In this document: in pieces, positions 1 through 51,563 of the stretch
How positions within the stretch are numbered: position 1 is the stretch's first letter
How the letters are laid out: every line of letters starts with the position of its first letter
NCBI GenBank assembly: GCA_964419615.1
Contig: CAYQPU010000007.1
Coordinates: 1-51,563, forward strand
Reading direction: 5' to 3'
DNA from: an uncultured Methanosarcinales archaeon
GTDB taxonomy: Archaea; Nanobdellota; Nanobdellia; Woesearchaeales; JAGVZT01
Length of the DNA: 51,563 bases
The notes under the pieces: model-generated
The model's input: the letters and a program-made list of their open reading frames with translations, nothing else
The model's database searches: none
Told to the model about the DNA's origin: nothing
Made by a program: the position numbers and the translations under genes

Positions 1-2
1 TG

Positions 3-3000
3 AAATAATAATGATTCTGTCATTAATTGCACTTGATTCTCATCAAAACCAAGTTCTTCTAACTCCTCAATGAAATTCTTTAAAGCCGCTACTTCTCTAG
101 CAGTTATTGTGTGTCCAGATGAACTACCTGGAGATAAGCCAAAACTCTTAATTAAATGGTCAAGTTGGTCGTCAAAAAATAGTCCATGTGAGGTAGGTCC
201 CAGCACAATATCAGAAGAATCTAGTGCTTTTTTATATTCGTGTACCATATCTCCAACAAAATACTTTCCAGTAGGGTTATTACTGTATAACTCATCCAAA
301 ACTCCTCTTAGCTGACCAGAGTTCAAAGCTCCGGTTTCATACAGACTACCAACTCTACCAACCAAAAAGGGATTGTCATCAAACAGTTTAAAGAAATCAT
401 CAGACCCCACTTTGACTCTATGAGATTTTCCATCTTTAACCAATAAAACAAAAGAATCTTCTCCCTCATCCAAAATTCTTGATACTTCCCATCCCTCATC
501 TAAGTTATTTCCAAAGCGTAACTTAACAACATCATCCACATGCAATGCAACATTGTCAGCCATATTTGGCTTCCAACCACCCACGCCAAGCATCAAAGCA
601 GATGCACTTGACACCAATGCAAACCCAGTCATAGTAGTGAGAGCCCCAAACCCTACCTGACCTCTCCTAAATGCTCTCCAAGCTCGTGTTGTATCTACAA
701 CATCATCTGCAATACCCATTCCTTCGGTTAAATGATTTATACCCAATTCAGTCCATGAATCAGGTAGCTGACTAGAGAGCATATTTTTAACAAAATCAAC
801 TCGTTGCACTCTCACTGATTCTGCATGATTTAGATGCATATCTCGCAGTAGATCTTCATGTATTTTTCCTTGATCAATTAGTGATTGAATTTCATAAGGA
901 TATTTTATAATTCCCTCTTCATCCATGTAAATTTTATCAAAATTATCAAAAATTAGATCAACAACTTCATTGCCTTCTGAATTTTGAACATCATAATGTG
1001 CTGCAAAGATCAATCTACTGAATTCAAGATGTGCCCTATCATACAATCCTAATTCACTGTATTGTTTTGCAGCTTCTAATCTGGCTGCAGTTGCAGCTGC
1101 TTTCGGATTAGCTTCCAAGTCAAAATTCTTTCCTCCAATTTCTACAATACCAGGGATTCCATTTGTAATATATGAATCAATAACATCAGCTCTCATACCA
1201 GGATCAGACATAGCTGCCTGTATATAGGAATTACCACCATGCAAGATATTAATCTGCGCCAAATTTAACGGATTATCATTATTTGTCTGCATATCTATTA
1301 TCAATTTTCCACCAGTCACTTGGTCATTAACAGTTTTTATCCTTTCATAAGCACCTTCTTGGTCATAAAGAGCTCCTTTGATCCATTCACTTGGTGGAAA
1401 TCCCTCTGAGATTGTATGCTCAATATAACCATTTAGGTAATGACGCTCCTCTTCAAAATCCGACAATCTGGATGTAAGTGACATTCTACCTTCAACCCAA
1501 TTATCAACTTCATCTTCAGGAATACCTAGTTCATTGGCATCCTGAAATGCTTTTGCAAGATTACTATTATCAAGGTATTCTCTAAATAAGTTATGGCTTG
1601 AAATCTGCTCAAGCAACAGTCTGTGGTCTTTGTGTACATAGAAATTTTCAACATCAATTGGAAAGCCATCTTCATCAAGAATTTTTGTGTCATGGTGCAT
1701 AAATATTTGCTTTGATGCAGGTGGTGTTTGATCACCATAAGCTTCAAGATTATAATGACTAAACAAATCATAAAAAGCGTCTCCAAATGCATTAGATATT
1801 TGTTCTTCACAGTCATCATGAGTGTTGCCAGGTATGGACATGCAAGAAGAACTTACTTCCCTAAATTGATAAAAACCTCGGATAAAATCAGAATGTGTTT
1901 CATAGTCTAACTCATCACCATAAGTATCAAATAGTTCAGCCATCATAATATGATTTGACCAAGAGTCAATCTCAGCCACTACTAAATCATATACATGGAG
2001 AGTTTGCTCGTATGATCCAAGATATAAATCTTCATTTTTTATTGAAACTTCTTTTCCATAAATGTAAAGATATCCTACTTCTTCTCCATCCTCTGTTCTA
2101 CCAAGAAACTTAAATTCAATGTCATCAGTATGACCATCATCCCTGTATTCAAATACCATGTCTGTATGCAATCCCTTAACAATTGGACCATCTGTATAAA
2201 GATTAGCTGTTACATGTCCTCTTATTACTGCAGTCTCTCCAAAAACTCCAAGTGCATTAGGTGTCAAGTCCCAATAGACATAACCATCAATAATCTCTCT
2301 TTCAATTAAATCGTCAAAGTCTTCAAGTTCTGTATCTGCACATTGAATGCAGACTGCAACTGTGTCTGCGCCTTCACTTGAACGAGCACATTTTGAATTA
2401 TCATCCATGCAAAAATAGCTGTCCTCAGATCTTGTGAAGATAGGTTGGCTCAGGTCAACCCCGAATTGATTTATAACAGCAGGACCTTCTACTGTTTCAA
2501 CATATCTGCTTCCCTGCTTAATACTAAACTTAACATCACCTGAGAAAAAGTCATCACCTACTTGCACTTCTGCTCCATTTGCTAAGACATCTCCATCATC
2601 TAATTTAAATTCAGAATCTCCCTCAAGACCACTAAGGATCATACCATCAACCATGAAATGTCCTTCACCATGCTCGTCTGGAGGTGCTAAACTTATTTCC
2701 TCAACACCCACAATTCCAAGCGAGTCTTCGCCATTAATCACCCTGAACCCATGTAAGTCCCCGTCTGTGTAAGCCACTACTCCTTCAAAAGCTTCTAGTT
2801 CTTTGTCAGGGATATGAAATTCAACTTCATTATTTGTGATAAATACTTTATCATCTTCTTGAGTGAGAGTTATCCCTTCTTCTGATTCAATCTCAAATTC
2901 AAATCCATATGTTTCATCAAAATATCCCTTTAGTTTTTCTGCTGCATCTTCATTCTCACTAAAGGTTGATAAGTCCTCCATTTCAAAAAGGGCTTCATCC

Positions 3001-3326
3001 ATTTGTTCATTATTAAGTCCTGCTAGCTGATCTGATGAAAGATCATTAATCACTTCATTTATTCTAGAGACTGGAACATTTCCAATTAGTTCTGCAGGAA
3101 GTAATGTTGGGTCAACAGTCTCATAATTGGTTGAACAAGCACCACAATCACATACATTTTCATAAGGAGCACAATCACAATCTGGGCAAGGTGGTGGTTC
3201 ATCCACTCCACTACCACCACCTTGGCCACAGGTACCATAGTATTCACAGCCAAAAGGTTGAGCTTGTGCTATTGATGACAACAAAAGAATAAAGAATAAA
3301 GCAAGGATGAATTTCTTATCCATCAT
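3..3326 (-). CDS. Large secreted, acidic protein of unknown function (>=1108 aa, runs off the window's left edge)
   Basis: Absent from the ORF track. I read the minus-strand frame from ATG 3326 to position 3 with no stop. N-terminus MMDKKFILALFFILLLSSIAQA is a Sec-type signal peptide, followed by a Cys-rich segment (CPDCDC...CDCGAC), a long Asp/Glu-rich region and a Gly/Ala hydrophobic segment near 570-660. Confidence 0.9.
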   Translation of the reverse strand, partial: MMDKKFILALFFILLLSSIAQAQPFGCEYYGTCGQGGGSGVDEPPPCPDCDCAPYENVCDCGACSTNYETVDPTLLPAELIGNVPVSRINEVINDLSSDQLAGLNNEQMDEALFEMEDLSTFSENEDAAEKLKGYFDETYGFEFEIESEEGITLTQEDDKVFITNNEVEFHIPDKELEAFEGVVAYTDGDLHGFRVINGEDSLGIVGVEEISLAPPDEHGEGHFMVDGMILSGLEGDSEFKLDDGDVLANGAEVQVGDDFFSGDVKFSIKQGSRYVETVEGPAVINQFGVDLSQPIFTRSEDSYFCMDDNSKCARSSEGADTVAVCIQCADTELEDFDDLIEREIIDGYVYWDLTPNALGVFGETAVIRGHVTANLYTDGPIVKGLHTDMVFEYRDDGHTDDIEFKFLGRTEDGEEVGYLYIYGKEVSIKNEDLYLGSYEQTLHVYDLVVAEIDSWSNHIMMAELFDTYGDELDYETHSDFIRGFYQFREVSSSCMSIPGNTHDDCEEQISNAFGDAFYDLFSHYNLEAYGDQTPPASKQIFMHHDTKILDEDGFPIDVENFYVHKDHRLLLEQISSHNLFREYLDNSNLAKAFQDANELGIPEDEVDNWVEGRMSLTSRLSDFEEERHYLNGYIEHTISEGFPPSEWIKGALYDQEGAYERIKTVNDQVTGGKLIIDMQTNNDNPLNLAQINILHGGNSYIQAAMSDPGMRADVIDSYITNGIPGIVEIGGKNFDLEANPKAAATAARLEAAKQYSELGLYDRAHLEFSRLIFAAHYDVQNSEGNEVVDLIFDNFDKIYMDEEGIIKYPYEIQSLIDQGKIHEDLLRDMHLNHAESVRVQRVDFVKNMLSSQLPDSWTELGINHLTEGMGIADDVVDTTRAWRAFRRGQVGFGALTTMTGFALVSSASALMLGVGGWKPNMADNVALHVDDVVKLRFGNNLDEGWEVSRILDEGEDSFVLLVKDGKSHRVKVGSDDFFKLFDDNPFLVGRVGSLYETGALNSGQLRGVLDELYSNNPTGKYFVGDMVHEYKKALDSSDIVLGPTSHGLFFDDQLDHLIKSFGLSPGSSSGHTITAREVAALKNFIEELEELGFDENQVQLMTESLLF

Positions 3327-4050
3327 AAATCACTCCAAAGGATAACATGTAATTATCTTCATCTTTTTTTCTTGATTTGGGATCATTTAGAACATATAAT
3401 TCATCATTATTTAGGAAAGGAACTATTTTAGGTAAGGTATCTAATAAAAAAGTGAGATCTCTGTAGTCAGGATTTTGTGCAATTTTATTAACAATTTTTT
3501 GAGCCAGATCAAGATTATGACCATATCTAATTTTTAGTTCAGTATTGTAGGCAGAAAAATCCTGCTTTTGTGTGCCTTTGGTAATTGAAACTGGAAATTG
3601 AAGGGTCAGCATTACTTTTTCATCCAGGATTAATACATCAGGAACTAGAGCACCATATTCAATCTTGGATCCTTGTTCTTCAAAAACTTCAAAGTCAATG
3701 CATTCCATTAAATTATCAGAAAGAAAATTTTCAAGCTCTATCTCAAGTTCAGCTCGGGTTGGAACCAATATATCTCCTTTGTGATAGTATACTGCTGTTG
3801 GAAATTGAGATAATGTAACCACAGATGATGAATCATAGTATCCACCATAATGACTTAAATTAAAGACCCCTTCTTCTCCTACATCATATAAACATTGAGT
3901 TATATATAGTTTTAAAATGCTCAAATCTTCTGCAACTATGTTACCTGAAACATTTTGGCTTGACGATCTAAAATAAATTAAGAAAGCAACGCCTATCAAT
4001 AATACAATTGCAATTATAATTAGGTAAGTTACCTGCCCTTTTTTTAACAT
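3316..4050 (-). CDS. Class III signal-peptide (pilin/archaellin-like) membrane protein
   Basis: MLKKG|QVTYLIIIAIVLLIGVAFLIYF: basic residues plus Gly, then Q and a hydrophobic helix. The track start 4065 is probably too long. Overlaps the start of the giant protein gene by 11 nt. Confidence 0.75.
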   Translation of the reverse strand: MLKKGQVTYLIIIAIVLLIGVAFLIYFRSSSQNVSGNIVAEDLSILKLYITQCLYDVGEEGVFNLSHYGGYYDSSSVVTLSQFPTAVYYHKGDILVPTRAELEIELENFLSDNLMECIDFEVFEEQGSKIEYGALVPDVLILDEKVMLTLQFPVSITKGTQKQDFSAYNTELKIRYGHNLDLAQKIVNKIAQNPDYRDLTFLLDTLPKIVPFLNNDELYVLNDPKSRKKDEDNYMLSFGVIYDG

Positions 4051-4110
4051 TACACCTAATTTCATAGTTTATATATAAAAAGTTTATTATTTATGAGGAA
4101 TTATTATTTT

Positions 4111-4144
4111 CATACTTCATCATACAAAACAAAAAGTTTATATA
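4111..4144 (+). promoter_or_regulatory. TATA box (TTTATATA 4137-4144) preceded by CATAC direct repeats (4111, 4121); candidate RHH operator
   Basis: TATA lies 23 nt before ATG 4168, consistent with a leaderless start. The two CATAC pentamers are 10 bp apart, just upstream of the A-rich BRE. Confidence 0.45.
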
Positions 4145-4167
4145 TCACTTAGTTAAATAAAGGTATT

Positions 4168-4998
4168 ATGAGGGAAAGAGTTACTTTAACTATCGATGAG
4201 AGTTTGCTGAAAAGTATTGACAACAGTGTTGATGGGCATAATGTTAAGAATAGAAGCCATGCAGTTGAGATGCTACTCAATAAAGCACTGGGTAGTCAAA
4301 TGCCTAAGCGCGCATTAATTCTTGCTGGTGGCAAGAGTAAACCTTTAAAGTCAAAATTTAAAGATACACCCCATGCCCTTACTCCTTTTAAAGATTCAAC
4401 TGTGATTGAACAGATAATAAAATTATTCAAAAAATATGAGATTCAGGATATAATCATAACATTGCATCATGATGCAGATGTTATCCAAGAGTATCTAGAG
4501 AAGAAAGATCTTGGTGTGAGAATAATTTTCATCAGAGAAGATTTTCCAATGGGTACTGCTGGTGCCCTAAGAAATGCCAGAGATTATCTAAAGTCCACTT
4601 TTTTTATGACTAATGCAGATGAATTAAAAGATGTTGATTTAAAGGACATGTATATGTTTCATCTTGATCATCATGGAAAGACAACTATTACTTTAACTAC
4701 TGTTAATGATCCAAGTAAATATGGAGTTGCTAATCTAACAGGTTATAATATCTTGAATTTTATTGAGAAACCAAGTAAGCAGAATGCTCCGAGCAATTTG
4801 ATTAATGCTGGTTTGTATATTATGGAACCAGAAGTCATTGATTATATTCCTGATGGTTTTGCCACTTTGGAGAATGATGTTTTTCCAAAGCTTGCTAAGG
4901 AAAATAATTTATTAGGATATTCATTTGGTGGTCAGTGGTTCTCACTGAACTCAGTGGAAGAATACAGAGTTGCAGAGAAAAAATGGAAAATGGTTTAA
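4168..4998 (+). CDS. Ribbon-helix-helix domain fused to a degenerate sugar-phosphate nucleotidyltransferase domain
   Basis: The N-terminal ~42 aa (RVTLTIDESLLKSID...NRSHAVEMLL) fit the RHH pattern. The rest aligns with NTP_transferase (ILAGG, E..P.GTAGAL, KYGV, FIEKP, INAGLY), but GxGTRL..PK has become GKSKPL..PH. Confidence 0.85.
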   Translation: MRERVTLTIDESLLKSIDNSVDGHNVKNRSHAVEMLLNKALGSQMPKRALILAGGKSKPLKSKFKDTPHALTPFKDSTVIEQIIKLFKKYEIQDIIITLHHDADVIQEYLEKKDLGVRIIFIREDFPMGTAGALRNARDYLKSTFFMTNADELKDVDLKDMYMFHLDHHGKTTITLTTVNDPSKYGVANLTGYNILNFIEKPSKQNAPSNLINAGLYIMEPEVIDYIPDGFATLENDVFPKLAKENNLLGYSFGGQWFSLNSVEEYRVAEKKWKMV

Positions 4999-5693
4999 AG
5001 GCTGTCATACTTGCTGGTGGCCTAGGTACAAGACTGAGACCACTAACTGATAAAACTCCAAAACCACTTCTGCCTGTTAAGGGTAAGCCAATTGTGCAAC
5101 ATGTTATTGAGAATCTAAGAAAATATAGGATAAAAGATATTGTTCTTGCAGTTTGTTTTGAAGCTGATAAGATTAAGGAATATTTTGGTGATGGAAGTAA
5201 ATTCGGCATTAATTTATCTTACTGTATTGAGGAAGAACCATTGGGAACAGGGGGTGCATTAAGATTAGCGGCAAAAGATTTTAATTGTAGATTTATTGCT
5301 TTGAATGGAGATAATCTTGCGGATTTCGATTATAATAAAATGCTAGAGTTTCATAAAAAGAATAATGCAAAGATTACTATAGCACTTTTCCCTGTTGAAG
5401 ATGTTACTCAATTTGGAATTGCTGATTTGGATGGTGACAAGATAATCCAGTTTATTGAAAAGCCTTGTGTTTGTGATGCACCGACTAATTTGAATAATGC
5501 TGGTGTATATATTATTGAACCTGGAGCTTTGGATTTCATGCCAAAGGGAAAGTGTTCTATTGAACGTGATTGTTTTGAAAAGCTTGCTCCAAAAGGAGAA
5601 GTTTTTGGATTTGTACACGAAGGACAATGGTTCCCAACAGATAATGTTGAAAGATATGAGCTTGCTTGCGAGAGGTGGAAAGGTGAAGATTGA
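4983..5693 (+). CDS. Sugar-1-phosphate nucleotidyltransferase (mannose/glucose-1-P, GCD1-like)
   Basis: Intact LAGGLGTRLRPLT..TPKPLLPV motif, EEPLGTGGAL, NGD, EKP, NAGVY. Start refined to ATG 4983 (MENGLKAVIL). Confidence 0.93.
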   Translation: MENGLKAVILAGGLGTRLRPLTDKTPKPLLPVKGKPIVQHVIENLRKYRIKDIVLAVCFEADKIKEYFGDGSKFGINLSYCIEEEPLGTGGALRLAAKDFNCRFIALNGDNLADFDYNKMLEFHKKNNAKITIALFPVEDVTQFGIADLDGDKIIQFIEKPCVCDAPTNLNNAGVYIIEPGALDFMPKGKCSIERDCFEKLAPKGEVFGFVHEGQWFPTDNVERYELACERWKGED

Positions 5694-7041
5694 TAAAAGT
5701 ATTTTCAAAGCTTATGATATTAGAGGTATTTATCCAGAGCAATTAAATGAAGATGTTATTTACAGGATTGGAAAAGGTTTTGTTAAATTGATCCAAGAAG
5801 AAAATCCTGATAAAGATCAGTTAACTATTGCTGTGGGGTGTGATATGAGGTTGTCTTCTCCAGCTCTTAAAAAGAGATTGATTGAGGCTCTTGTTAATGT
5901 GGGTGTTAATGTTGTTGATATTGGTCTTTGTTCCACACCGACTTATTATTTTGCTGTTGCTAAGTATGGTTATGATGGCGGTTTGATTGTGTCAGCTTCT
6001 CATAATCCTAAAGATCATAATGGCATGAAGATTGTTAGAAGAGGTGCTGAGGCTATTGGCCTTGTTAATGGTCTTGATAAGATCAGGGATTACTCAATGC
6101 AAGATATTCCTGAAAGCACAACAAAAGGTAAGGTTATTGAAAATAATAAAGCACTCAAAGATAGAACTGATTATGCTCTTGGTTTTTATGATTTTAATCT
6201 TAACAAAATAAAAGTGGTTGCGGATGTTGCTAATGCAATGGGTAGTCCTGATGTTAGGGAGTTATTTAAACATATTGATTCTGAATTAATTGAGATGAAT
6301 TTTGAATTGGATGGAAGTTTTCCTGTTCATGAAGCTGACCCTTTTAAAGAAAGAAACGTGGAAGATCTTAAAAAAAGGGTAGTTGAAGAAAAGGCGGATT
6401 TGGGGATTGCTGTTGATGGTGATGCTGATAGATATTTTTTTGTTGATGAAAAAGGTGAGCTTGTTGAACCTGGGATTTTAAGAGGAATTTTTGCGGAGGT
6501 TGTTTTAAGGCATAATCCTGGTGCCAATGTTGGTTATGATATCAGGCCAGGTCAAATTACTCATGATATGATTGTTGAGCATGGAGGTAAGCCTTTTGTT
6601 ACAAGAGTTGGACATACACTTATTAAGAAAAAAGGAAGAGAGGTTAATGCTGCTTTTGCAGGTGAGTCTTCTGGACATTTCTTTTTTAAAACTGAGTTTG
6701 GTTTTTATGAAACGCCTCTCATTGGTACTTTAGTATTAATGCATGAGATTTCAAAAAGAGGTCCCCTATCTAAGATTGTTGCTCCATTAAAAAGATATTT
6801 TCATTCTGGTGAGATTAATTTTGTAGTGAATAATAAATTGCAGAAATTGCATGAGATTGCTCAGGCTTTTAGTGATGGTAAAGTTTCTTTGCTTGATGGA
6901 GTAAGTGTTAAGTATGATGATTGGTGGTTTAATATTCGTCCGAGCAATACTGAATCAAAGATAAGGTTAAATCTTGAAGCTAAGACAAAAGAGAAAATGG
7001 AAGAGATGAAATCAAAGGTTATTGAGATTATTAAGTCTTAA
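5683..7041 (+). CDS. Phosphomannomutase/phosphoglucomutase
   Basis: FKAYDIRG, catalytic SASHNP, metal loop DGDADR, sugar loop GESSGH, RPSNTE. Probable GTG start at 5683; the track's 5497 start overlaps the upstream gene. Confidence 0.95.
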   Translation: MKIDKSIFKAYDIRGIYPEQLNEDVIYRIGKGFVKLIQEENPDKDQLTIAVGCDMRLSSPALKKRLIEALVNVGVNVVDIGLCSTPTYYFAVAKYGYDGGLIVSASHNPKDHNGMKIVRRGAEAIGLVNGLDKIRDYSMQDIPESTTKGKVIENNKALKDRTDYALGFYDFNLNKIKVVADVANAMGSPDVRELFKHIDSELIEMNFELDGSFPVHEADPFKERNVEDLKKRVVEEKADLGIAVDGDADRYFFVDEKGELVEPGILRGIFAEVVLRHNPGANVGYDIRPGQITHDMIVEHGGKPFVTRVGHTLIKKKGREVNAAFAGESSGHFFFKTEFGFYETPLIGTLVLMHEISKRGPLSKIVAPLKRYFHSGEINFVVNNKLQKLHEIAQAFSDGKVSLLDGVSVKYDDWWFNIRPSNTESKIRLNLEAKTKEKMEEMKSKVIEIIKS

Positions 7042-7186
7042 ATCCAATTTTCAAGGTTTTTGATCACTCCTTTTGGAAAAAATTCAATTAAAAAACCTTC
7101 TGCAAAATCCTCATATTGTGGAATTCCTGACCAATAAACTAATATATTCACATATCTTTTTAAGATGGAGGAGGAGGGAGGGTAAA

Positions 7187-7822
7187 ATGGATAAACCAGA
7201 TGATACGAGCGAAACACCAAAAACATTCTTTGGTGAATTAGTGCAGGATTTGTTGGAGAATGAAAAAATAAGTCCTGAAATAGCAGATAAGATTGGAGAG
7301 AGTGGAGCTACTCTTGAAAAACTTCTGTTTGGGGTTAGGGAATGGGCTGATGAGATTATGCCTGCATATATGGAAGTGGGATCAGCAGTAGCTGGGCAGG
7401 TAAGCGAATACGCAGTTTCAGAGGTCAAAAAAGCAGAAGCATTACTGAGGGGAAAAGCTGCAGAGTTTACTGGATATGCTACTACATTTGCAAAAGAGAA
7501 AATACCATTGGAAAGCTTCAAGAGACTGATTTATGTAAGAGAAGCATTTAGGGCAAAAGACGCAATTGAGCCTCTCGGGGAAACTGTTCCAATTGATATG
7601 GTGATTGGACTCTACAAGAGATATGGAGAGGATGATGAAGCAATTCTGACAGTGGAAGCTCTTTCAAGTTTTGTACAAGAGAATCAGACAGCATTGTCAA
7701 AATATGTGGCCACAAGCAAACCAAGTCCAGAAGCACTGTTTACTGCTGCAGCTACATTGTATGATGTAACTGGCAAGGATTTTGATCAGGTCAAAATCGA
7801 ATTGGATGCATTAGTAGAATAG
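7187..7822 (+). CDS. Hypothetical helical protein (~211 aa)
   Basis: Open frame with a strong GGAGG-rich SD before ATG 7187; no recognisable motif. Confidence 0.7.
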   Translation: MDKPDDTSETPKTFFGELVQDLLENEKISPEIADKIGESGATLEKLLFGVREWADEIMPAYMEVGSAVAGQVSEYAVSEVKKAEALLRGKAAEFTGYATTFAKEKIPLESFKRLIYVREAFRAKDAIEPLGETVPIDMVIGLYKRYGEDDEAILTVEALSSFVQENQTALSKYVATSKPSPEALFTAAATLYDVTGKDFDQVKIELDALVE

Positions 7823-7921
7823 AATTTTTTATTTCTTTTTATTTGGTTTTAAGTTATGAAACTCATTGTGGTTTGAGGATCTCTCAAAATTGCATAAATG
7901 GATTTTCATCTCCCTAGAAAA

Positions 7922-9046
7922 CTAGTTTATCAAATTAACAATGGAATCAATAAATTTGTTTGAGTGTGTTTTTTTATAGTTTTTTGCTAAATCTATAATC
8001 TGATTTTTTTCATTATTAGATAGATCTAGATGTTTGCATACTTTCTCATTTATCAGAAACTGACAAAACTGAGTTACATTATGAGGTTTTTCTGTGTATC
8101 GTGCTCTTTCAAAGTCAATTAAAATGGGTTTGCTACTTTGTATGATTATGTGCTTAACAGGATGGTGCATTTCTTCTTTGTTAATGTTGTTTTGGTCTAG
8201 TTTGTAGAGCTGGTCAAAGATCTTTTTGATTGTCTTAACCCTTTGTTTTTTGTTTGCTTCTTCTAGATAATCCAATATTAGTTCACCATCAATAAATTCC
8301 ATTATAAGATAGTCTTCTTTTGCTATTATTAGTTTTGGACCTATTTCAAGTTTGTTTACTTTCTCTAACATCATTGCTTCATGAGGGATTGTATTGATTG
8401 CCTTTGATTTTGGGTTTTTGATTTTTACTGCTACCAACTTATTTTTGTAATTTCCTTTGTATACTAATCCTCTATGGCCTTTTGCAAAAAGCTCGATTTG
8501 TTTAACAATTTCAAGCTTTTTGAGAAGTTCTGTTTTTTTGATTTCATAAACATATAGCTGCTCAAAGAATAGTGACTGTTCATCTATTTGGTCAAAAGTA
8601 TATAGATTGTCTTTGATTGTTTGATCAATGATTTCTTTGTTTGTTAGAGAACTAAACAAGATGAGGATTGTGCCATTGTTTGCAAGGTAATCATTTGCCA
8701 GATTTAGGAATTTCACTAAGATTTCATATCCTTTTTTTCCTCCGTATAGTGCTGGATCTTTTAGATTTTTATCTTGAGGTAGATAAGGAGGATTAAAGAT
8801 TATAAGGTCAAACTTTTCTTTGACATTTGAGAATAGATCAGATTGTTTGTATTGAATTTTTTTGTTTTTTGGTGCTGATGCTATTGCTTTTTGAGAAATG
8901 TCAACTGCAAGAACATTATCTGCAGTTTCTGCTGCTTTTTGTGCAAGTATACTTGAGCCCGTACCCATGTCAAGTACTTTGCCATTTGCATATTTACCAA
9001 TATGTTTTTCAAGCAAAAAAGAGTCTTCTCTTGGTTCATATATCAT
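7922..9046 (-). CDS. HemK2/PrmC-like N5-glutamine methyltransferase fused to a C-terminal archaeal Ser/Thr kinase-like domain
   Basis: N-half: YEPREDSFLL, LDMGTGS, NPPY. C-half: AKGHRGLVY Gly-loop, VAVK, HEA..L, MEFIDG, IDFERA. Confidence 0.88.
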   Translation of the reverse strand: MIYEPREDSFLLEKHIGKYANGKVLDMGTGSSILAQKAAETADNVLAVDISQKAIASAPKNKKIQYKQSDLFSNVKEKFDLIIFNPPYLPQDKNLKDPALYGGKKGYEILVKFLNLANDYLANNGTILILFSSLTNKEIIDQTIKDNLYTFDQIDEQSLFFEQLYVYEIKKTELLKKLEIVKQIELFAKGHRGLVYKGNYKNKLVAVKIKNPKSKAINTIPHEAMMLEKVNKLEIGPKLIIAKEDYLIMEFIDGELILDYLEEANKKQRVKTIKKIFDQLYKLDQNNINKEEMHHPVKHIIIQSSKPILIDFERARYTEKPHNVTQFCQFLINEKVCKHLDLSNNEKNQIIDLAKNYKKTHSNKFIDSIVNLIN

Positions 9047-9060
9047 GAGAATAAGGGAGA

Positions 9061-9531
9061 TTATTTCCTTTTAAAAATGTTGTCAGATTCTTTAAGATAT
9101 AGCCTTACTCTATCCATTGTTGAGGCTAATAAAAAGTCTTCAATTTTCTTTTCAAATATTTCTGAAAGTTCCAAGAACTCTGTTATTCGATATGTGTTTC
9201 TTACTTTTTCAACTATGAACAAATCTCTTAATCTTAGTAATTGTCGCCTGATGTTTGATGGAGCAATGCCAATCATGGGTTGCTTCGCCCTTTTTCTTGC
9301 ACCTTTAACTCTTTTTACAACTTCTGTTGAAGTTAGAAGTTTTTTTTGCTTTTTTGCTTTTAATAGAACATACAACACATCAACAATTACGTCTCTGGAA
9401 TCTCCGGGTTGGAGTAATCCAAGACTTAGACAAAGCTTTCTTATTAAGGCACGGCCACTGAGCTTACCTGGCTTTTCATATTTCCTAAAAGTAAGCTCAC
9501 TTAGAGGAGTATCCCTGCTTATTGCTGCCAT
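9061..9531 (-). CDS. Conserved archaeal hypothetical protein, winged-HTH-like
   Basis: Helical protein with SNIRRQLLRL..LFIVEK...YRI, resembling a recognition helix plus wing. Start refined to MAAISRD. Confidence 0.6.
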   Translation of the reverse strand: MAAISRDTPLSELTFRKYEKPGKLSGRALIRKLCLSLGLLQPGDSRDVIVDVLYVLLKAKKQKKLLTSTEVVKRVKGARKRAKQPMIGIAPSNIRRQLLRLRDLFIVEKVRNTYRITEFLELSEIFEKKIEDFLLASTMDRVRLYLKESDNIFKRK

Positions 9532-9597
9532 ATGTACTTTTGGAATTACCTGATATAAAAAGTTTTTGATATTTACTACCAAAAAGATTTAAGCAGT

Positions 9598-12500
9598 TTA
9601 GATTTTGGTTAAGAACACTTTAACCTGCTTTCCTCTGATTTTATGGTCTGCACTGTGCTCAAATTGTTTTGATGGATCTAGCTCTGAGATTTGTTGCTCA
9701 GAAGCACCAACTCTTTCTTTAATATCAGTTTTGTATTTGTCAAGAGTTTGTTTTAGTTCCTTATCAACTTGTACATAAAGCTCTATTTTATCGGATTGGT
9801 TTAGACCAGCTTTTTTCCTGAGCATTTGCACTCTTCTTACTACCTCTCTTGCATATCCTTCTGCTAGTAGTTCATTATTCATCTCGCTGTTTACAAAAAT
9901 GTCTCCAAAGTTTGTTTGGGTGCATACATATCCATCTGGAGCTTCTTTTTCAATAATTAGATGGTCTTTTTTTATTGATAGGTCTGCTCCGTCTATATTA
10001 AATTTGTATTCTCCTTCTTTTTGAATGTGCGCGAGTACTGTTTGTGGGCTTGTTAAGGAGATATGTGCAATTATTTTTGCAGCCATTCCACCATAATCTT
10101 TTCTTAGTTTATTGTAGTCTGTTTTTACTTTAAGTTTTGTTTCAAATTCTTTTTTCAGAGTTAACTTTTTTACATTAGTTTGAAGTTTGATTATATCCTC
10201 TAGTTCTTTTACTGCTTTGGTTACTTCCTTTTTCTCTGTAACTATTATTGCTTCAGACAAAGGCCATCTTCTTCCAAGATTTAGTTTTTCTCTTGCATAA
10301 AGTGTTTTTTGGATTACTATGTCTGTGATTTCAAATTGTTCTTCAAGTTTTGTATTGATGAGTTTTTTGTTTGCTTTTGGCCAATCACATAAGTGAATGC
10401 TCTTTCGCTCTAGCTTAAATTCATCTCTAAGATTCATGTATATTGCATCTGTAATGTAAGGGGCTACAGGGGCAAATATTTTTAATGCTCCCATTAAGAC
10501 TTCATAGATAGTATGCAGAACCATTTGTTTTTGTTTTTTGTCTCCAACACTTAATTTGTCTCTAACTAAGGTTACATATGTTCTTGACAAACTCAAGAAT
10601 AAATCTTCTGCAACTAATGGTGTTTCATTTAACAAATACTTATCATAGACTTCTGTTGCTTTTTGTATTGAAGAGTTTAGTTTAGATAAAATAAATTCTT
10701 CTTCAAGGTCAAATTTCTTTATTTTCAACAAAGATGGATTAACATTATTTAGCTTGCAGTATGAGATTAAGAATTTATGAAGATTCCATAATACACCTAG
10801 GTTTCTAAATTTGACTTTCATGTCATCAAAGTTATAATTAAGATCTACACCTGGATTTGCACCACTTACCATGTAGTATCTTAAAGTATCTGCACCATAT
10901 TTTTCCAAGACTTCTTCAGGTAAGATGTAATTTCCAAGTGATTTGGACATTTTTCTTCCTTGTGCATCATTGATAAATCCATGCATGTAGACTGCCTTAA
11001 AGCTTGGTTCATTCATGCTTACCATGCTTGCTACAAACAACATGTTAAACCATCCTCTAATTTGATCTATTCCTTCTAAGATAAAGTCAGCTGGGAACAT
11101 TTTTTTGAATAGATCTTCTCTATGTGGATAATCAAGGCATAGCCAGGATGCAGAGCCTGCATCTATCCATACATCTAAGATGTCTGGGATTCTGTTCATT
11201 TCTCCTCCACATTTGCATTTGAATTTGACTTCATCTATCCAAGGTTTGTGAAGGTCTTTTGGAAGACTGCCAGCTAATTCCTTTAGTTCTTTTTTAGATC
11301 CAACAACAACGTACTCTTGACAATCATTACATCTCCATACTGGAAGTGGTGTCCCCCAGTATCTTTGTCGGGTTATTCCATTGTCTCTTAGGTTTGCTAT
11401 CCATGAATCAAAGTTTTTAGTTCCAGCATGTTCAGGTACCCAATAAATTTTCTTGTTGAGTTTTCTCATTTTTTCTTTGAGATCTTCAATCTTAAAGAAC
11501 CATTGTTTTGTGGTTCGGTATATAACTGGATTTTTACATCTCCAACAGTGAGCATAGTCGTGATCAACTTGTGTTGTAGCAATTAGTTTTCCAGATTCTT
11601 GTAGCGCCTCTACAAACTTGTTATCATCTTTTTTTGCGGTTAAACCTGCGAATTTTCCCATTGTATCTGGGAACACACCTGTTTGATCAAGATTATTAAA
11701 AGGAGGTATTCCTTCTCTGTGTCCAACTTCATAATCTTCTGGACCACAACCTGGAGCTGTGTGTACAAGCCCAGTCCCTGCAGATAAATCAACATATTCT
11801 GACGAGAGTACAACTGAAAATGCTTTTTTTGATTTTGAACTTATTTCATCATATACAGGTTTTAGTACTTCATAAAATGGATGAGTATATTTTAAACCGT
11901 TTAATTTCTCACCTAGAAATTCTTCCTCAATTTCAAATTGTTTGTCCGCAACACTACTAATGAATGTGTTTGCCAAGCCCTTGGCTACGATCCAGATTTC
12001 ATTATCGACTTTTGCTCTAACATATTCTAATTCGGGATGTACCATTACAGCTAGATTAAATGGAATTGTCCATGGAGTTGTTGTCCAAATTACTAAAAAT
12101 TCGTTTTCTTTTCCAACAATTGGGAATTTTACAAAAATCGAAGTGTCAGCAATATTTTGGTATTCAAGTTCGTGTTTTGCAAGTGCTGTTCCACAGTCTT
12201 TACACCAGGTCATTGCTAGTTTTCCTTCATAAAGACGTTTATTTTCATGAGCTTTTTTTACCAGCCACCAGACTCCTTCTACAAATTCTTGAGTGATTGA
12301 TTGATAAGCATTTTCAAAGTCCATCCAGACTCCCAAACGTTGGAAGTCTTTGTTCATGATAAGCATGTTATCTACAGATAGCTTTTTGCATGCTTCAACA
12401 AATTTTTCAACACCATATTTTTCAATATCTTCTTTATGCTTTAATCCTAATTTTTTCATCACAGCATGAGCTGTTGGCAATCCGTGCATATCATAGCCAG

Positions 12501-12726
12501 CTCTATCCCAGACATTAAAACCTTGCATTCTTTTGTATCTTAAAGGAATGTCTTTTAGTGATTTGTTCCAAGCTGTTCCCAAGTGAACTTTTCCAGAAGT
12601 GTAGGGAGGTCCATCTAGCCAATAATAGATTTTTCCATTTTTGGTTTTATCTTTAGCTATTTGGTATATTTTACTTTTTTCCCAATAATCATAAACTTCT
12701 TGTTCGGTTTTTTTGAAATCATACAT
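9598..12726 (-). CDS. ileS: Isoleucyl-tRNA synthetase (archaeal/eukaryotic type)
   Basis: DGPPYTSG..HLG (HIGH), WTTTPWT, GTGLVHTAPG, RQRYWG, KMSKS. Start refined to MYDFKK. Confidence 0.97.
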   Translation of the reverse strand: MYDFKKTEQEVYDYWEKSKIYQIAKDKTKNGKIYYWLDGPPYTSGKVHLGTAWNKSLKDIPLRYKRMQGFNVWDRAGYDMHGLPTAHAVMKKLGLKHKEDIEKYGVEKFVEACKKLSVDNMLIMNKDFQRLGVWMDFENAYQSITQEFVEGVWWLVKKAHENKRLYEGKLAMTWCKDCGTALAKHELEYQNIADTSIFVKFPIVGKENEFLVIWTTTPWTIPFNLAVMVHPELEYVRAKVDNEIWIVAKGLANTFISSVADKQFEIEEEFLGEKLNGLKYTHPFYEVLKPVYDEISSKSKKAFSVVLSSEYVDLSAGTGLVHTAPGCGPEDYEVGHREGIPPFNNLDQTGVFPDTMGKFAGLTAKKDDNKFVEALQESGKLIATTQVDHDYAHCWRCKNPVIYRTTKQWFFKIEDLKEKMRKLNKKIYWVPEHAGTKNFDSWIANLRDNGITRQRYWGTPLPVWRCNDCQEYVVVGSKKELKELAGSLPKDLHKPWIDEVKFKCKCGGEMNRIPDILDVWIDAGSASWLCLDYPHREDLFKKMFPADFILEGIDQIRGWFNMLFVASMVSMNEPSFKAVYMHGFINDAQGRKMSKSLGNYILPEEVLEKYGADTLRYYMVSGANPGVDLNYNFDDMKVKFRNLGVLWNLHKFLISYCKLNNVNPSLLKIKKFDLEEEFILSKLNSSIQKATEVYDKYLLNETPLVAEDLFLSLSRTYVTLVRDKLSVGDKKQKQMVLHTIYEVLMGALKIFAPVAPYITDAIYMNLRDEFKLERKSIHLCDWPKANKKLINTKLEEQFEITDIVIQKTLYAREKLNLGRRWPLSEAIIVTEKKEVTKAVKELEDIIKLQTNVKKLTLKKEFETKLKVKTDYNKLRKDYGGMAAKIIAHISLTSPQTVLAHIQKEGEYKFNIDGADLSIKKDHLIIEKEAPDGYVCTQTNFGDIFVNSEMNNELLAEGYAREVVRRVQMLRKKAGLNQSDKIELYVQVDKELKQTLDKYKTDIKERVGASEQQISELDPSKQFEHSADHKIRGKQVKVFLTKI

Positions 12727-13050
12727 TTTAATTACCTCAGTTTTATACATGATATATAAAGATTTTGACATTGTTTGAGCACAGCTCAAACTAGATAATA
12801 ATAGAAATAATTGATTTTCTGCAATATTTCATATATAGATAGAAGGGAGATTAGTATAAAAAGCTTTCTGAAACTACAGATTAAAACAAAAAACTTACAA
12901 ATATTTAATAATATGGGATGATATTTTGCTGGTGTAAGATTTATGGTTGGTATGACCTATATGATAGCAGGAGATTACAATGCTCTATCTTCAGTTAATG
13001 CCATAAAAAGAAGGGAATCAATTAAGACTTAAATAAATTACTGGCAAAAT

Positions 13051-13060
13051 AGTAAAAAAG
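13051..13060 (-). terminator. Oligo-T terminator directly after tRNA-Leu
   Basis: Minus strand reads CTTTTTTACT immediately after discriminator A73; no CCA is encoded. Confidence 0.55.
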
Positions 13061-13074
13061 TGCGGGGGAGGGGA

Positions 13075-13220
13075 CTTTCATAATCTTTTACTAGTTTTAA
13101 CCAAAGGCAGCACTCTTATGTGCTTGAGTCGTGGCCATCATGTTTTCATGAACGCCACATTATGGGACTTTATGTCCCATTACTTTTGGTCAAGCTTTTG
13201 CGCAAAGCGGAAAAGACTGA
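13075..13220 (-). other. tRNA intron 3 (position 59/60, 146 nt, multi-branched structure)
   Basis: BHB: central helix UUCA/UGAA, bulges AA|U and AG|U, flanked by the T-stem and the intron helix AGUCUUUU/AAAAGAUU. Confidence 0.9.
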
Positions 13221-13252
13221 TTTGAACCCCCGGACCCACTAAGGGACAGGAT

Positions 13253-13277
13253 ATCTCAGGTACAATTGAGTGTCCAT
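13253..13277 (-). other. tRNA intron 2 (canonical 37/38, 25 nt)
   Basis: Central helix CUUA/UGAG, bulges AG|A and AU|A; the intron-side helix is weak (relaxed BHB). Confidence 0.9.
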
Positions 13278-13309
13278 CTTAAGTCCTGCGCGTTTGACCA
13301 GACTTCGCT

Positions 13310-13341
13310 TTAAGGATATGTGGAACAAATGCCCACACTCT
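13310..13341 (-). other. tRNA intron 1 (position 8/9, 32 nt)
   Basis: Central helix GGGG/CCUU, bulges GU|A and AA|A, intron helix GUGUGG/CCACAU. The AG redundancy also allows 9/10 or 10/11, but only 8/9 satisfies BHB geometry. Confidence 0.8.
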
Positions 13342-13942
13342 ACCCCCGCGTGTCTGGTATTTTTGATATGGGTTTAATCAAGTTTAAAAAATTTTCCTTT
13401 TGTTTATTTGTAACTCTGAGTACATAATGGGGTTTTCTATTTTCCTTTAGTATAGGTCCTCTCATAGTGTGTTTAAATCCCAAATCACCAAGTAATGCAG
13501 AAATATCATAAATTCCTTTTTTATTCGATGAGAAGAATCTGATGCCATTTACAGCTGAACCGTCTCCGTCAAAAAAACCTCTGATAAAAGCAGTTTTGCA
13601 TTTTAAATCTCCAGTTTTTACTGCTTCTGGAACTTTCCAAGTAAAACTCCCCAAATTTGTGTAACTAATTATGTCTCTAATTATTACCATTTTACAAATA
13701 TTTATTTTATTATATTTTGTGATTTTGGGATAATAACCATATTGTTGATTTAGTAAATTTTGATAATGCACAAGTAACTTGATATCCTTGTTATATAACT
13801 CAATTCTTTCAGATTTATCATTCTTATAAAATCTCTTTTTTCCTCTATCTTTACCCCAATAACTTGAAAAAGATACAATGTGTGAGCCTTCTGCACATAA
13901 TAATCCCAAAATTTCTGACAGTTCTGGAGTTATTTTATTCAT
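13340..13942 (-). mobile_element. Free-standing two-motif LAGLIDADG homing endonuclease gene overlapping the tRNA-Leu 5' end
   Basis: Motif 1 LSEILGLLCAEGS and motif 2 TAFIRGFFDGDGS, both with the acidic catalytic residue. SD GAGGTGA at 13956-13950. No intein Hint residues. Last codons ACG CGG GGG TAG contain tRNA nt 1-8. Confidence 0.88.
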
Positions 13943-13945
13943 AAA

Positions 13946-13976
13946 CAAATCACCTCACAAAATTAGGGAGGATTTG
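13946..13976 (-). promoter_or_regulatory. Hairpin covering the endonuclease Shine-Dalgarno sequence
   Basis: CAAAUC-CUC ... GAG-GU-GAUUUG pairs across the GAGGUGA SD, 4 nt before the ATG. Confidence 0.5.
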
Positions 13977-14075
13977 GTTTATAAGAGTCACGCGGGAATG
14001 TCCAGTGACATTTTAATAAATCGCAACATATATAAATACTAAATATCGTGAAATTATTAAAAAGAGGTATGATGT

Positions 14076-16481
14076 ATGGATAAATCTAGTGAGATGATTC
14101 TTTGGTTTGATCAGGTTGGTATTGAGGATACTCCTTATGTTGGGGGGAAAAACTCATCATTAGGAGAGATGTATCAAAATTTAACTGCAAAAGGAGTTAA
14201 TGTTCCAAATGGTTTTTGTATTACAGCTCATGCATATAGGTTTCTTTTGGAGCATAATAAGATTGTTGACAAGATTAAGGAGATACTAAGTGATCTTAAT
14301 GTACATGATATTAGGAATCTTCAAGAAAGAGGAGAAAAAGTTAGACAGACTATAAGAGAAACAGAGTTTCCTGAAGAGTTAAAAACTTGCATTCTGAAAG
14401 GTTATAAGGATTTATGTAAAGATTATGACCATAATAGTGATGTTGCTGTTAGAAGTTCTGCTACTGCTGAAGATTTGCCTGACGCAAGTTTTGCTGGTCA
14501 ACAAGAGACTTATCTAAATATTCGAGGAGAACATGCATTAATGGATGCTATTAAGAAGTGTTTTGCATCTTTGTTTACAAATAGAGCTATTAGTTATCGA
14601 GAGGATAAAGGGTTTGATCATTTTTCTATTGCTCTAAGTGTTACTGTTCAAAAAATGATTAGGTCAGATCTTGCATGCTCAGGAGTTATGTTTTCTATTG
14701 ATACTGAATCTGGTTTTCAAAATGCAGCTTTTATTACTGGTGCTTGGGGATTGGGTGAGAATGTTGTGCAAGGAAAGGTTAATCCAGATGAGTTTTATGT
14801 TTTTAAACCAACTTTGAAAAAAGGTTTTAAGCCAATCTTAATGAAAAAACTTGGTGATAAAAGAATTAAGATGATTTACGATATGCAGGGCAATAAACCT
14901 GTTAAGGATGTGGCTGTAAGTATTAATGAACAGCAGAAATTTACATTAAATGATGAAGAGATTCTAAAGCTCGCGGAGTGGGCTTGTATTATTGAGGATC
15001 ACTACTCTCATAAAGCTGGCCATTATAAACCAATGGACATGGAGTGGGCCAAGGATGGTATGTCTGAAAAATTGTATATTGTTCAGGCAAGGCCCGAGAC
15101 TGTTCACGCTAATAAGGATAAAAACAAACTAAAAAAGTGGGTTATGAAGGAACAAGGAGATGTTGTTGCTGAAGGTCAAAGTGTAGGTGAAATGATTGGC
15201 CAAGGAAAGGCACGTATTATTAAGAGTGTTGAAGGTATACATGAGTTCCAAAAAGGAGAGGTTTTAGTTACTGAGATGACTGATCCAGATTGGGAGCCAA
15301 TTATGAAGATTGCTTCTGCTATTGTTGCCAACAGAGGTGGAAGAACTTGTCATGCAGCCATAATCAGCCGTGAATTAGGTATACCTTGTGTTGTTGGTAC
15401 TAATGATGGAACTACTAAAGTGCAGCAGGGTGAAGACATAACTGTGGATTGTTCACAGGGTGAGAGAGGGTATGTGTATAAGGGTCAATTAAAATTTGAC
15501 ATTAATGAATTTGATTTACATGATATTCCCAAGACTAAAACAAAGATCATGATGAATATTGGTATGCCATCAAAAGCTTTTGAACTTAGCTTTATTCCCA
15601 ACAGTGGTGTTGGTTTAGTAAGAGAAGAGTTTATTATTAATTCATCTATTGGTGTGCATCCAATGGCTTTGATTGATTATGACAAGATCAGTGATGAGAA
15701 CATAAAAGTCAAGATCAATGAAAAAGCAAAGGGATATGATAACAAGGTTGATTTTTATGTTGATAAATTAAGTCAAGGCATTGCTATGATTGCTGCTGCT
15801 TTTTGGCCAAAGGATGTTATTGTTAGGTTAAGTGATTTTAAGAGTAATGAGTATGCTAATCTTGTTGGTGGAAAATTGTATGAACCTAAAGAGGATAATC
15901 CAATGATTGGTTGGAGAGGTGCATCAAGATATTACTCAACTTTTGCGCCCGCTTTTGCTTTAGAATGCAAGGCTCTTCACAAGGTAAGATCTGAAATGGG
16001 ACTTAAGAATGTTAAGGTGATGGTTCCATTTTGCAGGACTGTTGATGAAGGTAAAAAAGTTTTGCATGAGATGAGTCAGAATGGTTTGAAGAAAGGAGAG
16101 GATGGCTTAGAAGTTTATGTTATGTGTGAGATTCCTTCAAATGTTATTTTAGCTGATCAATTTTGTGAAATTTTTGATGGTTTTAGTATTGGTAGTAATG
16201 ATTTGACTCAATTAACACTTGGTCTGGATAGAGATTCAGAACTGGTTAGTCATGTTTATGATGAGAGGAACGAAGCGGTTAAGAGGCTGATAAAACAAAT
16301 TATTACTGTTGCAAAGGAAAAGAAAAAGAAGATTGGAATTTGTGGGCAAGCTCCGTCTGATTTCCCTGATTTTGCTCAGTTCTTGGTTGAGTGTGGTATT
16401 GATTCCATTAGTTTAAATCCAGATAGTGTAATTAAAACCACTTTGTCTATTGCTAATAAGGAAAAGGAGTTATGGATGTAG
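14076..16481 (+). CDS. ppsA: Phosphoenolpyruvate synthase (pyruvate, water dikinase)
   Basis: VGGKNSSLGEM, AVRSSATAED, QARPET, GGRTCHAAI phospho-His, GFSIGSNDLTQ, GICGQAPS. Confidence 0.97.
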   Translation: MDKSSEMILWFDQVGIEDTPYVGGKNSSLGEMYQNLTAKGVNVPNGFCITAHAYRFLLEHNKIVDKIKEILSDLNVHDIRNLQERGEKVRQTIRETEFPEELKTCILKGYKDLCKDYDHNSDVAVRSSATAEDLPDASFAGQQETYLNIRGEHALMDAIKKCFASLFTNRAISYREDKGFDHFSIALSVTVQKMIRSDLACSGVMFSIDTESGFQNAAFITGAWGLGENVVQGKVNPDEFYVFKPTLKKGFKPILMKKLGDKRIKMIYDMQGNKPVKDVAVSINEQQKFTLNDEEILKLAEWACIIEDHYSHKAGHYKPMDMEWAKDGMSEKLYIVQARPETVHANKDKNKLKKWVMKEQGDVVAEGQSVGEMIGQGKARIIKSVEGIHEFQKGEVLVTEMTDPDWEPIMKIASAIVANRGGRTCHAAIISRELGIPCVVGTNDGTTKVQQGEDITVDCSQGERGYVYKGQLKFDINEFDLHDIPKTKTKIMMNIGMPSKAFELSFIPNSGVGLVREEFIINSSIGVHPMALIDYDKISDENIKVKINEKAKGYDNKVDFYVDKLSQGIAMIAAAFWPKDVIVRLSDFKSNEYANLVGGKLYEPKEDNPMIGWRGASRYYSTFAPAFALECKALHKVRSEMGLKNVKVMVPFCRTVDEGKKVLHEMSQNGLKKGEDGLEVYVMCEIPSNVILADQFCEIFDGFSIGSNDLTQLTLGLDRDSELVSHVYDERNEAVKRLIKQIITVAKEKKKKIGICGQAPSDFPDFAQFLVECGIDSISLNPDSVIKTTLSIANKEKELWM

Positions 16482-17264
16482 ATGTTAAATCGGCAAATTC
16501 AAAAAATATTACACAATAATCGGACAATTATTCTTGCGTATGATCAGGGTATGGAACATGGTCCTGCTGATTTTAATCTAAAGAATATTGATCCTGATTA
16601 TTTTTTAAATATTGCTGAAAAAGGTAAGTTTAGTGCTGTTGTGTTGCACCATGGGATTGCAGAGAAATATTATTCTAATATTAACAAAGTTCCACTTTTA
16701 ATTAAGTTGAATGGAAAAACTAATATTCCTAAGATTGAGCCTATTTCAACTCAAATTTGTTCTATTAAAAGAGCTGTGAGTTTAGGTGCAGATGTTGTTG
16801 GTTACACTATTTATGATGGTAGTGCACATGAAAGAGTTATGTTTAAAGAATTTGGCAAGATTGTTGAGGAAGCTCATGATTACGGGATTCCAGTTATTGC
16901 CTGGGCATATCCACGAGGACAATTTGTTAAAGATGCACATAGTAATGAGATGACTGCCTATGCTGCAAGAGTTAGTTTGGAAACTGGTGCTGATTTTGTT
17001 AAGTTGTTTTACAATGGGGATGTTGAAGGGTTTAAATGGGTTGTTAAATGTGCAGGTAAGACCAGGGTATTGGTTGCAGGGGGGAGTAAATTAAATGAAA
17101 GAGATTTTTTGCAGAGAAGTAAAGATGTTATTGATGCTGGTGCAACTGGTCTAGCAGTTGGAAGAAATGTTTGGCAGCATGATGAACCTTTAAAGGTTGC
17201 AAAAGCTATTAGACAGATTGTTTTGAATAACAAGAGTGTTGAAGACGCTCTAAATGTTTTTTAG
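16482..17264 (+). CDS. Archaeal class I fructose-1,6-bisphosphate aldolase (DhnA family)
   Basis: AYDQGMEHGP, AWAYPRG, Schiff-base Lys in ADFVKL, AGG, GRNVWQ; abuts ppsA. Confidence 0.93.
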   Translation: MLNRQIQKILHNNRTIILAYDQGMEHGPADFNLKNIDPDYFLNIAEKGKFSAVVLHHGIAEKYYSNINKVPLLIKLNGKTNIPKIEPISTQICSIKRAVSLGADVVGYTIYDGSAHERVMFKEFGKIVEEAHDYGIPVIAWAYPRGQFVKDAHSNEMTAYAARVSLETGADFVKLFYNGDVEGFKWVVKCAGKTRVLVAGGSKLNERDFLQRSKDVIDAGATGLAVGRNVWQHDEPLKVAKAIRQIVLNNKSVEDALNVF

Positions 17265-17301
17265 TGTTTTTTATTAAGTTTTACTAATTATATTTAGATA
17301 A

Positions 17302-18537
17302 TTAGTTATATCTTCTTCTTTGTCCACTTGAATGATTCCTAGAATTGTTTCTTGAATGACCTCTTAAGTGATTTCCAAAACGACCTCTTGAGCCTCTCCT
17401 ACGCCCTCTATCTGCTATGATTAATTTTACTCTTTGGGTTTCAGGAGTTTTTTCTTTTGTGATTGTTACAGAAAAATCTCTAAATATTCTTGAAAAGTTA
17501 TCATGATCTATGTCAGATAATAGGTTGATTGCAATTCCCTGTTCACCAGCTCTAGCTGTTCTTCCAATACGATGAATGTACTTATTGCTTTCTTTTGGTA
17601 GGTCATAGTTGTATACTTGACTTACATCTGGTATGTGTAAACCTCTTGCAGCAACATCAGTGCATACTAACACTTTTGTATCTTTTTCTAGAAATGAGTT
17701 GATACTTCTGTTTCGCTTTGCTTGAGTAAAACCACCATGAATTGCAGTTGCATGTACTCCTTGAGATTTTAAGTTTTTTGCTATGAAATCAACATTTCTT
17801 CTAGTATTACAAAAGACCATTGCAAGTCCTTCTCTTGGTTGTTTCAAAAGGTGCAATAATAGTGAGAATTTTTGATTTCTAGGTACATCATAATAGATTT
17901 GTTTGAGTTTGGTTGGATCTACAAAGCACTCAACAGAGATTTTTTCAAAATCGTCAATAAATCTTCTTGCTAGTTTGTTTACACTGTCATTAATTGTTGC
18001 TGAAAATAATAGTGTTTGTCTGTTTTTTGAACAATTACTTATAATTCTTTCAACATCATCAATGAATCCCATGTCAAGCATTCTGTCAGCTTCATCAAGT
18101 ACAAGAACTCTCACGTTTTGAAGATTAATTGTACCTCTTTGTAAATGATCAAGAATTCTCCCAGGAGTTCCTACAACAACATCTGCCTTTTTTAAGCCGT
18201 GTATTTGATGATTAATTGAGACACCACCATATACTGTAACAAATCTTAGTGAGCGGTATTTGGATAATTCCATTAATGAATTATTAACCTGCACTGCCAA
18301 TTCTCTTGTTGGTGTTAGAACTAAAGCTTGAATGCCTTTTCCACTTTCAGAGTTAACTATTGCTGTTCCAAAAGCAAGTGTTTTGCCTGAACCTGTTGCA
18401 GCACCCGCTACAATGTTCTTTCCTTTGATAATTAAAGGTATTGATTTCTCTTGAATTGGTGTTGGTTGTTCAAAACCCAATTCCTCTATAGATCTTAACA
18501 TATCTATACTTATTCCTAATTGTTTAAATTTTTTCAT
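17302..18537 (-). CDS. DEAD-box RNA helicase
   Basis: Q motif PTPIQ, ATGSGKT, PTRELA, DEAD, SAT, HRIGRTAR, and an Arg/Gly-rich tail. Confidence 0.96.
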   Translation of the reverse strand: MKKFKQLGISIDMLRSIEELGFEQPTPIQEKSIPLIIKGKNIVAGAATGSGKTLAFGTAIVNSESGKGIQALVLTPTRELAVQVNNSLMELSKYRSLRFVTVYGGVSINHQIHGLKKADVVVGTPGRILDHLQRGTINLQNVRVLVLDEADRMLDMGFIDDVERIISNCSKNRQTLLFSATINDSVNKLARRFIDDFEKISVECFVDPTKLKQIYYDVPRNQKFSLLLHLLKQPREGLAMVFCNTRRNVDFIAKNLKSQGVHATAIHGGFTQAKRNRSINSFLEKDTKVLVCTDVAARGLHIPDVSQVYNYDLPKESNKYIHRIGRTARAGEQGIAINLLSDIDHDNFSRIFRDFSVTITKEKTPETQRVKLIIADRGRRRGSRGRFGNHLRGHSRNNSRNHSSGQRRRYN

Positions 18538-18666
18538 TTTAATTTGTATCCAAGAAAAAGTCAATTAATTAATGCTCTTTCTTATGCACTAAGGGGTGGT
18601 AGTGAAGATTGATTTATAAGTGTTATGGTAGTAATGTTAATATATAAGTGGGATATTATGATATAT

Positions 18667-19374
18667 ATGTATAATGATTTGATTGATGAGCTTAACCAGG
18701 TTGGAGACCCAGATAAAGCTAGGCACCATTCTAGGTTTTTTAAGACAGGCAAAGAAGAGTATGGTGAGGGTGATGTTTTTTTGGGTATCAAGATGCCTGT
18801 GCAGAGAAGTATTGCAAAAAAATACACTAAAATGAGTTTTTGTGATGTTCAAAAACTTTTAGATAGCAGGATTCATGAACACAGGATGACTGGTTTGATT
18901 ATTCTTGTTAATAAGTTTAAGAAAGCTGATGATGAAGGTAAAAAACAAGTTTACGAATTTTACATGCAGAACTTAAGGAGTGTTAATAATTGGGATTTGG
19001 TTGATGTGACTTGTCCAAATATTGTTGGAGCTTTTTTGTTTGATAAAGATAAAAGCGTTTTGTATGAGCTTGCCAAGTCAGAGGATTTGTGGGAAAAAAG
19101 AATTGCTATTATTTCAACCATGTATTTTATTAAATATGGTCAGTTTGAAGATACACTTAGAATTTCCAAGATTTTGTTAGAGGATACGCACGATCTTATC
19201 CACAAAGCTGTTGGATGGATGTTAAGGGAAGTTGGTAAAAAGGATCAATCAGTTGAAGAGGATTTTTTAATGCAACATTGTAAAAGGATGCCCAGAACTA
19301 TGCTAAGGTATGCTATTGAACGGTTTGAGGAGAATAAAAGAAAGCATTATCTAAATGTACTTAGCAAGGATTAG
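18667..19374 (+). CDS. DNA alkylation repair protein (AlkD-like HEAT repeat)
   Basis: FFKTGKEEYGEGD.FLG, NNWDLVD, HDLIHKAVGWMLREVGK, MPRTMLRYAIE. Confidence 0.88.
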   Translation: MYNDLIDELNQVGDPDKARHHSRFFKTGKEEYGEGDVFLGIKMPVQRSIAKKYTKMSFCDVQKLLDSRIHEHRMTGLIILVNKFKKADDEGKKQVYEFYMQNLRSVNNWDLVDVTCPNIVGAFLFDKDKSVLYELAKSEDLWEKRIAIISTMYFIKYGQFEDTLRISKILLEDTHDLIHKAVGWMLREVGKKDQSVEEDFLMQHCKRMPRTMLRYAIERFEENKRKHYLNVLSKD

Positions 19375-19383
19375 ACAATATTG

Positions 19384-19890
19384 TTAAGCTCGGTAACGGT
19401 ATAGGTTTAGAAATGATTTCATCTGTGTTTTAAGTTGGTTCACTTCACTTTCTAAAAGGCCTTCATGCTTTCCCACATACGTTTTAAAGATGAATTTGTC
19501 AAATACAGTTCTAATAAATACAAATGATGGCTTACTTTCCCATCTTCCTTCATAGTCTGTTTCTAAGAATCCATCAAGCAGGATTTCAAGCCGACCTTGA
19601 TTGACTTTGACTTTTTTCCCATCTACTTCTATTTCAACTTCTTTAATGTCAAACATCCTTATGAAAATTCGGATTATGATTTTGGCATAGTCTGATAATT
19701 TTTTGTATGGTTGAAGTTCCAGTTCTATGTATTTTCCTTCTGGCTCAACTTTTTCCAGGTTATTAATTTCTCTTTTATCATATCCTTTTTCCCAAAAAAA
19801 ACGGTCAATCATCATATAAAAATCTTTGACATTAAATAAACCTTCATAATTAAGGCTTAAACCATCCACAATGATTCTTACTTCTGACAT
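19384..19890 (-). CDS. Hypothetical protein, paralog of the upstream ORF
   Basis: Shares Y.G.F...FY......F...GYD..E, K(K)L.D(Y/F), I..F...EVE and D.(E/Q).RW patterns with 19892..20422. Confidence 0.85.
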   Translation of the reverse strand: MSEVRIIVDGLSLNYEGLFNVKDFYMMIDRFFWEKGYDKREINNLEKVEPEGKYIELELQPYKKLSDYAKIIIRIFIRMFDIKEVEIEVDGKKVKVNQGRLEILLDGFLETDYEGRWESKPSFVFIRTVFDKFIFKTYVGKHEGLLESEVNQLKTQMKSFLNLYRYRA

Positions 19891-19891
19891 T

Positions 19892-20422
19892 TTAATACAC
19901 GTTTCCTGCTGTTTCCATACCTAATTGTTCTTTAAATAAGTTGTGTAAATCATATGTGATATACCAAAAAGGATCAGCTATTTTGAGCTGAAATTCTCTT
20001 TTAATTACAAAATTAAAATAGAACTTGTAAAGTTTTTCTGTAAACGGGTTTCCAGACCATCTGTTTTGCCAATCGACTTCAACAACCGGATCAAAATAAA
20101 CCCAGAATCTACATTTCATCATTTTTTTCTTTTTACCATCTTTGATTGCTTCAACTTCTTCTATGTCAAAGATGTGAAAGTACATTTCCATTCTATAACG
20201 GTAAAAATCATCAAGTTTTCTTGTGGCATGCCATTCAATTTCAAGTTCAGGAGGTTTGTCTTTGTACAAAACTTCATAAAAATCATAACCTCTTTTTTTA
20301 AACCAAGCAACAACTTTTAGATATAAAGCGTCAAAATCTACTACCCCAGCATAACGTAAGAAGTCGATTCTACCAGCTGATAGTCTGCTATCATCTCCAC
20401 CTAGCACAGAATAGGATTCCAT
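19892..20422 (-). CDS. Hypothetical protein, paralog of the downstream ORF
   Basis: Open 176-aa frame 1 nt from its paralog; same motif pattern. Confidence 0.85.
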   Translation of the reverse strand: MESYSVLGGDDSRLSAGRIDFLRYAGVVDFDALYLKVVAWFKKRGYDFYEVLYKDKPPELEIEWHATRKLDDFYRYRMEMYFHIFDIEEVEAIKDGKKKKMMKCRFWVYFDPVVEVDWQNRWSGNPFTEKLYKFYFNFVIKREFQLKIADPFWYITYDLHNLFKEQLGMETAGNVY

Positions 20423-20479
20423 ATATTTAGAAAATTGGACAAGAGAGTTTATATAATTTTCGTATACTTAATATGCAAA

Positions 20480-20941
20480 TTAATATGGGTCAGAACCAAT
20501 TGGTTTTCTATCTTCCTCTCTGAGTTCAAATTTCTCAACAATTAACTCAAATAGTTGAGGCTCGATTTTAAGAATATCTTTTATTGTTAGATAACCAGTC
20601 ATTTTTCCTTTGTATATTACAGGAAGATGCCTGACATTGTTATCTCTCATTACAACAAGTGCCTCATATATATCAGATTCAGGGTTAACAGATATTATCT
20701 CAGTTACCATTATGTCTTTAACTTTGGTTTTTTCTGAGTCTATTTTTTTTGCTACTACTTTTCTGACAATATCTTGCTCAGTTAGAATTCCTTTGAGTTC
20801 TTCCCCCTGTATTACCATCAAGCTTCCTACGTGCTTGTCCTTCATCAAATTTGAACATTCAAGAATTGTGGTGTCTGGCTTTACCACTACAGGTTTTCGG
20901 GTCATGGCATCCATTACAAGGTATCCAGTTTTAATTGTCAT
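20480..20941 (-). CDS. Stand-alone CBS-domain pair protein
   Basis: Two CBS repeats: M.R.PVVV.PD...M...VGSL.V...GILTEQDI, and IM...I.V.P...M....RHLPV...G.LT..DI. Confidence 0.93.
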   Translation of the reverse strand: MTIKTGYLVMDAMTRKPVVVKPDTTILECSNLMKDKHVGSLMVIQGEELKGILTEQDIVRKVVAKKIDSEKTKVKDIMVTEIISVNPESDIYEALVVMRDNNVRHLPVIYKGKMTGYLTIKDILKIEPQLFELIVEKFELREEDRKPIGSDPY

Positions 20942-21053
20942 AAAATATTCCCCAAAATAGAACTAATGATTGCCTAAAATAAAAACCTTTCGGTTTTGTA
21001 TGAGAATATATGAATTATTAACTAAATTAGCGTAAATAATGAAGAAAAAAAAA

Positions 21054-23042
21054 TTAAAAATTAACCATTACTTGAACATCTTTGCCAAAGATTTCTTTGA
21101 GATCTTCAAAAATTGGTTCTTTAATAAATACTTTTGAAGGAATCTCAATTTTTGCTAATGCTTTTTCCAAATGCTCTAGTGAAGATCTCTTTACTGTACC
21201 TAGGCTACCATCTGGCTTGATTGGAGCTTTTGAGATCTCTTTTTCTTCGTGGTCTATGTCATGGATAATAAAGGCATCCTTATCAAGTAGCAGAACCTCT
21301 CCAAATCTTTTACCGTGTTTGACTCGGATTTTTGTTCTTTCAAGCTCTCTTCCTCGTTTTCTTTGCATGTACTCTACTAAGAATTTGACAAGGTTCCTTG
21401 AATCTTTCTTGACTTTTGCTATTGTTGATTTTGTGATCTTTCCTGCATCATGATCTTTTTTCGCTTTCATGATTCCATTTAATACTCTTAGATATTTCTC
21501 AGGTATTTTACCCTGGTCAATCATCTCATCTTCGAATTTTTTAACAATGTCAAGGTCGTCAACTTTTTCCACTCCTTCTAGTCTAAGAATGTCTCTAATT
21601 ACAGTTACTGTGTTATCATAGATGTCAACAACTGATTTCTTTTCTTTTACTTGTTCAATTTCTTCAAAGAGCTTTTTGATTCTTTTCAAATATTTGTCAG
21701 CATTTGATTTTAGTTCATCAAGTTCTTTACCAGTAATTTCTTTTTTTGTTCCATGCTCAACATCCTTTCGGAGTTTGACATTTCTATCAAGAATTTTAAC
21801 ATAGCTTTCTTCAAGCAATTTCTCTTTTTTAACAAAAACCTCTCTTAACATTTCTGCTGTTTCTGATGGTGCTGGAGGAGGCATACCATAGAGCATTAAT
21901 GCAGCTTGGCTTGGAGTTAGGATTGCATAATAACAATCTTCCATTGCCATTCTTTTCATTTTCAAATCAATGGTCTTAAGCATTGTTTCTCCAGTGTTCA
22001 TGAACATATCAATTGCTTCTGATGAAGGTTTTATTTTACCCATTTTCAACAATTGTTTCCATGGCATAAACATTCCTCTATCATAGAATGGAACTCCATC
22101 TCTAAGTAATGTGAAGATTATTGGGTTAGCTTCCTTTAGATTGTCCCAGAAGTCAGTCAGGATGTATACTTGGATGTTTAGTTTGTTTTTAATTCCAGTA
22201 AGTTCTCCTGCTTCAATACCCATACCAATTATGATTGCTCGTAGTTTGTCTTTTAGTTCAGCACGAGTCATTCTTTTAACGTCTGTATCATCAATTACGA
22301 TCCATACATCAATATCAGAAGTTGGTGATGCTCTTCCTTGAATCAAAGAGCCTGCCAAGACATAGTTAACTATGTATTTTTCAAACTTTTTTAAGACCAT
22401 TGTCTTGTGGACTTCTGAAATCTTAATTGCAGCGAGCATTCCTTTGTCATAGATTGGGGAACCCATTGCTATTGTTCGAAGTAGATCATATTTTGCATCA
22501 TAACAGTTTTGCCATAGTTCTGAAAGAATAATAGTGTTAACAGTAAATCCCTTATCAATATCTTTGGCCATTTTGTCAATTATGACTGCTAATTTAGATT
22601 TAAGCTCGAATTTGGCCATTTTTTTGCTGTCAGAATCATCTACCAAAACTAACAAATGAGTTTGTTGTTCTGGTTTTGCTGCTGGCTGTTGTGGCACTAG
22701 TCCTGGTTTCATGGTTGGTGCCATTGGAGGCATACCTGGCCTACCTGGAGGCATTGCTGGCATTCCAGGATAAGTTTGAGCTTTTGGAGGAGGAATTAGT
22801 GCTATTCCCATGATATATTTATCAAACTTTTTTACAACTTGAGATTGGAATTTGTCTAGTTTTCCTTTTAGTGCTTTGAGTTTTTTCTGAGCATCTTTTG
22901 GAAGTTTCATTCCTAATTGCTCGAATTTTTCATCAACTTTAACTTGAGCTTTTTTCTCAATTCCTTTTGGTTGAGCTGTTTTTTTTGCTGTTTTTGACTT
23001 TGATTTTTTAGAAGTTGTTTTTTTAGTTGTTTTTTTTGCCAT
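21054..23042 (-). CDS. Tandem Pol-beta-like nucleotidyltransferase (degenerate + intact) fused to a HEPN-like domain
   Basis: Intact domain has AGS...SDIDVWIVIDD. An upstream copy shares KKF.KYI, VDD.D.K and YD.G but has a Pro/Met-rich insert in place of the GS loop. HEPN-like helices contain RKDVEH (Rx4H) at 21770-21753. Confidence 0.75.
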   Translation of the reverse strand: MAKKTTKKTTSKKSKSKTAKKTAQPKGIEKKAQVKVDEKFEQLGMKLPKDAQKKLKALKGKLDKFQSQVVKKFDKYIMGIALIPPPKAQTYPGMPAMPPGRPGMPPMAPTMKPGLVPQQPAAKPEQQTHLLVLVDDSDSKKMAKFELKSKLAVIIDKMAKDIDKGFTVNTIILSELWQNCYDAKYDLLRTIAMGSPIYDKGMLAAIKISEVHKTMVLKKFEKYIVNYVLAGSLIQGRASPTSDIDVWIVIDDTDVKRMTRAELKDKLRAIIIGMGIEAGELTGIKNKLNIQVYILTDFWDNLKEANPIIFTLLRDGVPFYDRGMFMPWKQLLKMGKIKPSSEAIDMFMNTGETMLKTIDLKMKRMAMEDCYYAILTPSQAALMLYGMPPPAPSETAEMLREVFVKKEKLLEESYVKILDRNVKLRKDVEHGTKKEITGKELDELKSNADKYLKRIKKLFEEIEQVKEKKSVVDIYDNTVTVIRDILRLEGVEKVDDLDIVKKFEDEMIDQGKIPEKYLRVLNGIMKAKKDHDAGKITKSTIAKVKKDSRNLVKFLVEYMQRKRGRELERTKIRVKHGKRFGEVLLLDKDAFIIHDIDHEEKEISKAPIKPDGSLGTVKRSSLEHLEKALAKIEIPSKVFIKEPIFEDLKEIFGKDVQVMVNF

Positions 23043-23075
23043 TTTACCTCGCACTAATCTTTGTTTATATATAAA

Positions 23076-25700
23076 TTATTCGATAGAGAATTTTTTCTCT
23101 TGCTTAAGTGCTGTTGGTGCACTTCCTCCATGCCATGTTAATCTTGGTCTTACTCTTATTGGAAATATACGTTCGTTTGTGTCATCAAATACTATTGCTG
23201 ATCCTTTTTCTCTTGGCAGCTCATTTATGTATTTGTCTAAACTTTGCTGCATATAACTTTGCATGAGCATGCCAAGAGCTTCAACATCAAGTTTTGCTGT
23301 TAGTCTATGCGATATTACTGTGTCTGATTGTGTCATTACATCAGTGTGTATTTTCCCGGGTTGTTGTGAAGCAAGGATTAGACTTATACCAGGTTGTCTT
23401 CCTTCTCTAAGGATTGTGATTAATGGTCCTGATGCTAAGGTTGATCCTTCTCTTGGTAAGAATTCATGTGCTTCATCTATTACTAACCAAACTAATGGTT
23501 CTTCTGTGGTTGAATCTTCTTGACTAAATGGAGACATTGATTTGTGCACAGATTGGTATTCTTCTGTTCTTCTTGCAATCATTCTTGCAACAAAGAGTTT
23601 TTCTGCCACTAAACCTATGACTAATGATCTGATATGATTTGATCCTGCTGTTGTTGCATAACAACTTACATCTAAGACTGTGATTTTGCCTGGATTGATT
23701 AGGTCCTTTAGTTTTGTTCCTTCTTTGTCAAATAGTCCCCATGATTTTGCTGTTTCAAATCTGTTGATTGCAGCTTCTTTTCCATGATCATCATAGGTTT
23801 TTATTAGGTCAATAATATCTTGAAGTGAGTAATTTTCTATTTTGTTTTTTATTTCTGATATTGCTCTCATTATCAAGACACCATGAGGTTCGTTAACATC
23901 CAATTCAAATGTGGTGCACCAGTCTTCTGGCGCTAGTTCTGAGGGTTGGATTGAGAATGGAAAGTCTGTTGGAACACCACTGTCTTTGAATTGTTGAAAG
24001 TATCCTTTTGGTGTATAGATTTGAACATCTAATCCTTTTGGCTCCATTCCCCATTTTTCTAAAAGAGTTCTGTCTTGTTCATTTGGATATTTCATGGTCC
24101 AGTATATTCCCATTGTGTCAAGCATTATTATGCTGAGTTTTTTAGCAATTTCTTCGGGTAGAGCTACCATTCCTTCTGCAACAACTCCCATTGAATAGCT
24201 GTTATGTACAATAATATCATTTGCAGTGAAATTATGAAGGTTGGGGACTGATATATCATAAACCTCAAAAGATCCATTAAACTTATTTATCTCAACGATT
24301 TCATCCCAGAATATATCCGATCCGGCTAGTGCTTTGATTCTTTTATTATTATCTAATTCTGCAATTTGAAGAAGCTTTTGTCTTGAGGGAGCATAATTTA
24401 TGCTGCTTCGAAGAGCCTTTGGAGTTGAATAACCCATCTCTCTGCCAATCTCTGCCCAGTTTTGAGGTCTGTAATAATCCCAAATCTCCTTTGGAATAGT
24501 GTCAATATTAGGATTTCTCTTTACTGAATTAATTTCAACAAGAGCTTTAGATTGTTTTGTTTGCTTATCTCCAAAAAAGCCAATTTCATGGATGAATTTT
24601 TCAACATTTTCTGAGGAAAATACAATCTCATAGGTGATAAAAGTTTTTTGATTCAATTTATGCTTTTTCTTCCTAATTCTACACAAAATCCCAAATCTCA
24701 AGAGTAAATGCTGCACTTGATGTATTAGTTTTTTAGAACTTGATGAGTAGCTAACTTGCCAAATATCAGAATTTGTACATTTCTTTTTGTATATACTTCC
24801 ATCACAACTGAATAATCTGTTTAAGAATATTGATAATTTGTGCTTAGGTAATTTTAAAATACACTTTGGAATTGTTTTGTCTCCTGATTTCTTCTTATAC
24901 AGATTTGTCTTTTCCAGCAAGATTCTAATTGAAGTTTTCTCATGCTTAATATAGGATCCTTCTAAAAACCTTCCATCAACATCTCGATTGATGTGATAAT
25001 CCAATACTTTTCTTTTCTTTGAAGATGTTATATCGAATTGACATGAACTATTTTTTAAGGATCTCACATTTAAAGTATTATCAAAGGTAGCAATTGCTTG
25101 TTTAAAGTCATTAACTAATTTGGAATCAGTATTTGTAAAAAATATTTTCTTCCCAAGATGACCTTCAGCAATTAGGTATGCTAATATCTTTACTTCTGAT
25201 TCAGAAATATCATATGTTCCAAAATACGGTGCAGCTCTCGGAGTTGCTATTCTATCTCCAACTTTCAATCTATTTGTTGGGACCCAACCCTCAATTTTTA
25301 GTAAGGGATGATCTGGAGTAAGATTAATTGTTTTTCCGCTTCTTAGTCTAACTTCAAATAGTTTATTTGTTTCTCTTTTATAGAATCCTTGTTTTTCATT
25401 TGAGACAATCTTTAGAGAATGATTCAATCCGAGAATTCTGTTAGTATCATTATCTAAATCCTTTATTGGTATTGTATCTCCATTATCCAAGGTTATTAAA
25501 GTATCTCCGTGAAGACACTTTCCAGAACCTCTTTTTCCGCATATGAATAAAACATGTGAACTTGTTACGTCCATTAGAACTTTGTTTGATAATGAAGTTG
25601 TTTGTCCCATCTGGACATAGTGTTTTCCAAGAAGTATTGTGCCTTTTAATCCGAACTTTTCTTTGTCTCTAGGTTTTCTACCTATTACAATGTCATACAT
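23076..25700 (-). CDS. HerA/DUF87-like P-loop ATPase (435-aa extein) containing an intein
   Basis: Walker A GKRGSGK|S is split by the intein; Walker B LVIDEAHEF; LREGRQPGISLILASQQP. Confidence 0.88.
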   Translation of the reverse strand: MYDIVIGRKPRDKEKFGLKGTILLGKHYVQMGQTTSLSNKVLMDVTSSHVLFICGKRGSGKCLHGDTLITLDNGDTIPIKDLDNDTNRILGLNHSLKIVSNEKQGFYKRETNKLFEVRLRSGKTINLTPDHPLLKIEGWVPTNRLKVGDRIATPRAAPYFGTYDISESEVKILAYLIAEGHLGKKIFFTNTDSKLVNDFKQAIATFDNTLNVRSLKNSSCQFDITSSKKRKVLDYHINRDVDGRFLEGSYIKHEKTSIRILLEKTNLYKKKSGDKTIPKCILKLPKHKLSIFLNRLFSCDGSIYKKKCTNSDIWQVSYSSSSKKLIHQVQHLLLRFGILCRIRKKKHKLNQKTFITYEIVFSSENVEKFIHEIGFFGDKQTKQSKALVEINSVKRNPNIDTIPKEIWDYYRPQNWAEIGREMGYSTPKALRSSINYAPSRQKLLQIAELDNNKRIKALAGSDIFWDEIVEINKFNGSFEVYDISVPNLHNFTANDIIVHNSYSMGVVAEGMVALPEEIAKKLSIIMLDTMGIYWTMKYPNEQDRTLLEKWGMEPKGLDVQIYTPKGYFQQFKDSGVPTDFPFSIQPSELAPEDWCTTFELDVNEPHGVLIMRAISEIKNKIENYSLQDIIDLIKTYDDHGKEAAINRFETAKSWGLFDKEGTKLKDLINPGKITVLDVSCYATTAGSNHIRSLVIGLVAEKLFVARMIARRTEEYQSVHKSMSPFSQEDSTTEEPLVWLVIDEAHEFLPREGSTLASGPLITILREGRQPGISLILASQQPGKIHTDVMTQSDTVISHRLTAKLDVEALGMLMQSYMQQSLDKYINELPREKGSAIVFDDTNERIFPIRVRPRLTWHGGSAPTALKQEKKFSIE
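24201..25517 (-). mobile_element. Intein (439 aa) with LAGLIDADG endonuclease
   Basis: Begins at Cys (CLHGDT, codon 25517-25515). Block B INLTPDHPL, EN blocks LAYLIAEGH and LNRLFSCDGS, block F VYDISV..HNF; ends HN before Ser+1. Confidence 0.95.
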
Positions 25701-25777
25701 ATATATGAGTTTGGTTAGAATGGTTATAAAGATTTTGGAGTACTTGGGAGTGATGTTAGATGATAAATTATAAATAA

Positions 25778-26077
25778 GTGGCCTTTGCTGAAGGTTTTGA
25801 AATTATTAAAGGTATTAAACATAAAGGTATTAAACAAGTTGAAGTAAAAACAGTTGGATTTCCAACTAAAGCAGTATATTTGACATGGACTGCAATGTCA
25901 CTTGGTCTAATAACATTGGCTAAAATTAATCCCTCAGATCTTGAGTATTTTGAACAATACCACTCACCAAGAGATCCTTATAAAGACGCATTTGATGGTT
26001 TTCTTAATTGTATCTATCCACCAAGAAAATGGTGCGATCCCTACAGAAAAGGTTATGGTTATGAAATTCAGTATTAA
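25778..26077 (+). CDS. Small hypothetical protein (99 aa)
   Basis: GTG-start ORF filling the gap between the ATPase and rpl7ae; no motif recognised. Confidence 0.5.
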   Translation: MAFAEGFEIIKGIKHKGIKQVEVKTVGFPTKAVYLTWTAMSLGLITLAKINPSDLEYFEQYHSPRDPYKDAFDGFLNCIYPPRKWCDPYRKGYGYEIQY

Positions 26078-26126
26078 TAGATCTTAATCCAAAACCTTTA
26101 TAAATCACTTATTCTCTCTGTTTCAG

Positions 26127-26169
26127 TACCGATGATTAATGATGGCTTTATATAAGCCTGAGAGAGGTA
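26127..26169 (+). promoter_or_regulatory. Double K-turn hairpin in the rpl7ae 5' UTR (probable L7Ae autoregulatory element)
   Basis: UACC-GAU-GA-UU-AAU-GA-UG-GCUU-(UAUAU)-AAGC-CU-GA-GA-GA-GGUA, containing box C-like AUGAUG and box D CUGA. TATA box TTTATAAA at 26097-26104. Confidence 0.8.
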
Positions 26170-26211
26170 TTATATTCTAATATCCTCTTATAAACACTGG
26201 AGGTTTGAAAA

Positions 26212-26547
26212 ATGGTATCAAAAGAATTAATGGACAAGGCTTTTGAAGCTATAGAAATAGCAAAAAGTAGTGGCAAAATAAAGAAAGGTACAAATGAGGT
26301 TACAAAGACTATTGAAAGGCAGACTGCAAAATTAGTTGCTTATGCAAAGGATGTTAGTCCGCCTGAGGTTGTTATGCATCTTCCTTTACTTGGTAAAGAA
26401 AAGAAAGTACCTGTTGTTGAGGTTTCCTCAAAAGAAGAGTTAGGAGCTGCTGCAGGTATTGGAGTTCCAACTGCAAGTGTAGCAGTTATTAATGAGGGCA
26501 AAGCAGGTAAGTTGATTAAAGAGATTGCAGCTGAACTAGGTAAATAA
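26212..26547 (+). CDS. rpl7ae: 50S ribosomal protein L7Ae
   Basis: [38 protein letters not shown]. Confidence 0.97.
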
Positions 26548-26549
26548 AG

Positions 26550-26831
26550 ATGGCATTTAAAAAGATGCGGAGACGGGATAAAAAAGTAGATGCTTCTGGC
26601 TCAAAAAAGGCAGTCAGATTTTTGATGGCTGTTCCTGCTAGAGTTGAAGAGGTTATTGGCCGAACTGGATCCAGAGGAGAAGTTATTCAAGTCCGATGCA
26701 GAGTTTTAAAAGGTAGAGATGAGAAAAAAGTTATGAGACGAAATGTCAAAGGTCCTGTGAGAAAAGGAGATATCCTTATGCTTAGAGAGACAGAAATCGA
26801 AGCAGGAAGATTATCACAATCAAGGAGATGA
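26550..26831 (+). CDS. rps28e: 30S ribosomal protein S28e (with basic N-terminal extension)
   Basis: PA.V.EVIGRTG.RGEV.QVRCRVL.G....[19 protein letters not shown]. Confidence 0.96.
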
Positions 26832-26835
26832 TCAT

Positions 26836-27015
26836 ATGAAATGCAGTTTTTGTGGATATAATATTGAGAAAGGAACTGGAAAGATTTTTGTTAAAAAGTC
26901 TGGAAAGATTCTAAATTTTTGTTCAACAAAGTGTGAGAAAAGTACACTTAAGTTAAAAAGGAAACCTCGAGTTGTCAGATGGACAAAGGAATTTAGAAGG
27001 GAGGCGAAAAAATGA
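26836..27015 (+). CDS. rpl24e: 50S ribosomal protein L24e (59 aa, below the track's length cutoff)
   Basis: MKCSFCGYNIEKGTGKIFVKKSGKILNFCSTKCEK...RKPRVVRWT; sits in the conserved L7Ae-S28e-L24e-ndk order. Confidence 0.95.
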   Translation: MKCSFCGYNIEKGTGKIFVKKSGKILNFCSTKCEKSTLKLKRKPRVVRWTKEFRREAKK

Positions 27016-27575
27016 TGGAACGAACTCTTATCTTAGTTAAACATGATGGTGTGCAGCGTGGTCTTGTTGGAGAGATTATTAAAAGATTTGAAGACAAGGG
27101 GCTTAGAATTGCAGCCTTAAAAATGGTGCATCCTGATAAAAATATTGCTGAAAAGCAGTATAGAATGACACCTGATTGGATTGAAAAGCTTGGTAATAAT
27201 ACTCGAAAAGCTGCTGAGAAAAGCGGTACTAAAATGGATGAATCTAATGAAGAGATTGCAGCAAGAGTTAAGAATTGGCTTATTGGCTATCTTTGTGAAG
27301 GTCCTGTTGCAGCAATGATTTTTGAAGGTTTTCATGCTATCGAGATTGGCAGAAAGATTGTTGGTCATGCTGAGGCAAGACAGGCAGAGATCGGAACTAT
27401 TAGAGGAGATTATACAGTTGATTCTTATGAGTTAGCTGATAAAGATCAAAGACCAATTAGAAATATTGTGCATGCATCAGGTAACAAAGAGGAAGCACAA
27501 ACTGAAACTAGTTTGTGGTTTGCTGAGCATGAGATCTTTGATTATGATTTACATAGATGGAAGATAATGCATTGA
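27012..27575 (+). CDS. ndk: Nucleoside diphosphate kinase
   Basis: ERTLILVKHDGVQRGLVGEII, GTIRGDY, RNIVHASG (catalytic His). Confidence 0.96.
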   Translation: MMERTLILVKHDGVQRGLVGEIIKRFEDKGLRIAALKMVHPDKNIAEKQYRMTPDWIEKLGNNTRKAAEKSGTKMDESNEEIAARVKNWLIGYLCEGPVAAMIFEGFHAIEIGRKIVGHAEARQAEIGTIRGDYTVDSYELADKDQRPIRNIVHASGNKEEAQTETSLWFAEHEIFDYDLHRWKIMH

Positions 27576-27585
27576 GGTGAATGAT

Positions 27586-28233
27586 ATGAAGCTTGTGTTT
27601 ATTGCTATGCCTGCAGCTGGAAAAGGAACTTATGCAGAGATATTAAAGAAAGATTTGAATATTCCACATTTGTCTTTTGGACAGATTACTAGAGTTGCTG
27701 CTGCTAATGGAGATGCAACTGCAATCAAGGCTGTTGAGTACCAGAATAAAGGATTGTACACTCCTGATGATATTGTTGTTGAGATTTTTAAGAAAAGATT
27801 GAGTGAACCAGATTGTGAAAATGGTTTTATTCTTGATAGTACTCCAGGCAATGTTGCTCAAGCTAAAGCATTTGAAGATTTTGTTAAAATTGATAGAGTA
27901 TTGTTTTTTGATGCTCCATTTGATGTTAGAATGCACAGAATTACTGGAAGGTTAACATGCAAAGAGTGTGGTCAGATTTATCACAAAATTGAGGTGCCAC
28001 CTAAACAAGAAGGTGTTTGTGATAAGTGTGGTGGGGAGCTTTACCAAAGAGCTGACCAACAAGAAGATGTTGTAAAAAAGAGATTTGAGACTTATGAAAA
28101 GATGATCAGGCCACTAGTTGAATACTATAAAGAGAATGGTTTGCTTAGAACTGTTGATTCATCAAAATCAATTAGAGTTGCTAAAGATCAGATTATGGGA
28201 GATATTCACAAGGCAATTGAGGATTTAAAATGA
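27586..28233 (+). CDS. adk: Adenylate kinase with Zn-binding LID
   Basis: P-loop AMPAAGKGT, GFILD, LID CKEC...CDKC, QRAD. Start refined from the SD GAGGTGA. Confidence 0.93.
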   Translation: MKLVFIAMPAAGKGTYAEILKKDLNIPHLSFGQITRVAAANGDATAIKAVEYQNKGLYTPDDIVVEIFKKRLSEPDCENGFILDSTPGNVAQAKAFEDFVKIDRVLFFDAPFDVRMHRITGRLTCKECGQIYHKIEVPPKQEGVCDKCGGELYQRADQQEDVVKKRFETYEKMIRPLVEYYKENGLLRTVDSSKSIRVAKDQIMGDIHKAIEDLK

Positions 28234-28775
28234 TGATTGGAACCAAAGAGATACTCAAGAGGTCAAAAGAAGATGATCTTCTAATGAATCTAAGTGAACG
28301 TGAACTTAACAATCCAGAAGGCGTTGGTATTGATCTTAGGCTTGGTAAAGTTTACACAAAACTTGATGCAGGCTTTCTGGGGATTACTGAGAGAAAAACC
28401 CCTAATGTAAAACTTGTTGCTAGTTTTGATCCAGATGAGAAGAAGAGTTTTGTTATCAAACCTGGGGAGCATGTACTGGTTGAGACTGTTGAAAAGGTAA
28501 ATATGCCTGATGATTTGGTAGCAACAATTATTCCACGTACTACTTTGTATAGGTGTGGAGTTAATATTCATACTGGACTTTGTAATCCAGGTTATAGTGG
28601 TACATTAACATTTGCAATGCAAAATGTTGGTGATCATGATTTTAAAATTGAGATGGGTGCAAGGATCGTTAATATCTTGTTTCATCCAATTAAAGGTGAG
28701 CTTCATCGTACTTATGAAGGTCAATGGCAGGGCGGTAGAGTCACGACTGCTGGAGAAATTGAAAAACAGATATAG
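28230..28775 (+). CDS. dCTP deaminase/trimeric dUTPase family protein
   Basis: GIDLRLG, PRTT, NPGYSG, YEGQWQG tail; the deaminase catalytic Glu appears to be absent. Confidence 0.85.
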   Translation: MMIGTKEILKRSKEDDLLMNLSERELNNPEGVGIDLRLGKVYTKLDAGFLGITERKTPNVKLVASFDPDEKKSFVIKPGEHVLVETVEKVNMPDDLVATIIPRTTLYRCGVNIHTGLCNPGYSGTLTFAMQNVGDHDFKIEMGARIVNILFHPIKGELHRTYEGQWQGGRVTTAGEIEKQI

Positions 28776-28784
28776 GTGAAAATT

Positions 28785-30965
28785 ATGGCAAAAGAAAGAA
28801 TGGTTGAGAAAGTTACGAGGTTGATGAGAACTCCTGCTCAAATTAGAAATATTGGTACTGTAGCCCATATTGATCATGGTAAGACTACGTTCTCTGATAA
28901 TTTATTGGCAGGATCTGGTATGATGAGTCATGATCTGGCAGGTAAAGCTAGAGCACTTGATTTTCATGAAGATGAAGCTGAAAGAGGTATTACTATTGAT
29001 GCTGCTAATGTTTCTATGGTGCACAATTTTGGAGATAAAGAGTATTTAATTAATTTGATTGACACTCCAGGACATATTGATTTTAGTGGTGATGTTACCA
29101 GAGCTATGAGAGCTGTTGATGGTGTTATTGTACTTTGTTGTGCTGTTGAAGGGGTTATGCCTCAGACTGAAACTGTTTTAAAGCAATGTTTAAGAGAAAG
29201 AGTAAAACCAATTTTGTTTATTAATAAGGTTGATAGGATGATTAAGGAACTGCAGCTTACTCCTGAACAGATGCAAGAAAGATTTGTTAAGATTATTCAG
29301 AATGTTAATGAATTGATTGATTCTATTGCTGAAAAGCAATACAAGCAAGAGTGGCAGGTTAATGTTAATGATGGAAGTGTTGCATTTGGTTCTGCTTATC
29401 ATAATTGGGCCATGAGCATAAACTATATGAAAAAGAGTGGGCTTACATTCAAAGATATTATTGATGCTTACCAAAGTGCAGATAAGGATGATATTAAAAA
29501 GTTGGCAGATAAGGCTCCAATTCACGAGATTATTCTTGATGCTGTTATTAATCATCATCCTGATCCTAAGGTTTCACAAGCCTATAGAATTCCAAAGATT
29601 TGGAGAGGAGACTTAGATAGTGAACTTGGTAAGGCATTGATTACATGTGATAATCAAGGACCTTTGACTTTTGTGTGTACTAAGATTGTTGTTGACAAAC
29701 ATGTTGGAGAGGTTGCTGCAGGAAGGTTATTCTCTGGTACTGTGCGACAAGGTGATACTGTCCACATGATTGGAAAAAAGAAAGAGGTTAGATTACAACA
29801 GGTTTGTGTGTTTAATGGTGCAAAAAGAGATCTTGCTGAAGAAGCAACAGCAGGTAATATTATTGGATTAATTGGTTTAACAGATGTTTTTGCAGGTGAG
29901 ACTGTTTCAAGTGATCCAAATATGGAACAGTTTGAGTCTATTAAACATTTGTTTGATCCTGTTATTACAAAGGCTATTGAACCTAAGAAATCATCTGAAC
30001 TTCCAAAGTTAATTGAAGTTTTGAAGGTTGTTGCTAAAGAAGATCCGTCTATTCAGGTTACTATTAATGAAGAGAGTGGTGAGTATTTAATTTCAGGTAT
30101 GGGTGAACTTCATCTTGAGATTATTGAGAACAGAATTAAGAGTGAGAAGAATTTTGAGGTTAATACTTCTCCACCAATTGTTGTTTATAGAGAGACTATT
30201 ACCAAAATGTCATCAGATAGTATAGAAGGTAAGTCTCCAAACAAGCATAACAAGATTTACTTTAGAGTTGCTCCTTTACCAGAGAAGATGAGAGAGGCAA
30301 TTAAAAGCGGCGAGCTTCCACCAGGAAGGATGAAAAAGTATGACAAAGAAGTTGTGGAAAAGCTTGTTGAGTGCGGGATGGAAACAAAGGTTGCAAGAAA
30401 GGTTAAAGATATTTATAATGGGAATTTATTCATAGACAATACAAGAGGTATTGTGCATATTCAAGAGATTATGCAGATGGTGCTTGATATTTTTGAGGAT
30501 ATTATGAATGTTGGACCTATTGCTAGTGAGCCTTGTATTAATGTGATGGTTTATCTTGATGATGCAAAGCTTCATGAAGATGCAATTCATAGAGGTCCTG
30601 CTCAGATGTTCCCGGCTTTTAGAGAAGGTATTAGAGGAGCATTTAGGGTTGCAGGCCCGGTTATTTATGAACCAAAGCAAGTGCTGCAGTTTGAAGCTCC
30701 TTATGATTTCATGGGCGATATTGTTAATATGATCTCGAGTAAGAGAGGGCAGCTTATTGATACTGACCAACAGGGTAAGATTGCTATTTTAAAAGGTAAG
30801 TTGCCTGTTGCAGAAATGTTTGGTTTAGCATCTGATTTGAGAAGTATTACTAGTGGTAGAGGTAATTACTTTTTGGTTGATCAGATGTTTGAGAGATTGC
30901 CTGGTGAACTGCAAGAGAATGTTATTAAGAGAATTAGACAAAGAAAAGGTCTAAAAACAGATTAG
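28785..30965 (+). CDS. fusA: Archaeal elongation factor 2
   Basis: AHIDHGKTT, RGITI, DTPGH, NKVD, and the diphthamide loop LHEDAIHRGPAQ. Confidence 0.97.
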   Translation: MAKERMVEKVTRLMRTPAQIRNIGTVAHIDHGKTTFSDNLLAGSGMMSHDLAGKARALDFHEDEAERGITIDAANVSMVHNFGDKEYLINLIDTPGHIDFSGDVTRAMRAVDGVIVLCCAVEGVMPQTETVLKQCLRERVKPILFINKVDRMIKELQLTPEQMQERFVKIIQNVNELIDSIAEKQYKQEWQVNVNDGSVAFGSAYHNWAMSINYMKKSGLTFKDIIDAYQSADKDDIKKLADKAPIHEIILDAVINHHPDPKVSQAYRIPKIWRGDLDSELGKALITCDNQGPLTFVCTKIVVDKHVGEVAAGRLFSGTVRQGDTVHMIGKKKEVRLQQVCVFNGAKRDLAEEATAGNIIGLIGLTDVFAGETVSSDPNMEQFESIKHLFDPVITKAIEPKKSSELPKLIEVLKVVAKEDPSIQVTINEESGEYLISGMGELHLEIIENRIKSEKNFEVNTSPPIVVYRETITKMSSDSIEGKSPNKHNKIYFRVAPLPEKMREAIKSGELPPGRMKKYDKEVVEKLVECGMETKVARKVKDIYNGNLFIDNTRGIVHIQEIMQMVLDIFEDIMNVGPIASEPCINVMVYLDDAKLHEDAIHRGPAQMFPAFREGIRGAFRVAGPVIYEPKQVLQFEAPYDFMGDIVNMISSKRGQLIDTDQQGKIAILKGKLPVAEMFGLASDLRSITSGRGNYFLVDQMFERLPGELQENVIKRIRQRKGLKTD

Positions 30966-31561
30966 CAGATTACAGAACATCCATTATGACGATAACATTC
31001 AGTGTGACATAATGTATCATTAGTACAGAATACATAGTTGTTATCTTCGGTGCATGCAGAACAGTCTGATTTACAGCAGTCTCCAGGTGAGTTTGTTGGT
31101 GTTTCATTTCTTAGAAAGTCACATACTTTGTTACATGCATAGTCTGTATCTTGATCACATATTGAAACATAGTTTTGTTTTACTTCAATTTGTAGTATTC
31201 TAGCTCCATGATTGAGGGTGTTTATGTCAAAGACAATATCAACATCTGCAAAGTATAATAATTCAGATGTGGTTCTACCATTTGAATAGTTAAAAACAAT
31301 GGAGTTGTTTCTCTCAATATAAAGATCCTGTACTCCTTGGGGTAAAGTTAATTCTAATGTTGCTTTTGATGCAGGTGTTTTTGCAAGTTGGTTTACTGTC
31401 CCAACAACTGTTTTACCAAATTTGTCTAGTTGAGCTCTTTCTAGGTTTTCTTGTTGTTCACCTGTTTCTCTTGTTAGAAAAAAGAATGCGGTTGTAAATA
31501 AGAATAAGGCAAATCCAGCTACAATTAAAGCTTCTGTTGAGTATTGACCTCTTTTTTTCAT
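30962..31561 (-). CDS. Class III signal-peptide (pilin-like) protein with a Cys-rich C-terminus
   Basis: MKKRG|QYSTEALIVAGFALFLF with +5 Glu; about 10 Cys in the last 60 aa. Confidence 0.8.
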   Translation of the reverse strand: MKKRGQYSTEALIVAGFALFLFTTAFFFLTRETGEQQENLERAQLDKFGKTVVGTVNQLAKTPASKATLELTLPQGVQDLYIERNNSIVFNYSNGRTTSELLYFADVDIVFDINTLNHGARILQIEVKQNYVSICDQDTDYACNKVCDFLRNETPTNSPGDCCKSDCSACTEDNNYVFCTNDTLCHTECYRHNGCSVIC

Positions 31562-31657
31562 AAATGTGTTTTAAACTGAGTGGAATATAAACTTTTCTGA
31601 AAATACTAGTTTTATTCATACGAAATGTTTTTATATCAACCTGATACTAAGGAGAAT

Positions 31658-32005
31658 ATGCAATTTTTAATTATTGGTTTGGATGGTGTTGACCCGGATG
31701 CTATGAAGCGTAGACTAGCAAATAGAGAAGCCCACATTAAACTTGGAGATGATTTATTAAAATCAGGTAATATGTGGTATGGTGCTGCAATTAGAAATGA
31801 TCAAGGTGAGATGATTGGTTCTGCATTGTTTATGGATTTTGAATCTGAGGGAAAACTTCAAAAATGGCTTGATGTAGAACCCTATGTTACAGGCAAAGTA
31901 TGGAAATCCATTAAGATTCATAAATGTAGTACACGCGATCCATGGCAATTTAACAGAAGTAAAGAATGGTTTGAAAAAAGAACTAATAGCAAATATAAAA
32001 AATAA
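31658..32005 (+). CDS. YciI family protein
   Basis: RRLANREAHI, GAIRND.GEMIGS, W...EPYV. Start refined to ATG 31658 after GGAG. Confidence 0.85.
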   Translation: MQFLIIGLDGVDPDAMKRRLANREAHIKLGDDLLKSGNMWYGAAIRNDQGEMIGSALFMDFESEGKLQKWLDVEPYVTGKVWKSIKIHKCSTRDPWQFNRSKEWFEKRTNSKYKK

Positions 32006-32054
32006 CAATAAGAATTCCCAAACTTTTATTAACTAATTCTCTAATTAAATTTGT

Positions 32055-32684
32055 ATGGGAAACTGGGAGTCTGTTTTCAAGGATAAAGGTAAATTTTTTC
32101 ATAAGCCTCACAAAGATGTTGTAAAACTAGTCAAGCTATTAAAACAAAACCAAGTCAATGAGGTTTTAGACTTGGGTTGTGGGAGTGGAAGACATGCTGT
32201 TTTTTTGGCAAAGAATGGTTTTGATGTTTATGGTATGGATAACAGCAAATCAGGACTTGATCACACAAGAAAATGGCTAAAAAAAGAAAGTTTAACAGCA
32301 AAGCTAAAAAAAGCTAACTGTTATGAAAAATACCCATATAAAGATAATTTCTTTGATGCAGTGATTTCTGTTCAGGTTATTCACCATGCTGTTATTAAAG
32401 ATATTGAGTTTTGTATCTCAGAGATTAAAAGATGTCTTAAACCTGGAGGTATTGTTTTTGTTACAGTTCCAAAAACAAAGAAAAACAAGTTCAGGTCAAA
32501 AATAAAGATGATTGCTCCAAGAACATTTGTTCCTTTGGATGGTCTTGAAGTGGGTACACCGCATTATCATTTTAATAAAAGTAAATTAAGAGAATGTTTT
32601 AAGGATTTTAATTTGTTAGATTTGTATGTTGATGAGCTTAAGCATTATTGTTTTCTTGGTAGATTAAAAAATAGTAACAATTAA
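32055..32684 (+). CDS. Class I SAM-dependent methyltransferase
   Basis: VLDLGCGSGRH, GMDNS, FDAVIS, LKPGG. Confidence 0.93.
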   Translation: MGNWESVFKDKGKFFHKPHKDVVKLVKLLKQNQVNEVLDLGCGSGRHAVFLAKNGFDVYGMDNSKSGLDHTRKWLKKESLTAKLKKANCYEKYPYKDNFFDAVISVQVIHHAVIKDIEFCISEIKRCLKPGGIVFVTVPKTKKNKFRSKIKMIAPRTFVPLDGLEVGTPHYHFNKSKLRECFKDFNLLDLYVDELKHYCFLGRLKNSNN

Positions 32685-32695
32685 TGTTGTTATCA

Positions 32696-33163
32696 TTAAA
32701 CAAAATCAGCCAAATTCAATTCATCTGCTTCGATCATAATTTTATCTTTATAACCTGAGGGCACAAATATTCCTAAGATTCCTGCTGTCATGGGTAGGTG
32801 TAATACTCCTGCTGGAACAGTGTATCCTTCACCTGAGTTTAAACTTGTTACTGTAATCAGGTCTCTTTTTGATTCAATTAATTTTGTCAAAGTTTCTTCA
32901 TTTATCATTTCTTCCGAAAGATTTTCTCCTCTTAAGTCCAACTTATAAATGTCACAATCTGCTTTGGTTTCTACTCCTTCCACTATCCCGTCTCTTATTG
33001 TATAGGTCTTTTCACCTTCTAGGTAAAAACAAGTTGGTCCAGGACCTTTGTTGTTAGAGTGTACTTCAGCAAGGTATATTCCTCTTTCTTTATCATTAAT
33101 AAATTCTATACCAAATACTCCTGGTGCAAGATCATCATATCTGACTGGTATTATTTTGGGCAT
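32696..33163 (-). CDS. Hypothetical protein, possibly cupin-like
   Basis: EVH...FY.EG and G....VPAGVLH resemble cupin motifs (weak). Confidence 0.6.
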   Translation of the reverse strand: MPKIIPVRYDDLAPGVFGIEFINDKERGIYLAEVHSNNKGPGPTCFYLEGEKTYTIRDGIVEGVETKADCDIYKLDLRGENLSEEMINEETLTKLIESKRDLITVTSLNSGEGYTVPAGVLHLPMTAGILGIFVPSGYKDKIMIEADELNLADFV

Positions 33164-33289
33164 GTTTATCAAGTTGTATTAATTTGAGCTTGTTTTTAAA
33201 TCTTTCTAAAAAGTTACCACTTATCAATGATAAATTGTTCTTGTTCCAATTCAACAATTATTAAATAATCTGTCCCATTATCTAAAACC

Positions 33290-33691
33290 ATGGACTTATC
33301 TGCATATAAACAAGAATTTGATGGTTATGTGGAAAAGTATATTGAATGGATTGATAGCTGCAAGCAGGGAAAGGATACTAAATCTGTTTTAGGAGAATTA
33401 CTCAGTGGAACAAGTTATCTTTTTAGCATACTTAAGCAGGGGAGTGTGGTTGAAGTGCGTTCATATCCTGATCTCTTTCCAAAAAATTTTGATCCTACAC
33501 AAAGAGATACAGTTGCTTTAGGTTCTGATTGGAGAATAGTTCAACAAACTCTTGATAAAATAATTTCAAATGATGCTCAAGACTCAGAGCTTACAGTTGA
33601 ACAAGCAGAAGCTGGGAAGAAATTTGCAGAAAGAATATATGAAAACATGAGAGAATCCTATGCATTGTTTGCCTTTTGTGAGTCTAGATAA
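33290..33691 (+). CDS. Hypothetical helical protein (133 aa)
   Basis: Open frame, convergent with and overlapping the PIN gene end by 34 nt; no motif. Confidence 0.6.
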   Translation: MDLSAYKQEFDGYVEKYIEWIDSCKQGKDTKSVLGELLSGTSYLFSILKQGSVVEVRSYPDLFPKNFDPTQRDTVALGSDWRIVQQTLDKIISNDAQDSELTVEQAEAGKKFAERIYENMRESYALFAFCESR

Positions 33692-34098
33692 TAGTCATCA
33701 AAATGAGTTAACAATTCTGATGTTGAGTAAATTCTAATCACACTCTGGTCTTTAAGCTTTTTGTCATTACTCCAAATATCACATTTAAGTTTTAATGCCA
33801 AAGCAAAATAATCAACATCATTTTCATCAGGGCATATTTCTTGTGATTGTGAGATGAATTTTTCAGTTTCTTTATTTGAAACAGTTTTGATTTTCTTTTT
33901 TAGAATCAGCATAAGCCTGTTAAATTCAATTTCGCTTCTTTCTGATTTTATTAATATAACATCTTTATATTTTTCAAATTCTTGAAAAATAAATTCTGGT
34001 GCAAATAAATTAAGATCTAATTCAAACATAAGATCCTCAGTTTTCCCTGATTTGATTAGAACTGAAAATAATACATTTGCATCCACAACAAGGTCCAT
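33658..34098 (-). CDS. PIN-domain (VapC-like) toxin
   Basis: LVVDANVLFS, E, D.ND..YFALAL, IWSNDK.L: the conserved PIN acidic residues. Confidence 0.92.
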   Translation of the reverse strand: MDLVVDANVLFSVLIKSGKTEDLMFELDLNLFAPEFIFQEFEKYKDVILIKSERSEIEFNRLMLILKKKIKTVSNKETEKFISQSQEICPDENDVDYFALALKLKCDIWSNDKKLKDQSVIRIYSTSELLTHFDDYYLDSQKANNA

Positions 34099-34099
34099 C

Positions 34100-34318
34100 T
34101 TACATTCTTCTTTTTGCTAGTTTTTTGTTTAGTTCTTTTCCAAATTTAATCGCTTCTTTTTCCGTCAGAGTGCTTTTAGACTTGAATTTTTTTATGAACT
34201 CCAGATCATCTATCTTTTCAGTAAATGCTTGTCTTGCAACGGCACTCCAGTTGATTTCAGCGAAGCTATCCATTTTGTGTTTTAAGTCATCTGGTATTGA
34301 CAAAGTTAAATTTACCAT
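34100..34318 (-). CDS. RHH-type antitoxin
   Basis: MVNLTLSIPDDLK..M...EINWS.VAR; SD GAGGTGG; 1 nt upstream of the PIN gene. Confidence 0.85.
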   Translation of the reverse strand: MVNLTLSIPDDLKHKMDSFAEINWSAVARQAFTEKIDDLEFIKKFKSKSTLTEKEAIKFGKELNKKLAKRRM

Positions 34319-34337
34319 AAAACCACCTCGTGCGTAT

Positions 34338-34351
34338 ATGTGTAAACACAT
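34338..34351. promoter_or_regulatory. Inverted repeat ATGTGT-AA-ACACAT; candidate toxin-antitoxin operator
   Basis: Perfect 6-bp inverted repeat between the TATA-like element and the antitoxin start. Confidence 0.5.
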
Positions 34352-34487
34352 GGATACACGAAATGATATAAAAATGTTTCTTTTTTGACAAATATCTTTT
34401 TTAATCTAAGTTTTATAAATCATATCCCCAAATTTATTGATTTTTTCCGAATTCAATTATTAAAAACACATTAAGAATTAGAAGTAA

Positions 34488-35264
34488 TTACCCAATATAA
34501 TTAGTTTCTCCAACTTGACCCATTGATTTTTGTTTTGCTATGTCATGTAATCTTGCTTTTTTCTTGCTAAATTCTGTGTCAATTTCTTTGATTTCCTTTT
34601 CTATAGATTTCATGTCAACTTTTAGATCTAGTTTTTTGTTTAGTACTTCTAGGATTTTTTTAGATCCTTTTACTCCAATGTATAATGGATGACCAAATGT
34701 TTCTGCAAGTATTGATATTGCTTCTACATTATTTCTTTGTGCCATCCCAAGCAACACTCCTGACACTCCCACTATTGGCCCTACAACTCCATATAATTCA
34801 CTGTTAAGATCAGTGTTTTTAGAATAGGATTTAATTAGTTTTTTTGAGTTTCCAGTGCAGTATACTTTGGGTTCTTTCGGGACTGCTCTAAGTCCAATTC
34901 CACCAAGAGTTACTAAGTGCGATACTGAGTATTTTTTTGCTATTTTGACAATTTCTTCTGTGAATTCATAGCAAGATACTTCATCTATTGGCTGAACATC
35001 TCCTGCTAAAAGTAATAGGTCTTGTTTTCCATTTTTCACATAGTACATTTCAATAACTGGAAGATCTATTAGGTTATCTTCGTTTACAAAAACTGTTTGC
35101 GGCAAGGAATATGAAAAGAACTCATGTATTTTTACTGCTTTTAGTTCTTGCAAGAGAAAATCAACAACAATTTTTCCTACATTTGCAATGCCAGGCAGGC
35201 CTTCTATTAGTACAGGATTGTTTAGTTTAGGTACTTTTTCAAGGTTTTTTACTTGCCAAGTCAT
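34488..35264 (-). CDS. PAC2 family proteasome assembly chaperone-like protein
   Basis: LIEGLPGIANVGKI, D.QP, TLGGIG, G.IVG..G.LLG. Confidence 0.9.
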   Translation of the reverse strand: MTWQVKNLEKVPKLNNPVLIEGLPGIANVGKIVVDFLLQELKAVKIHEFFSYSLPQTVFVNEDNLIDLPVIEMYYVKNGKQDLLLLAGDVQPIDEVSCYEFTEEIVKIAKKYSVSHLVTLGGIGLRAVPKEPKVYCTGNSKKLIKSYSKNTDLNSELYGVVGPIVGVSGVLLGMAQRNNVEAISILAETFGHPLYIGVKGSKKILEVLNKKLDLKVDMKSIEKEIKEIDTEFSKKKARLHDIAKQKSMGQVGETNYIG

Positions 35265-35318
35265 TTGGTAAAGTAAGAATGGGGGATTTATATAGTTTGT
35301 GTATTACATTGTCCATGA

Positions 35319-35466
35319 GATAGCTCCACCGAGCCAGTTCGCTCGACAGTTTGCTAAATTCTTACCTGGCTAAAATCAAATACTTTTTAGATAATGCAAA
35401 CTGTTTCATATTGACTCTAATGATCATTTAAGTCTCGCTCACAACATTGGCTTGGGTGGAGCTATC
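35319..35466 (-). ncRNA. Unassigned structured RNA (~148 nt) with a K-turn
   Basis: Perfect 12-bp terminal helix (35319-35330/35455-35466), a further 5-6 bp, a canonical K-turn on the minus strand, and an inner 9-bp helix (35346-35354/35396-35404). The strand is inferred from tandem G-A pairs. Confidence 0.6.
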
Positions 35467-35516
35467 CACTAACTATCAACCACAAAATTTATTAACACTC
35501 TTTCATTTCTAATTAT

Positions 35517-36161
35517 ATGGAAATCCCGTATAAGGTAACTAAACTTCTTAAGGTTGGCGATGACGTTTCTATTCAACAACTTGATTTAGCTGATGTAAAA
35601 AAAGCATATATACCTAATCTAGCGAGTATTGTGTTGATGCCTAATCAAATCAGTCAAATTGTTTCAGGTCTTGGTAAAAAGATTACTCGAGATTGTCATG
35701 AGAGGGGTGTAGAGGTATTACACTTAATTGGCATACTTAAGGGAGCAGCTAATTTATTACCTAACCTTGCTTATGCAATTGATATACCGTGTACTTATGA
35801 TTTTATGAGTCTTTCAAGTTATGGTAAAGGACAAACGAGTTCTGGTAATGTTAAGATAGGATGTGATTTGAGAGATGATATTGCTGGAAAGGATGTTATT
35901 GTTGTTGAAGATATTGCAGATACAAGATATACACTCAAAATTTTGTTAGAGATTCTAGGATTAAGAAGTCCAAATTCTCTGGAAGTTTGCTGTTTACTGG
36001 ATAAACCTGAACGTAAAGAAAATCAAGTTGATATCAAATATATAGGAGCAACAATCCCAAATGTCTTTGTTGTGGGATATGGCTTAGATGGAGGTAGTCC
36101 TGAATTTCCAGATAGTCAAATATACAGAGATTTACCATTAATTGCAGAATTAAAACAGTAA
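35517..36161 (+). CDS. hpt: Hypoxanthine(-guanine) phosphoribosyltransferase
   Basis: IGILKGA, DFMSLSSYG, VIVVEDIADT, LLDKP.R, FVVGYGLD. Confidence 0.92.
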   Translation: MEIPYKVTKLLKVGDDVSIQQLDLADVKKAYIPNLASIVLMPNQISQIVSGLGKKITRDCHERGVEVLHLIGILKGAANLLPNLAYAIDIPCTYDFMSLSSYGKGQTSSGNVKIGCDLRDDIAGKDVIVVEDIADTRYTLKILLEILGLRSPNSLEVCCLLDKPERKENQVDIKYIGATIPNVFVVGYGLDGGSPEFPDSQIYRDLPLIAELKQ

Positions 36162-36162
36162 T

Positions 36163-36756
36163 CTATACTGTTTGAAGAATATTTAATGTAGTTTGTTTTA
36201 ATGTCTTTACTTCATTACTAAACTCTTTGTTTAGTGTTCTTTTATACAAAGATTCACAGATTCCCTTCCCAACATTTTCCATCTCCATTGATAGACAAGC
36301 ATAAGCTGCAACAGCACCTATTCCTCCAACTCCTCCAACTGATCCAGCTATCCATGGTCCTACATCTTGAGCAACAAAGATTCCAAACAAAGCACCTGCA
36401 ACAGCGCCAATTACATAGCCTATGCCCAGTGCGACAAATGGCCCATTATTACCAGCCCTTATGTATTCTCCCCTGCGTTTCCAGGAATGGTTTAATAATT
36501 GTCCAGGTTGCTTATTTTGATATAGTATTAATAGCTCATCAATATAATTGGTAATATGCCCCAGATTTGTTTGATCAACATCTAAATTTTCTAGTAAGGC
36601 TGATTCATCAGGTATGTCTTCTGAATTAACAACATAAGGATTTTGTTTATTGCCAATAATGTAGTGATAAACAATACTTGAGTCAATAACTGATTGATCT
36701 GGAACTTTTTCTCTTACTCTAGTATCAATTGTATTAAGGATTTTTCTAAGGCTCAT
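36163..36756 (-). CDS. Hypothetical membrane protein with a glycine-zipper hairpin
   Basis: GIGYVIGAVAGALFG...WIAGSVGGVGGIGAVAA. Confidence 0.75.
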   Translation of the reverse strand: MSLRKILNTIDTRVREKVPDQSVIDSSIVYHYIIGNKQNPYVVNSEDIPDESALLENLDVDQTNLGHITNYIDELLILYQNKQPGQLLNHSWKRRGEYIRAGNNGPFVALGIGYVIGAVAGALFGIFVAQDVGPWIAGSVGGVGGIGAVAAYACLSMEMENVGKGICESLYKRTLNKEFSNEVKTLKQTTLNILQTV

Positions 36757-36834
36757 AATATAGGGGAATATTACTGGGTATTTATTTGTTTTGAAACATA
36801 ACTACTCCTCAGAGGTAAGAAATTGGAAGTAGAA

Positions 36835-37008
36835 TCAGATTAACCCTGTTTTTTCTCTTTGCTCTTTTTTAGTTTCTCTTCTATACTTAGCATATTTATC
36901 TTCTAGTGTGTATTTGGGTGGTTTTGCTGATACTGCATCTCCACCACATTCACAAATAGATTTCATTGTGTATTTTGAGCATTTGCTGCATTTTAGAATT
37001 TGATTCAT
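36835..37008 (-). CDS. nop10: Nop10 (H/ACA RNP subunit, 57 aa, not in the track)
   Basis: MNQILKCSKCSKYTMKSICECGG...AKPPKYTLEDKYAKYRR; 4-nt overlap with aIF2-alpha in the conserved order. Confidence 0.92.
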   Translation of the reverse strand: MNQILKCSKCSKYTMKSICECGGDAVSAKPPKYTLEDKYAKYRRETKKEQREKTGLI

Positions 37009-37772
37009 TTTCTGGTGAAGCTACCATTTCCTTCAATAGAATTGATATGATCTATTGCAGATGTTGTTGCTTTTTCAAGTATTGCTTCTGCTCGTTTGTA
37101 GTCTGGAGCTTTGACTGTTATAAAATAATCTCCTGAACCTTTGTATCTTAAGGTTACTCCTTCCATTATTGCTTTTTTAAGAGTTTCTTTGATTATGCTG
37201 ACTCCATCAGGTTCGTAGCTGGTTAGATGAAGTTCTCCACCAATTTCCACTTCCTGAGGCTTAAATCTTTGCTTGACAATTTCTTCAATTTTGTCAGCTA
37301 CTTTTTTGTCAACTTTAAATTCAGAAAATGATGTTTCTTCTCCAACAATGTCTTGGAAAAATGTGTGAAGATCAGGAAATTTTTGAAATATTTCTTTTGT
37401 GATTTCTGCGTATAATTCTTTATAATTCTTTTTTAGAAGACCTGCTACATATTCAATTACTTTTTCTGCTTTTTGCTCTTGTTTTAATGCACTTATTTTG
37501 TTTCTTTTTTGAGATTCATTGACTCTTCTTAAAGAAAGATCGACTTGTCTTCGATCATGTTTAACTCTCAAAACTTTACATACTACCTTTTTACCTTCTT
37601 TAACATAGTCTCTTATGTTTCTTATTCTACCTGGGCTGATTTCAGAGATATGAATTAAACCATCTATTTGGTATTCATCCAGGAAAACAAAGACAGAATT
37701 ATGTTTAACGCTTGTTACAGTACAAAGAACTATGTCAGATTCATCTGGTAAGCCATGCTTTCTATAAAGCAT
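37005..37772 (-). CDS. eif2a: Translation initiation factor 2 alpha subunit
   Basis: S1 domain: P...DIV..TV, LDEY...GLIHISEISPGRIRNIRDYV, DLSLRRV. Confidence 0.96.
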   Translation of the reverse strand: MLYRKHGLPDESDIVLCTVTSVKHNSVFVFLDEYQIDGLIHISEISPGRIRNIRDYVKEGKKVVCKVLRVKHDRRQVDLSLRRVNESQKRNKISALKQEQKAEKVIEYVAGLLKKNYKELYAEITKEIFQKFPDLHTFFQDIVGEETSFSEFKVDKKVADKIEEIVKQRFKPQEVEIGGELHLTSYEPDGVSIIKETLKKAIMEGVTLRYKGSGDYFITVKAPDYKRAEAILEKATTSAIDHINSIEGNGSFTRK

Positions 37773-37981
37773 TAGTCAAGTACCTCGAGTATTCTTGATT
37801 TTACTTTAGATTTTCCACCCATTGGTGTTGCAAGAGATACTCCACATACAAGGCATTTAACCTCTGTTGCTGCTTTTCCAAATATTACTTGTTCATTTTT
37901 GCATTTAGAGCATCTGACTTTAATGAACTTTGAATTTGGGTCTTCTAGTTTTTTCATATTTAAAGAATAATCTGAGGTCAT
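37772..37981 (-). CDS. rps27e: 30S ribosomal protein S27e
   Basis: SKFIKVRC..C.NEQVIF.KA...V.C..CG..LA.P.GGK. Confidence 0.96.
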   Translation of the reverse strand: MTSDYSLNMKKLEDPNSKFIKVRCSKCKNEQVIFGKAATEVKCLVCGVSLATPMGGKSKVKSRILEVLD

Positions 37982-38056
37982 TTATAAATATATTGTTGGT
38001 TTATATATTAAATGGATAATACAGTTTTTGGTTAAGGACAAATAACGAAAACTTTA

Positions 38057-39148
38057 TCAAACATTAAATTTCTTTATTATTAGTTCACCATTTTCAAATT
38101 TGATTATGTATTCTCCGTTTTCTTTGAATTTTGTCAAATTTGTTACACTTTCTGGAAGCAAGATTCTTTCTCCTCTTAAGTCAAGGTGAGTTATGATTTC
38201 CTTGATTTTGCCTTCATGAGAGTTATCAACTCCAACTTCTCTTAAGATATCAGAGGTTTGGATTGCTTCTTTTTTGCCTGTTACAAATTCTTTAGTTTTA
38301 CTATGAAAGAATTTGGCTATTTTATCAGCAACATTAATACCTGTTGCTTTTGTGACTCCTTGTAAGCCAGGGCTTAGATTAACTTCAATTACTTGTGGGC
38401 CTTTTACTGATTCAAGTATGTCAACTGCACATACATCTGCACCAATGGCTTCAGCGCTTTTTACTGCAATTTTTCGTACTGCTGCTGTTGGTTTGTATGC
38501 CTCTCCTGTTCCACCTGCGTGAATGTTTGCTCTTTTTTCACCTTTAACTGCAATTCTTTTCATGCTAGCTACAACTTCATCCCCACATACTATTGCTCTG
38601 ATATCTGCACCACCTGTTTCAATGTATTCTTGAATTATGACTGGCTGGTTTAATATTGAAAGTGCATCTAACATAGAGGATGCAGATGCATAGCTATCTG
38701 TAAACATTACTCCTTTTCCCTGTGTGCCTGACGGGTATTTTAGAATGACAGGATAATTAACTTCTTTTAAGATTCCTTTTGCTGTTTCAACATTTGGACT
38801 TAGATATGTTGTTGGCATTGGAATATTGCTTCTTTGAAGTACAATGTGACTTAACCATTTATCATGACCAACTGTAAATGTTTCAGGATTTATTGGCATA
38901 TAGCATTTGTTGTGAAAAGCTTCTGTAATTGATCTTAAATGAAGTGGATAGCGAAAAGATCCTTTTACATATATGCAGTCATATTTTGGTAGATCCTTAC
39001 CATTATACTTTATTTGAAGTCCATCTTTACTAGTTTGGATTTCTATTGCTTTAAGATTAACATCATCAACTTCATCAAAGTAATTTCGCATGGCTTCGAC
39101 TGTCCAGATTGAACTTTTACTACCTAAACTTATTACTGCTCCCCTCAT
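38057..39148 (-). CDS. RimK/LysX-family ATP-grasp ligase with an AbrB-like C-terminal extension
   Basis: P.T, PVILK...GTQG.GV, IIQEYI, DIR..V, RANIHAGG, IEVN.SPG. The C-terminal ~45 aa resemble a swapped-hairpin domain. Confidence 0.88.
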   Translation of the reverse strand: MRGAVISLGSKSSIWTVEAMRNYFDEVDDVNLKAIEIQTSKDGLQIKYNGKDLPKYDCIYVKGSFRYPLHLRSITEAFHNKCYMPINPETFTVGHDKWLSHIVLQRSNIPMPTTYLSPNVETAKGILKEVNYPVILKYPSGTQGKGVMFTDSYASASSMLDALSILNQPVIIQEYIETGGADIRAIVCGDEVVASMKRIAVKGEKRANIHAGGTGEAYKPTAAVRKIAVKSAEAIGADVCAVDILESVKGPQVIEVNLSPGLQGVTKATGINVADKIAKFFHSKTKEFVTGKKEAIQTSDILREVGVDNSHEGKIKEIITHLDLRGERILLPESVTNLTKFKENGEYIIKFENGELIIKKFNV

Positions 39149-39507
39149 GATACATCAACAAGGAATCCTTGTTTAAGAATGTTTCGGCCAATTAACATTG
39201 GATATTTCATATGACTCCTATCTATAACTGTGAATTCTGCTTCAAATTCCCGATTTTTTAATTTTATTCTAATTCTAAAAACAGGTCTGATTGTTCTACC
39301 TGTAGCTGATTTGACCTTTCTGTCTCTTACTTTAGGTCCAAGTTTAAGCTCCTTTGCAAGGTTTTCATCAATTGAACACATACTTGCGCCTGTGTCAATT
39401 CTTGCTTTGATTACTTTCTTTTCTTTTTCTGATAGAATTATTACATCTTCTACTGCTTTTAAGATTATTTTGTCACAATTCTCAGACTCACTTTTACAGC
39501 ACGACAT
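39145..39507 (-). CDS. RimK-associated retropepsin-like protease
   Basis: ARIDTGA..CSID, V.SA.G...[17 protein letters not shown]. Confidence 0.88.
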
Positions 39508-41383
39508 TTTTTATCTTTTTTAGTATTTTCTGATTTCCTTTCCAATCAAGTGCAACTTCTAAAACCTGATTAATGTTTTTAACTGGAATGATTTTGATTT
39601 TATTAAGTTTTTTCTTATCAACTATTATGTCTCTCATATTAGATTCAGGAACAATGATATGTTTTATGCCTGACTCGATTGCAGCTTCAACTTTGCTTGT
39701 TACACCGCCAACTGGCAGGACTTCACCTCTAACACTTAGACTACCTGTCATTGCATAATCTTGCTTAACAGGTATTTGTTTTAATGCACTGATAATTGCG
39801 GTTGCAACTGCTATTGATGCTGAGTCTCCCTCAACACCTTCGTAAGTTTGAAGGAATTGAACAAAGATATCATATTTGTCTCTTATATCTTCACCAAAGT
39901 AATTTTTTATAATTGCGGATACATTTATTACTGCTTCTCTGGCAATTTCACCAAGTTTTCCTGTTGCCTGAAATTCTTTTTGTTTTCCACCAGGTGTTAC
40001 TGCAGCAAGGATAGGAAGCATTATTCCAGAGTATGGTGGAGAAACACCTATGACTGCTAAACCATTTACACTTCCAATTTTTTTACCAGATGTTACAATG
40101 ATTCTATATTCTTTTTTCTTTTCAATGTATTTGTCTGAGATTTGTTGTTCTAAAGTTCTTGCAACTGATTTTGCTTCTACAACATGTTTTTTCTGGACTA
40201 GTTTTACACTTTCTTCTTTTGCTAAATCTCCTGCAGCTCTTACTAACCCACCAAGATCTCTTAATCTTAAAGTTAGATGTCCTTTTCTGTTTGATCTTCG
40301 TCTTGCTTCTTCGATTATTTCATCAACTGCTGATTTTGCAAAGTGAGGGATTTTTTTGTCCTTTCTGATTTCCTGTGCGACAAACACTGCTAATTTCCAC
40401 CTGTTTTCAGGTGTATCTTCCATTGTTTCATTCATATAGACTTCATAACCATATCCTCTTATTCTTGATCGAAGTGCAGGGTGCATACGTTTTAAAGTTT
40501 CATAATTCCCCGCTGCCACTAATATGAATTTACATGGAACAGGTTCTGTTCGAACCATTGCTCCAGCTGACCGTTCGCTTTTTCCAGTTATTGAATACTG
40601 GCCTTCTTGAAGTGCAGATAATAATTCTTGTTGTGTGTTTGGCTGCAAGGTTGCAATTTCATCTACAAATAAAACTCCCATGTTTGCTTTGTGTATCATT
40701 CCTGCAACAACTCTTTCATGAGCAGGAGTTCCAAGTCCACCTGTTTGAAATGGGTCATGTAGTACATCTCCAAGTAATGCACCTGCGTGTGCACCTGTTG
40801 CATCAAAAAAAGGAGCATTCTTTTTTCCAAAGTTATCAACAATTATTTTTGGCACAGGTGTTTTGTTTTGAATTTGCCTTTTTCCAAGGTTTAGAAAAAT
40901 CATAAATGAAGCTAAAAACACCATTCCTCCAAGGAAGAATGATGCAAACATGATAGCGCCTGCTGTAACTCCTAGTTCTTGTTTAAAATGATTAAGTCCC
41001 CACCATGGGGCAATCATAGATAAAATAACCAACGCAAACATGATTATATTTTGATTTCTAAAAAAGGACATGCCTTCCATTCTGGCTTTTGTGACATACT
41101 CCCGACCTTTTCCAGCAGCCATGGTTTTGATTGATGGTTGGTTTTCATCATTTGGGTTTGGAAATGATAGAATATCTCGCAGGCTTTGTTTAGGTAATAG
41201 TTCTGCTAGTCCAAGACCAAGCATGGATTTTCCAGTTCCAGGCTCACCAATTAATAGAACATGCCTTCGCTGCAATGCAGCTTTTTTCATTATGTTGACA
41301 GCAGTGTCTTGACCAATAACTTGATCAATAAGTTTTTTTGTTACTTTTATTCCACTGGTGTCTTTAAAAGTTCTTTTTACCAT
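39494..41383 (-). CDS. lonB: Membrane-anchored ATP-dependent Lon protease (LonB)
   Basis: GEPGTGKS, two TM helices inside the AAA+ domain, LFVDEI, catalytic GDSAS and KVEAA. Confidence 0.96.
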
Positions 41384-41441
41384 CCATTTTAAGTTATAGA
41401 GAACTAATATTTAAAGATTGTCTATATATTATATTAAAATA

Positions 41442-41978
41442 TTAAGGTATTTTCTCAAGTTGCTTAACTAGATAATTGGTTTCATCAGATCCGGTCTTTT
41501 CTGTAGATGGATCTTGTGGAGCTCTGTCTTTATCAAGATTTACTTGAGCCATTGGTTTTATGTCAACTGGTTCCAAGCTTCTGGTTTGTTCCATTAACTG
41601 TAATTCTACTGTTGACATTTCTTCTTCAGATAATTGGCGAGGTTGCCAGGTTAGACCAACATTATCGTTTTCCATTCTGGGAATAATGTGTGTCATGAAG
41701 TGCGGTATTTGTTGGTGTGCTGATAGCCCGTTTTGCATAAGTACATTCACACCTTGAATATTCATTGATTCAAATATTGCTCTTGTTATTTTGTTTATTA
41801 CAATTCCATGATGTGCGATTTCATTATCTGGAATCTGTTCTAGAATTGTATAATGTTTTTTTGGAATAACTATTGTGTGGCCTGGATTTGCAGGTTGATC
41901 TGCAAGTATAGCAATTACTTTGTCATCTTCATAAATTTTCTTGCTTTTCTCTATCCATGCACATGCTTCGCAACTCAT
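41442..41978 (-). CDS. HIT-family protein (variant motif HFMTH)
   Basis: CEAC, PANPGHT.VIPK.H, Q.IPHFMTHIIPR. Confidence 0.88.
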   Translation of the reverse strand: MSCEACAWIEKSKKIYEDDKVIAILADQPANPGHTIVIPKKHYTILEQIPDNEIAHHGIVINKITRAIFESMNIQGVNVLMQNGLSAHQQIPHFMTHIIPRMENDNVGLTWQPRQLSEEEMSTVELQLMEQTRSLEPVDIKPMAQVNLDKDRAPQDPSTEKTGSDETNYLVKQLEKIP

Positions 41979-42695
41979 TTAAAATAACCCGCTTATTTTA
42001 TCTAAATCTGGTTTGTTTGGATTTTCTAGTTGATTAGGATGATTCTCTTGTTGTTGACTTTCTGGCTTTTGATTTTCAGGTGATTCTTTTGGAGATTCTT
42101 GTTTTTCTTCGGGTTCATCTTTATTTTCTGTAAATTCTGCATCAACAACTTTCTGCTCTATTTTTGCAGGTTTTGTGTCCAGGTCAATTGGATCTTTTTC
42201 TTCAATGCCAAATAGATTGTTTACTTTTTGTTTTATTTTTGATCTTAGTAATTCTTGATTATCTTCTGGAATTTGTGTCTTTTTTAATTCAAAGTCAAGT
42301 CCATCTCCTTCTTTTCTAGGTATGATATGAATCATGAAGTGAGGTGCTTTTTGACCAGCTGCCATTCCATTTGCAATAACAATGTTTGTTCCCTCTGCTT
42401 TGATACCTTTTAGTGTGGCTTGTGATAGGAATTTAACCATTGAGAATAAGTGGGATATTGTTTCGTCTGGAACTTGAGGCATTACTTGATAGTGTTCTTT
42501 TGTTAAAAGAAGAATGTGGCCTGGATTTGCAGGATTGATATCTAATATTGCCATGCATTTATCATCTTCATATATTTTTTTAGATGATACTTTTCCTTGC
42601 ACAATCTGACAGAAAATACAGTTTTGTTTTTGAAGCTCTGCTATTTGCTCAGGGCTCATATTCTTTAGATCTTCTTCTGTTACCTGCTGTTGCAT
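41979..42695 (-). CDS. HIT-family protein (variant motif HFMIH) with a low-complexity tail
   Basis: CIFCQI, LDINPANPGH, GQKAPHFMIHIIPR. Confidence 0.9.
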   Translation of the reverse strand: MQQQVTEEDLKNMSPEQIAELQKQNCIFCQIVQGKVSSKKIYEDDKCMAILDINPANPGHILLLTKEHYQVMPQVPDETISHLFSMVKFLSQATLKGIKAEGTNIVIANGMAAGQKAPHFMIHIIPRKEGDGLDFELKKTQIPEDNQELLRSKIKQKVNNLFGIEEKDPIDLDTKPAKIEQKVVDAEFTENKDEPEEKQESPKESPENQKPESQQQENHPNQLENPNKPDLDKISGLF

Positions 42696-42801
42696 ATAAC
42701 AAATAGAATAATAGAATTATTTAAATGTTAGTTTTTATTATGTTTTGTATATAAACTCCTCATTCAAAAGTTATTTAAAGACTTTTAGATTTGTGTGTTG
42801 C

Positions 42802-44988
42802 ATGTCTTATGAGTTAATTATTACTGAAAAGCCTAAGGCTGCAAACAAGATTGCAACTGCTCTTGCCGACGGTAAAGCTATTAGAAAAACCTATAAAAAA
42901 GTGGCTTACTATGAGGTTACTCATGGAAAAAAAGATTTAGTTGTTGCTTGTGCTGTTGGTCATTTGTATCAAGTTGCTGAAAAAAAGAAGGAAAAATTCA
43001 GTTATCCTATCTTTAATATTGACTGGAAAGCTTCTCATTTAATTAATAAATCCTCTAAATTTACAAAAAAATATCTTGATGCCTTAAAAAAGCTTAGCAA
43101 AGATGCTGATTCCTTTACTGTGGCAACAGACTATGATATTGAGGGAGAAGTTATTGGTTATAATGTTGTAACTCAAATATGTAAGCAAAAAGATGCGGCA
43201 AGGATGAAATTTAGTACTTTAACCAAAAAAGAATTAAGAGAAGCTTATGATCATAAAGATAAGACTATTAATTGGGGTCAGGCTAATGCAGGTATTGCTA
43301 GACATTTCTTAGATTGGATGTATGGTATTAATTTGTCAAGAGCTTTGACTTCTAGTTTAAAAAAAGCTGGTTTGTTTAAAATTTTAAGTTCAGGCAGAGT
43401 TCAAGGCCCTGCCTTAAAGATTATTGTAGATAGAGAAAAAGATATTAAAAAGTTTGTTCCTGAACCTTATTGGCAAGTTGAATTACAAGGTAGTGTCCAG
43501 AATGGACCTGTCAATGCTTGGCATGAGAAGGACAAGTTTTGGAAAGAAAAAGAGGTTAAGTTAGTTTTAGAAAAGACAAAAGGACAAAAGGCTATTGTTA
43601 AAGATATAACTAAAAAAGAATTTAAGCAAAAACCACCAACACCTTTTGATTTAACAACTTTGCAGACTGAAGCTTACAAACTTTTCAAAATTAGCCCTAA
43701 GGATTTGTTAAGTTTAGCTCAAAACTTGTACGTTGCAGGATGTATTTCTTATCCTAGAACTTCTTCTCAGAAATTGCCTGAGGCAATTGGTTATAAGAAA
43801 ATATTGAATAAGCTTGCTAAACAAAAGCAGTATAAAGAACTGTGCGAAAAATTGGTTAAGACAAAACTTAAACCTGAAGAAGGTAAGAAAACTGATGCTG
43901 CACATCCAGCTATTTATCCAACTGGTGAATTACCAAAATCTTTGGAAGATAGAGAGCTAAAGATATATGATTTGATTGTTAAGAGATTTATGGCTGTGTT
44001 TGGAGAGCCTGCTAAGAGACAATCAATGAGTGTGTTTATTGATGTTAATAAAGAGATTTTTGTTGCCAAAGGAACTATTACTATTGAAAAAGGCTGGCAT
44101 GTTTATTATGATCCTTATGTTAAACTTAAAGAAGAAGAGCTTCCTAAGGTTGAAAAAGGAGAAGAGGTTATTGTTAAGAAGATTATCAAGCATGATAAAG
44201 AAACCCAACCTCCAAAAAGATATACTCCTGCATCCATTATTAAGGAGCTTGCAAAAAGAAACTTAGGAACTAAATCTACAAGGGCAAATATTATTGAGAC
44301 ACTATATAATAGAGATTATATTACAGGTACACCAATTGAAGCTACTAAGTTAGGTATTATTATTGCAGATACTCTTGAAAAGCATTCTCCTTTGATAGTT
44401 GATGAAGAATTAACTAAGAAGTTTGAAGAGGAAATGCAAGAGGTTAGAGATAAGAAGAAAAGCAAAGATGAAGTTATTGATGAGGCAAAGGAAGTGCTGA
44501 CAAAAGTTCTTGCCGAGTTTAAGAGTCATGAGGATGTAATTGGAAAAGAGCTTGCATTTGCAAAGATTGAGCATGATGATAAGAGTAGAACTATTGGTAA
44601 TTGTACTAAGTGTGATAGTGACCTTGTTTTAAAAAGAGGTAAGTATGGTCAGTTTATTGCATGCAAGAGTTATCCTGAATGTAAAGAGACTTTTAGTTTA
44701 CCTAATAATGCTCTGCCAAAACCTTCAGATAAAACTTGTGATGAATGTTTAAATCCAATGATCAAATTGATTAGAAAAAGAAAAAAACCTCAGGAGATTT
44801 GTATAAATAAAGAGTGTCCATCTAAACATGTTGAAGCAGAAGAGATTGATAAGAAATGTCCAAAGTGCGAATCTGAACTAATCTTAAGAAAAAGTGTTTA
44901 TGGTAGTTTTTATGGGTGCAAAGGTTATCCTAAGTGTAGATATACTCTTGCTGTTAATGGTAAAAAAGAAGATAAAAAAGAAAAATAG
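42802..44988 (+). CDS. topA: Type IA DNA topoisomerase with C-terminal Zn ribbons
   Basis: ITEKP, ATDYDIEGE, GRVQ, catalytic SYPRT, AHPAIYPT, GTKSTR, and three Cys4 ribbons. Confidence 0.96.
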   Translation: MSYELIITEKPKAANKIATALADGKAIRKTYKKVAYYEVTHGKKDLVVACAVGHLYQVAEKKKEKFSYPIFNIDWKASHLINKSSKFTKKYLDALKKLSKDADSFTVATDYDIEGEVIGYNVVTQICKQKDAARMKFSTLTKKELREAYDHKDKTINWGQANAGIARHFLDWMYGINLSRALTSSLKKAGLFKILSSGRVQGPALKIIVDREKDIKKFVPEPYWQVELQGSVQNGPVNAWHEKDKFWKEKEVKLVLEKTKGQKAIVKDITKKEFKQKPPTPFDLTTLQTEAYKLFKISPKDLLSLAQNLYVAGCISYPRTSSQKLPEAIGYKKILNKLAKQKQYKELCEKLVKTKLKPEEGKKTDAAHPAIYPTGELPKSLEDRELKIYDLIVKRFMAVFGEPAKRQSMSVFIDVNKEIFVAKGTITIEKGWHVYYDPYVKLKEEELPKVEKGEEVIVKKIIKHDKETQPPKRYTPASIIKELAKRNLGTKSTRANIIETLYNRDYITGTPIEATKLGIIIADTLEKHSPLIVDEELTKKFEEEMQEVRDKKKSKDEVIDEAKEVLTKVLAEFKSHEDVIGKELAFAKIEHDDKSRTIGNCTKCDSDLVLKRGKYGQFIACKSYPECKETFSLPNNALPKPSDKTCDECLNPMIKLIRKRKKPQEICINKECPSKHVEAEEIDKKCPKCESELILRKSVYGSFYGCKGYPKCRYTLAVNGKKEDKKEK

Positions 44989-45075
44989 CTATTTTTAATG
45001 TTGTTCTCAAATATATATGTACAAAAGAAACTTTTAAATATTAGTAATTAGTAAAATTAAATGGGGTGGAAGTAA

Positions 45076-45315
45076 GTGCCAAAAAAAGATGTTTTAGGCA
45101 TTGTGAGTTTTATATTAGGTTTACTTAGTATCCCACTTTCTTTTAGGTTAACGGGTCCGCCCGTTGCTGTGCTTGGAATTGTGTTTTCAATACTACAAAA
45201 CAGAAAAAAGGATTCTAAGTATGCTTCTATTGGAATGGTTTTGAGTTTGATTGGAATTTTGCTGTTTTGGCTGGTTTGGATATTGAGTTTGACTGTTGTG
45301 CCAAGTGTTATATGA
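45076..45315 (+). CDS. Small membrane protein (2-3 TM)
   Basis: GIVSFILGLLSI...GIVFS......K.A.IG..LS.IGI pattern; GTG start. Confidence 0.7.
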   Translation: MPKKDVLGIVSFILGLLSIPLSFRLTGPPVAVLGIVFSILQNRKKDSKYASIGMVLSLIGILLFWLVWILSLTVVPSVI

Positions 45316-45351
45316 CACAAGTAATTTAAACCCTGAAACATTATTGAATAT

Positions 45352-47562
45352 ATGATTAAAAACTTTGAGCCAAGGCTTTATCAACAGACTATTTTTGCTA
45401 CAGCAGTTGAGAAGAATACTCTTGTTGTGCTACCTACAGGTATGGGTAAGACTAATGTTTTTTTACTGATTGCTGCTCAAAGATTAAAGCAGTATCCAAT
45501 TTCAAAGGTTTTATTGCTTGGTCCAACCAGACCTTTGATTGATCAGTATTATAGTGTTTTTCTAAATAATTTTGAAATTGAGGAGAAATATATGTCTATT
45601 TTTACTGGACAGGTTAATCCTGAGAAGAGAGAAGAGCTGTGGAAAGATTCTCAAATAATTTTTTCTACACCGCAAGCTATTGAAAACGACATTATTTCTA
45701 ATCGAGTTGATCTTAAGGATGTTAGCTTGATTGGTTTTGATGAGGCTCATAAAGCTGTTGGTAATTACGCTTATGTTTGGATTGCTCAGCAGTATGATAA
45801 GCTTTCAAGGTTTCCAAAGATTGTTGGGATGACTGCTTCACCTGGTTCTGATCTTGAGAAGGTTAAAGAGGTTTGTGAGAATTTAAGGATTGAGGCAATT
45901 GAGGTTAGAACTGATCAGGATCCGGATGATAAGCCTTATGTTAAAGAGATTGACATTAAGTGGGTTGATGTTGTTCTGCCAAAAAAGTTTATGGACATAA
46001 AGAAGTTTTTAGAGGATTGTATTGAATCAAAATTAATGCAAGTTTCTAACCGAGGATATTTGGACAAAAAAAAGATCAGAATGCTTCCAAGAAGAGAACT
46101 CCTTGGATTGCAAGCGTCGCTTCAAGCTTTGATTGCTCAAGGGGAGAGGGATTTTGAGATTTTAAAAAGCGTGAGTTTGGTTGCTGAGGCCATGAAAGTT
46201 CAGCATGCATTGATTCTTTTGGAGACACAGGGGATTTCTCCATTAAAGGAGTATATGAATCAGATTAAAGAACAGTCTCGAACAACCAAGGTTAAAGCAG
46301 TGATTAATCTTATGAGGGATTTGAATTTTAGGAGTGCTCAGATTATGACTGATGGTTTGTTTGAAAGAGGAGTTGAACATCCTAAACTTGGAAAGCTTAA
46401 ACAAATTGTTGGAGATAAACTTAACTTAAGTACAAATTTCAAGATGATTATTTTTACCCAGTTTCGAGATAGTGCCGTGAAGATAAAAGAAGAAATTGAT
46501 TCTGTTAAAGGTGTTAGATCACATTTGTTTATGGGTCAGCTTAAAAAGAAAAATACTGGTATGTCACAAAAGAAACAAAAAGAGGTTCTTGATCAATTTA
46601 GAGCCGGTGAATATAATGTTTTGATTGCTACTCAGATTGCAGAAGAAGGTCTTGATATTCCAAGAGTTGACTTGGTTATTTTTTATGAACCTATTCCATC
46701 TGCAATTAGGTTTATTCAAAGAAAGGGTAGAACTGGAAGGCAGGAAAAAGGAGAAGTTATTGTTTTGACTGCAAAAGGAACCAGAGATGAGGCTTACAAA
46801 TGGTCTGCAAGGCATAAGGAGAGCCGGATGTATAGAGTACTTAACAAATTAAAAAACGATATTAATTTTCAGGCTCCAAAAAGAACACTAAAAGATTTTA
46901 TTCCAAAGGAAGAGAAAGTGACTATTTTTGCAGATTATCGAGAAAAGGGTTCTGGTACAATTAAAGCTTTGATTGAGCTTGGTGTTGAGCTCAAGCTTGA
47001 AAGACTTGAGTGTGCAGATTACTTAGCAAGTAAAGATGTTGGGATCGAGTTAAAAAAAGTTCCTGATTTTGTGAATTCTCTTATTGATGGAAGATTGCTT
47101 GGTCAATTAAAAGATTTGAAGAGTAGTTTTCCAAAGCCTTTGGTTATTGTTGAAGGAATTGAGGATATTTACGGTGTGAGGAATGTTAAACCAAATTCAA
47201 TTAGAGGAATGCTTACAACAATTGCTGTGGATTATAATATCCCTATTATTTTTTCCCGGACTCCAAAGGAAACAGCTTCTTTTTTACATATTATTGCCAA
47301 ACATGAACAGCTTGAAAAGAAAAAAGATATTTTTTTACATGGTGATAAAAAACCGCAGACTATAAAGGAGCAGCAGGAATACATTGTTTCTGCTTTGCCG
47401 AGTGTTGGTGCAAAACTTGCAAAAAATCTTTTGGGAAAGTTTGGTTCTGTTAAAGGTGTAATTAATGCATCAGAAGAAGATTTGAAGAATGTTGAATTAA
47501 TTGGAGATAAAAAGGCGAAAAAAATAAAAAAGATTGTTGATAAGGATTATATTCCAAGGTGA
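45352..47562 (+). CDS. hef: Hef/FANCM-like helicase-ERCC4 nuclease
   Basis: LPTGMGKT, DEAH, TAS, QRKGRTGR, then D.RE...DY..E.K...DF and HhH motifs. Confidence 0.95.
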   Translation: MIKNFEPRLYQQTIFATAVEKNTLVVLPTGMGKTNVFLLIAAQRLKQYPISKVLLLGPTRPLIDQYYSVFLNNFEIEEKYMSIFTGQVNPEKREELWKDSQIIFSTPQAIENDIISNRVDLKDVSLIGFDEAHKAVGNYAYVWIAQQYDKLSRFPKIVGMTASPGSDLEKVKEVCENLRIEAIEVRTDQDPDDKPYVKEIDIKWVDVVLPKKFMDIKKFLEDCIESKLMQVSNRGYLDKKKIRMLPRRELLGLQASLQALIAQGERDFEILKSVSLVAEAMKVQHALILLETQGISPLKEYMNQIKEQSRTTKVKAVINLMRDLNFRSAQIMTDGLFERGVEHPKLGKLKQIVGDKLNLSTNFKMIIFTQFRDSAVKIKEEIDSVKGVRSHLFMGQLKKKNTGMSQKKQKEVLDQFRAGEYNVLIATQIAEEGLDIPRVDLVIFYEPIPSAIRFIQRKGRTGRQEKGEVIVLTAKGTRDEAYKWSARHKESRMYRVLNKLKNDINFQAPKRTLKDFIPKEEKVTIFADYREKGSGTIKALIELGVELKLERLECADYLASKDVGIELKKVPDFVNSLIDGRLLGQLKDLKSSFPKPLVIVEGIEDIYGVRNVKPNSIRGMLTTIAVDYNIPIIFSRTPKETASFLHIIAKHEQLEKKKDIFLHGDKKPQTIKEQQEYIVSALPSVGAKLAKNLLGKFGSVKGVINASEEDLKNVELIGDKKAKKIKKIVDKDYIPR

Positions 47563-47566
47563 TTAT

Positions 47567-47971
47567 TTGAAAAAAGTTATGGTTTTTGGCAGTTTTGATT
47601 TACTTCATCCAGGACATATTAATCTATTTCAACAAGCTAAAAAGTTTGGAGATCATTTAATTGTTGTTGTAGCTCTTGATAAGATTATAAAAAAAGTTAA
47701 AGGAAAAAAACCAATGCTTGGTGAGCAAGAGCGATTAAAGGAAGTAAAGCAATTAAGGTTAGTTGATGAAGTAATCTTGGGACATCCAACAGATAGATAT
47801 GCAAATATTGTCAAAGTGAAACCAGATTATATTTGTCTTGGTTATGATCAGTACCATTTTACACAAAAGCTGGATGATAAATTATTGGAGCTGGGATTGG
47901 ATACACAAGTTGTTAGATTAAAACCATATAAAGAAGATAAGTACAAGAGTTCTAAGCTAAAGAAAAAATAA
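47567..47971 (+). CDS. FAD synthetase/cytidylyltransferase family protein
   Basis: FGSFDLLHPGH, VVVA.D, KPDYICLGYDQ, K.SK. Probable TTG start. Confidence 0.85.
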   Translation: MKKVMVFGSFDLLHPGHINLFQQAKKFGDHLIVVVALDKIIKKVKGKKPMLGEQERLKEVKQLRLVDEVILGHPTDRYANIVKVKPDYICLGYDQYHFTQKLDDKLLELGLDTQVVRLKPYKEDKYKSSKLKKK

Positions 47972-48028
47972 CATGCTAATATATTGTTTTTCAAAAGATA
48001 TAAATATTGTACATATTGTGAGGCTATT

Positions 48029-48847
48029 GTGAAAAGAGATAAGTTAGGTTTATTTACGATTTTGTTCATATTAATTATTGTTCATTCTTGTTACGCAATG
48101 CCAAATAATGAGAGCATGACATTGGCAAATGAGGATGACATTATTTTACTCAAAGAGGTATTAACTAATGAACCATTACCCAACATGCGAACTTTAATAA
48201 TATTTGAATACGTAGATAAACCAAATATTTCCATGGAATCTATGAGTGATAATAATGGAATGATTATAATCAGGTCTGACCATTCCTATGGACAGTTAAC
48301 TATTTGGGGAGATATTTTATCAACTCCCGGAAAGGATTATTTTGGAAGATTTAAAGTTAGTGATACTGGTAAAATTAGGGAGCATTCTTTGTTTCCCACT
48401 GGTTCTGTTGAGGGATTTGTTTTGGATAGTTTAGATAATGTTGTTCCTTATGCTCAAATGAAGTTTTCTTGTTCAACAGATATAGGTGAAGAACAACCTG
48501 AGTATACTGACAAGTATGGATCTTTTAAGTTTGAGTATGCACCAATTGGACATTGTAAAGCTTATGCTTACTTTAATAGAGGTGTTGGAATTTCAGAATT
48601 TGAGGTTAAGAAAGGTGAGATTGTTGATTTAACTATTAAACTAGATAAGACCATTGTACCTAATGCCACATTATTTAGCAGAAAACCCTTGACTGCAGGT
48701 TCAGTATTGATTTTTGTTCTTTTAATTATATTGATTTTTATTATTGTCAGGTTTTTTGTTGTAAGAAGGAATCCTAGTAAAGAAAAAGTAGATCACCAAA
48801 AACCTACAAAAAAGCTATCCAAAAGATATTATGGTTACATTAAATAA
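48029..48847 (+). CDS. Exported beta-rich (prealbumin/carboxypeptidase-regulatory-like) protein with a TM helix; 5' part of a frameshifted membrane-anchored regulator
   Basis: Signal peptide after GTG 48029, V.G.V.D..DN.VPYA repeat-like domain, TM VLIFVLLIILIFIIVRFF; ends in an out-of-frame junction with the HTH ORF. Confidence 0.75.
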   Translation: MKRDKLGLFTILFILIIVHSCYAMPNNESMTLANEDDIILLKEVLTNEPLPNMRTLIIFEYVDKPNISMESMSDNNGMIIIRSDHSYGQLTIWGDILSTPGKDYFGRFKVSDTGKIREHSLFPTGSVEGFVLDSLDNVVPYAQMKFSCSTDIGEEQPEYTDKYGSFKFEYAPIGHCKAYAYFNRGVGISEFEVKKGEIVDLTIKLDKTIVPNATLFSRKPLTAGSVLIFVLLIILIFIIVRFFVVRRNPSKEKVDHQKPTKKLSKRYYGYIK

Positions 48848-49049
48848 AAAAGAGATTAAAGTAGTAGATTACCTAATGCAATCTGAAAAGTCTCCTTCCC
48901 AAAATAGAACTTCACATGATATTGGTATACCCAAAACTTCCCTTAGTAGAATTATTGATTCTCTAGAAAAAAAGAATATATTGACTTGTGAGAAAATAGG
49001 TAAATACAAGAAATTACAGCTAACAAAGTGGTTTTTGGCCAAGAAATGA
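48831..49049 (+). CDS. MarR-like winged HTH; 3' part of the frameshifted gene
   Basis: LNKKEIKVVDYL...SQN...HDIGIPKTSLSRIIDSLEKKNIL..EKIGK; the frame is open from 48792 (KDIMVTL). Confidence 0.8.
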   Translation: MVTLNKKEIKVVDYLMQSEKSPSQNRTSHDIGIPKTSLSRIIDSLEKKNILTCEKIGKYKKLQLTKWFLAKK

Positions 49050-49050
49050 T

Positions 49051-49119
49051 AAATGGGACTATTTAAATCCTAATCAGAGAAAATGGGACGTTTTAAAGCA
49101 TTTTTTTAAAGTTTTTCCC
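49051..49119. repeat. AAATGGGAC-NN-TTTAAA direct repeats (49051, 49081) plus a degenerate inverted copy; candidate operators
   Basis: 15 of 17 nt identical with 30-bp spacing; TTTAAAGTTTTTCCCA follows in the opposite orientation. Confidence 0.6.
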
Positions 49120-49211
49120 ACTCAAATTATTTATTCTGGTCAGATCTACCATTGTAGATAAGAATTAGAGTTTGTGATAATCATATAATGAATAATCAAA
49201 GGTGAATAAAA

Positions 49212-51563
49212 ATGAAAAATAAAATTTTGATGATTGTTGGTTTTTTGTTGTGTTTATTAATTGTTGGAGTTGTGAATGCATACGATGTAATAATTGATCC
49301 AGGGATGGAATGTAATTATGATAATTCTAATGTGGTCGAAGGCGGTGTTGTTATGCAATTTTGCTCAGCATATAATTTATCATGTTATAATGCAGAATGT
49401 ATTGGAAATACATGTGAGGGATTTGAAACACAATGCAAAGATGAAAAATGGTTATATGCAAAATGTGAGGATAGTTCTACATTTGCTGCTTATGAATTTT
49501 GCAAGGGTAAAGATCAATTTTGTGATAATGGGGAATGTGTTAGTTGTGTAGAAGAAGGAGATAATCAAGATGATCATTATGATAAAGGGTGCGTCACTTA
49601 TGTTAAAGACGGAGTTACACAAACAGAATGTGATTATTGTATGGGTAATGAAAAATCATTAGCTGAATTATTTTGTGACAGAGATGATGAAGCGGGTGCA
49701 GCTGTCATCCACTGTACATATGGTTGTGATGATGGAAGATGTTTGGAAGAAGAGGAACCAGTTGTATGTGCCCAAGATGCTAAAGAGTGTACTGATGGAT
49801 CATATGTTGGAAGGGTGCCTCCAGATTGTGAGTTTGAAGAGTGTCCTGAGTTAACTTGTTCAGAAACAGATGATGGTGAAGATTATACAAAAAAAGGTAC
49901 ATCCTGTGGTTTCGCAGGTATGTGTGAAACTGATTATTGTCAAGATGATGATTATTTATTTGAGTATTATTTTGAGGATGAATGTTCTCCTGGACCGAGC
50001 GGTCTTAGACAGTTTTGTCCACATGGTTGTGAGGAGGGTGCTTGTGTTAAAAGAGAGTGTAACTGTGAGAATTCTGATTTTAATAATGATGGTCAAGTTG
50101 ATCTCGATGATATGGAACTTATGAAAACTTGTTTTAAGCAAGAGTCAGTAGGAGATTGTGCAATTTATGATTTTGATGCTGATGGTTTGATTCAAATAAA
50201 TGATTTAAGCTGTGTTGGTGCACGTGTAGGTTGTATGGAAGAAGTTGTTGAGGTTGTTGATGATGAACCTGTAGAAGAAGAAGAAGTTGATGAGTTACCA
50301 AGTGTTTGTACAGATACTGATGGAGGTAGAATTCCTGGTGCATTTGGAGAGGCAACTTCTACTGATGGATCTAGAGTTGTTGATTCATGTGCTACATCAG
50401 GAACACTGAACTCACCTAACACAGAAGTTGATTGGTGTGATGGTGATGGCTGTTATTTACTTGAAAGTGAGTGTGTTAATGGTAAGGCTACTCATGCTAA
50501 ATTACTATGTAAACAGGGATGTGAAGAAGGTATATGTAGAGATAACGGACATGTTTACTTTGACACACTTCATCTGTTTCCAGGTGACTATGTAATTCAA
50601 CAAGAAGATTGTGATTCTGAGGAAACTTGCAGTTATTTTTTTGCAGATGTCAGGGTAACAAGCACTCATTCCCAAACACTGAATGATGTTAGTGTTATTA
50701 TGAGTATACCTGAGCTAGGACTGGAGCATTCTCAAGTTATTGATTCCCTAAAACCTAACTTTGGTACAATCCCAGATGACCAATATCATATTGATTTACC
50801 ACAAAACGTTGCTAGTGGAGTTTATGAAATCCAATTTACGATCAAGTACAAACTTAACGGGCTAGATTATTTTTATGAAATTGCATCTTCAAGAGGGATT
50901 GCTAATGCAGAGGATATTGGTTGTGGTGACAATGATGGAGATGATTACTATAACAAGGGAAAAACAACATTATATCTACCGTGGAATCAGAATGATGCTG
51001 CAGAGGATTCTTGCTGTAATTCATGCAATACTGCACCAAGTGAAACAGGTAAATATGTTTCAGAGTATGTTTGTGAAGGTAACTTGAGAGACAGAGAGAT
51101 TTATGAATGTCCAGATGGTTGTGAAGATGGTGCTTGTATAAACGATAGTGTTACTGATGAATGTGAAGATAGTGATGAAGGATACTCACCTTATGTTAAA
51201 GGACAATGCGAGTCAAGGGGTAGTGGAAAAGGAGATTATTGTTCATACACAAATGGAAGAAAGGGTGTTCTTAAAGAAGCATATTGTGGGACTAATGAAT
51301 GTTTAAGATCAGATCACATTTGTAACGATGATGAGATATGTAGATCAGGTAAATGTATCAAAGGAGATGAAAGTGAACCAATATGTGTTGATACAGATAA
51401 TGCTAATCCTTATGTTAAAGGAGATACAACTGCAAGAGACAGAACTGGGGGAGAGGATTCTTGCTACATAAGTAAGTACAAAGACAAAGCAGATGGTCCA
51501 ATGACTTCCAAATGTTGGGAAGGAATGCCTGGCATGACAGGGTATTGTGGGGTTTATGAATAC
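49212..51563 (+). CDS. Large secreted Cys-rich repeat surface protein with a dockerin-like EF-hand pair (>=784 aa, runs off the right edge)
   Basis: Absent from the track; I read 784 codons with no stop. Signal peptide MKNKILMIVGFLLCLLIVGVVNA, repeated C.D(T/S)D.G..Y..KG...D.C...E..C...C..GC..G.C units, and DFNNDGQVDLDD / DFDADGLIQIND. Confidence 0.92.
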   Translation, partial: MKNKILMIVGFLLCLLIVGVVNAYDVIIDPGMECNYDNSNVVEGGVVMQFCSAYNLSCYNAECIGNTCEGFETQCKDEKWLYAKCEDSSTFAAYEFCKGKDQFCDNGECVSCVEEGDNQDDHYDKGCVTYVKDGVTQTECDYCMGNEKSLAELFCDRDDEAGAAVIHCTYGCDDGRCLEEEEPVVCAQDAKECTDGSYVGRVPPDCEFEECPELTCSETDDGEDYTKKGTSCGFAGMCETDYCQDDDYLFEYYFEDECSPGPSGLRQFCPHGCEEGACVKRECNCENSDFNNDGQVDLDDMELMKTCFKQESVGDCAIYDFDADGLIQINDLSCVGARVGCMEEVVEVVDDEPVEEEEVDELPSVCTDTDGGRIPGAFGEATSTDGSRVVDSCATSGTLNSPNTEVDWCDGDGCYLLESECVNGKATHAKLLCKQGCEEGICRDNGHVYFDTLHLFPGDYVIQQEDCDSEETCSYFFADVRVTSTHSQTLNDVSVIMSIPELGLEHSQVIDSLKPNFGTIPDDQYHIDLPQNVASGVYEIQFTIKYKLNGLDYFYEIASSRGIANAEDIGCGDNDGDDYYNKGKTTLYLPWNQNDAAEDSCCNSCNTAPSETGKYVSEYVCEGNLRDREIYECPDGCEDGACINDSVTDECEDSDEGYSPYVKGQCESRGSGKGDYCSYTNGRKGVLKEAYCGTNECLRSDHICNDDEICRSGKCIKGDESEPICVDTDNANPYVKGDTTARDRTGGEDSCYISKYKDKADGPMTSKCWEGMPGMTGYCGVYEY

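Follow-up and report, generated by a model that had tools for sequence, protein, structure and literature searches.

A tRNA-Leu(UAA) gene with three predicted bulge-helix-bulge introns in a Woesearchaeales archaeon

The window considered here, the whole 51,563-nt stretch that makes up contig C7 of a 1.48-Mb assembly (33% GC, 99.4% complete), carries on its minus strand a locus of 289 nt in total, of which 203/289 nt (~70%) would have to be removed as intron to leave a tRNA-Leu(UAA). The locus raises the question of whether so heavily interrupted a sequence is a working tRNA gene and, if it is, what excises its introns and where they came from. The host is a tiny uncultured marine archaeon, and the IleRS gene adjoining the tRNA places it within the Woesearchaeota/Woesearchaeales (DPANN), with Ca. 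Woesearchaeota SuakinDeep_MAG79_5 as the nearest named relative at 80% protein identity. The three-intron gene is real and almost certainly functional, and its features are collected in Table 1 together with those of the adjoining ORF and of the splicing enzymes encoded elsewhere in the genome.

Table 1. Features of the tRNA-Leu(UAA) locus, the adjoining ORF and the splicing enzymes of the host (positions refer to the window unless another contig is given)
Feature	Position	Strand	Description
tRNA-Leu(UAA) exon 1	13342..13349	minus	8 nt, positions 1-8 (GCGGGGGT); acceptor stem 5' strand and U8
Intron 1	13310..13341	minus	32 nt, position 8/9
Exon 2	13278..13309	minus	32 nt, standard positions 9-37; D arm, anticodon arm 5' half, anticodon UAA
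Intron 2	13253..13277	minus	25 nt, canonical site 37/38
Exon 3	13221..13252	minus	32 nt, positions 38-59; anticodon arm 3' half, long variable arm, 5' T-stem, T-loop to A59
Intron 3	13075..13220	minus	146 nt, T-loop position 59/60
Exon 4	13061..13074	minus	14 nt, positions 60-73; U60, 3' T-stem, 3' acceptor strand, discriminator A
Likely transcription terminator	13054..13059	minus	Six-T run one base past the discriminator; putative, archaeal type
Likely promoter	13383..13391	minus	Putative TATA-like TTTTTTAAA, 34-42 nt ahead of the first tRNA base
Free-standing LAGLIDADG endonuclease ORF	13340..13948	minus	202 aa; Pfam LAGLIDADG_3, E 1.8e-14; not part of the tRNA
EndA	C3:32058-32714		219 aa, alpha-type, PF02778 and PF01974
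RtcB	C1:45127-46422		538 bits

The interrupted gene and its junctions

Joining the four exons yields an 86-mer that ARAGORN calls as tRNA-Leu(taa), class II, without mismatch in any of the four stems. The spliced molecule has a 7-bp acceptor stem made up entirely of Watson-Crick pairs and a discriminator A, together with U8, a GG in the D-loop, U33, the anticodon UAA, a long variable arm and the T-loop TTCAAAT; CCA is not encoded after the discriminator. By sequence comparison, the exon joins are identical to those of uninterrupted orthologues. A preliminary description of this DNA had already proposed that a complete class II tRNA remains once three introns are removed, and its exon and intron coordinates (exons of 8+32+32+14 nt, introns of 32+25+146 nt) are all correct. 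Its account of a multi-intron gene with non-canonical positions holds for the introns at 8/9 and 59/60, whereas intron 2 lies at the ordinary canonical site 37/38, and what it called three different arms is better worded as the acceptor/D-arm junction (8/9), the anticodon loop (37/38) and the T-loop (59/60). It also foresaw that standard tRNA finders would probably miss or truncate the gene, and they do miss it: the unspliced DNA gives no ARAGORN match with or without the intron option, whether the window or the locus alone is searched, and no match to an Rfam tRNA or intron family either at the gathering score or at E<=10. The ARAGORN result is expected because that program models introns of the anticodon loop only.

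The bulge-helix-bulge (BHB) consists of two bulges of about 3 nt around a 4-bp helix, with cuts placed in symmetric register, and the register used here sets the cut after the second base of the 3-nt bulge (marked by a slash below). In line with the preliminary description, each of the three junctions (3/3) can form a BHB with a 4-bp central helix, the conformers of introns 1 and 3 lying above the local minimum free energy (MFE). All three have a central helix of 4/4 bp, a 3' bulge of 3 nt and an exon helix of 3-5 bp, and the h/h' scores for introns 1, 2 and 3 are 3/4, 4/3 and 4/4. At intron 1, the central helix (H) pairs G3-G6 with CCUU, the exon helix (h) pairs nt -1 to 2 with nt 10-12 over 3 bp, and the 3' bulge reads AA/A. 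At intron 2, C32-A35 pair with UGAG, the anticodon stem serves as the exon helix and the bulge is AU/A, while at intron 3 U54-A57 pair with UGAA (UUCA:UGAA), the 5-bp T-stem is the exon helix and the bulge is AG/U. The BHB is the local MFE fold only for intron 2; the conformers of introns 1 and 3 are predicted to be less favorable than the MFE fold by 3.9 and 3.0 kcal/mol, respectively, and have slightly irregular 5' bulges of 3-5 nt, with the 5' splice site of intron 1 placed in a bulge that readily widens to an internal loop. In these models introns 1 and 3 are near-canonical BHBs, and that of intron 1 is the weakest of the three.

The frequency with which such an arrangement arises by chance can be gauged from a SPLITS-like scan, in which BHB candidates are listed, every combination of up to three is removed and the remainder is given to ARAGORN. 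The real genome yields 29 loci, among which tRNA-Leu(UAA) is joint first with a cloverleaf score of 71. When the genome is reversed, 73,280 candidates (as many as in the real one) and 2.5 million combinations give 2 loci, the better of which scores 36. The splicing of this gene and its exact splice sites are predictions made from sequence.

Intron history, the T-loop family and the neighboring endonuclease ORF

Orthologues of the gene, found in 10 Woesearchaeales genomes, share its exons and carry zero to three or more introns. Their acceptor stems covary, the strands reading GCGGGGG/CCCCCGC, GCGAGGG/CCCTCGC, GTGGGGG/CCCCCAC and GAGAGGG/CCCTCTC. One orthologue has no introns (G025), four have the canonical intron only (G013, G015, G036 and G028), and two combine the canonical intron with a 41- or 31-nt intron at 59/60 (G029, G023). 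The sister species of the same genus (G001/L022) has introns at 20/21 (17 nt), 37/38 (25 nt) and 58/59 (30 nt) and none at 8/9; the 17-nt intron, in the D-loop, is of the relaxed HBh' type. Canonical introns of 15-36 nt occupy 37/38 in most orthologues, and the segment running from exon 2 through intron 2 into exon 3 finds matches across the order at 72-93% identity (87-100% for exon 2 alone), including one of 93% in the sister species that covers intron 2 with a part of each adjoining exon, and one of 90% in G029. Intron 2 is old and common across the order.

The other two introns have a different distribution. Only the canonical intron is common to this gene and that of the sister species, so that introns 1 and 3 are lineage-specific, and the gain of both would postdate the divergence of the two species. 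Intron 1 is present as a single copy in the genome and is absent from all orthologues examined, and neither it nor intron 2, which is likewise single copy, has a paralogue in the genome. The first 20 bases of the sister gene equal exon 1 joined to exon 2, which provides direct comparative support for the boundaries of intron 1. The idea that intron 1 is what remains of an ancestral 5' leader, pushed out of place by the endonuclease gene, was considered and rejected, since the alignment places the leader and promoter still upstream of exon 1.

The endonuclease gene in question is a free-standing LAGLIDADG ORF with two motifs, both intact. Its tail runs through the tRNA promoter and exon 1, and its stop codon TAG consists of U8 and the first two bases of intron 1. 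Gene order is conserved with the sister species, with PPDK on one side and tRNA-Leu and IleRS on the other, and the ORF therefore represents about 0.6 kb of inserted DNA that lies upstream of the original promoter of the tRNA. The encoded protein has no tblastn match in 19 orthologous tRNA-Leu loci, and a protein search finds no paralogue of it in the genome. On contig C16, tRNA-Arg has another free-standing LAGLIDADG ORF immediately upstream of it. The sister species lacks the endonuclease gene as well as intron 1, and this joint absence, read from sequence, is suggestive of a linkage between the two but is not proof of one.

Intron 3 belongs to a family. About 16 related copies occur in the genome (68-89% identical by blastn), placed at site 59/60 in tRNA loci with different T-stems. 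By sequence, intron 3 is thus a paralogous or transposed tRNA intron, and introns 1 and 2 are not. A consensus fold of eight full-length copies contains 43 pairs, 16 of them with compensatory double changes, and is made up of a terminal helix continuing the BHB, the helix GACCAAA/UUUGGUC and three hairpins. RNAalifold applied to all 19 long copies of the family recovers hardly any structure, an effect of misalignment and of insertions nested in the copies. A scan for T-loop introns, defined by a T-stem, TTCRAN, an intron ending in YGAA-AR, one base plus C61 (TC/CC) and the 3' T-stem strand, finds 27 tRNA genes with a 59/60 intron of 14-191 nt ending in ..YGAAAG/TCC, against 1 match in the reversed control. 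The junction signature GTTCRAAWCRAYCTTTT was also counted in 151 Woesearchaeales genomes with the backwards pattern as control: it occurs 15 times in the present genome (G000; control 2) and 12 times in the sister species (G001; control 3), and in the other 149 genomes both it and the control are at or near background. One of the genomes at background, G127, is unpublished, and none of the conclusions depends on it. Among the 151 genomes sampled, the signature is therefore enriched only in this genus, and intron 3 would belong to a family of long, folded introns without genes of their own that has expanded within it.

Introns of this kind hide much of the tRNA complement of the genome. The standard searches give 10 ARAGORN calls and 10 loci above the cut-off of the Rfam tRNA model, and removal of BHB introns reveals at least 26 further tRNA genes, so that at least 36 tRNA loci are visible when the Rfam matches are included. 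This inventory is incomplete: four loci that bear the intron family (C16:16881, C20:19766, C3:41985 and C10:1775) have no convincing cloverleaf, probably because they contain more introns or relaxed ones.

Functional status and splicing of the gene

Inserts that make up 70% of the locus, an intron 3 drawn from a repeat family and a selfish endonuclease gene adjoining the 5' end could all be signs of a decaying pseudogene, that is, a tRNA-Leu gene killed by insertions including the T-loop repeat, with another gene substituting for it. Against such decay, the four stems are intact with zero mismatches, a BHB in exact register flanks every insert, the promoter region is conserved, and the T-loop insertion recurs in 27 tRNA genes that can hardly all be inactive. 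No substitute gene was found either. An intact intronless tRNA-Leu(UAA) elsewhere, together with a lack of spliced reads, had been named in the preliminary description as the finding that would overturn its reading, and the assembly yields no such gene; blastn of the spliced tRNA against the genome returns its own exons only, and ARAGORN, Rfam, blastn and the BHB scan together find no second tRNA-Leu(UAA), intact or interrupted, in an assembly that is 99.4% complete. Two 'Leu(taa)' parses, at C13:37194 and C26:2337, score 22 and lower and are poor alternative readings of other tRNA genes, and are therefore not second copies. TTA is meanwhile the commonest Leu codon in the five neighboring genes sampled (77/252, 31%). 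About 55 nt upstream of the tRNA, including the TATA-like TTTTTTAAA, can still be aligned with the upstream region of the sister species. With intact stems, a conserved upstream region and no redundant copy found, the locus does not look like a pseudogene; pseudogene status is unlikely, and the full scenario of insertional death with replacement is very improbable. The gene is probably essential.

An assembly artefact, in which a chimeric MAG contig was built from tRNA fragments and repeat copies, is scarcely credible. The intron family is repetitive and repeats are able to mis-join short-read assemblies, but contigs from four public runs, which belong to two studies, agree with 12700-13248 and 13324-13583 at every base and run across the two ends of intron 3, the genes on either side keep the order that they have in the sister species, and the product is a perfect tRNA. 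These independent metagenome DNA contigs, all from marine runs, thus contain intron 3 with its junctions exactly as in the assembly, although they may share the source sample of the MAG. No intron-less allele of this strain is present among the DNA contigs of the four marine runs. The intron-less forms that do occur in them are those of another species, with 12 differences in 91 nt, and an apparent joint at 13253/13285 stems from a divergent relative and cannot be taken as a sign of splicing. Overall, there is a high probability that the locus is a functional, single-copy Woesearchaeales tRNA-Leu(UAA) gene with BHB introns at 8/9, 37/38 and 59/60.

Both EndA and RtcB are encoded by the host. 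The EndA has a Lys-rich N-terminal tail of about 45 aa, and its catalytic domain aligns without gaps with the M. jannaschii alpha4 enzyme (1A79) over residues 79-219, with a Tyr, a His and a Lys aligned to the active-site region of that enzyme. Its best match among PDB sequences is the N. equitans alpha subunit (3IEY_A), relative to which it is 6 residues shorter at the His loop, which corresponds to NEQ loop 90-98. In common with N. equitans and ARMAN-2 it has a C-terminal Trp motif; the form shared with ARMAN-2 is YYEIxWMxP, which includes the RNA-contacting Trp. The loops associated with broad specificity, L1 (CSL), L2 (ASL) and L3 (the NEQ loop), are basic, lineage-specific insertions beside the catalytic site. 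No insertion equivalent to CSL or ASL is present in the aligned residues 55-219, which cover most of the N-terminal domain. Searches with PF01974, PF02778 and the EndA protein as query at E<=10 find no second subunit of the beta type and no three-unit epsilon form, and a 13.6-bit match in a 715-aa ORF was taken as noise. Homologues of this EndA are common in Woesearchaeota (75-89% identity, 190-260 aa), that of Woesearchaeota RBG_13_36_6 being 81% identical.

The preliminary description had expected the host to encode a relaxed-specificity EndA and had suggested typing the architecture of the enzyme. Typed in this way, the genome holds one alpha-type gene and no beta or epsilon form was found, and by sequence the expected relaxed specificity is not apparent in this single alpha-type EndA, which lacks the known specificity loops. 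According to the textbook rule, alpha4-type EndAs cut strict BHBs only (PMC5829648, PMC3488258). Broad specificity may not be needed for tRNA-Leu(UAA), as its three BHBs are close to canonical; conversely, efficient removal of intron 1 is not guaranteed, given an EndA that lacks the known specificity loops.

In the pathway that we propose, a precursor of about 300 nt would be transcribed from the conserved TATA-like promoter and would end at the T-run. The single alpha-type EndA, presumably a homotetramer, would cut both bulges of each BHB, RtcB would join the four exons and probably circularise the introns, and RNase P, RNase Z and CCA addition would complete the tRNA. The splicing itself and its order are inferred, as are the subunit assembly of EndA and the way in which the introns reached this gene.

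A related possibility is that the gene is real but that at least one of its introns is removed at other boundaries or by a route without EndA, through self-splicing or some other factor acting on the T-loop intron. The conserved multi-helix fold of intron 3 exceeds the needs of a BHB, the BHB is not the MFE fold of introns 1 and 3, and the EndA has no broad-specificity loops, all of which speak in favor of such a route. Nevertheless, it is improbable in view of the junctions themselves: all of the T-loop introns (27/27), across lengths of 14-191 nt, keep the BHB register AA/N ... YGAA-AG/U, which is the EndA signature, and moving intron 1 by one base to 9/10, although it leaves the product unchanged, destroys the central helix and was rejected. 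Group I and group II introns are much larger than 146 nt, and intron 3 falls far below their size. No Rfam family, group I/II included, matches the tRNA strand at E<=10, and none of the introns matches group I/II or any other described RNA family at the gathering score. The sole Rfam match at E<=10, rli42, lies on the opposite (plus) strand with 20 bits against a cut-off of 80 and is read as a hairpin effect. Some tRNA introns, such as that of Haloferax tRNA-Trp, contain a box C/D guide RNA with a C box (RUGAUGA), a D box (CUGA) and a guide segment; intron 3 contains no CUGA and has no Rfam C/D match. In some intron 3 paralogues, GUGAUGA or GUGAUGU occurs in helix P4, and no partner D box was found there.

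Relation to known systems and implications

The tRNA-Leu(UAA) gene belongs to a known class, the multi-intron archaeal tRNA genes, and its lineage was flagged in 2018, though not gene by gene. The best comparison for the arrangement as such comes from the Thermoproteales, where a review describes introns at 25/26, 37/38 and 56/57 in the tRNA-Pro(UGG) of Pyrobaculum islandicum (Sugahara et al. 2007/2008 via PMC4090602). As in tRNA-Leu(UAA), one canonical and two non-canonical BHB introns are combined in one gene, and the Thermoproteales multi-intron genes are likewise invisible to ordinary tRNA finders. Of the two non-canonical sites used here, 59/60 is among those listed in the review and 8/9 is not (PMC4090602). 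The present gene shares with the Thermoproteales-type system the presence of at least two introns including non-canonical ones and lacks its (alpha-beta)2 EndA: the lineage is DPANN (Woesearchaeales) rather than Crenarchaeota, the EndA is of the single alpha type rather than an (alpha-beta)2 enzyme with a Crenarchaea-specific loop, and the T-loop intron, unlike those of the Thermoproteales multi-intron genes, is long (146 nt) and highly structured.

The Thermoproteales also provide a precedent for the intron 3 family in their 'transposed' introns, which the same review describes as introns of closely similar sequence in tRNA genes of different identity (Fujishima et al. 2010, via PMC4090602), an observation that implies recent copying between tRNA genes. 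Related introns in tRNA genes of different identity are found here too, but the expansion is at one site, 59/60, and is accompanied by a covarying five-helix fold. A further published tRNA-intron study agrees with the present genome in the interruption of most tRNA genes, in repeated gains that are specific to lineages, in the BHB-competent sites of the introns and in the many introns that annotators miss. It differs in that it gives no general sign of copying between tRNA genes, whereas the copying of one family is evident here.

Within the DPANN, Kaneta et al. 2018 (PMC5829648) report alpha4-type EndAs in genomes with marked tRNA gene disruption, among them Ca. Woesearchaeota RBG_13_36_6, and incomplete tRNA sets from standard prediction in such genomes. 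The trend is tied in that study to the 'L3' loop, which is the NEQ-specific loop 90-98 of PMC3488258, and is presented as genome-level tallies rather than for the tRNA-Leu(UAA) gene (PMC5829648). The genome described here resembles this set in its phylum-level group, EndA type, many interrupted tRNA genes and incomplete predicted tRNA set; in contrast to the proposed link with L3, its EndA, by alignment, has no insertion at NEQ 90-98 or, relative to the M. jannaschii enzyme, elsewhere in the catalytic domain. ARMAN-2 (Ca. Micrarchaeum) has T-loop introns and an epsilon2 EndA (PMC3239211, PMC3488258) and is similar in being a DPANN archaeon with non-canonical introns, including T-loop introns, and in the C-terminal Trp motif of its EndA. 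However, the ARMAN-2 enzyme is a three-unit epsilon protomer with an ASL, compared with a single unit without ASL here, and its T-loop intron has a relaxed BHB, compared with the near-canonical BHBs of the present gene.

The added value of this locus is comparative: introns turn over between sister species, intron 3 is a copy of a structured T-loop intron that is spreading, and the single-subunit EndA has none of the known specificity loops. A more speculative reading, which we regard as rather unlikely, is that one essential tRNA gene has undergone two recent invasions, both absent from the sister species, by a mobile-RNA T-loop intron and by a homing pair formed of intron 1 and the LAGLIDADG endonuclease. 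On the T-loop side, intron 3 would be a mobile element at the RNA level whose fold promotes its propagation, for instance by making it a stable RNA circle able to enter T-loops through a reversed EndA/RtcB reaction and then to be copied into DNA. On the 5' side, intron 1 would destroy the target of the endonuclease in the 5' region of the tRNA, in a form of collaborative homing. If this were true, with a single loop-less alpha-type EndA, the rule that alpha4 enzymes cut only canonical introns would fail in DPANN.

Whichever way the introns arrived, a single alpha-type EndA without known loops has to serve dozens of non-canonical introns, a relaxed HBh' one in the sister species included, which makes the enzyme a test case for specificity. 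Most of the tRNA genes of this genome escape standard software, and DPANN MAGs that are scored as tRNA-poor may simply hide their tRNA genes. In two species of one genus, the exons and the canonical intron of tRNA-Leu are common and every non-canonical intron differs, which gives a dated, locus-level example of intron gain or loss. Finally, the related copies of the T-loop intron offer a handle on an unsolved question, namely how protein-spliced introns spread.

The LAGLIDADG gene abutting tRNA-Leu(UAA)

A free-standing LAGLIDADG endonuclease gene adjoins the tRNA-Leu(UAA) gene and, relative to the sister species of the same genus (Ca. Woesearchaeota SuakinDeep_MAG79_5), constitutes an insertion of ~0.6 kb between PPDK and the tRNA. 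The native promoter and the first 8 nt of the tRNA both fall within its reading frame, whose TAG stop straddles the boundary between exon 1 and intron 1; both this gene and intron 1 are absent from the sister species. A second free-standing LAGLIDADG ORF of the source genome lies directly 5' of a tRNA-Arg(UCG) gene that is detected by both ARAGORN and Rfam and is mislabelled tRNA-SeC by ARAGORN because of its 17-nt canonical intron. The LAGLIDADG_3 domains found within two very long ORFs are probably inteins of housekeeping genes.

Coordinates of features in the window, the source genome (contigs prefixed C) and the sister species (locus sequences L022 and L004)
Feature	Location	Strand	Remark
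LAGLIDADG endonuclease gene	window 13340-13948	-	free-standing, two motifs
LAGLIDADG ORF	C16:12901-13146	-	second free-standing, 265 aa; upstream of tRNA at C16:12742
LAGLIDADG_3 domain	window 24579-24827	-	within 908-aa ORF
LAGLIDADG_3 domain	C17:27504-28037	-	within 1247-aa ORF
59/60 T-loop introns (examples)	C21:14642-14787; C35:12033-12181; C32:6942-7088; C26:21697-21837; C10:1585-1775
tRNA-Glu(CUC)	C26:2056-2337	-	three introns
EndA gene	C3:32058-32714	-
Sister tRNA-Leu(UAA)	L022:2310-2457			equivalent L004:1464-1611

T-loop introns in the source genome

T-loop introns at 59/60 are present in 27 tRNA genes of the source genome and have 3' ends of the form ..YGAAAG|TCC, the exceptions being CCC (n = 2) and AAAA (n = 1). 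The long members (82-191 nt) form one covarying family, two copies of which, on C10 and at C13:36888-37062, carry extra nested insertions. The introns of tRNA-Glu(CUC) occupy the D-loop (173 nt), the canonical site (17 nt) and 59/60 (30 nt). On the strand opposite intron 3 of tRNA-Leu(UAA), an Rfam match to the Listeria sRNA rli42 (window 13053-13188, +) is sub-threshold, reaching 20 bits where the cut-off is 80; it is taken as an effect of the intron 3 hairpins rather than as a gene.

Splicing endonuclease and a relaxed intron

In the sister species, tRNA-Leu(UAA) is likewise interrupted by three introns, although the sites there are 20/21, 37/38 and 58/59. The D-loop intron of this gene, 17 nt long, lacks the exon helix and so has the relaxed HBh' motif, yet the splicing endonuclease of the sister genome (EndA; protein P0002, 89% identical) is of the same single alpha type as that of the source genome. 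The EndA of the source genome has a Lys-rich N-terminal tail of ~45 residues (>40% Lys) that is missing from many 195-aa homologues and may function as an extra RNA-binding element.

What the first reader, a model, noticed from the sequence alone, without database searches (positions are those of the whole stretch)
13061..14010. Homing endonuclease gene welded to a tRNA: candidate tRNA-homing module
Seen: an intact two-motif LAGLIDADG ORF (13942-13340) ends ...ACG CGG GGG TAG, so tRNA nt 1-7 lie within its last three sense codons. Its stop codon is U8 plus the first two nt of intron 1, and splicing regenerates the same UAG (U8-A9-G10). The gene is not an intein and I find no BHB enclosing it. 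Established: archaeal intron-encoded LAGLIDADG enzymes (I-DmoI type) sit inside rRNA BHB introns; free-standing phage HEGs such as T4 SegB drive spread of a tRNA region; and introns can immunise a target (collaborative homing). Inference: the endonuclease cuts intronless tRNA-Leu alleles, the three introns protect the resident copy, and the HEG plus introns spread together. tRNA 5' processing or splicing would also cut the HEG mRNA at its stop codon, coupling expression to tRNA maturation. This is the best candidate in the window for an undescribed system.
Basis: partly seen in the sequence, partly recalled or inferred. Interest (0 to 1): 0.9.

Follow-up and report, generated by a model that had tools for sequence, protein, structure and literature searches.

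The report
Homing endonuclease cassette fused to tRNA-Leu
A selfish DNA-cutting gene in a tiny (DPANN) archaeon overlaps the promoter, leader and first 8 bases of the only tRNA-Leu(UAA) gene and always travels with one odd intron right behind those 8 bases, which offers a testable route by which archaeal tRNA introns spread.

Summary
An intact I-DmoI-like LAGLIDADG gene (13942-13340, minus strand) ends at U8 of a three-intron tRNA-Leu(UAA) gene (13349-13061).

The link to the tRNA is conserved, not chance:
- Every close homologue I could place sits at the 5' end of tRNA-Leu(UAA). Their tails read the tRNA in all three frames.
- All carry the intron at position 8/9. It occurs in 1 of 28 endonuclease-free alleles of the same order.
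- A same-genus relative has the same ppsA/tRNA-Leu/ileS locus without the endonuclease gene or this intron.
- Forty-seven distinct 8/9-intron alleles form a decay series: 22 intact genes, 4 disrupted, 2 remnants, 18 without the gene.

New here: the ORF's tail encodes a TATA-like box at about -41 and a leader hexamer. The hexamer pairs with D-arm positions 15-20 and forms the outer helix of the intron's splicing motif.

Only intron 1 is linked to the gene; introns 2 and 3 are not.

Best reading: an archaeal, tRNA-based form of collaborative homing. Cleavage specificity is untested. This scan noted similar cassettes before on other DNA (tRNA-Phe, tRNA-Lys). I found no published description.

The parts
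13340..13942 (-). LAGLIDADG homing endonuclease gene (200 aa plus stop). The last 8 bases before the stop's AG are tRNA nt 1-8.
13950..13956 (-). GAGGTGA ribosome-binding site, 7 nt before the ATG
   Evidence: read; inference
13978..13984 (-). TTATAAA, candidate promoter box of the endonuclease gene. It lies inside the segment that the same-genus relative lacks.
   Evidence: inference
13310..14009 (-). Segment present here and absent from the same locus of the same-genus genome G001. It holds the endonuclease gene, leader, exon 1 and intron 1, and replaces about 85 nt of promoter and leader.
   Evidence: alignment A2
13383..13390 (-). TTTTTAAA in the F-L-N codons of the last helix, 41 nt before tRNA +1. 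Candidate tRNA promoter. A box at the same distance is kept in alleles that have lost the endonuclease gene.
13352..13357 (-). Leader hexamer CCAGAC (-8 to -3) inside the ORF tail (codons P-D). It pairs with D-arm GUCUGG (13303-13298).
13342..13349 (-). tRNA-Leu exon 1 (nt 1-8, GCGGGGGU)
13310..13341 (-). Intron 1, 32 nt, at position 8/9. Bulge-helix-bulge motif with covariation. This is the only intron linked to the endonuclease gene.
13278..13309 (-). tRNA exon 2 (nt 9 to 37). Positions 15-20 (13303-13298) pair with the leader.
13253..13277 (-). Intron 2, 25 nt, canonical 37/38. 21 of 25 bases match the intron of endonuclease-free G001.
13221..13252 (-). tRNA exon 3
13075..13220 (-). Intron 3, 146 nt, T-loop. 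Related by eye to the 62-nt T-loop intron of same-family G002. Not linked to the endonuclease gene.
13061..13074 (-). tRNA exon 4, ending with discriminator A
13981..13996 (.). Arm of an inverted repeat with 13345-13360 that brackets the ORF. It is not conserved in homologous loci and probably not part of the mechanism.

Best explanation
A compact selfish cassette occupies the 5' end of the genome's only tRNA-Leu(UAA) gene. It holds four things:
1. An active-looking I-DmoI-type LAGLIDADG endonuclease gene.
2. A TATA-like box at about -41, embedded in the codons of the protein's last helix. It can keep the essential tRNA transcribed.
3. A leader hexamer inside the ORF's disordered tail.
4. After only 8 nt of tRNA, a 15-38-nt intron at position 8/9.

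The leader hexamer pairs with D-arm nt 15-20. Positions -1, 1 and 2 pair with 12, 11 and 10. G3-G6 pair with the intron's CCUU. Together these build the bulge-helix-bulge substrate for the splicing endonuclease. The spliceable structure therefore straddles exon 1 and is partly encoded by the endonuclease ORF.

Inferred mechanism: the enzyme cuts tRNA-Leu genes that lack the 8/9 insert, in the conserved 5' part around that position. The insert splits the site in the resident copy. Repair from a cassette-bearing allele copies gene, promoter, leader and intron together. This is collaborative homing. Afterwards the endonuclease gene decays and is deleted down to the promoter-bearing 3' stub, leaving an orphan 8/9 intron.

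Shown: the co-inheritance, the presence/absence polymorphism, the decay series and the RNA pairing.

Inferred: the cleavage site, the immunity given by the intron, the promoter function and the direction of gain in this lineage.
For: Enzyme:
- Pfam LAGLIDADG_3.
- Catalytic E20 and D127/D129 invariant in 33 homologues.
- I-DmoI is the best match by sequence and by fold.
- The tail residues 200-202 have pLDDT below 50.

Linkage to the tRNA:
- Close homologues (43-67% identity) in other genomes and metagenomes are all followed by tRNA-Leu(UAA).
- Protein tails encode the tRNA 5' strand in three frames (RG; CGG/CEG; AGV/VGI). The constraint is therefore on the DNA, not on the peptide.

Intron link:
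- Every endonuclease-bearing allele has the 8/9 insert. It is in 1 of 28 endonuclease-free alleles of the order.
- In an even sample of 401 genomes of the order, 9 have the gene and 33 have the insert. Eight of the 9 are among the 33. The ninth (G379) has the insert with a variant exon 1 that the pattern missed.

Polymorphism:
- Same-genus G001 has ppsA (88% aa identity) and ileS (86%) flanking a tRNA-Leu without the gene or the 8/9 intron. It has a D-loop intron that G002 and other families share.
- A second same-genus pair, G220 versus G020, shows the same pattern.

Decay series: of 47 distinct 8/9 alleles, 22 have an intact gene, 4 a disrupted one, 2 a remnant, 18 none and 1 is unknown.

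Not a maturase: intron-only genomes such as G003 and G044 have no family member anywhere at E<=1e-20.

RNA structure:
- Compensatory pairs at -1:12, 2:10, and at positions 4 and 5 against the intron.
- A perfect 6-bp leader:D-arm helix in 40 of 47 alleles, against 2.2 expected from shuffled leaders and 1 of 28 alleles without the intron.
- The window's leader-to-D-arm stretch (13364-13288) folds this way, z = -3.65.
- The genome encodes a splicing endonuclease and RNase P RNA.

Promoter: a TATA-like box at -38 to -52 is kept in 26 of 28 alleles listed, including those without the gene.
Against: - No cleavage data, and the target site is inferred only from position.
- No pair of genomes shows near-identical endonuclease genes that would prove a recent transfer. 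Pairwise endonuclease identity tracks IleS identity (Spearman 0.61). Long vertical persistence with many losses is therefore not excluded.
- The closest known homologue of this copy is only 67% identical.
- Upstream flanks are not conserved between families. How the upstream end of the cassette is joined in a new genome is unexplained.
- Some more distant relatives sit flush against tRNAs that Rfam finds intact, without inserts (L031, L170). An intron is therefore not the only way such genes avoid self-cutting.
- The endonuclease-positive set was found through the gene itself. Related genomes are not independent counts.
Confidence: 0.6

Rival explanations
1. Intron first, endonuclease as a later lodger. 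The 8/9 intron with its leader helix is an old, vertically inherited feature of some tRNA-Leu alleles. The endonuclease gene inserted once upstream of such an allele and targets something other than the 8/9 site. The association then reflects common descent.
For: The intron is about 3.5 times more frequent than the gene (33 versus 9 of 401 genomes). Endonuclease identity correlates with IleS identity. Eighteen intron-only alleles show no detectable endonuclease remnant by tblastn.
Against: - Several intron-only alleles still carry decayed endonuclease coding sequence upstream of the tRNA: P-V-S-K codons in L186 and 60-70-aa or multi-piece remnants in L169 and L161.
- Both features are scattered over about 20 families and differ within genera.
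- No family member occurs without the intron.
- A target in the non-conserved upstream flank could not serve across families.
Confidence: 0.17
2. Domesticated protein. The LAGLIDADG protein no longer homes. It acts as a maturase or chaperone for the awkward 8/9 splice, or as a DNA-binding regulator of the tRNA promoter it overlaps (WhiA-like).
For: The protein is as conserved as IleS between families. Its ORF overlaps the tRNA promoter and the splicing helix. WhiA appears among weaker fold matches.
Against: - Both catalytic acidic residues are invariant.
- Alleles with stop-disrupted genes or no gene at all keep the intron in the single essential tRNA-Leu(UAA) gene.
- Those genomes have no other copy, so splicing does not need the protein.
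- The gene is found in only about 2% of genomes of the order.
Confidence: 0.07
3. The overlap is a regulatory device: RNase P or the splicing endonuclease cuts the endonuclease mRNA at its stop codon, tying endonuclease expression to tRNA maturation.
For: In the window and in at least 8 homologous loci the stop codon starts at U8. Any read-through transcript would indeed be cut there (established RNase P and splicing-endonuclease specificity; inference).
Against: - The stop position is not conserved. It lies in the intron up to 24 nt past +1, or 60-100 nt upstream of the tRNA with a separate TATA box between.
- Three reading frames are used.
- The U8-A-G/A stop follows from the universal U8 and A-rich intron starts.
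- A promoter-like box inside the ORF suggests the tRNA is mostly made from its own transcript.
Confidence: 0.08

Closest known systems
Collaborative homing: free-standing F-CphI beside the intron-containing psbA gene of cyanophage S-PM2 (Zeng, Bonocora and Shub 2009, as described in PMC6083498). Related: T4 mobE / I-TevIII trans homing (PMC2790892).
   Same: A free-standing endonuclease gene lies next to a gene whose intron sits where the enzyme would cut. The intron would protect the resident allele, and the two would spread together. Here the co-occurrence of gene and intron is strict.
   Different: - The host is a cellular archaeon, not a phage.
- The enzyme is LAGLIDADG, not Endo VII-like.
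- The intron is a protein-spliced bulge-helix-bulge intron in a tRNA, not a self-splicing group I intron in a protein gene.
- Gene and intron are only 8 nt apart.
- The ORF encodes the tRNA promoter and one strand of the splicing helix.
- Cleavage is untested here.
LAGLIDADG endonucleases encoded inside archaeal rRNA bulge-helix-bulge introns (I-DmoI, I-Tsp061I and relatives)
   Same: Same enzyme fold and size, archaeal host, association with a protein-spliced intron in a stable-RNA gene.
   Different: The ORF is not inside the intron. It lies 5' of the tRNA and runs through leader and exon 1 into the intron's first bases. The host gene is a tRNA. The intron itself is only 15-38 nt.
T4 SegB, a free-standing endonuclease in the phage tRNA gene cluster (PMC13096335; PMC2988022)
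   Same: A free-standing homing endonuclease associated with tRNA genes.
   Different: GIY-YIG family, phage, no intron partner, no overlap with the tRNA.
Goddard-Burt cycle of homing-element invasion, decay and loss (own knowledge)
   Same: Intact, stop-disrupted, remnant and empty states all occur at one site.
   Different: Loss of the gene leaves a functional intron plus promoter stub. Decayed alleles would stay immune, so the 'empty' state is rarely restored.

Membership tests
LAGLIDADG homing endonuclease (monomeric, I-DmoI type) | Two LAGLIDADG motifs, each ending in a catalytic acidic residue | tested here: met
   LGLLCAEG (E20) and RGFFDGDG (D127/D129) are invariant in 33 homologues. 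Pfam PF14528 at 1.8e-14.
LAGLIDADG homing endonuclease (monomeric, I-DmoI type) | Two-domain alpha-beta-beta-alpha-beta-beta-alpha fold | tested here: met
   AlphaFold pLDDT 88.5. Top Foldseek hits are I-DmoI at TM 0.64-0.72. Profile hit to I-DmoI at about 1e-6.
LAGLIDADG homing endonuclease (monomeric, I-DmoI type) | Site-specific double-strand cleavage of a long target | not testable with these tools
   Needs an enzyme assay.
Collaborative homing module | Free-standing endonuclease gene adjacent to an intron-containing gene | tested here: met
   The ORF ends 8 nt before intron 1.
Collaborative homing module | Endonuclease gene and intron co-occur across genomes | tested here: met
   All endonuclease-bearing alleles have the 8/9 intron, against 1 of 28 endonuclease-free alleles. 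Two same-genus plus/minus pairs.
Collaborative homing module | The enzyme cuts the intron-less allele at or near the intron insertion site, and the intron blocks cutting | not testable with these tools
   Inferred from position only.
Archaeal bulge-helix-bulge intron | Two 3-nt bulges around a 4-bp helix with flanking helices, supported by covariation | tested here: met
   Central helix G3-G6 with CCUU shows compensatory changes. The outer helix is -1:12, 1:11, 2:10 plus a 6-bp leader:D-arm helix. The minimum-energy fold shows the 3' bulge but pairs the 5' bulge, so the motif is relaxed.
Archaeal bulge-helix-bulge intron | Splicing endonuclease present in the genome; splicing occurs | tested here: inconclusive
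   A tRNA_int_endo gene is present.
Intron-encoded homing endonuclease (ORF inside the intron, as I-DmoI) | ORF lies within the intron that it mobilises | tested here: not met
   The ORF is upstream of tRNA +1. No conserved helix encloses it.
Intein-associated endonuclease | Endonuclease domain flanked by Hint splicing blocks inside a host protein | tested here: not met
   A stand-alone 200-aa protein with only LAGLIDADG_3.

The most novel reading that the evidence does not exclude
Free-standing LAGLIDADG endonucleases that attack tRNA genes are a general driver of non-canonical tRNA introns in DPANN archaea. An insert at the cut site that happens to be spliceable immunises the gene. It spreads with the endonuclease cassette, which carries its own tRNA promoter and a leader strand of the splicing helix, and it stays behind as an orphan intron after the endonuclease gene decays. 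Many odd-position archaeal tRNA introns would then be scars of past homing.
Probability: 0.35. Interest if true: 0.9.

Novelty: new variant of a known kind. Interest (0 to 1): 0.78.

Why it matters
How archaeal tRNA introns arrive at new positions is an open question. A 2026 census of Asgard tRNA introns tested several routes and concluded that the route of arrival remains open (bioRxiv 10.64898/2026.10.13.758758).

Homing endonucleases have been described for archaeal rRNA introns. My literature searches found none described for tRNA bulge-helix-bulge introns.

This locus and its roughly 47 sampled relatives give a concrete DNA-level vehicle for one non-canonical tRNA intron. The intermediates of gain, decay and orphaning are all visible, and a simple cleavage assay could confirm or refute the model.

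The locus also shows an unusual packing of information. One stretch of DNA is at once the end of a protein gene, a promoter, a splicing helix and the start of a tRNA.

It implies an ordered maturation in which the 8/9 intron is spliced before the leader is removed.

Tried and rejected
- A splicing helix or bulge-helix-bulge motif enclosing the whole ORF. The inverted repeat 13345-13360/13981-13996 gives a strong duplex here (top 1% of shuffles). Only 1 of 10 homologous loci with a usable upstream flank also reaches p<0.05. Rejected as a conserved feature.
- A group I intron or another known RNA around the ORF. Rfam gives nothing at gathering thresholds and only a chance sRNA hit at E=0.095.
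- A larger integrated element. The difference from the same-genus genome is only about 700 bp between conserved ppsA and ileS.
- Endonuclease remnants upstream of L072 and L076 by relaxed tblastn: none beyond the leader and promoter stub.
- Proof of recent horizontal transfer from identity comparisons. Endonuclease identity is about equal to or above IleS identity in most pairs, but correlated with it. Inconclusive.
- RNA or population evidence from public sequencing runs.
- A small ORF after the tRNA in G001 as a possible co-converted gene. It is only 37 aa and has no match in the window. Dropped.
- Direct repeats flanking the ORF (target duplication). Only weak matches at chance level.

Full report
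**What is there**

On the minus strand an ORF runs from ATG 13942 to TAG 13342-13340. A GAGGTGA sits 7 nt before the ATG.
- The ORF matches Pfam LAGLIDADG_3 at 1.8e-14.
- It is single-copy in the 1.48-Mb, 99%-complete, 33%-GC genome.
- A profile of 33 homologues hits I-DmoI and archaeal intein endonucleases in the PDB.
- The AlphaFold model (pLDDT 88.5) superposes best on I-DmoI, TM 0.64-0.72.
- The acidic residues that end both motifs (E20; D127/D129) are invariant.
- Residues 200-202 have pLDDT below 50.

**The tRNA**

ARAGORN and Rfam see no tRNA anywhere in the 51.5-kb window. They see only 10-14 in the whole genome.

A splice-aware alignment to an intron-less tRNA-Leu(UAA) from a related genome places the gene at 13349-13061 with three inserts:
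- 32 nt at position 8/9
- 25 nt at position 37/38
- 146 nt in the T-loop

The joined exons are called tRNA-Leu(UAA) by ARAGORN. It is the only such gene in the genome.

**The overlap is conserved**

A protein search returned 140 homologues of about 200 aa, the 120 listed being 47-67% identical. They come from Nanoarchaeota, Woesearchaeota and Pacearchaeota metagenomes, and many end in ..RG.

In every locus I could fetch, the gene is followed by tRNA-Leu(UAA). The ORF stops in one of three places:
- at U8
- inside the first intron, up to 24 nt past +1
- 60-100 nt upstream of the tRNA, with a TTTATAAATA box between

The tails read the tRNA 5' strand in all three frames: RG; CGG/CEG; AGV/VGI. The constraint is therefore on the tRNA DNA. 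The ORF simply runs on until a stop appears. The exact U8 stop is common but incidental.

**The endonuclease gene goes with one intron only**

All endonuclease-bearing alleles have an insert at 8/9, 15-38 nt long. Their other introns (positions 24, 33, 37/38, 64, 71/72) vary freely.

Of 28 endonuclease-free tRNA-Leu(UAA) alleles from the same order, one has the 8/9 insert.

In an even sample of 401 genomes of the order:
- 9 genomes, in 8 of 258 genera, have the gene. Three of the nine carry in-frame stops.
- 33 genomes have the 8/9 insert.
- Eight of the 9 are among the 33. The ninth has the insert with a variant exon 1 that the pattern missed.

**Presence/absence at one locus**

The same-genus genome G001 has ppsA (88% aa identity) and ileS (86%) in the same arrangement around tRNA-Leu. 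Its tRNA lacks the endonuclease gene and the 8/9 intron. Instead it has a 17-nt D-loop intron. That intron is shared with G002 of the same family and with other families.

The window's extra segment is about 14009-13310.
- The 37/38 intron matches G001's at 21 of 25 bases.
- The T-loop intron resembles that of G002 (by eye).

The 3' part of the gene therefore looks native and the 5' part replaced, as a co-conversion tract would leave it. This last step is inference.

A second same-genus pair, G220 with the gene and G020 without, shows the same pattern.

**Decay series**

Among 47 distinct alleles with the 8/9 insert:

| Upstream endonuclease gene | Alleles |
|---|---|
| Full-length, open | 22 |
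| Long but disrupted | 4 |
| Short C-terminal remnant | 2 |
| None detected | 18 |
| Unknown (contig too short) | 1 |

Some intron-only alleles still spell decayed P-V-S-K codons between the TATA-like box and the leader. Intron-only genomes such as G003 and G044 have no family member elsewhere. Splicing of this intron therefore does not need the protein, which argues against a maturase.

**What the ORF tail encodes**

A TATA-like box lies in the F-L-N codons of the last helix.
- Here it is TTTTTAAA at 13390-13383, 41 nt before tRNA +1.
- In most overlap-type endonuclease-bearing alleles it sits at -39 to -45.
- A box at -38 to -52 is kept in 26 of 28 alleles listed, including those without the gene.

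I infer that this box is the tRNA promoter and that the cassette brings it along.

Downstream, the leader holds a hexamer: CCAGAC at 13357-13352 here, and CCAGGC, CCGGGC or UCAGGU elsewhere.
- It is complementary to D-arm positions 15-20 (GYCUGG).
- A perfect 6-bp match occurs in 40 of 47 alleles with the intron.
- Shuffled leaders give a mean of 2.2 and a maximum of 8.
- Only 1 of 28 alleles without the intron has it.
- The leader base A appears only opposite U16.

Together with pairs -1:12 (CG, UA, UG), 1:11 and 2:10, this forms the outer helix of the splicing motif. The central helix G3-G6:CCUU shows compensatory changes, for example G4A and G5A each matched by U in the intron.

The window's leader-to-D-arm stretch (13364-13288) folds this way, z = -3.65. 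The 5' bulge is paired in the minimum-energy fold, so the motif is of the relaxed kind.

The genome has a splicing-endonuclease gene and RNase P RNA. The structure implies that the 8/9 intron is removed before the leader.

**Interpretation**

The closest known mechanism is collaborative homing (PMC6083498). In it, a free-standing endonuclease cuts intron-less alleles at the intron site, the intron protects the resident copy, and both move together.

Four things differ here:
- The partner is a protein-spliced tRNA intron.
- The host is a cellular archaeon.
- The enzyme is of the I-DmoI type.
- Gene, promoter, leader helix, 8-nt exon and intron are interlocked.

**What is not shown**
- The cleavage site and the immunity conferred by the intron.
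- Recent transfer. The nearest homologue is 67% identical, and endonuclease identity tracks IleS identity (Spearman 0.61).
- How the upstream end of the cassette joins in a new genome. Upstream flanks are not conserved.

I put 0.6 on the full mechanism. I put about 0.9 on the descriptive core: a co-inherited cassette with gain/loss polymorphism and a leader-dependent splicing helix.

- Introns 2 and 3 are not part of the module.
- The stop-codon coupling idea is not conserved.
- The box at 14036-14029 lies in the block conserved with endonuclease-free G001, next to ppsA. TTATAAA at 13984-13978, inside the inserted segment, is a better candidate for the endonuclease promoter (inference).
- The bracketing inverted repeat is not conserved.

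**Wider context**

More distant LAGLIDADG_3 relatives (22-45% identity) across the phylum almost all abut tRNA genes. This is described under things noticed in passing.

Earlier notes of this scan describe similar cassettes at tRNA-Phe and other tRNAs in other genomes. I read those after forming my view and did not test them.

Claims here do not rest on the unpublished genomes G319 and G215. Their loci were excluded from the allele-level scripts; they are, however, among the 33 genomes with the 8/9 insert counted.

Noticed in passing
loci L027, L028, L030, L031, L159, L174 (same-strand overlap); L157, L158, L166, L167, L170, L171; L160, L162, L164, L165, L172, L173: More distant LAGLIDADG_3 relatives (22-45% identity) across the phylum almost all abut a tRNA gene. 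Some run into the 5' end of other tRNAs (for example Cys and Ser-like, reading 12-24 nt in). Some put their stop codon in a TATA box about 30 nt before a tRNA. Some end against the 3' end of a convergent tRNA. By my count about 26 of 28 loci have a tRNA end within about 100 nt, partly judged by eye.
   Followed up: partly
L005 (G015:C3), about 1195-2030 of the oriented locus: A LAGLIDADG ORF lies after a complete intron-bearing tRNA. It is followed by a second copy of that tRNA's T-arm plus acceptor 3' strand, like the duplicated attachment site of an element inserted into a tRNA 3' end.
   Followed up: no
whole genome G000: Only 10-14 tRNA genes are detectable by ARAGORN or Rfam in a 99%-complete genome. 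Most tRNA genes here must be interrupted at non-canonical positions.
   Followed up: no
window 13075-13220: The 146-nt T-loop intron shares its ends and a ..AAAAGCUKGACCAAAA.. core with the 62-nt T-loop intron of same-family genome G002 (L092). One hairpin appears to change on both sides. It looks like an expanded version of an older family intron.
   Followed up: partly
L072 (G045:C1, tRNA-Leu locus): This endonuclease-free allele has no 8/9 intron. It still has the leader ..AAAUACCAGACAUUAC and a TTTTTAAAT box matching the 3' end of the window's ORF. It is the only intron-less allele with the leader:D-arm complement, and may be a precise intron loss.
   Followed up: partly
L089, L092, L073, L086 (G001, G002, G019, G020): A D-loop intron at about position 20 is found in 5 of 28 endonuclease-free tRNA-Leu alleles aligned. 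In G001, G002 and G019 it has the form AGG...GCCGGACAA. It occurs in none of the endonuclease-bearing alleles. It lies 12 nt from the 8/9 site.
   Followed up: partly
window 14027-14075: The TATA-rich block and GAGGT before ppsA (ATG 14076) are about 90% identical to the endonuclease-free same-genus genome. This block is the ppsA promoter region and marks the upstream edge of the insertion.
   Followed up: partly

Follow-up and report, generated by a model that had tools for sequence, protein, structure and literature searches.

The DNA analysed here (the window, 51,563 nucleotides in full) carries on its minus strand a tRNA-Leu(UAA) gene with three introns, the longest of which lies in the T-loop and is the subject of this report (Table 1). 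The host is a Woesearchaeota (DPANN) archaeon with a 1.48 Mb genome in 64 contigs, 33% G+C and 99% complete (G000). It is compared below with a congeneric Woesearchaeota MAG from the Suakin Deep brine, Red Sea (G001), loci of which are identical over ~3 kb to contigs of 'Candidatus Woesearchaeota archaeon isolate SuakinDeep_MAG79_5', and with genomes of sister genera in the same family (G003 and G004). The tRNA gene has a perfect 7-bp acceptor stem (GCGGGGG/CCCCCGC) with discriminator A, a long variable arm and the anticodon loop CUUAAGA; a TATA-like A/T box is found ~35 nt upstream of the gene and a T-run 3' of its end.

The gene was missed by unaided ARAGORN and by Rfam at gathering thresholds, which gave no matches in the entire window. 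It was recovered by removing 13220..13075 in silico, scanning deletions across the D region and running ARAGORN on each product; with a further 32-nt segment removed, ARAGORN called tRNA-Leu(TAA) with a 25-nt intron at 37/38. The orthologue in G001 is without intron 1 and reads GCGGGGGTAGCGAAG at the corresponding place.

Table 1. The tRNA-Leu(UAA) gene, its introns and the parts of the T-loop intron, with positions in the window.
Feature	Position	Strand	Basis
tRNA-Leu(UAA) gene with three introns	13061..13349	minus	Sequence; ARAGORN on the in-silico spliced form; orthologues in G001, G003 and G004
Intron 1, 32 nt, after tRNA position 9/10 (boundary ambiguous by 1 nt)	13309..13340	minus	ARAGORN calls the tRNA only once 32 nt are deleted here
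Intron 2, 25 nt, canonical position 37/38	13253..13277	minus	ARAGORN intron call i(41,25); homologous intron in G001
Intron 3, 146 nt, T-loop position 59/60	13075..13220	minus	BHB in the sequence; fold; empty-site orthologue in G004
Conserved 5' module: CAGUCUUUU, tip CGC-UUU-GCG, AAAAGCUUG, then GACCAAAA	13184..13219	minus	All family members carry it at their 5' splice site
9-bp closing stem, 5' strand UUGACCAAA (overlaps the module)	13185..13193	minus	Fold; 92% of cells paired in 9 homologues
Hairpin 1 (AUGGGAC / GUCCCAU), cargo A	13162..13180	minus	Compensatory changes in 6 of 7 pairs, 21 copies
Hairpin 2 (GUGGC..UCAUG / CAUGA..GCCAC), cargo A	13131..13158	minus	Lower stem: 5 of 6 pairs with compensatory changes
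Hairpin 3 (AGCAC / GUGCU), part of an optional ~30-nt sub-module	13109..13124	minus	Fold; 69% of cells paired
9-bp closing stem, 3' strand UUUGGUUAA	13097..13105	minus	Fold; absent along with hairpin 3 in short copies
3' closing segment: AAAAGAUU (BHB-adjacent helix), A, UGAA (BHB central helix), AG (3' bulge)	13075..13089	minus	Sequence; family consensus AAAAGGUUR-N-UGAAAG; distal-helix covariation

Splice junctions and fold of the T-loop intron

At the junctions of intron 3 the UUCA of the T-loop (U54-U55-C56-A57) pairs with UGAA of the intron (13080-13077), and the splice sites lie in two 3-nt bulges on either side of this 4-bp helix, the 5' site after A59 in the bulge A58-A59-U and the 3' site before U60 in the bulge A-G-U60. 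The bulges are flanked on one side by the T-stem and on the other by an 8-bp intron helix, AGUCUUUU (13218-13211) with AAAAGAUU (13089-13082), in which one C.A mismatch abuts the 5' bulge; the arrangement is that of a BHB intron (hBHBh'). Joining of the exons restores a canonical RNA, called as tRNA-Leu(TAA) by ARAGORN. Since the T-arm of tRNA-Leu(UAA) in G004 is uninterrupted and identical to the joined exons of the window, the boundaries of the intron are also independently supported. Junction pairing, in-silico spliced tRNA and the empty site in G004 are thus in agreement with an earlier, sequence-only reading of the locus, which had proposed a 146-nt T-loop intron with a BHB and had all its coordinates right. 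Judged from these features, the insert is a genuine spliceable BHB intron of tRNA-Leu.

The machinery for splicing is encoded in the genome, with a single EndA gene (219-aa ORF, one catalytic unit, alpha-type; PF01974 at 101 bits) and an RtcB ligase (PF01139 at 538 bits). The tRNA introns of archaea were circularised at BHB motifs in all species examined (PMC12558985), and we infer that the 146-nt intron is excised and circularised in vivo. Several DPANN lineages have alpha4-type EndAs with an extra loop, which are associated with more disrupted tRNA genes, and the tRNA complement predicted for DPANN genomes is incomplete (PMC5829648).

The 146 nt fold with an MFE of -48.9 kcal/mol, compared to -28.0 +/- 3.7 for 200 dinucleotide shuffles (z = -5.67; 0/200 as good). 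In the MFE fold the 9-bp stem closes hairpins 1, 2 and 3 at the positions in Table 1, which is exactly the four-way junction of the sequence-only reading. The same reading had placed a GCUUU/AAAGC hairpin next to the BHB helix; from the covariation in the family, this pairing is better read as a CGC/GCG tip of the conserved 5' module hairpin. That the intron has no ORF was also borne out, with none on the tRNA strand and only frames of 35-40 aa on the opposite strand.

Several known RNA classes were considered for this fold and rejected. For a box C/D guide, the sole C-box candidate is AUGAUGG and CUGA is absent from the 146 nt; Rfam at E<=10 gave no snoRNA/sRNA match, the only match over the locus being a sub-threshold one to a Listeria sRNA on the opposite strand, taken as chance. 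Hairpin 2 has neither the pseudouridylation pocket of an H/ACA RNA nor the tandem G.A arrangement of a k-turn. The linker lengths and loops of the four-way junction are unlike a cloverleaf, and neither ARAGORN nor the Rfam tRNA model matched it. A group I or group II self-splicing intron was discarded on the grounds that the window locus has no Rfam intron match and the genome no RT domain. About ten other loci of the family, introduced below, gave only tRNA matches in Rfam.

A modular intron family and its covariation

A search of the host genome with the 146-nt intron (nhmmer) returned ~18 relatives, and a profile made from these ~30. Almost all copies share one tRNA setting, in which the exon sequence GGTTCRAA is followed by an intron of the form N-C-R-A-N-CTTTT ... 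GAAAG and then by TCC. The 5' module begins 1-3 nt past the 5' splice site and consists of CRANCUUUU, a tip and AAAAGNUYG, followed by GANCAAAA (GA-N-CAAAA), while the 3' segment has the consensus AAAAGGUUR-N-UGAAAG. Between them lies a cargo, which in G000 is of two main kinds: type A, with two hairpins and with or without a third, and type B, a different sequence of ~35 nt. The total intron length is 87-191 nt in G000 and ranges from 41 to 264 nt overall, other genomes having other cargos. Full-length type A copies have an added ~30-nt piece made up of hairpin 3 and UUUGGUYAA, which pairs with UUGACCAAA of the module. Since this piece is missing, as a clean indel, in 5 of the 14 T-loop type A copies, the four-way junction is an optional addition to the family and not its core. 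The ends of the element are near-inverted (CAACCUUUU..UUGACCAAA against UUUGGUCAA..AAAAGGUUR), a pairing that would suit terminal inverted repeats and is equally needed by a BHB intron. Folded as RNA, the two terminal segments and the cargo make up the four-way junction.

The family is not confined to T-loops. The covariance model of cargo A (R1) had 22 matches in G000, corresponding to ~20 distinct loci, with module and cargo in 14 T-loops, 3 D-loops, 2 introns at 37/38 and the RNase P RNA gene (Rfam RF00373, 101 bits), the last of which has full inverted modules, one per end. The 16S rRNA gene is interrupted between GGAUUAGAU and ACCC by a module-bearing intron. The 3' ends of copies at such non-T-loop sites are tailored to the local exon, as in the 16S intron, where CUAA pairs with UUAG. 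A tandem array of the family is present in an intergenic region on contig C40; further arrays were noted in G058 and G152, and a TIR-bounded repeat in G064.

A census with our own heuristic tRNA finder, whose counts are lower bounds, gave 38 credible tRNA genes in G000, of which ~30 are interrupted at 59/60, 20 of them by an intron with the module. These 38 were accepted from 42 candidates of a stricter version of the finder, the first version having returned 474, mostly false. ARAGORN with introns allowed found just 10 tRNAs in this 99%-complete genome, a shortfall that arises because the intron family interrupts tRNA genes.

Covariation is strong in the two hairpins of cargo A. Over 21 copies, 98.5% of their cells are paired and compensatory changes are seen at 11 of 13 pairs, a level reached in 0/500 shuffles, and sliding of the partners lowers pairing to 25-45%; the upper stem of hairpin 2 differs in register among copies. 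For the whole junction, 85.7% of pair cells are paired in 9 full-length homologues against 78.6% when shuffled, and 17 of 46 pairs have compensatory changes (0/500 shuffles with as many). By element, the same 9 homologues have 92% of cells paired in the closing stem, 100% in hairpin 1 and 69% in hairpin 3, which is the weakest. Nearly invariant across copies are ACAAGAU in hairpin 2 and the linker GA-N-CAAAA.

The module was analysed in 57 distinct introns from many genomes. Position 2 of its hairpin is AU in 26, GC in 23 and CG in 8, and hence paired in all 57, and at position 4 a conserved pyrimidine-pyrimidine mismatch is found in 45. The distal AAAAGGUUR offers the 5' strand a second complement, with position 4 paired in 46 of the 57 introns; this test used a fixed register, and with 1-nt register shifts among copies its figures are lower bounds. 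Under constrained folding, 24 of 31 introns preferred the distal, BHB-completing pairing (median advantage 3.4 kcal/mol), and the two states were within ~1 kcal/mol of each other in several type A copies of G000 and 2.8 kcal/mol apart in the window copy. From this modelling the module is plausibly a bistable switch, with a 5' strand that may pair either proximally, with the mismatch, or distally, completing the BHB. Such bistability could set the timing of splicing or serve mobility.

Beyond the host genome, R1 matched 10 times in G001 and once each in three other genomes of the family, including the unpublished G006, and had no match in 53 other genomes searched within the order. The copy number of the hairpin core, a check that the sequence-only reading had proposed, thus came to ~20 in G000 and 10 in its congener. 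A second model (R2), comprising T-loop and module, matched 60 of 151 sampled genomes of the order (the unpublished G118 and G127 among them), G000 being the richest with 31 matches. In a scan of one genome per prokaryotic species, the exact T-loop-plus-module string was present in 50 contigs, mostly labelled Woesearchaeota, with other labels being Aenigmatarchaeota, Micrarchaeota, Bilamarchaeaceae and 'uncultured Methanosarcinales', the last to be taken at face value only. The 36-nt T-loop-plus-module string was also found in domain IV of a group II intron, immediately 5' of the RT ORF, in two MAGs, labelled Methanosarcinales and Methanobacteriota, a possible sign that BHB introns and retroelements are connected. 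Viral carriage was considered and rejected: the module-only pattern occurred at 22 loci in viral contigs, none of them in a T-loop, and was read as chance. The look-alikes are A/T-rich hairpins with a TTGACC -35-like box before genes, matches in coding regions and low-complexity tandem repeats in giant-virus bins, and no evidence for a viral vector was found among the 22 loci.

Signs of mobility and competing explanations

Orthologous sites differ in what they hold. In the T-loop of tRNA-Leu(UAA), G003 and G004 have no intron, G001 has one of 30 nt and unrelated sequence, and G000 has the 146-nt intron; the 37/38 intron is common to G000 and G001. In ten orthologous tRNA pairs of G000 and G001 the 5' portions (exons and any upstream introns) are mostly 86-94% identical, and the T-loop introns are unrelated or of another type in at least 6. 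Within G001, Leu(CAA) and Lys(CUU) have introns of 92.7% identity, the first ~100 nt being identical by eye, while their exons are unrelated; the Lys(CUU) introns of the G000 and G001 orthologues are only 57% identical. The type B copies of G000 have 80-92% identity among five tRNAs. The window copy itself is a mosaic, with intron positions 1-64 resembling C21:21551, 57-96 resembling C16 and 89-128 resembling C21:14628 and C35, including windows identical at 24/24 positions. Its closest full-length sibling is only 78% identical, so its arrival was not recent. To judge by their sequences, the identity of the two G001 introns and the mosaic of the window copy look like gene conversion between copies.

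One copy lies outside the RNA genes. A module-plus-cargo element of ~110 bp is found in antisense between uL23 and uL2 in G000, where the gap in G001, G003 and G004 is just 1-8 bp, as expected of an empty site; DNA-level insertion is needed to account for this element. Neither the T-loop junctions nor the uL23-uL2 insertion showed a target-site duplication, and no transposase or autonomous partner was identified for the family, the sites of which (T-loop, D-loop, 37/38, 16S rRNA, RNase P RNA) differ and have no common target sequence. IS200/IS605 was tried as the mobiliser and rejected, since the loci of the two TnpA (Y1) hits are without module (best 10.6 bits) and there is no common target tetranucleotide.

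Taken together, we consider it likely that the insert is one copy of a modular, non-autonomous and evolutionarily mobile family of BHB introns in Woesearchaeota, with order-level relatives in GTDB. The sequence-only reading had offered, as one of two suggestions, a hairpin-rich non-autonomous element sheltering in an intron. This mobile-insert half is supported, and well so, by the ~20 copies in different RNA genes of the genome, the differing intron content of congener orthologues, the empty sites of the sister genera, the mosaic of sibling sequences and the copy outside RNA genes. Its other half, a functional cargo RNA, is currently less likely.

The anatomy would then be that of an order-conserved 5' module, a variable cargo (the genus-specific cargo A with its optional hairpin 3) and a 3' segment in which two stretches may pair with the module, UUUGGUYAA joining UUGACCAAA and AAAAGGUUR joining CRANCUUUU. 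In the terminal UGAAAG, UGAA would pair with the universally conserved UUCA of the T-loop and so form the BHB. Because this T-loop sequence is common to all tRNAs, one intron sequence would make a cleavable BHB at 59/60 in any of them. The single alpha-type EndA would cut the BHB, and RtcB would join the exons and presumably circularise the intron. Since the intron is spliced out, insertion would be harmless and copies would be free to accumulate. Spread would take place at the DNA level, by ectopic recombination or gene conversion among copies, to which the mosaic and the identical tracts of 100 nt point directly, with an occasional true insertion such as the antisense copy between two protein-coding genes. 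The anatomy suggests that the flanks GGTTCRAA and (T)CC, together with the module, could provide the homology for ectopic recombination. The hairpins may be kept by selection for a compact fold, which would hold the splice sites together and spare the folding of the pre-tRNA; no trans-acting function would be required for their retention. It is tempting to go further and regard the order-wide module (CRANCUUUU / AAAAGNUYG and GANCAAAA) as the handle of an undescribed class of mobile elements, which would be made harmless by host tRNA splicing and would carry exchangeable RNA cargos, although we hold this extension to be unlikely.

The preservation of hairpins 1 and 2 by compensatory changes in 21-35 copies, the near-invariance of the ACAAGAU segment and the GA-N-CAAAA linker, and the general circularisation of archaeal tRNA introns (PMC12558985) would also suit an intron that delivers a stable, probably circular four-way-junction RNA acting in trans as a guide, decoy or protein scaffold. 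The strong covariation of hairpins 1 and 2 and the invariant CAAGAU-like segment could indeed reflect an RNA function instead of mere folding hygiene. However, the 146 nt contain no RUGAUGA/CUGA box pair, neither the window copy nor about ten other family loci gave an Rfam match to a functional RNA of this kind, and twenty divergent copies per genome are unlike the usual single functional RNA gene. The cargo moreover occurs in one genus only, apart from single copies in three relatives, turns over rapidly, being swapped or missing in orthologous genes, and lacks the junction-closing strand in a third of copies, and we regard a trans-acting cargo RNA as distinctly unlikely. A neutral one-off structured insertion without relatives, the outcome that the sequence-only reading had tied to a lack of homologues and covariation, can be considered refuted, as both are abundant, with dozens of homologues that covary.

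Mobility at the RNA level, through reverse splicing of the excised intron (EndA and RtcB acting backwards on a BHB formed in trans) followed by reverse transcription and DNA recombination, is highly improbable. It would explain that all sense-strand copies are exactly at BHB-competent sites of stable RNAs, and the UGAA at the 3' end of the intron is able to pair in trans with any T-loop, but spliced products offer EndA no BHB to cut, no reverse transcriptase domain (RVT_1) was found in the 99%-complete genome, one copy lies in antisense in the spacer of a protein operon, and the mosaic and partial-tract identity favour DNA recombination. A benefit to the host has been an established idea for disrupted archaeal tRNA genes (discussed in PMC3239211), in that T-loop introns would break the att sites that integrases of viruses and plasmids use in the 3' half of tRNA genes, the sequence of the intron being irrelevant. 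An intron at the same T-loop position in ~80% of the tRNA genes found is in line with this, as are the tandemly duplicated intron-3'-exon fragments beside a tRNA in G022, which are such as integration leaves. The conserved module, the covarying cargo and the copies in rRNA, RNase P RNA and intergenic DNA are nevertheless left unexplained, and host benefit is compatible with a selfish mobile element and not an alternative to it; as an explanation in its own right it is very unlikely.

Comparison with known systems

In a limited literature search we found no paper that describes the present intron family, and it can be compared to several known systems. The haloarchaeal tRNA-Trp intron is long, excised and circularised, and carries a box C/D guide RNA. 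The present intron is similarly a long archaeal tRNA intron with structured RNA, but the haloarchaeal one is at 37/38 in a single conserved gene, whereas here there are no C or D boxes, the position is 59/60 and the intron is multi-copy.

The micrarchaeon ARMAN-2 is another DPANN archaeon with tRNA introns at 59/60, and its EndA cleaves such an intron in vitro (PMC3239211). The ARMAN-2 introns are, however, short, the one in the tested substrate having 13 nt, and neither a family nor a structure has been reported for them; its EndA is a three-unit epsilon2 enzyme (PMC3239211), in contrast to the single 219-aa alpha-type unit here.

With MITEs and palindrome-associated elements the family shares small size, absence of an ORF, termini that are near-inverted, as a BHB intron also needs, and fold as a long hairpin, many copies, sub-families and internal indels, as well as insertions at unrelated genomic sites, including the uL23-uL2 insertion with empty sites in relatives. 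It differs from them in having no target-site duplication, common target sequence or identified transposase, and in that nearly all copies are on the sense strand of spliced stable-RNA genes, at BHB-forming sites.

In Asgard archaea, as here, most tRNA genes are interrupted, often by 2-3 introns at BHB-competent sites, and many are missed by standard annotators; the covariance models R1 and R2 could serve in the re-annotation of DPANN tRNA genes. A 2026 preprint reports that cross-isotype families at 80% identity make up 28% of introns in Thermoproteales, its positive control, versus 1.5% in Asgard, and leaves open the route by which introns arrive (bioRxiv 10.64898/2026.10.13.758758). While Asgard archaea thus have almost no cross-isotype families, such families dominate in the present genome.

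For the arrival of archaeal tRNA introns at new sites, the Thermoproteales are the best-documented case. Thermoproteales introns are mostly 12-70 nt long. Transposing non-canonical BHB tRNA introns have been described in this group (Sugahara 2008 and Fujishima 2010, as cited in PMC3239211 and bioRxiv 10.64898/2026.10.13.758758). The family has in common with them the non-canonical BHB positions, related introns in different isoacceptors of one genome, with families of >=80% identity, and gains inferred to be recent; the kinds of evidence used there, related introns across isoacceptors and differences in presence or content at orthologous sites, are both found here. In contrast to the Thermoproteales introns, the present ones belong to DPANN, are longer (up to 264 nt outside G000), have a modular build, in which the 5' hairpin module is order-wide and the structured cargos are exchangeable, and are overwhelmingly at 59/60, with further copies in 16S rRNA, RNase P RNA and an intergenic spacer. 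This Woesearchaeota lineage offers a much clearer system, with a long structured family, a conserved handle, sub-families 80-93% identical in unrelated tRNA genes, filled and empty orthologous sites in one genome family, recombination-like mosaics and a copy outside RNA genes.

Family members in other RNA genes

In the genome that carries the tRNA-Leu(UAA) intron (G000), family members were also found in two further RNA genes (table). The insert close to the 5' end of the RNase P RNA gene carries the module, i.e. the conserved hairpin that opens every member of the family, 5' of cargo A (two covarying hairpins, with or without a third) and an inverted module 3' of it, and because of these two ends it matches both strands. 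The 16S rRNA intron likewise starts with the family's module; at the other end it is fitted to its site, with a 3'-terminal CUAA that can pair with UUAG in the local exon.

An exact string of T-loop plus module occurs inside a group II intron in MAGs labelled Methanosarcinales/Methanobacteriota, where it lies between the Rfam matches to group II domains D1-D4 and D5. At locus L041 the start of the RT ORF lies ~25 nt downstream of the string.

Features located in the analysis (C, contig; L, extracted locus)
Feature	Genome and contig position	Locus	Strand	Details
RNase P RNA gene with family member	G000 C3:47769-47909	L016, L106	minus	Rfam RF00373, 101 bits
16S rRNA intron	G000 C1:~7680-7830	L107		~150 nt; inserted between GGAUUAGAU and ACCC
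T-loop-plus-module string		L038:6467-6502; L041:1730-1765		36 nt, GGTTCAAAACAACCTTTTCACAAAAGGTTGATCAAAA; inside group II intron
tRNA-splicing endonuclease gene	G000 C3:~32055-32714	L101:1474-2133	minus	only one in G000
Module-plus-cargo element	G000 C48:~4745-4870	L105:345-470	antisense	~110 bp; uL23-uL2 spacer
Intergenic array	G000 C40:~9220-9530	L104:520-830		three degenerate ~30-nt repeats (..ATCAAACAYCCCnnnGCATG..)
Tandem duplicated fragments	G022 C18:~13850-14350	L118		adjoin intact tRNA gene
Repeat with module and structured cargo	G064 C13, C19, C23, C37, C41, C56	L111-L115		~430 bp

tRNA gene set and splicing endonuclease

With introns allowed, ARAGORN recovered only 10 tRNA genes from the 99%-complete G000 genome; a heuristic finder run on the whole genome gave 38. 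Most tRNA genes of G000 hold two to three introns, and such genes are invisible to standard tools. The tRNA-splicing endonuclease (219 aa) is a single catalytic unit with a lysine-rich N-terminal tail, yet non-canonical introns (D-loop, T-loop and other sites) are abundant in this genome with its single-unit enzyme.

Copies outside RNA genes and possible traces of mobility

The end of the element between uL23 and uL2 directly abuts the uL2 start codon; in the same-genus genome G001 and in G003 and G004 from sister genera, a gap of just 1-8 bp separates uL23 from uL2. In the intergenic array of G000 the two 'spacers' between the repeats both open with the module, accompanied by a small cargo that forms a hairpin, and a TATA-like box precedes each unit. 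The units may represent source genes or copies that stand on their own. Tandem arrays of a similar kind are present in two other compared genomes (G058:C62 and G152:C24).

In G022 each duplicated fragment consists of the 3' part of the intron and the 3' exon of the tRNA, which is the pattern that integration at a tRNA attachment site leaves behind. The repeat of G064, a 63%-complete genome from another family than G000, is bounded at both ends by ~40-bp inverted repeats, and several of its copies are located where a contig ends. In appearance the repeat is MITE-like, and it possibly represents a relative of the intron family among DNA transposons.

What the first reader, a model, noticed from the sequence alone, without database searches (positions are those of the whole stretch)
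13310..13349. Intron at tRNA position 8/9 leaves an 8-nt first exon and needs the acceptor stem to be unfolded
Seen: BHB geometry fits only the 8/9 register, with G3-G6 pairing to intron CCUU. Those same Gs form the mature acceptor stem, so splicing and acceptor-stem formation are mutually exclusive and imply an ordered pathway. Position 8/9 is not among the non-canonical sites I recall as common (D-loop, 29/30-32/33, variable arm, T-loop), but I cannot confirm novelty without a search.
Basis: partly seen in the sequence, partly recalled or inferred. Interest (0 to 1): 0.7.

Follow-up and report, generated by a model that had tools for sequence, protein, structure and literature searches.

The report
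Leader-assisted intron after tRNA-Leu nucleotide 8
The only tRNA-Leu(UAA) gene of this small DPANN (Woesearchaeota-type) archaeon carries a real protein-spliced intron right after nucleotide 8; the same intron occurs in at least 54 other species, its splice structure borrows the 5' leader, and it is tightly linked to a homing-endonuclease gene that may explain how it spreads.

Summary
Observation confirmed. On the minus strand, 13349-13061 encodes a three-intron tRNA-Leu(UAA). Removing 13341-13310, 13277-13253 and 13220-13075 gives a clean cloverleaf. The same-genus ortholog is uninterrupted at 8/9.

The 8/9 register holds. In 55 aligned genes (window plus 54 species, all labelled Woesearchaeota/Nanoarchaeota or mislabelled), nt 3-6 pair with the intron in 55/55. 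Overall 91% of cells pair, against 33-55% when the partner is slid.

New here:
- A 5' leader box (CCAGAC) pairs with nt 15-20 and covaries with it. It occurs in 49/55 intron-bearing genes and 0/16 intronless ones.
- It probably holds the 8-nt exon in place for ligation.

The "acceptor stem must stay unfolded" logic is sound but not special. A 3/4 intron is already published, and the order of events remains an inference.

An I-DmoI-like LAGLIDADG gene abuts this intron:
- 21 of 22 close homologs sit directly upstream of such an intron.
- 15 of 55 intron loci keep the gene or a decayed remnant.
- This suggests homing-driven spread, which is untested, and there is one counter-example.

Reviews I could read do not list 8/9. 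This scan has already noted similar endonuclease-intron pairs, and an 8/9 intron in tRNA-Cys, on other DNA.

The parts
13383..13391 (-). TATA-like box (UUUUUUAAA), 34-42 nt upstream of G1. Likely the tRNA promoter, embedded in the conserved ...FL(N/K)... codons of the endonuclease gene.
   Evidence: A TTTAAA-type box starts at -44 to -39 in most of 54 homologous loci. That position predicts a transcript start about 10-14 nt before G1. This is inference from the usual archaeal promoter spacing.
13352..13358 (-). 5' leader box ACCAGAC. It pairs with GUCUGGU (13303-13297, tRNA nt 15-20a) to form the outer helix of the splice motif.
   Evidence: The pairing is in the MFE fold. A 6-nt complement lies 1-13 nt upstream of G1 in 49/55 intron-bearing genes and covaries (GCCUGG with CCAGGC 18 times; GUCUGG with CCAGAC/U 11 times). 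It is absent from 0/16 intronless Leu genes.
13342..13349 (-). Exon 1: tRNA nt 1-8 (GCGGGGGU).
   Evidence: Complementary to 13068-13062 (CCCCCGC). Identical to nt 1-8 of the same-genus ortholog. ARAGORN cloverleaf obtained after splicing.
13310..13341 (-). Intron 1, 32 nt, between nt 8 and 9. CCUU (13315-13312) pairs with G3-G6. An internal hairpin GUGUGG/CCACAU forms the inner helix.
   Evidence: Family-wide pair counts.
13278..13309 (-). Exon 2: nt 9-37 (D-arm, anticodon stem 5' strand, anticodon UAA).
   Evidence: 76-93% identical to Leu(UAA) genes of relatives.
13253..13277 (-). Intron 2, 25 nt, at the canonical 37/38 position. CUUA (nt 32-35) pairs with UGAG.
   Evidence: Read directly from the sequence. 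Removal is needed for the cloverleaf.
13221..13252 (-). Exon 3: nt 38-59 (anticodon stem 3' strand, long variable arm, T-stem 5' strand, T-loop to A59).
13075..13220 (-). Intron 3, 146 nt, at 59/60. UUCA (nt 54-57) pairs with UGAA just before the AG|U 3' bulge. It belongs to a repeat family in this genome.
   Evidence: About 13 further copies of its sequence occur in the own genome. Nearly all tRNA genes of the genome have a T-loop insert ending GAAAGU.
13061..13074 (-). Exon 4: nt 60-73 (U60, T-stem 3' strand CCCCU, acceptor 3' strand CCCCCGC, discriminator A).
13340..13948 (-). LAGLIDADG (I-DmoI-like) endonuclease gene, about 200 aa. Its last codons are the leader box and tRNA nt 1-7. Its stop codon UAG is U8 plus the first two intron bases.
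   Evidence: Pfam LAGLIDADG_3, E 1.8e-14. Best solved relative is I-DmoI, E 5.8e-8. Both catalytic motifs are invariant in 7 homologs. Adjacency to the 8/9 intron is conserved.

Best explanation
Window 13341-13310 (minus strand) is a bulge-helix-bulge intron between nucleotides 8 and 9 of the genome's single tRNA-Leu(UAA) gene. It would be removed by the archaeal splicing endonuclease EndA and the ligase RtcB.

How the splice-competent fold forms: the nascent transcript folds locally into a long hairpin.
- The 5' leader box CCAGAC pairs with nt 15-20.
- C-1/G1/C2 pair with G12/C11/G10.
- G3-G6 pair with the intron's CCUU, forming the 4-bp central helix.
- An intron-internal hairpin forms the inner helix.
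- This leaves G7-U8|A and A-A|A9 as the two 3-nt bulges that are cut.

Consequences:
- The leader helix keeps the tiny 5' fragment (leader plus 8 nt) annealed to exon 2 until ligation.
- G1-G6 are used in this fold, so the acceptor stem can form only afterwards.
- The leader is needed, so splicing should precede RNase P.

Shown: the insertion, the register, the conserved and covarying helices, a mature cloverleaf, and the presence of EndA, RtcB and RNase P RNA.

Inferred: actual cleavage and ligation, the exon-holding role of the leader, and the order of events.

The intron is one member of a family found in tRNA-Leu genes of many Woesearchaeota-type genomes. Its spread is probably tied to the adjacent LAGLIDADG gene (see the section on the most novel reading).
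For: Insertion and function:
- The insertion is absent from the same-genus ortholog, and the spliced product is a normal tRNA-Leu(UAA).
- The gene is single-copy and decodes the commonest Leu codon.

Structure across the family:
- 54 other species carry a 15-38-nt insert (mode 31) at the same site.
- On the 55-sequence alignment, the central helix and the inner part of the outer helix are paired in 55/55. The inner helix has double changes at 5/5 pairs.
- The covariation score is 0.422 against 0.235 in shuffles (0/500 reach it). Slid registers give 33-55% paired against 91.3%.
- The leader box is present in 49/55 intron-bearing genes, covaries, and is absent from 16/16 intronless Leu genes.

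Energetics:
- The strict BHB lies a median 1.1 kcal/mol above the MFE across the family.
- Nascent chains of 70-290 nt all fold with the central and outer helices. The full-length MFE switches to the acceptor stem.

Enzymes in the genome:
- One alpha-type EndA, 219 aa, with both Pfam domains.
- RtcB at 538 bits.
- RNase P RNA at 101.5 bits.
Against: - There are no RNA data, so splice junctions are predicted only.
- In the window's own sequence the local MFE fold pairs G7, U8 and the first intron base, so no 5' bulge forms. The strict BHB costs 3.9 kcal/mol more.
- The only EndA found is a single alpha-type gene. Older literature says the alpha4 type needs strict motifs at the canonical site (PMC3239211). 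Kaneta 2018 (PMC5829648) reports alpha4-type enzymes in DPANN lineages with heavily disrupted tRNA genes.
- The sequences are related, so shuffle statistics overstate independence.
Confidence: 0.85

Rival explanations
1. The intron sits at 9/10 (or another neighbouring register) rather than 8/9. In the window both registers give the same mature sequence, because the intron starts with A and exon 2 starts with A.
For: Sequence ambiguity in the window. The run G3-G7 can slip against CCUU, and many local MFE folds use a slipped pairing.
Against: - A 9/10 register would need G4-G7 to pair with CUUA, which does not pair.
- Sliding the 3' partners by +/-1 on 55 sequences drops pairing from 91% to 45-52%.
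- In roughly 20 family members the intron starts with U or C, so a 9/10 register would give U9 or C9. The 8/9 register always gives A9, as in most intronless orthologs.
Confidence: 0.04
2. The gene is a decaying pseudogene, or the insert is not removed. The resemblance to a splice motif is incidental.
For: Standard finders miss the gene. There are no expression data.
Against: - It is the only tRNA-Leu(UAA) candidate in a 99%-complete genome with 34% UUA among Leu codons.
- All stems of the spliced product are intact.
- The motif is conserved, with compensatory changes, in 54 other species.
- Most tRNA genes of this genome are interrupted in the same way.
Confidence: 0.02
3. The endonuclease gene and the 8/9 intron are neighbours only by common descent of one locus. 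The endonuclease plays no part in the intron's origin, spread or retention. It may use the tRNA gene merely as a safe, well-expressed landing place.
For: - One intact homolog sits next to a wholly intronless tRNA-Leu (L091).
- More distant homologs sit upstream of other tRNA genes, with D-loop introns or none.
- Most intron-bearing loci (about 40 of 55) have no endonuclease gene.
- In these lineages nearly every tRNA gene has introns anyway.
Against: - 21 of 22 assessable close homologs abut an 8/9 intron, against about 6% of genomes in the order that carry the pattern.
- In a matched sample the subfamily was found only in genomes with the intron, and always beside it.
- Decayed remnants of its C-terminus persist at four intron loci that have lost the rest of the gene, as in a homing cycle.
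- The distribution is patchy across many families.
Confidence: 0.4

Closest known systems
Non-canonical BHB introns of archaeal tRNA genes, especially the 3/4 acceptor-stem intron of Thermoproteales (Sugahara 2008, as cited in Yoshihisa 2014, PMC4090602)
   Same: A short ORF-less intron bounded by a 3-4-3 bulge-helix-bulge. It lies outside the anticodon loop in a multi-intron gene. The motif competes with the mature fold and must draw on flanking sequence. tRNAscan-SE 2.0 extends candidates by 60 nt for this reason (PMC8450103).
   Different: - Position 8/9 is not in the lists I could read (20/21, 22/23, 25/26, 29/30, 30/31, 45/46, 53/54, 56/57, 59/60, 3/4).
- The host is a DPANN lineage with a single alpha-type EndA rather than the (alpha-beta)2 type.
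- A conserved, covarying leader box forms the outer helix.
- It is linked to a LAGLIDADG gene.
Split and permuted tRNA genes (Nanoarchaeum equitans, Caldivirga, Thermofilum; PMC4090602, PMC3218864)
   Same: Sequence outside the mature tRNA (leader or trailer) pairs with tRNA sequence to build the BHB and to hold the pieces together for ligation.
   Different: Here everything is on one transcript in normal order, and the leader pairs with the D-loop region in cis.
Collaborative homing: free-standing endonuclease F-CphI beside the ORF-less psbA group I intron of cyanophage S-PM2 (PMC6083498; the original 2009 paper is recalled from memory)
   Same: An endonuclease gene lies next to, not inside, a small ORF-less intron in a conserved gene. 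Distribution among relatives is patchy.
   Different: - The intron here is protein-spliced (BHB), not self-splicing.
- The endonuclease is a LAGLIDADG enzyme whose reading frame overlaps exon 1 and runs into the intron.
- Cleavage of the intronless allele has not been shown.
- One locus has the endonuclease without the intron.
I-DmoI, the LAGLIDADG endonuclease encoded inside the BHB intron of Desulfurococcus mobilis 23S rRNA
   Same: Closest solved structure by sequence (E 5.8e-8 over nearly the full length). It is a single-chain two-motif enzyme of about 200 aa, archaeal, and associated with a BHB intron.
   Different: I-DmoI lies within its intron. This gene lies upstream of the tRNA gene, and the intron itself has no ORF.
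[quoted passage not shown]
   Same: Most tRNA genes carry several introns, and standard finders miss many. The Asgard preprint states that the route of intron arrival is open.
   Different: The Asgard work found no general link to mobile elements. Here one intron family is tightly linked to one endonuclease subfamily.

Membership tests
Archaeal BHB (EndA-spliced) tRNA intron | Two 3-nt bulges on opposite strands, separated by a 4-bp helix, with splice sites after the second bulge base. | tested here: met
   G7-U8|A and A-A|A9 flank G3-G6:CCUU. The helix is paired in 55/55 family members. The strict fold lies 3.9 kcal/mol above the MFE in the window, median 1.1 across the family.
Archaeal BHB (EndA-spliced) tRNA intron | Flanking outer and inner helices (hBHBh'). 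| tested here: met
   Outer helix: -1/1/2 with 12/11/10, paired in 100% of cells, plus the leader box with nt 15-20. Inner helix: 79% of cells paired, with double changes at 5/5 pairs.
Archaeal BHB (EndA-spliced) tRNA intron | Removal restores a canonical tRNA, and orthologs without the insert exist. | tested here: met
   ARAGORN cloverleaf for Leu(UAA). Uninterrupted 8/9 junction in G001 and 15 other Leu genes.
Archaeal BHB (EndA-spliced) tRNA intron | The genome encodes the splicing endonuclease and the RtcB ligase. | tested here: met
   EndA with PF01974 and PF02778. RtcB at 538 bits.
Archaeal BHB (EndA-spliced) tRNA intron | Intron excised and exons ligated in vivo or in vitro. | not testable with these tools
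   No RNA data were available.
Homing-endonuclease-associated (collaborative-homing type) intron | An intact endonuclease gene with catalytic residues lies next to an ORF-less intron, and the adjacency is conserved. | tested here: met
   Both LAGLIDADG motifs, with invariant E20 and D129. Adjacency in 21/22 close homologs and in every genome of a matched sample that has the gene.
Homing-endonuclease-associated (collaborative-homing type) intron | The endonuclease cleaves the intronless allele at or near the insertion site, and the intron-bearing allele is immune. | not testable with these tools
   This needs a cleavage assay. L091 (intact gene beside an intronless tRNA-Leu) argues against a simple immunity model.
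Homing-endonuclease-associated (collaborative-homing type) intron | Patchy distribution, with intact, decayed and lost endonuclease copies (homing cycle). | tested here: met
   The pattern occurs in 25/401 genomes of the order, spread over many families (two of the 25 are unpublished genomes). Intact, stop-containing and C-terminal-remnant copies were seen. Vertical descent with loss is not excluded.
Self-splicing group I / group II intron | A ribozyme core of hundreds of nucleotides. | tested here: not met
   The insert is 32 nt. There are no Rfam matches in the window.

The most novel reading that the evidence does not exclude
The 8/9 intron is the partner of a free-standing I-DmoI-like LAGLIDADG homing endonuclease that targets the conserved 5' end of tRNA-Leu genes. 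In this reading the endonuclease gene, the tRNA promoter embedded in its last codons, the leader box, exon 1 and the intron move together by double-strand-break repair into intronless alleles. The endonuclease gene then decays and leaves the intron behind. That would be a DNA-level route by which protein-spliced tRNA introns are gained at odd positions in archaea.
Probability: 0.45. Interest if true: 0.8.

Novelty: new variant of a known kind. Interest (0 to 1): 0.6.

Why it matters
Three points.

1. It shows why a 99%-complete DPANN genome seems to lack most tRNAs. About 10 pass standard finders, while about 40 are recoverable by hand. It also supplies a concrete, conserved splice architecture for an end-proximal intron. 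Annotation tools could model this: extend the candidate into the leader and look for the leader/D-loop helix.

2. The leader-dependent motif predicts a processing order, with splicing before RNase P and before acceptor-stem formation. It also predicts an exon-holding role for the leader. Both can be tested with simple transcripts.

3. How archaeal tRNA introns arrive at new positions is an open question. [quoted passage not shown] A tight two-way link between one intron family and one homing-endonuclease subfamily, with decayed intermediates, makes that question testable with one protein and two DNA substrates.

Tried and rejected
- **ARAGORN and Rfam.** Neither found a tRNA in the window, at gathering threshold or by E-value. 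ARAGORN with the intron option and RF00005 on the whole genome recover only about 10 tRNAs.
- **Exact-pattern scan of genome contigs for the window's own exon1-intron-exon2.** Nothing was found, and the own genome may be masked.
- **The search for related loci with the single endonuclease protein.** No relatives were found. The 7-sequence alignment was needed.
- **Orphaned tRNA fragment upstream of the endonuclease gene.** By eye the region looked like the D-arm/anticodon region. Other notes of this scan report stranded 5' ends at other tRNAs. Local alignment of that region against the downstream tRNA gene, with 200 shuffles, at 19 of 21 loci scored (two lacked a recognisable exon 1) gave z from -1.1 to 2.8. 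This is not supported here.
- **Other 8/9 introns in the own genome.** None were found among about 42 tRNA frames. Three genes have inserts near 12/13 instead.
- **Literature.** The search tools cannot match '8/9'. 'Positions 8 and 9' returned only modification papers. Sugahara 2008 is not held. Prior description of 8/9 therefore cannot be excluded.
- **Long-range pairing of CCCGCGUG (13996-13989) with the tRNA 5' end.** That motif lies upstream of the likely endonuclease promoter box (cttataaac, conserved position in homologs). It may not be transcribed, so I did not pursue it.
- **Typing of the EndA L3 loop.** Not done.

Full report
**What is there**

On the minus strand the window reads GCGGGGGU (13349-13342), then 32 nt (13341-13310), then AGCGAAGUCUGGUCAAACGCGCAGGACUUAAG. 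Further on come a canonical anticodon-loop insert, a long variable arm, GGGGGUUCAAA, a 146-nt insert, and UCCCCUCCCCCGCA.

ARAGORN and Rfam report no tRNA anywhere in the window. Joining 13349-13342, 13309-13278, 13252-13221 and 13074-13061 gives 86 nt. ARAGORN calls this tRNA-Leu(UAA), with a 7-bp acceptor stem, a 3-bp D stem, 5-bp anticodon and T stems and a class II variable arm.

The other two introns follow the same geometric rule as the first:
- Canonical 37/38 intron: nt 32-35 CUUA pair with UGAG, and the bulges are A-G|A and A-U|A.
- 59/60 intron: UUCA pairs with UGAA, and the bulges are A-A|U and A-G|U.

**The organism and its tRNA set**

The genome is 1.48 Mb, 33% G+C and 99% complete. 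Contigs carrying homologous loci are labelled Candidatus Woesearchaeota, Nanoarchaeota or Nanoarchaeia. Some machine-binned ones are evidently mislabelled Methanosarcinales.

Only about 10 tRNAs pass ARAGORN or the Rfam cut-off. A search for T-arm plus acceptor complementarity recovers about 42 tRNA frames. Nearly all carry a T-loop insert ending GAAAGU, and many carry D-loop inserts. Kaneta et al. 2018 (PMC5829648) already noted that incomplete tRNA sets in DPANN point to undetected disrupted genes.

The genome encodes:
- one alpha-type EndA, 219 aa, with the N-terminal and catalytic Pfam domains;
- RtcB;
- RNase P RNA.

**Is the 8/9 insert real and functional?**

- The same-genus genome G001 has gcgggggtagcgaagtctgg uninterrupted and carries a D-loop intron instead. 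None of the loci fetched from the relatives and printed has an insert at 8/9.
- The window's gene is the only credible tRNA-Leu(UAA) in the genome.
- UUA is 34% and UUG 17% of Leu codons in 409 long ORFs.

The gene must therefore yield a working tRNA.

**Register and structure**

In a BHB each bulge lies 3' of its strand of the 4-bp helix, and the cut falls after the second bulge base. The window's canonical intron obeys this rule. For a cut after U8:
- the helix must use nt 3-6, and GGGG pairs with CCUU (13315-13312);
- the 3' bulge is AA|A9;
- nt 2 and 1 and leader base -1 pair with G10, C11 and G12.

The local MFE fold adds a 7-bp helix between the leader ACCAGAC (13358-13352) and GUCUGGU (nt 15-20a).

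In the window the MFE pairs G7, U8 and the first intron base instead of bulging them. The strict BHB is 3.9 kcal/mol higher.

**The family**

I scanned one genome per prokaryotic species for GCGRGGGU, then 11-41 nt, then AGCRAAGYCUGGUCAAA. This found 54 further species, with inserts of 15-38 nt (mode 31), in both UAA and CAG isoacceptors.

On the 55-sequence alignment (A1) the named structure holds well:

| Measure | Result |
|---|---|
| Cells paired, named register | 91.3% |
| Cells paired, partners slid by 1-3 columns | 33-55% |
| Central helix | paired in 55/55 (nt 4: A-U 27, G-U 22, G-C 6) |
| Three inner pairs of the outer helix | paired in 55/55 |
| Inner helix | 79% paired, double changes at all five pairs |
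| Covariation score | 0.422 vs 0.235 in shuffles (0/500 reach it) |

The sequences are related, so the shuffle figure is not a probability. The slide control keeps relatedness and is the stronger evidence.

The first intron base varies (A, U, C) while the base after the intron is almost always A. Only the 8/9 register therefore gives the A9 seen in most intronless orthologs.

Leader box:
- 49 of 55 genes have a 6-nt Watson-Crick/G-U complement of nt 15-20, lying 1-13 nt (mostly 4-5) upstream of G1.
- GCCUGG goes with CCAGGC (18 genes), and GUCUGG with CCAGAC or CCAGAU (11 genes).
- None of 16 Leu genes without the intron has such a box. This includes the same-genus ortholog and L091.

A TATA-like box sits about 39-44 nt upstream of G1 in most loci. 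That position would start the transcript just before the leader box. This is an inference from standard archaeal promoter spacing.

**Mechanism and order of events**

Shown:
- The splice-competent fold uses G1-G6, which are also the 5' strand of the acceptor stem.
- Nascent chains of 70-290 nt all fold with the central and outer helices.
- The complete transcript's MFE (-103.9 kcal/mol) instead forms the acceptor stem.
- With the other two BHBs imposed, the BHB1 state (-98.6) and the acceptor-stem state (-97.8) are equal within error.

Inferred:
- The 5' hairpin forms co-transcriptionally and is cut.
- The leader helix (10 bp in all) keeps the roughly 20-nt 5' fragment on exon 2 for RtcB.
- Only then can the acceptor stem form and RNase P act.
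- If RNase P removed the leader first, only 2-3 bp would hold the 8-nt exon.

It is, however, the expected behaviour of any end-proximal BHB intron. A 3/4 intron in Thermoproteales is cited as the extreme case in Yoshihisa 2014 (PMC4090602), and tRNAscan-SE 2.0 extends candidates by 60 nt to find such motifs (PMC8450103).

**Link to a homing-endonuclease gene**

The ORF 13948-13340 is a two-motif LAGLIDADG protein (Pfam LAGLIDADG_3). Its closest solved relative is I-DmoI. Its last codons encode the leader box and tRNA nt 1-7.

From the intron side:
- Homologs at 45-59% identity lie in the same place at 11 of the 54 other intron loci.
- Stop codons fall at tRNA positions +8 to +27 in eight of these, and 78-79 nt upstream in two.
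- Four loci keep only a decayed C-terminal stretch, FLxxIxPISK. Two of them, L022 and L050, are not among the 11, so 15 of the 55 intron loci in all keep the gene or a remnant.

From the endonuclease side:
- 21 of 22 close homologs with downstream sequence are followed at once by a tRNA-Leu with an 8/9 insert. Some have variant exon 1 sequences that my pattern missed.
- One (L091) is intact beside a wholly intronless tRNA-Leu that also lacks the leader box.

Background and matched sample:
- The pattern occurs in 25 of 401 genomes sampled across the order.
- The hits are spread over many families, and the reversed-pattern control gave none.
- I compared 23 pattern-positive and 24 pattern-negative genomes. 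Of seven matches at E 1e-20 or better, six lay in pattern-positive genomes beside the intron.
- The seventh, in a 'negative' genome (G379), turned out to abut an 8/9 intron with exon 1 GAGAGGGU.

More distant homologs (25-43% identity; Woesearchaeota and Aenigmatarchaeota) also sit just upstream of tRNA genes.

I read this as a homing-cycle picture. The endonuclease drives co-conversion of itself, the promoter, the leader box, exon 1 and the intron into intronless alleles, and then decays. The closest analogy is collaborative homing in cyanophage S-PM2 (PMC6083498).

This is a hypothesis:
- No cleavage data exist.
- L091 contradicts a simple immunity role for the intron.
- Vertical descent with loss is not excluded.
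- I found no detectable stranded copy of the tRNA upstream of the gene.

**Novelty**

The kind of element, a BHB tRNA intron, is well known. What I could not find described:
- position 8/9;
- a conserved, covarying leader/D-loop helix as part of the motif;
- a LAGLIDADG gene abutting a tRNA BHB intron.

The reviews I could read list other positions (PMC4090602).

Within this scan, earlier unchecked notes report related cases:
- an 8/9 intron in a tRNA-Cys of another Woesearchaeota genome;
- LAGLIDADG genes beside introns of tRNA-Phe, -Trp, -Gly and -Arg and of two protein genes.

The theme is therefore recurrent in these lineages. This locus adds a large comparative data set for one family.

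Noticed in passing
window 13075-13220 (minus strand), and own-genome contigs C35, C16, C21, C3, C43, C10, C5, C13, C32, C26, C20: The 146-nt T-loop (59/60) intron is a repeat family. About 13 other places in the genome match it at 67-88% identity. Nearly every tRNA frame in the genome has a T-loop insert ending GAAAGU just before nt 60/61. This suggests one intron family has spread through almost the whole tRNA set.
   Followed up: partly
own genome: C10 minus-strand frame 44121, C49 minus-strand frame 2848, C12 plus-strand frame 40 (script coordinates): Three tRNA genes starting GCCGAGG, GCCGCGA and GCCAAGG have inserts of about 27-30 nt after GGCA. That places them near position 12/13, inside the D-stem 5' strand.
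   Followed up: no
L106 about 1800-1900 (Aenigmatarchaeota MAG contig JAZDLW010000026.1): A distant homolog of the endonuclease (36% identity) is followed by a tRNA gene reading GCCGAGGU, a 22-nt insert, then CGCAUAACCAGG. The insert passes the strict 8/9 BHB test. A near-copy of the tRNA's first 9 nt (GCCGAGGUA) lies about 25 nt upstream. This may be the same phenomenon in another tRNA and another DPANN lineage.
   Followed up: partly
L091 1201-1950 (Woesearchaeota MAG contig JANNSE010000035.1): An intact endonuclease homolog lies directly upstream of a completely intron-free tRNA-Leu(UAA). The leader box is absent there (CCUACU instead of CCAGGC). It is a natural control for the leader box and a counter-example to a simple 'intron shields the target' model.
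   Followed up: partly
window 13975-14010 (minus strand): CACUGGACAUU...CGCGUGAC lies upstream of a TTATAAAC box, about 35-45 nt before the endonuclease start codon. Similar CACTGGACA and TTATAAAC elements precede homologs in L079 and L095. This is probably the endonuclease gene's own promoter region.
   Followed up: partly
L075 1474-2133 (own genome C3, minus strand): The single EndA has a roughly 45-residue Lys-rich N-terminal tail before the standard N-terminal and catalytic domains. I did not check whether it carries the DPANN 'L3' insert linked to broad specificity (PMC5829648).
   Followed up: no
own genome C19, minus-strand frames 15981 and 16038 (script coordinates): A 14-nt duplicate of a tRNA gene's 5' end (GCCTCTGTAGCATA) lies 57 nt upstream of the real gene. 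This resembles the stranded 5' ends reported for endonuclease-invaded tRNA genes elsewhere in this scan.
   Followed up: no

Follow-up and report, generated by a model that had tools for sequence, protein, structure and literature searches.

Prokaryotic MITEs occupy AT-rich intergenic sites, produce stably folded transcripts and are flanked by direct repeats that wane over time (reviewed in PMC10969869). For example, the Coxiella element QMITE2 has TIRs, direct repeats of 7–9 bp and a core of 113–145 bp, and archaeal MITEs have been described in Sulfolobus, Halobacterium and Haloquadratum (PMC10969869). Some archaeal elements combine mobility with an RNA: the MITE-like C/D box sRNA elements of Pyrobaculum calidifontis are present in at least 15 copies in that one species, are transcribed and have near-consensus C and D boxes (Lui et al. 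2018, PMC6009581).

The window analysed here is the whole 51,563-nt stretch of DNA, which belongs to a genome of 1.48 Mb (64 contigs, 99.4% complete; hereafter G000). Within it, positions 35319–35466 on the minus strand (148 nt) are the conserved core of one copy of a dispersed repeat, and the repeat's covariance model (R1) matches this window copy over its full length with 139.5 bits (E 1e-37). We chose the minus strand because this is the reading in which the tandem G.A motifs appear as G.A. In our judgement, the element is likely to belong to a family of non-autonomous DNA transposons (MITEs) that is specific to one Woesearchaeota genus, and this copy would be old and is probably immobile. 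An earlier note on this DNA had instead described a single unassigned RNA gene. That description does not hold, as the element is one of about 25 dispersed copies of a genus-restricted repeat with TIRs, 9-bp duplications and filled/empty sites in a sister species.

BLAST and nhmmer searches of the whole assembly found more than 20 diverged copies with 62–73% identity, and the covariance model, which was built on 21 copies (alignment A1), detects 24 full-length copies plus a partial one in G000. All are intergenic, they occur in both orientations, and about half are in divergent promoter gaps. Where a copy lies in a tandem gap, its orientation relative to the neighbouring genes is random (four co-oriented, four anti-oriented). 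The one other species of the genus that we examined, Ca. Woesearchaeota SuakinDeep_MAG79_5 (hereafter the sister species), has about 33 model matches. The repeat is thus short (a MITE should be below about 500 bp), non-coding, multicopy and dispersed, as is required of a MITE.

Beyond these two species, a model search of 39 further genomes of the same family and order found no copies. This set includes one unpublished genome (G006), which was used in that negative tally and the tRNA tally alone. An exact-pattern scan of one genome per species (approximately 185,000 species) gave multiple matches only in SuakinDeep_MAG79_5; the remaining matches are single, come from unrelated bacteria and are taken for chance. 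Two JGI metagenome scans found no copies, and four viral-contig matches were rejected as chance because they score 12–13 bits with the model.

Insertion scars are clear in the sister species. A young subfamily there can be aligned beyond P1 (the terminal helix in Table 1), which gives elements of 182–190 bp with a 12-nt TIR at both ends. In six of the nine complete sister copies the TIRs are directly bordered by exact 9-bp direct repeats, and one more copy has a 6-bp repeat, while none of the 72 mismatched pairings used as a control exceeds 4 bp. A target duplication of 9 bp fits several DDE families. Comparing sites between species, four of 15 sister copies examined are at sites that are also filled in G000, and at least six lie between orthologous genes which are adjacent in G000, i.e., the site is empty there. 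For example, the filled sister site L044 aligns with an uninterrupted sequence at G000:C22:26735-26815, and the downstream TATA box is part of that alignment.

Old-type copies in both species have no recognisable TIRs: the outer TIRs have decayed while the core has been kept. However, traces of insertion are visible in some G000 copies, with TIR remnants in three and 10-nt flanking direct repeats in two (vs 0.7% of controls). The window copy has no TIR-like 12-mer (up to two mismatches) within 2.7 kb and no direct repeat of 7 nt or longer in its 40-nt flanks, and the 12-bp helix that it does have is the internal P1. We infer that it once had outer repeats and a duplication.

The sister gap orthologous to the window site, upstream of the phosphoribosyltransferase gene, also holds a copy (L059), which is cut by the contig start. 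We had considered L059 to be a decayed orthologue of the window copy but withdrew this, as it belongs to a long form of the repeat: in both L046:1826-2010 and L059:1-199, the P5 loop is longer by approximately 165 non-coding nt. Five sister copies (L059 and four others) are cut short at the end of a contig, as is usual where a repeat has not been resolved, and the sister assembly may be missing a longer repeated insert. The genes adjoining these cut copies are ordinary ones.

Our search for a parent found no autonomous element with the repeat's ends among PF01609, PF13610, PF00872 and PF00665 or by self-BLAST of the assembled sequence. Each of the two genomes has one decayed IS5-type DDE gene, that of the sister species being disrupted by a stop. 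The single DDE_Tnp_1 match in G000 is at C2:51060-51455. In the sister species, L102:1415-2369 (C58) is an IS5-like element of approximately 955 bp whose 18-nt TIRs are 89% complementary and whose DDE domain contains a stop. We rejected it as the parent because its TIRs are unrelated to that of the repeat. The profile-family search found no IS6, IS256 or rve-type genes, and no dispersed repeat in G000 exceeds 330 bp. The transposase may be missing from the assembly, may have been lost, or may reside on a virus, a plasmid or a host.

The window copy lies in a 252-bp gap (35265–35516, with no ORF of 40 aa or longer) between two divergent genes, PAC2 (34488–35264, minus strand) and a phosphoribosyltransferase (35517–36161, plus strand), assigned by the Pfam families PAC2 and Pribosyltran. 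Nearby are a PIN-domain (VapC-like) ORF (33658–34098, minus strand), an eIF2-alpha gene (37005–37772, minus strand) and two ORFs with no Pfam family (36163–36756, minus strand; 33290–33691, plus strand). Features of the copy and its flanks are listed in Table 1.

Table 1. Helices, loop and flanking promoter boxes of the window copy, in window positions
Feature	Position	Strand	Basis
P1 5' arm, 12-bp terminal helix	35455..35466	-	Perfect inverted repeat I4; covaries across copies
P1 3' arm	35319..35330	-	Inverted repeat I4; covariation
P2 5' arm, AGCCA (GGCC in most copies)	35448..35452	-	Columns 21-24 / 146-149 nearly invariant, 95.5% pairwise identity
P2 3' arm, UGGCU	35332..35336	-	Same columns as P2 5' arm
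P3 5' strand: G-U, tandem G-A, two Watson-Crick positions, second G-A, G-A-C	35432..35442	-	Pair counts; stretch drawn as a K-turn in the earlier note
P3 3' strand	35337..35347	-	Pair counts
P4 region: in the family, a short hairpin capped C-GUAA-G; in the window copy mutated (CAUUAG), with copy-specific palindrome I5	35405..35431	-	Alignments
P5 5' arm	35396..35402	-	97-99% paired, three covarying pairs
P5 3' arm	35348..35354	-	As P5 5' arm
Hypervariable loop, 41 nt, unstructured	35355..35395	-	Identity at shuffle level; fold z
TATA-like box of PAC2 (ATG 35264), outside the element	35286..35294	-	Centre 26 nt from ATG
TATA-like box of phosphoribosyltransferase (ATG 35517), outside the element	35488..35495	+	Centre approximately 26 nt from ATG

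Most of the pairings read in the earlier note are present: the perfect terminal helix, AGCCA/UGGCU, the GACU..AGUC palindrome (I5) and the 9-bp ACAGUUUGC/GCAAACUGU repeat (I11; 35346–35354 / 35396–35404). Its CUAAAA/UUUUAG hairpin, however, falls within the hypervariable loop, and we set aside loop hairpins as structure because they are not significant (z +0.53 for the window copy; family mean z +0.19). It had also called the region much more GC-paired than its surroundings. The G+C of the copy is indeed higher (0.40 vs 0.30–0.36 in the flanks and 0.33 in the genome), but the enrichment is modest.

The TATA-like boxes reported outside both ends of the element exist as well. However, archaeal promoters of leaderless mRNAs are expected to have a TATA box about 26 nt from the start codon, and both boxes have this spacing from the flanking genes, so they are better read as the promoters of PAC2 and the phosphoribosyltransferase. 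Pairs of shared sites in the two species likewise have conserved TATA blocks approximately 26 nt from the divergent gene. Across the repeat, no promoter of its own could be assigned: upstream TATA boxes are common and fit the neighbours' promoters and, because they are quasi-symmetric, they cannot be ascribed to the repeat.

When folded, the minus strand of the window copy reaches -48.6 kcal/mol (z = -4.75), and no shuffle is as stable. The plus strand folds equally well (z = -6.35). The pairing is also conserved between copies: P1 (13 bp), P2 (4 bp), P3 and P5 together have 88.5% of cells paired and 21 pairs that have changed on both sides, and in P1 and P2 such changes affect 13 of the 17 pairs. 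None of 500 shuffles reaches the observed values, and slid controls pair only 28–41% of cells. A 31-sequence alignment of the two species gives the same covariation picture, the range across both alignments being 82–88% of cells paired (26–41% in slid controls) and 21–23 double-sided pair changes. The homologue search with covariation that the earlier note had proposed as a check thus found copies in two species, with pairs that covary above shuffles.

Conservation is very uneven along the element. Pairwise identity among the G000 copies is 95.5% in P2, 86% in P5, 76.5% in P3 and 74% in the unpaired junction, whose bases are conserved in the alignment of 21 copies. In the loop, identity is 57.5% vs 55.1% for shuffles, i.e., the loop is saturated in sequence. 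It nevertheless keeps its length (about 42 nt, with 20 of the 21 G000 copies at 40–44 nt), and across the family it is unstructured. The four sites shared by the two species follow the same gradient, with 77% identity in the junction plus P5, 67% in P3 and 47% in the loop.

Neutral decay after insertion would not, on its own, give this pattern, as it would erode core and loop alike and change the loop length. Even with no selection, the arms of quasipalindromes can stay complementary through template-switch correction (PMC7202029), but this would not explain conserved unpaired bases or a fixed loop length. Some constraint on the repeat core therefore seems likely.

One possible source of constraint is function as an RNA. 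The conserved core of approximately 150 nt might be a functional small RNA that is carried by, or was recruited from, a mobile element, which is compatible with a MITE origin. P1–P3 would then be a scaffold which, with a GNRA-capped P4 and with P5, presents the 42-nt variable loop as a single strand, and the tandem G.A helix could bind a protein. Such a role is consistent with the strong covariation, the conserved junction bases, the greater conservation of core than loop at the four shared sites, the saturated but fixed-length and unstructured loop, and the survival of the core after the outer TIRs decayed. The genome's L7Ae-family genes and the Pyrobaculum calidifontis precedent (PMC6009581) also suit it, as does the C-GUAA-G hairpin, which is found in approximately nine of the 21 G000 copies and 10 of the 16 aligned sister copies. 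However, the GNRA loop is mutated in more than half of the G000 copies, the window copy included. G.U and A.C mismatches are equally frequent in the G000 copies (11:11), so there is no strand signal. In the sister species the ratio is 22:5, but those copies are not independent, and we therefore dropped the assignment of a strand by this ratio. The random orientation relative to neighbours, the lack of an assignable promoter and the restriction to one genus likewise count against a small RNA, as do the absence of a conserved K-turn and of loop targets (both discussed below). We regard this explanation as possible but unlikely.

A more specific form of it is that the old copies are selected as small RNAs in which a closing helix, the helix with two G.A steps, a GNRA hairpin and an 8-bp clamp display a 42-nt loop of free sequence, with targets outside the cell's own genome (in a host or virus). 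This seems improbable to us. If true, a DPANN archaeon would have a family of ‘display’ or antisense/guide RNAs that was spread by transposition.

Constraint could also act on DNA, with copies serving as protein-binding or insulating sites (hairpins or cruciforms) between divergent promoters and being kept for that role. The equal folding of both strands, the equal numbers of G.U and A.C, the constant element length and the share of copies in divergent promoter gaps would all fit. That share, however, is also what tolerated insertions would produce when the genome is compact. It is hard to see what the conserved tandem G.A and the asymmetric P4 would mean in duplex DNA, and there is no known binding protein. 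We consider a DNA-level role very unlikely.

The earlier note's main structural claim was a canonical K-turn (C-stem GU/AC, bulge UGU). It can be drawn in the window copy, but in only one other of the 21 copies (C22). The GU of the drawn stem and the first base of the bulge fall in variable alignment columns. The other two bases of the supposed bulge, G and U, hardly vary and form pairs with that very A and C (G-C in 30 of 31 sequences, U-A in 26 of 31). What is conserved as P3 is a continuous helix of 11 positions that contains two tandem G.A steps but lacks a 3-nt bulge, and in which these G-C and U-A pairs are stacked directly on the tandem G.A. The canonical K-turn is not a family feature.

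Judged by sequence, 30 of the 31 copies are compatible with tandem G.A at the first step, which is U-A/A-U in one copy, and the second step is Watson-Crick in 6–8 copies. The pairs between the two steps covary, with GC in 14 and AU in 13 copies at one position, and GC in eight, UA in eight and CG in six at the other. The replacement of G.A by two Watson-Crick pairs in one copy suggests that it is pairing, and not the sequence of the duplex, that is constrained.

The window also contains an L7Ae-family gene (26236–26514, plus strand). Its orthologue in the sister species (C48:17542-17817) is approximately 170 nt from a repeat variant of approximately 470 bp.

With respect to known RNA classes, no Rfam family matches the window copy at gathering scores (search of the whole window), and in E-value mode (E up to 10, over 35150–35650) nothing falls inside it. 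The Rfam check that the earlier note had suggested therefore found no known family for the element. Nor does ARAGORN find a tRNA in the window copy.

The earlier note had also raised a derived SRP RNA. The Rfam SRP model has no match in the window copy, the SRP-like segment is in the non-conserved loop, and G000 has a canonical archaeal SRP RNA (RF01857), an RNA expected once per genome, elsewhere, at C3:32984-33257 (plus strand, 133.9 bits). This SRP RNA lies approximately 55 nt from a repeat copy at C3:32772-32929 (minus strand).

A guide RNA should have C/D plus C'/D' boxes with guides of 10–12 nt, or else a pseudouridylation pocket together with an ACA tail. No C/D or H/ACA match falls inside the element at E up to 10, and no canonical boxes were read in the sequence. 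Complementarity of the loops to G000 is not above shuffled controls (mean best match 30.7 bits, one self-match included, vs 28.5 for shuffles), so a guide role is unsupported. The sole loop match above controls is on the same strand: the loop of copy C2:12430-12590 has a perfect 19-nt match at G000:C19:23578-23596 (38.2 bits vs a shuffled maximum of 34.2).

Taken as a whole, the reading of the earlier note, i.e., a single-copy L7Ae-binding ncRNA or a highly derived SRP or guide RNA, can appeal to the K-turn drawable in the window copy, the lack of an Rfam match and the L7Ae-family gene in the same window. It is contradicted by the copy number and the SRP RNA elsewhere, and the bulge-free conserved pairing, the position of the SRP-like segment and the lack of C/D or H/ACA matches add to this. 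We find it scarcely credible.

We also tried the element as a tRNA intron (bulge-helix-bulge) because there are just 10 tRNA matches in this 99%-complete genome. The idea was rejected: 62,424 trial excisions around 24 copies yielded no tRNAs with ARAGORN. The 10 tRNA genes of G000 are those above the Rfam model cut-off, and the genome has only about 10 canonical T-arms. ARAGORN places introns of 42–84 nt in several G000 tRNAs, e.g., C26:14351-14505, C22:20306-20469 and C12:16611-16748. Low tRNA counts (6–21) are common in relatives, including those that are free of the repeat.

We return to the MITE as the best explanation. Copies would have been cut or copied, then pasted by a transposase supplied in trans, which would recognise the 12-nt TIRs and make 9-bp target-site duplications. 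They would survive only in short intergenic gaps, mostly between divergent promoters, and the window copy, situated between the promoters of PAC2 and the phosphoribosyltransferase, would have lost its recognisable outer repeats and duplication. The element's RNA-like look would come from a long imperfect hairpin between its two halves (P1, P2, the helix with two G.A steps and P5), the pairing of which may be kept by selection on the hairpin (as DNA or transcript) or by template-switch correction.

In favour of a MITE we count the copy number, the one-genus range, the intergenic copies in both orientations, the TIRs, 9-bp duplications and filled/empty sites of the sister species, the remnants in G000 copies and the lack of a strand signal. 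Against it we count the missing TIR and duplication of the window copy, the lack of a transposase with matching ends, the 74–96% identity of the core (P2, P5 and unpaired junction) around a saturated loop of fixed length, and the copy in which G.A has become Watson-Crick.

This analysis removes a false lead, as the element is neither a new single-copy class of K-turn RNA nor a derived SRP RNA. It also documents what is probably a MITE family in a Woesearchaeota genus, with clear insertion scars in one species and just old copies in the other. To our knowledge, MITEs of DPANN archaea have hardly been described. The one feature that deserves further attention is how strongly the core is kept around a loop whose sequence is free but whose length is fixed: if this reflects selection, small archaeal genomes have some reason to keep approximately 25 copies of a transposon-borne RNA or DNA element.

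Compared with known systems, the repeat resembles prokaryotic MITEs in its size (150–190 bp), lack of an ORF, many copies, AT-rich intergenic sites and stable hairpin. Its young subfamily has TIRs and 9-bp duplications, and the direct repeats are gone in old copies, as in those elements. It differs from them in that neither genome yielded a parent insertion sequence and in that the interior of old copies is far better conserved than the termini and encloses a saturated loop of fixed length. Like the kink-turns of archaeal C/D, H/ACA and RNase P RNAs, it has tandem G.A / A.G beside Watson-Crick pairs, but the family has no 3-nt bulge between a canonical stem and the G.A, and one copy has Watson-Crick pairs in place of G.A.

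The Pyrobaculum calidifontis C/D sRNA family is the closest precedent for a mobile element with an RNA-like core. The Woesearchaeota repeat lacks canonical C/D boxes and a conserved K-turn. However, both are archaeal dispersed repeats with conserved flanking inverted repeats, an RNA-like core with G.A-based motifs, and a poorly conserved interior, which in Pyrobaculum corresponds to the ‘guide’ parts.
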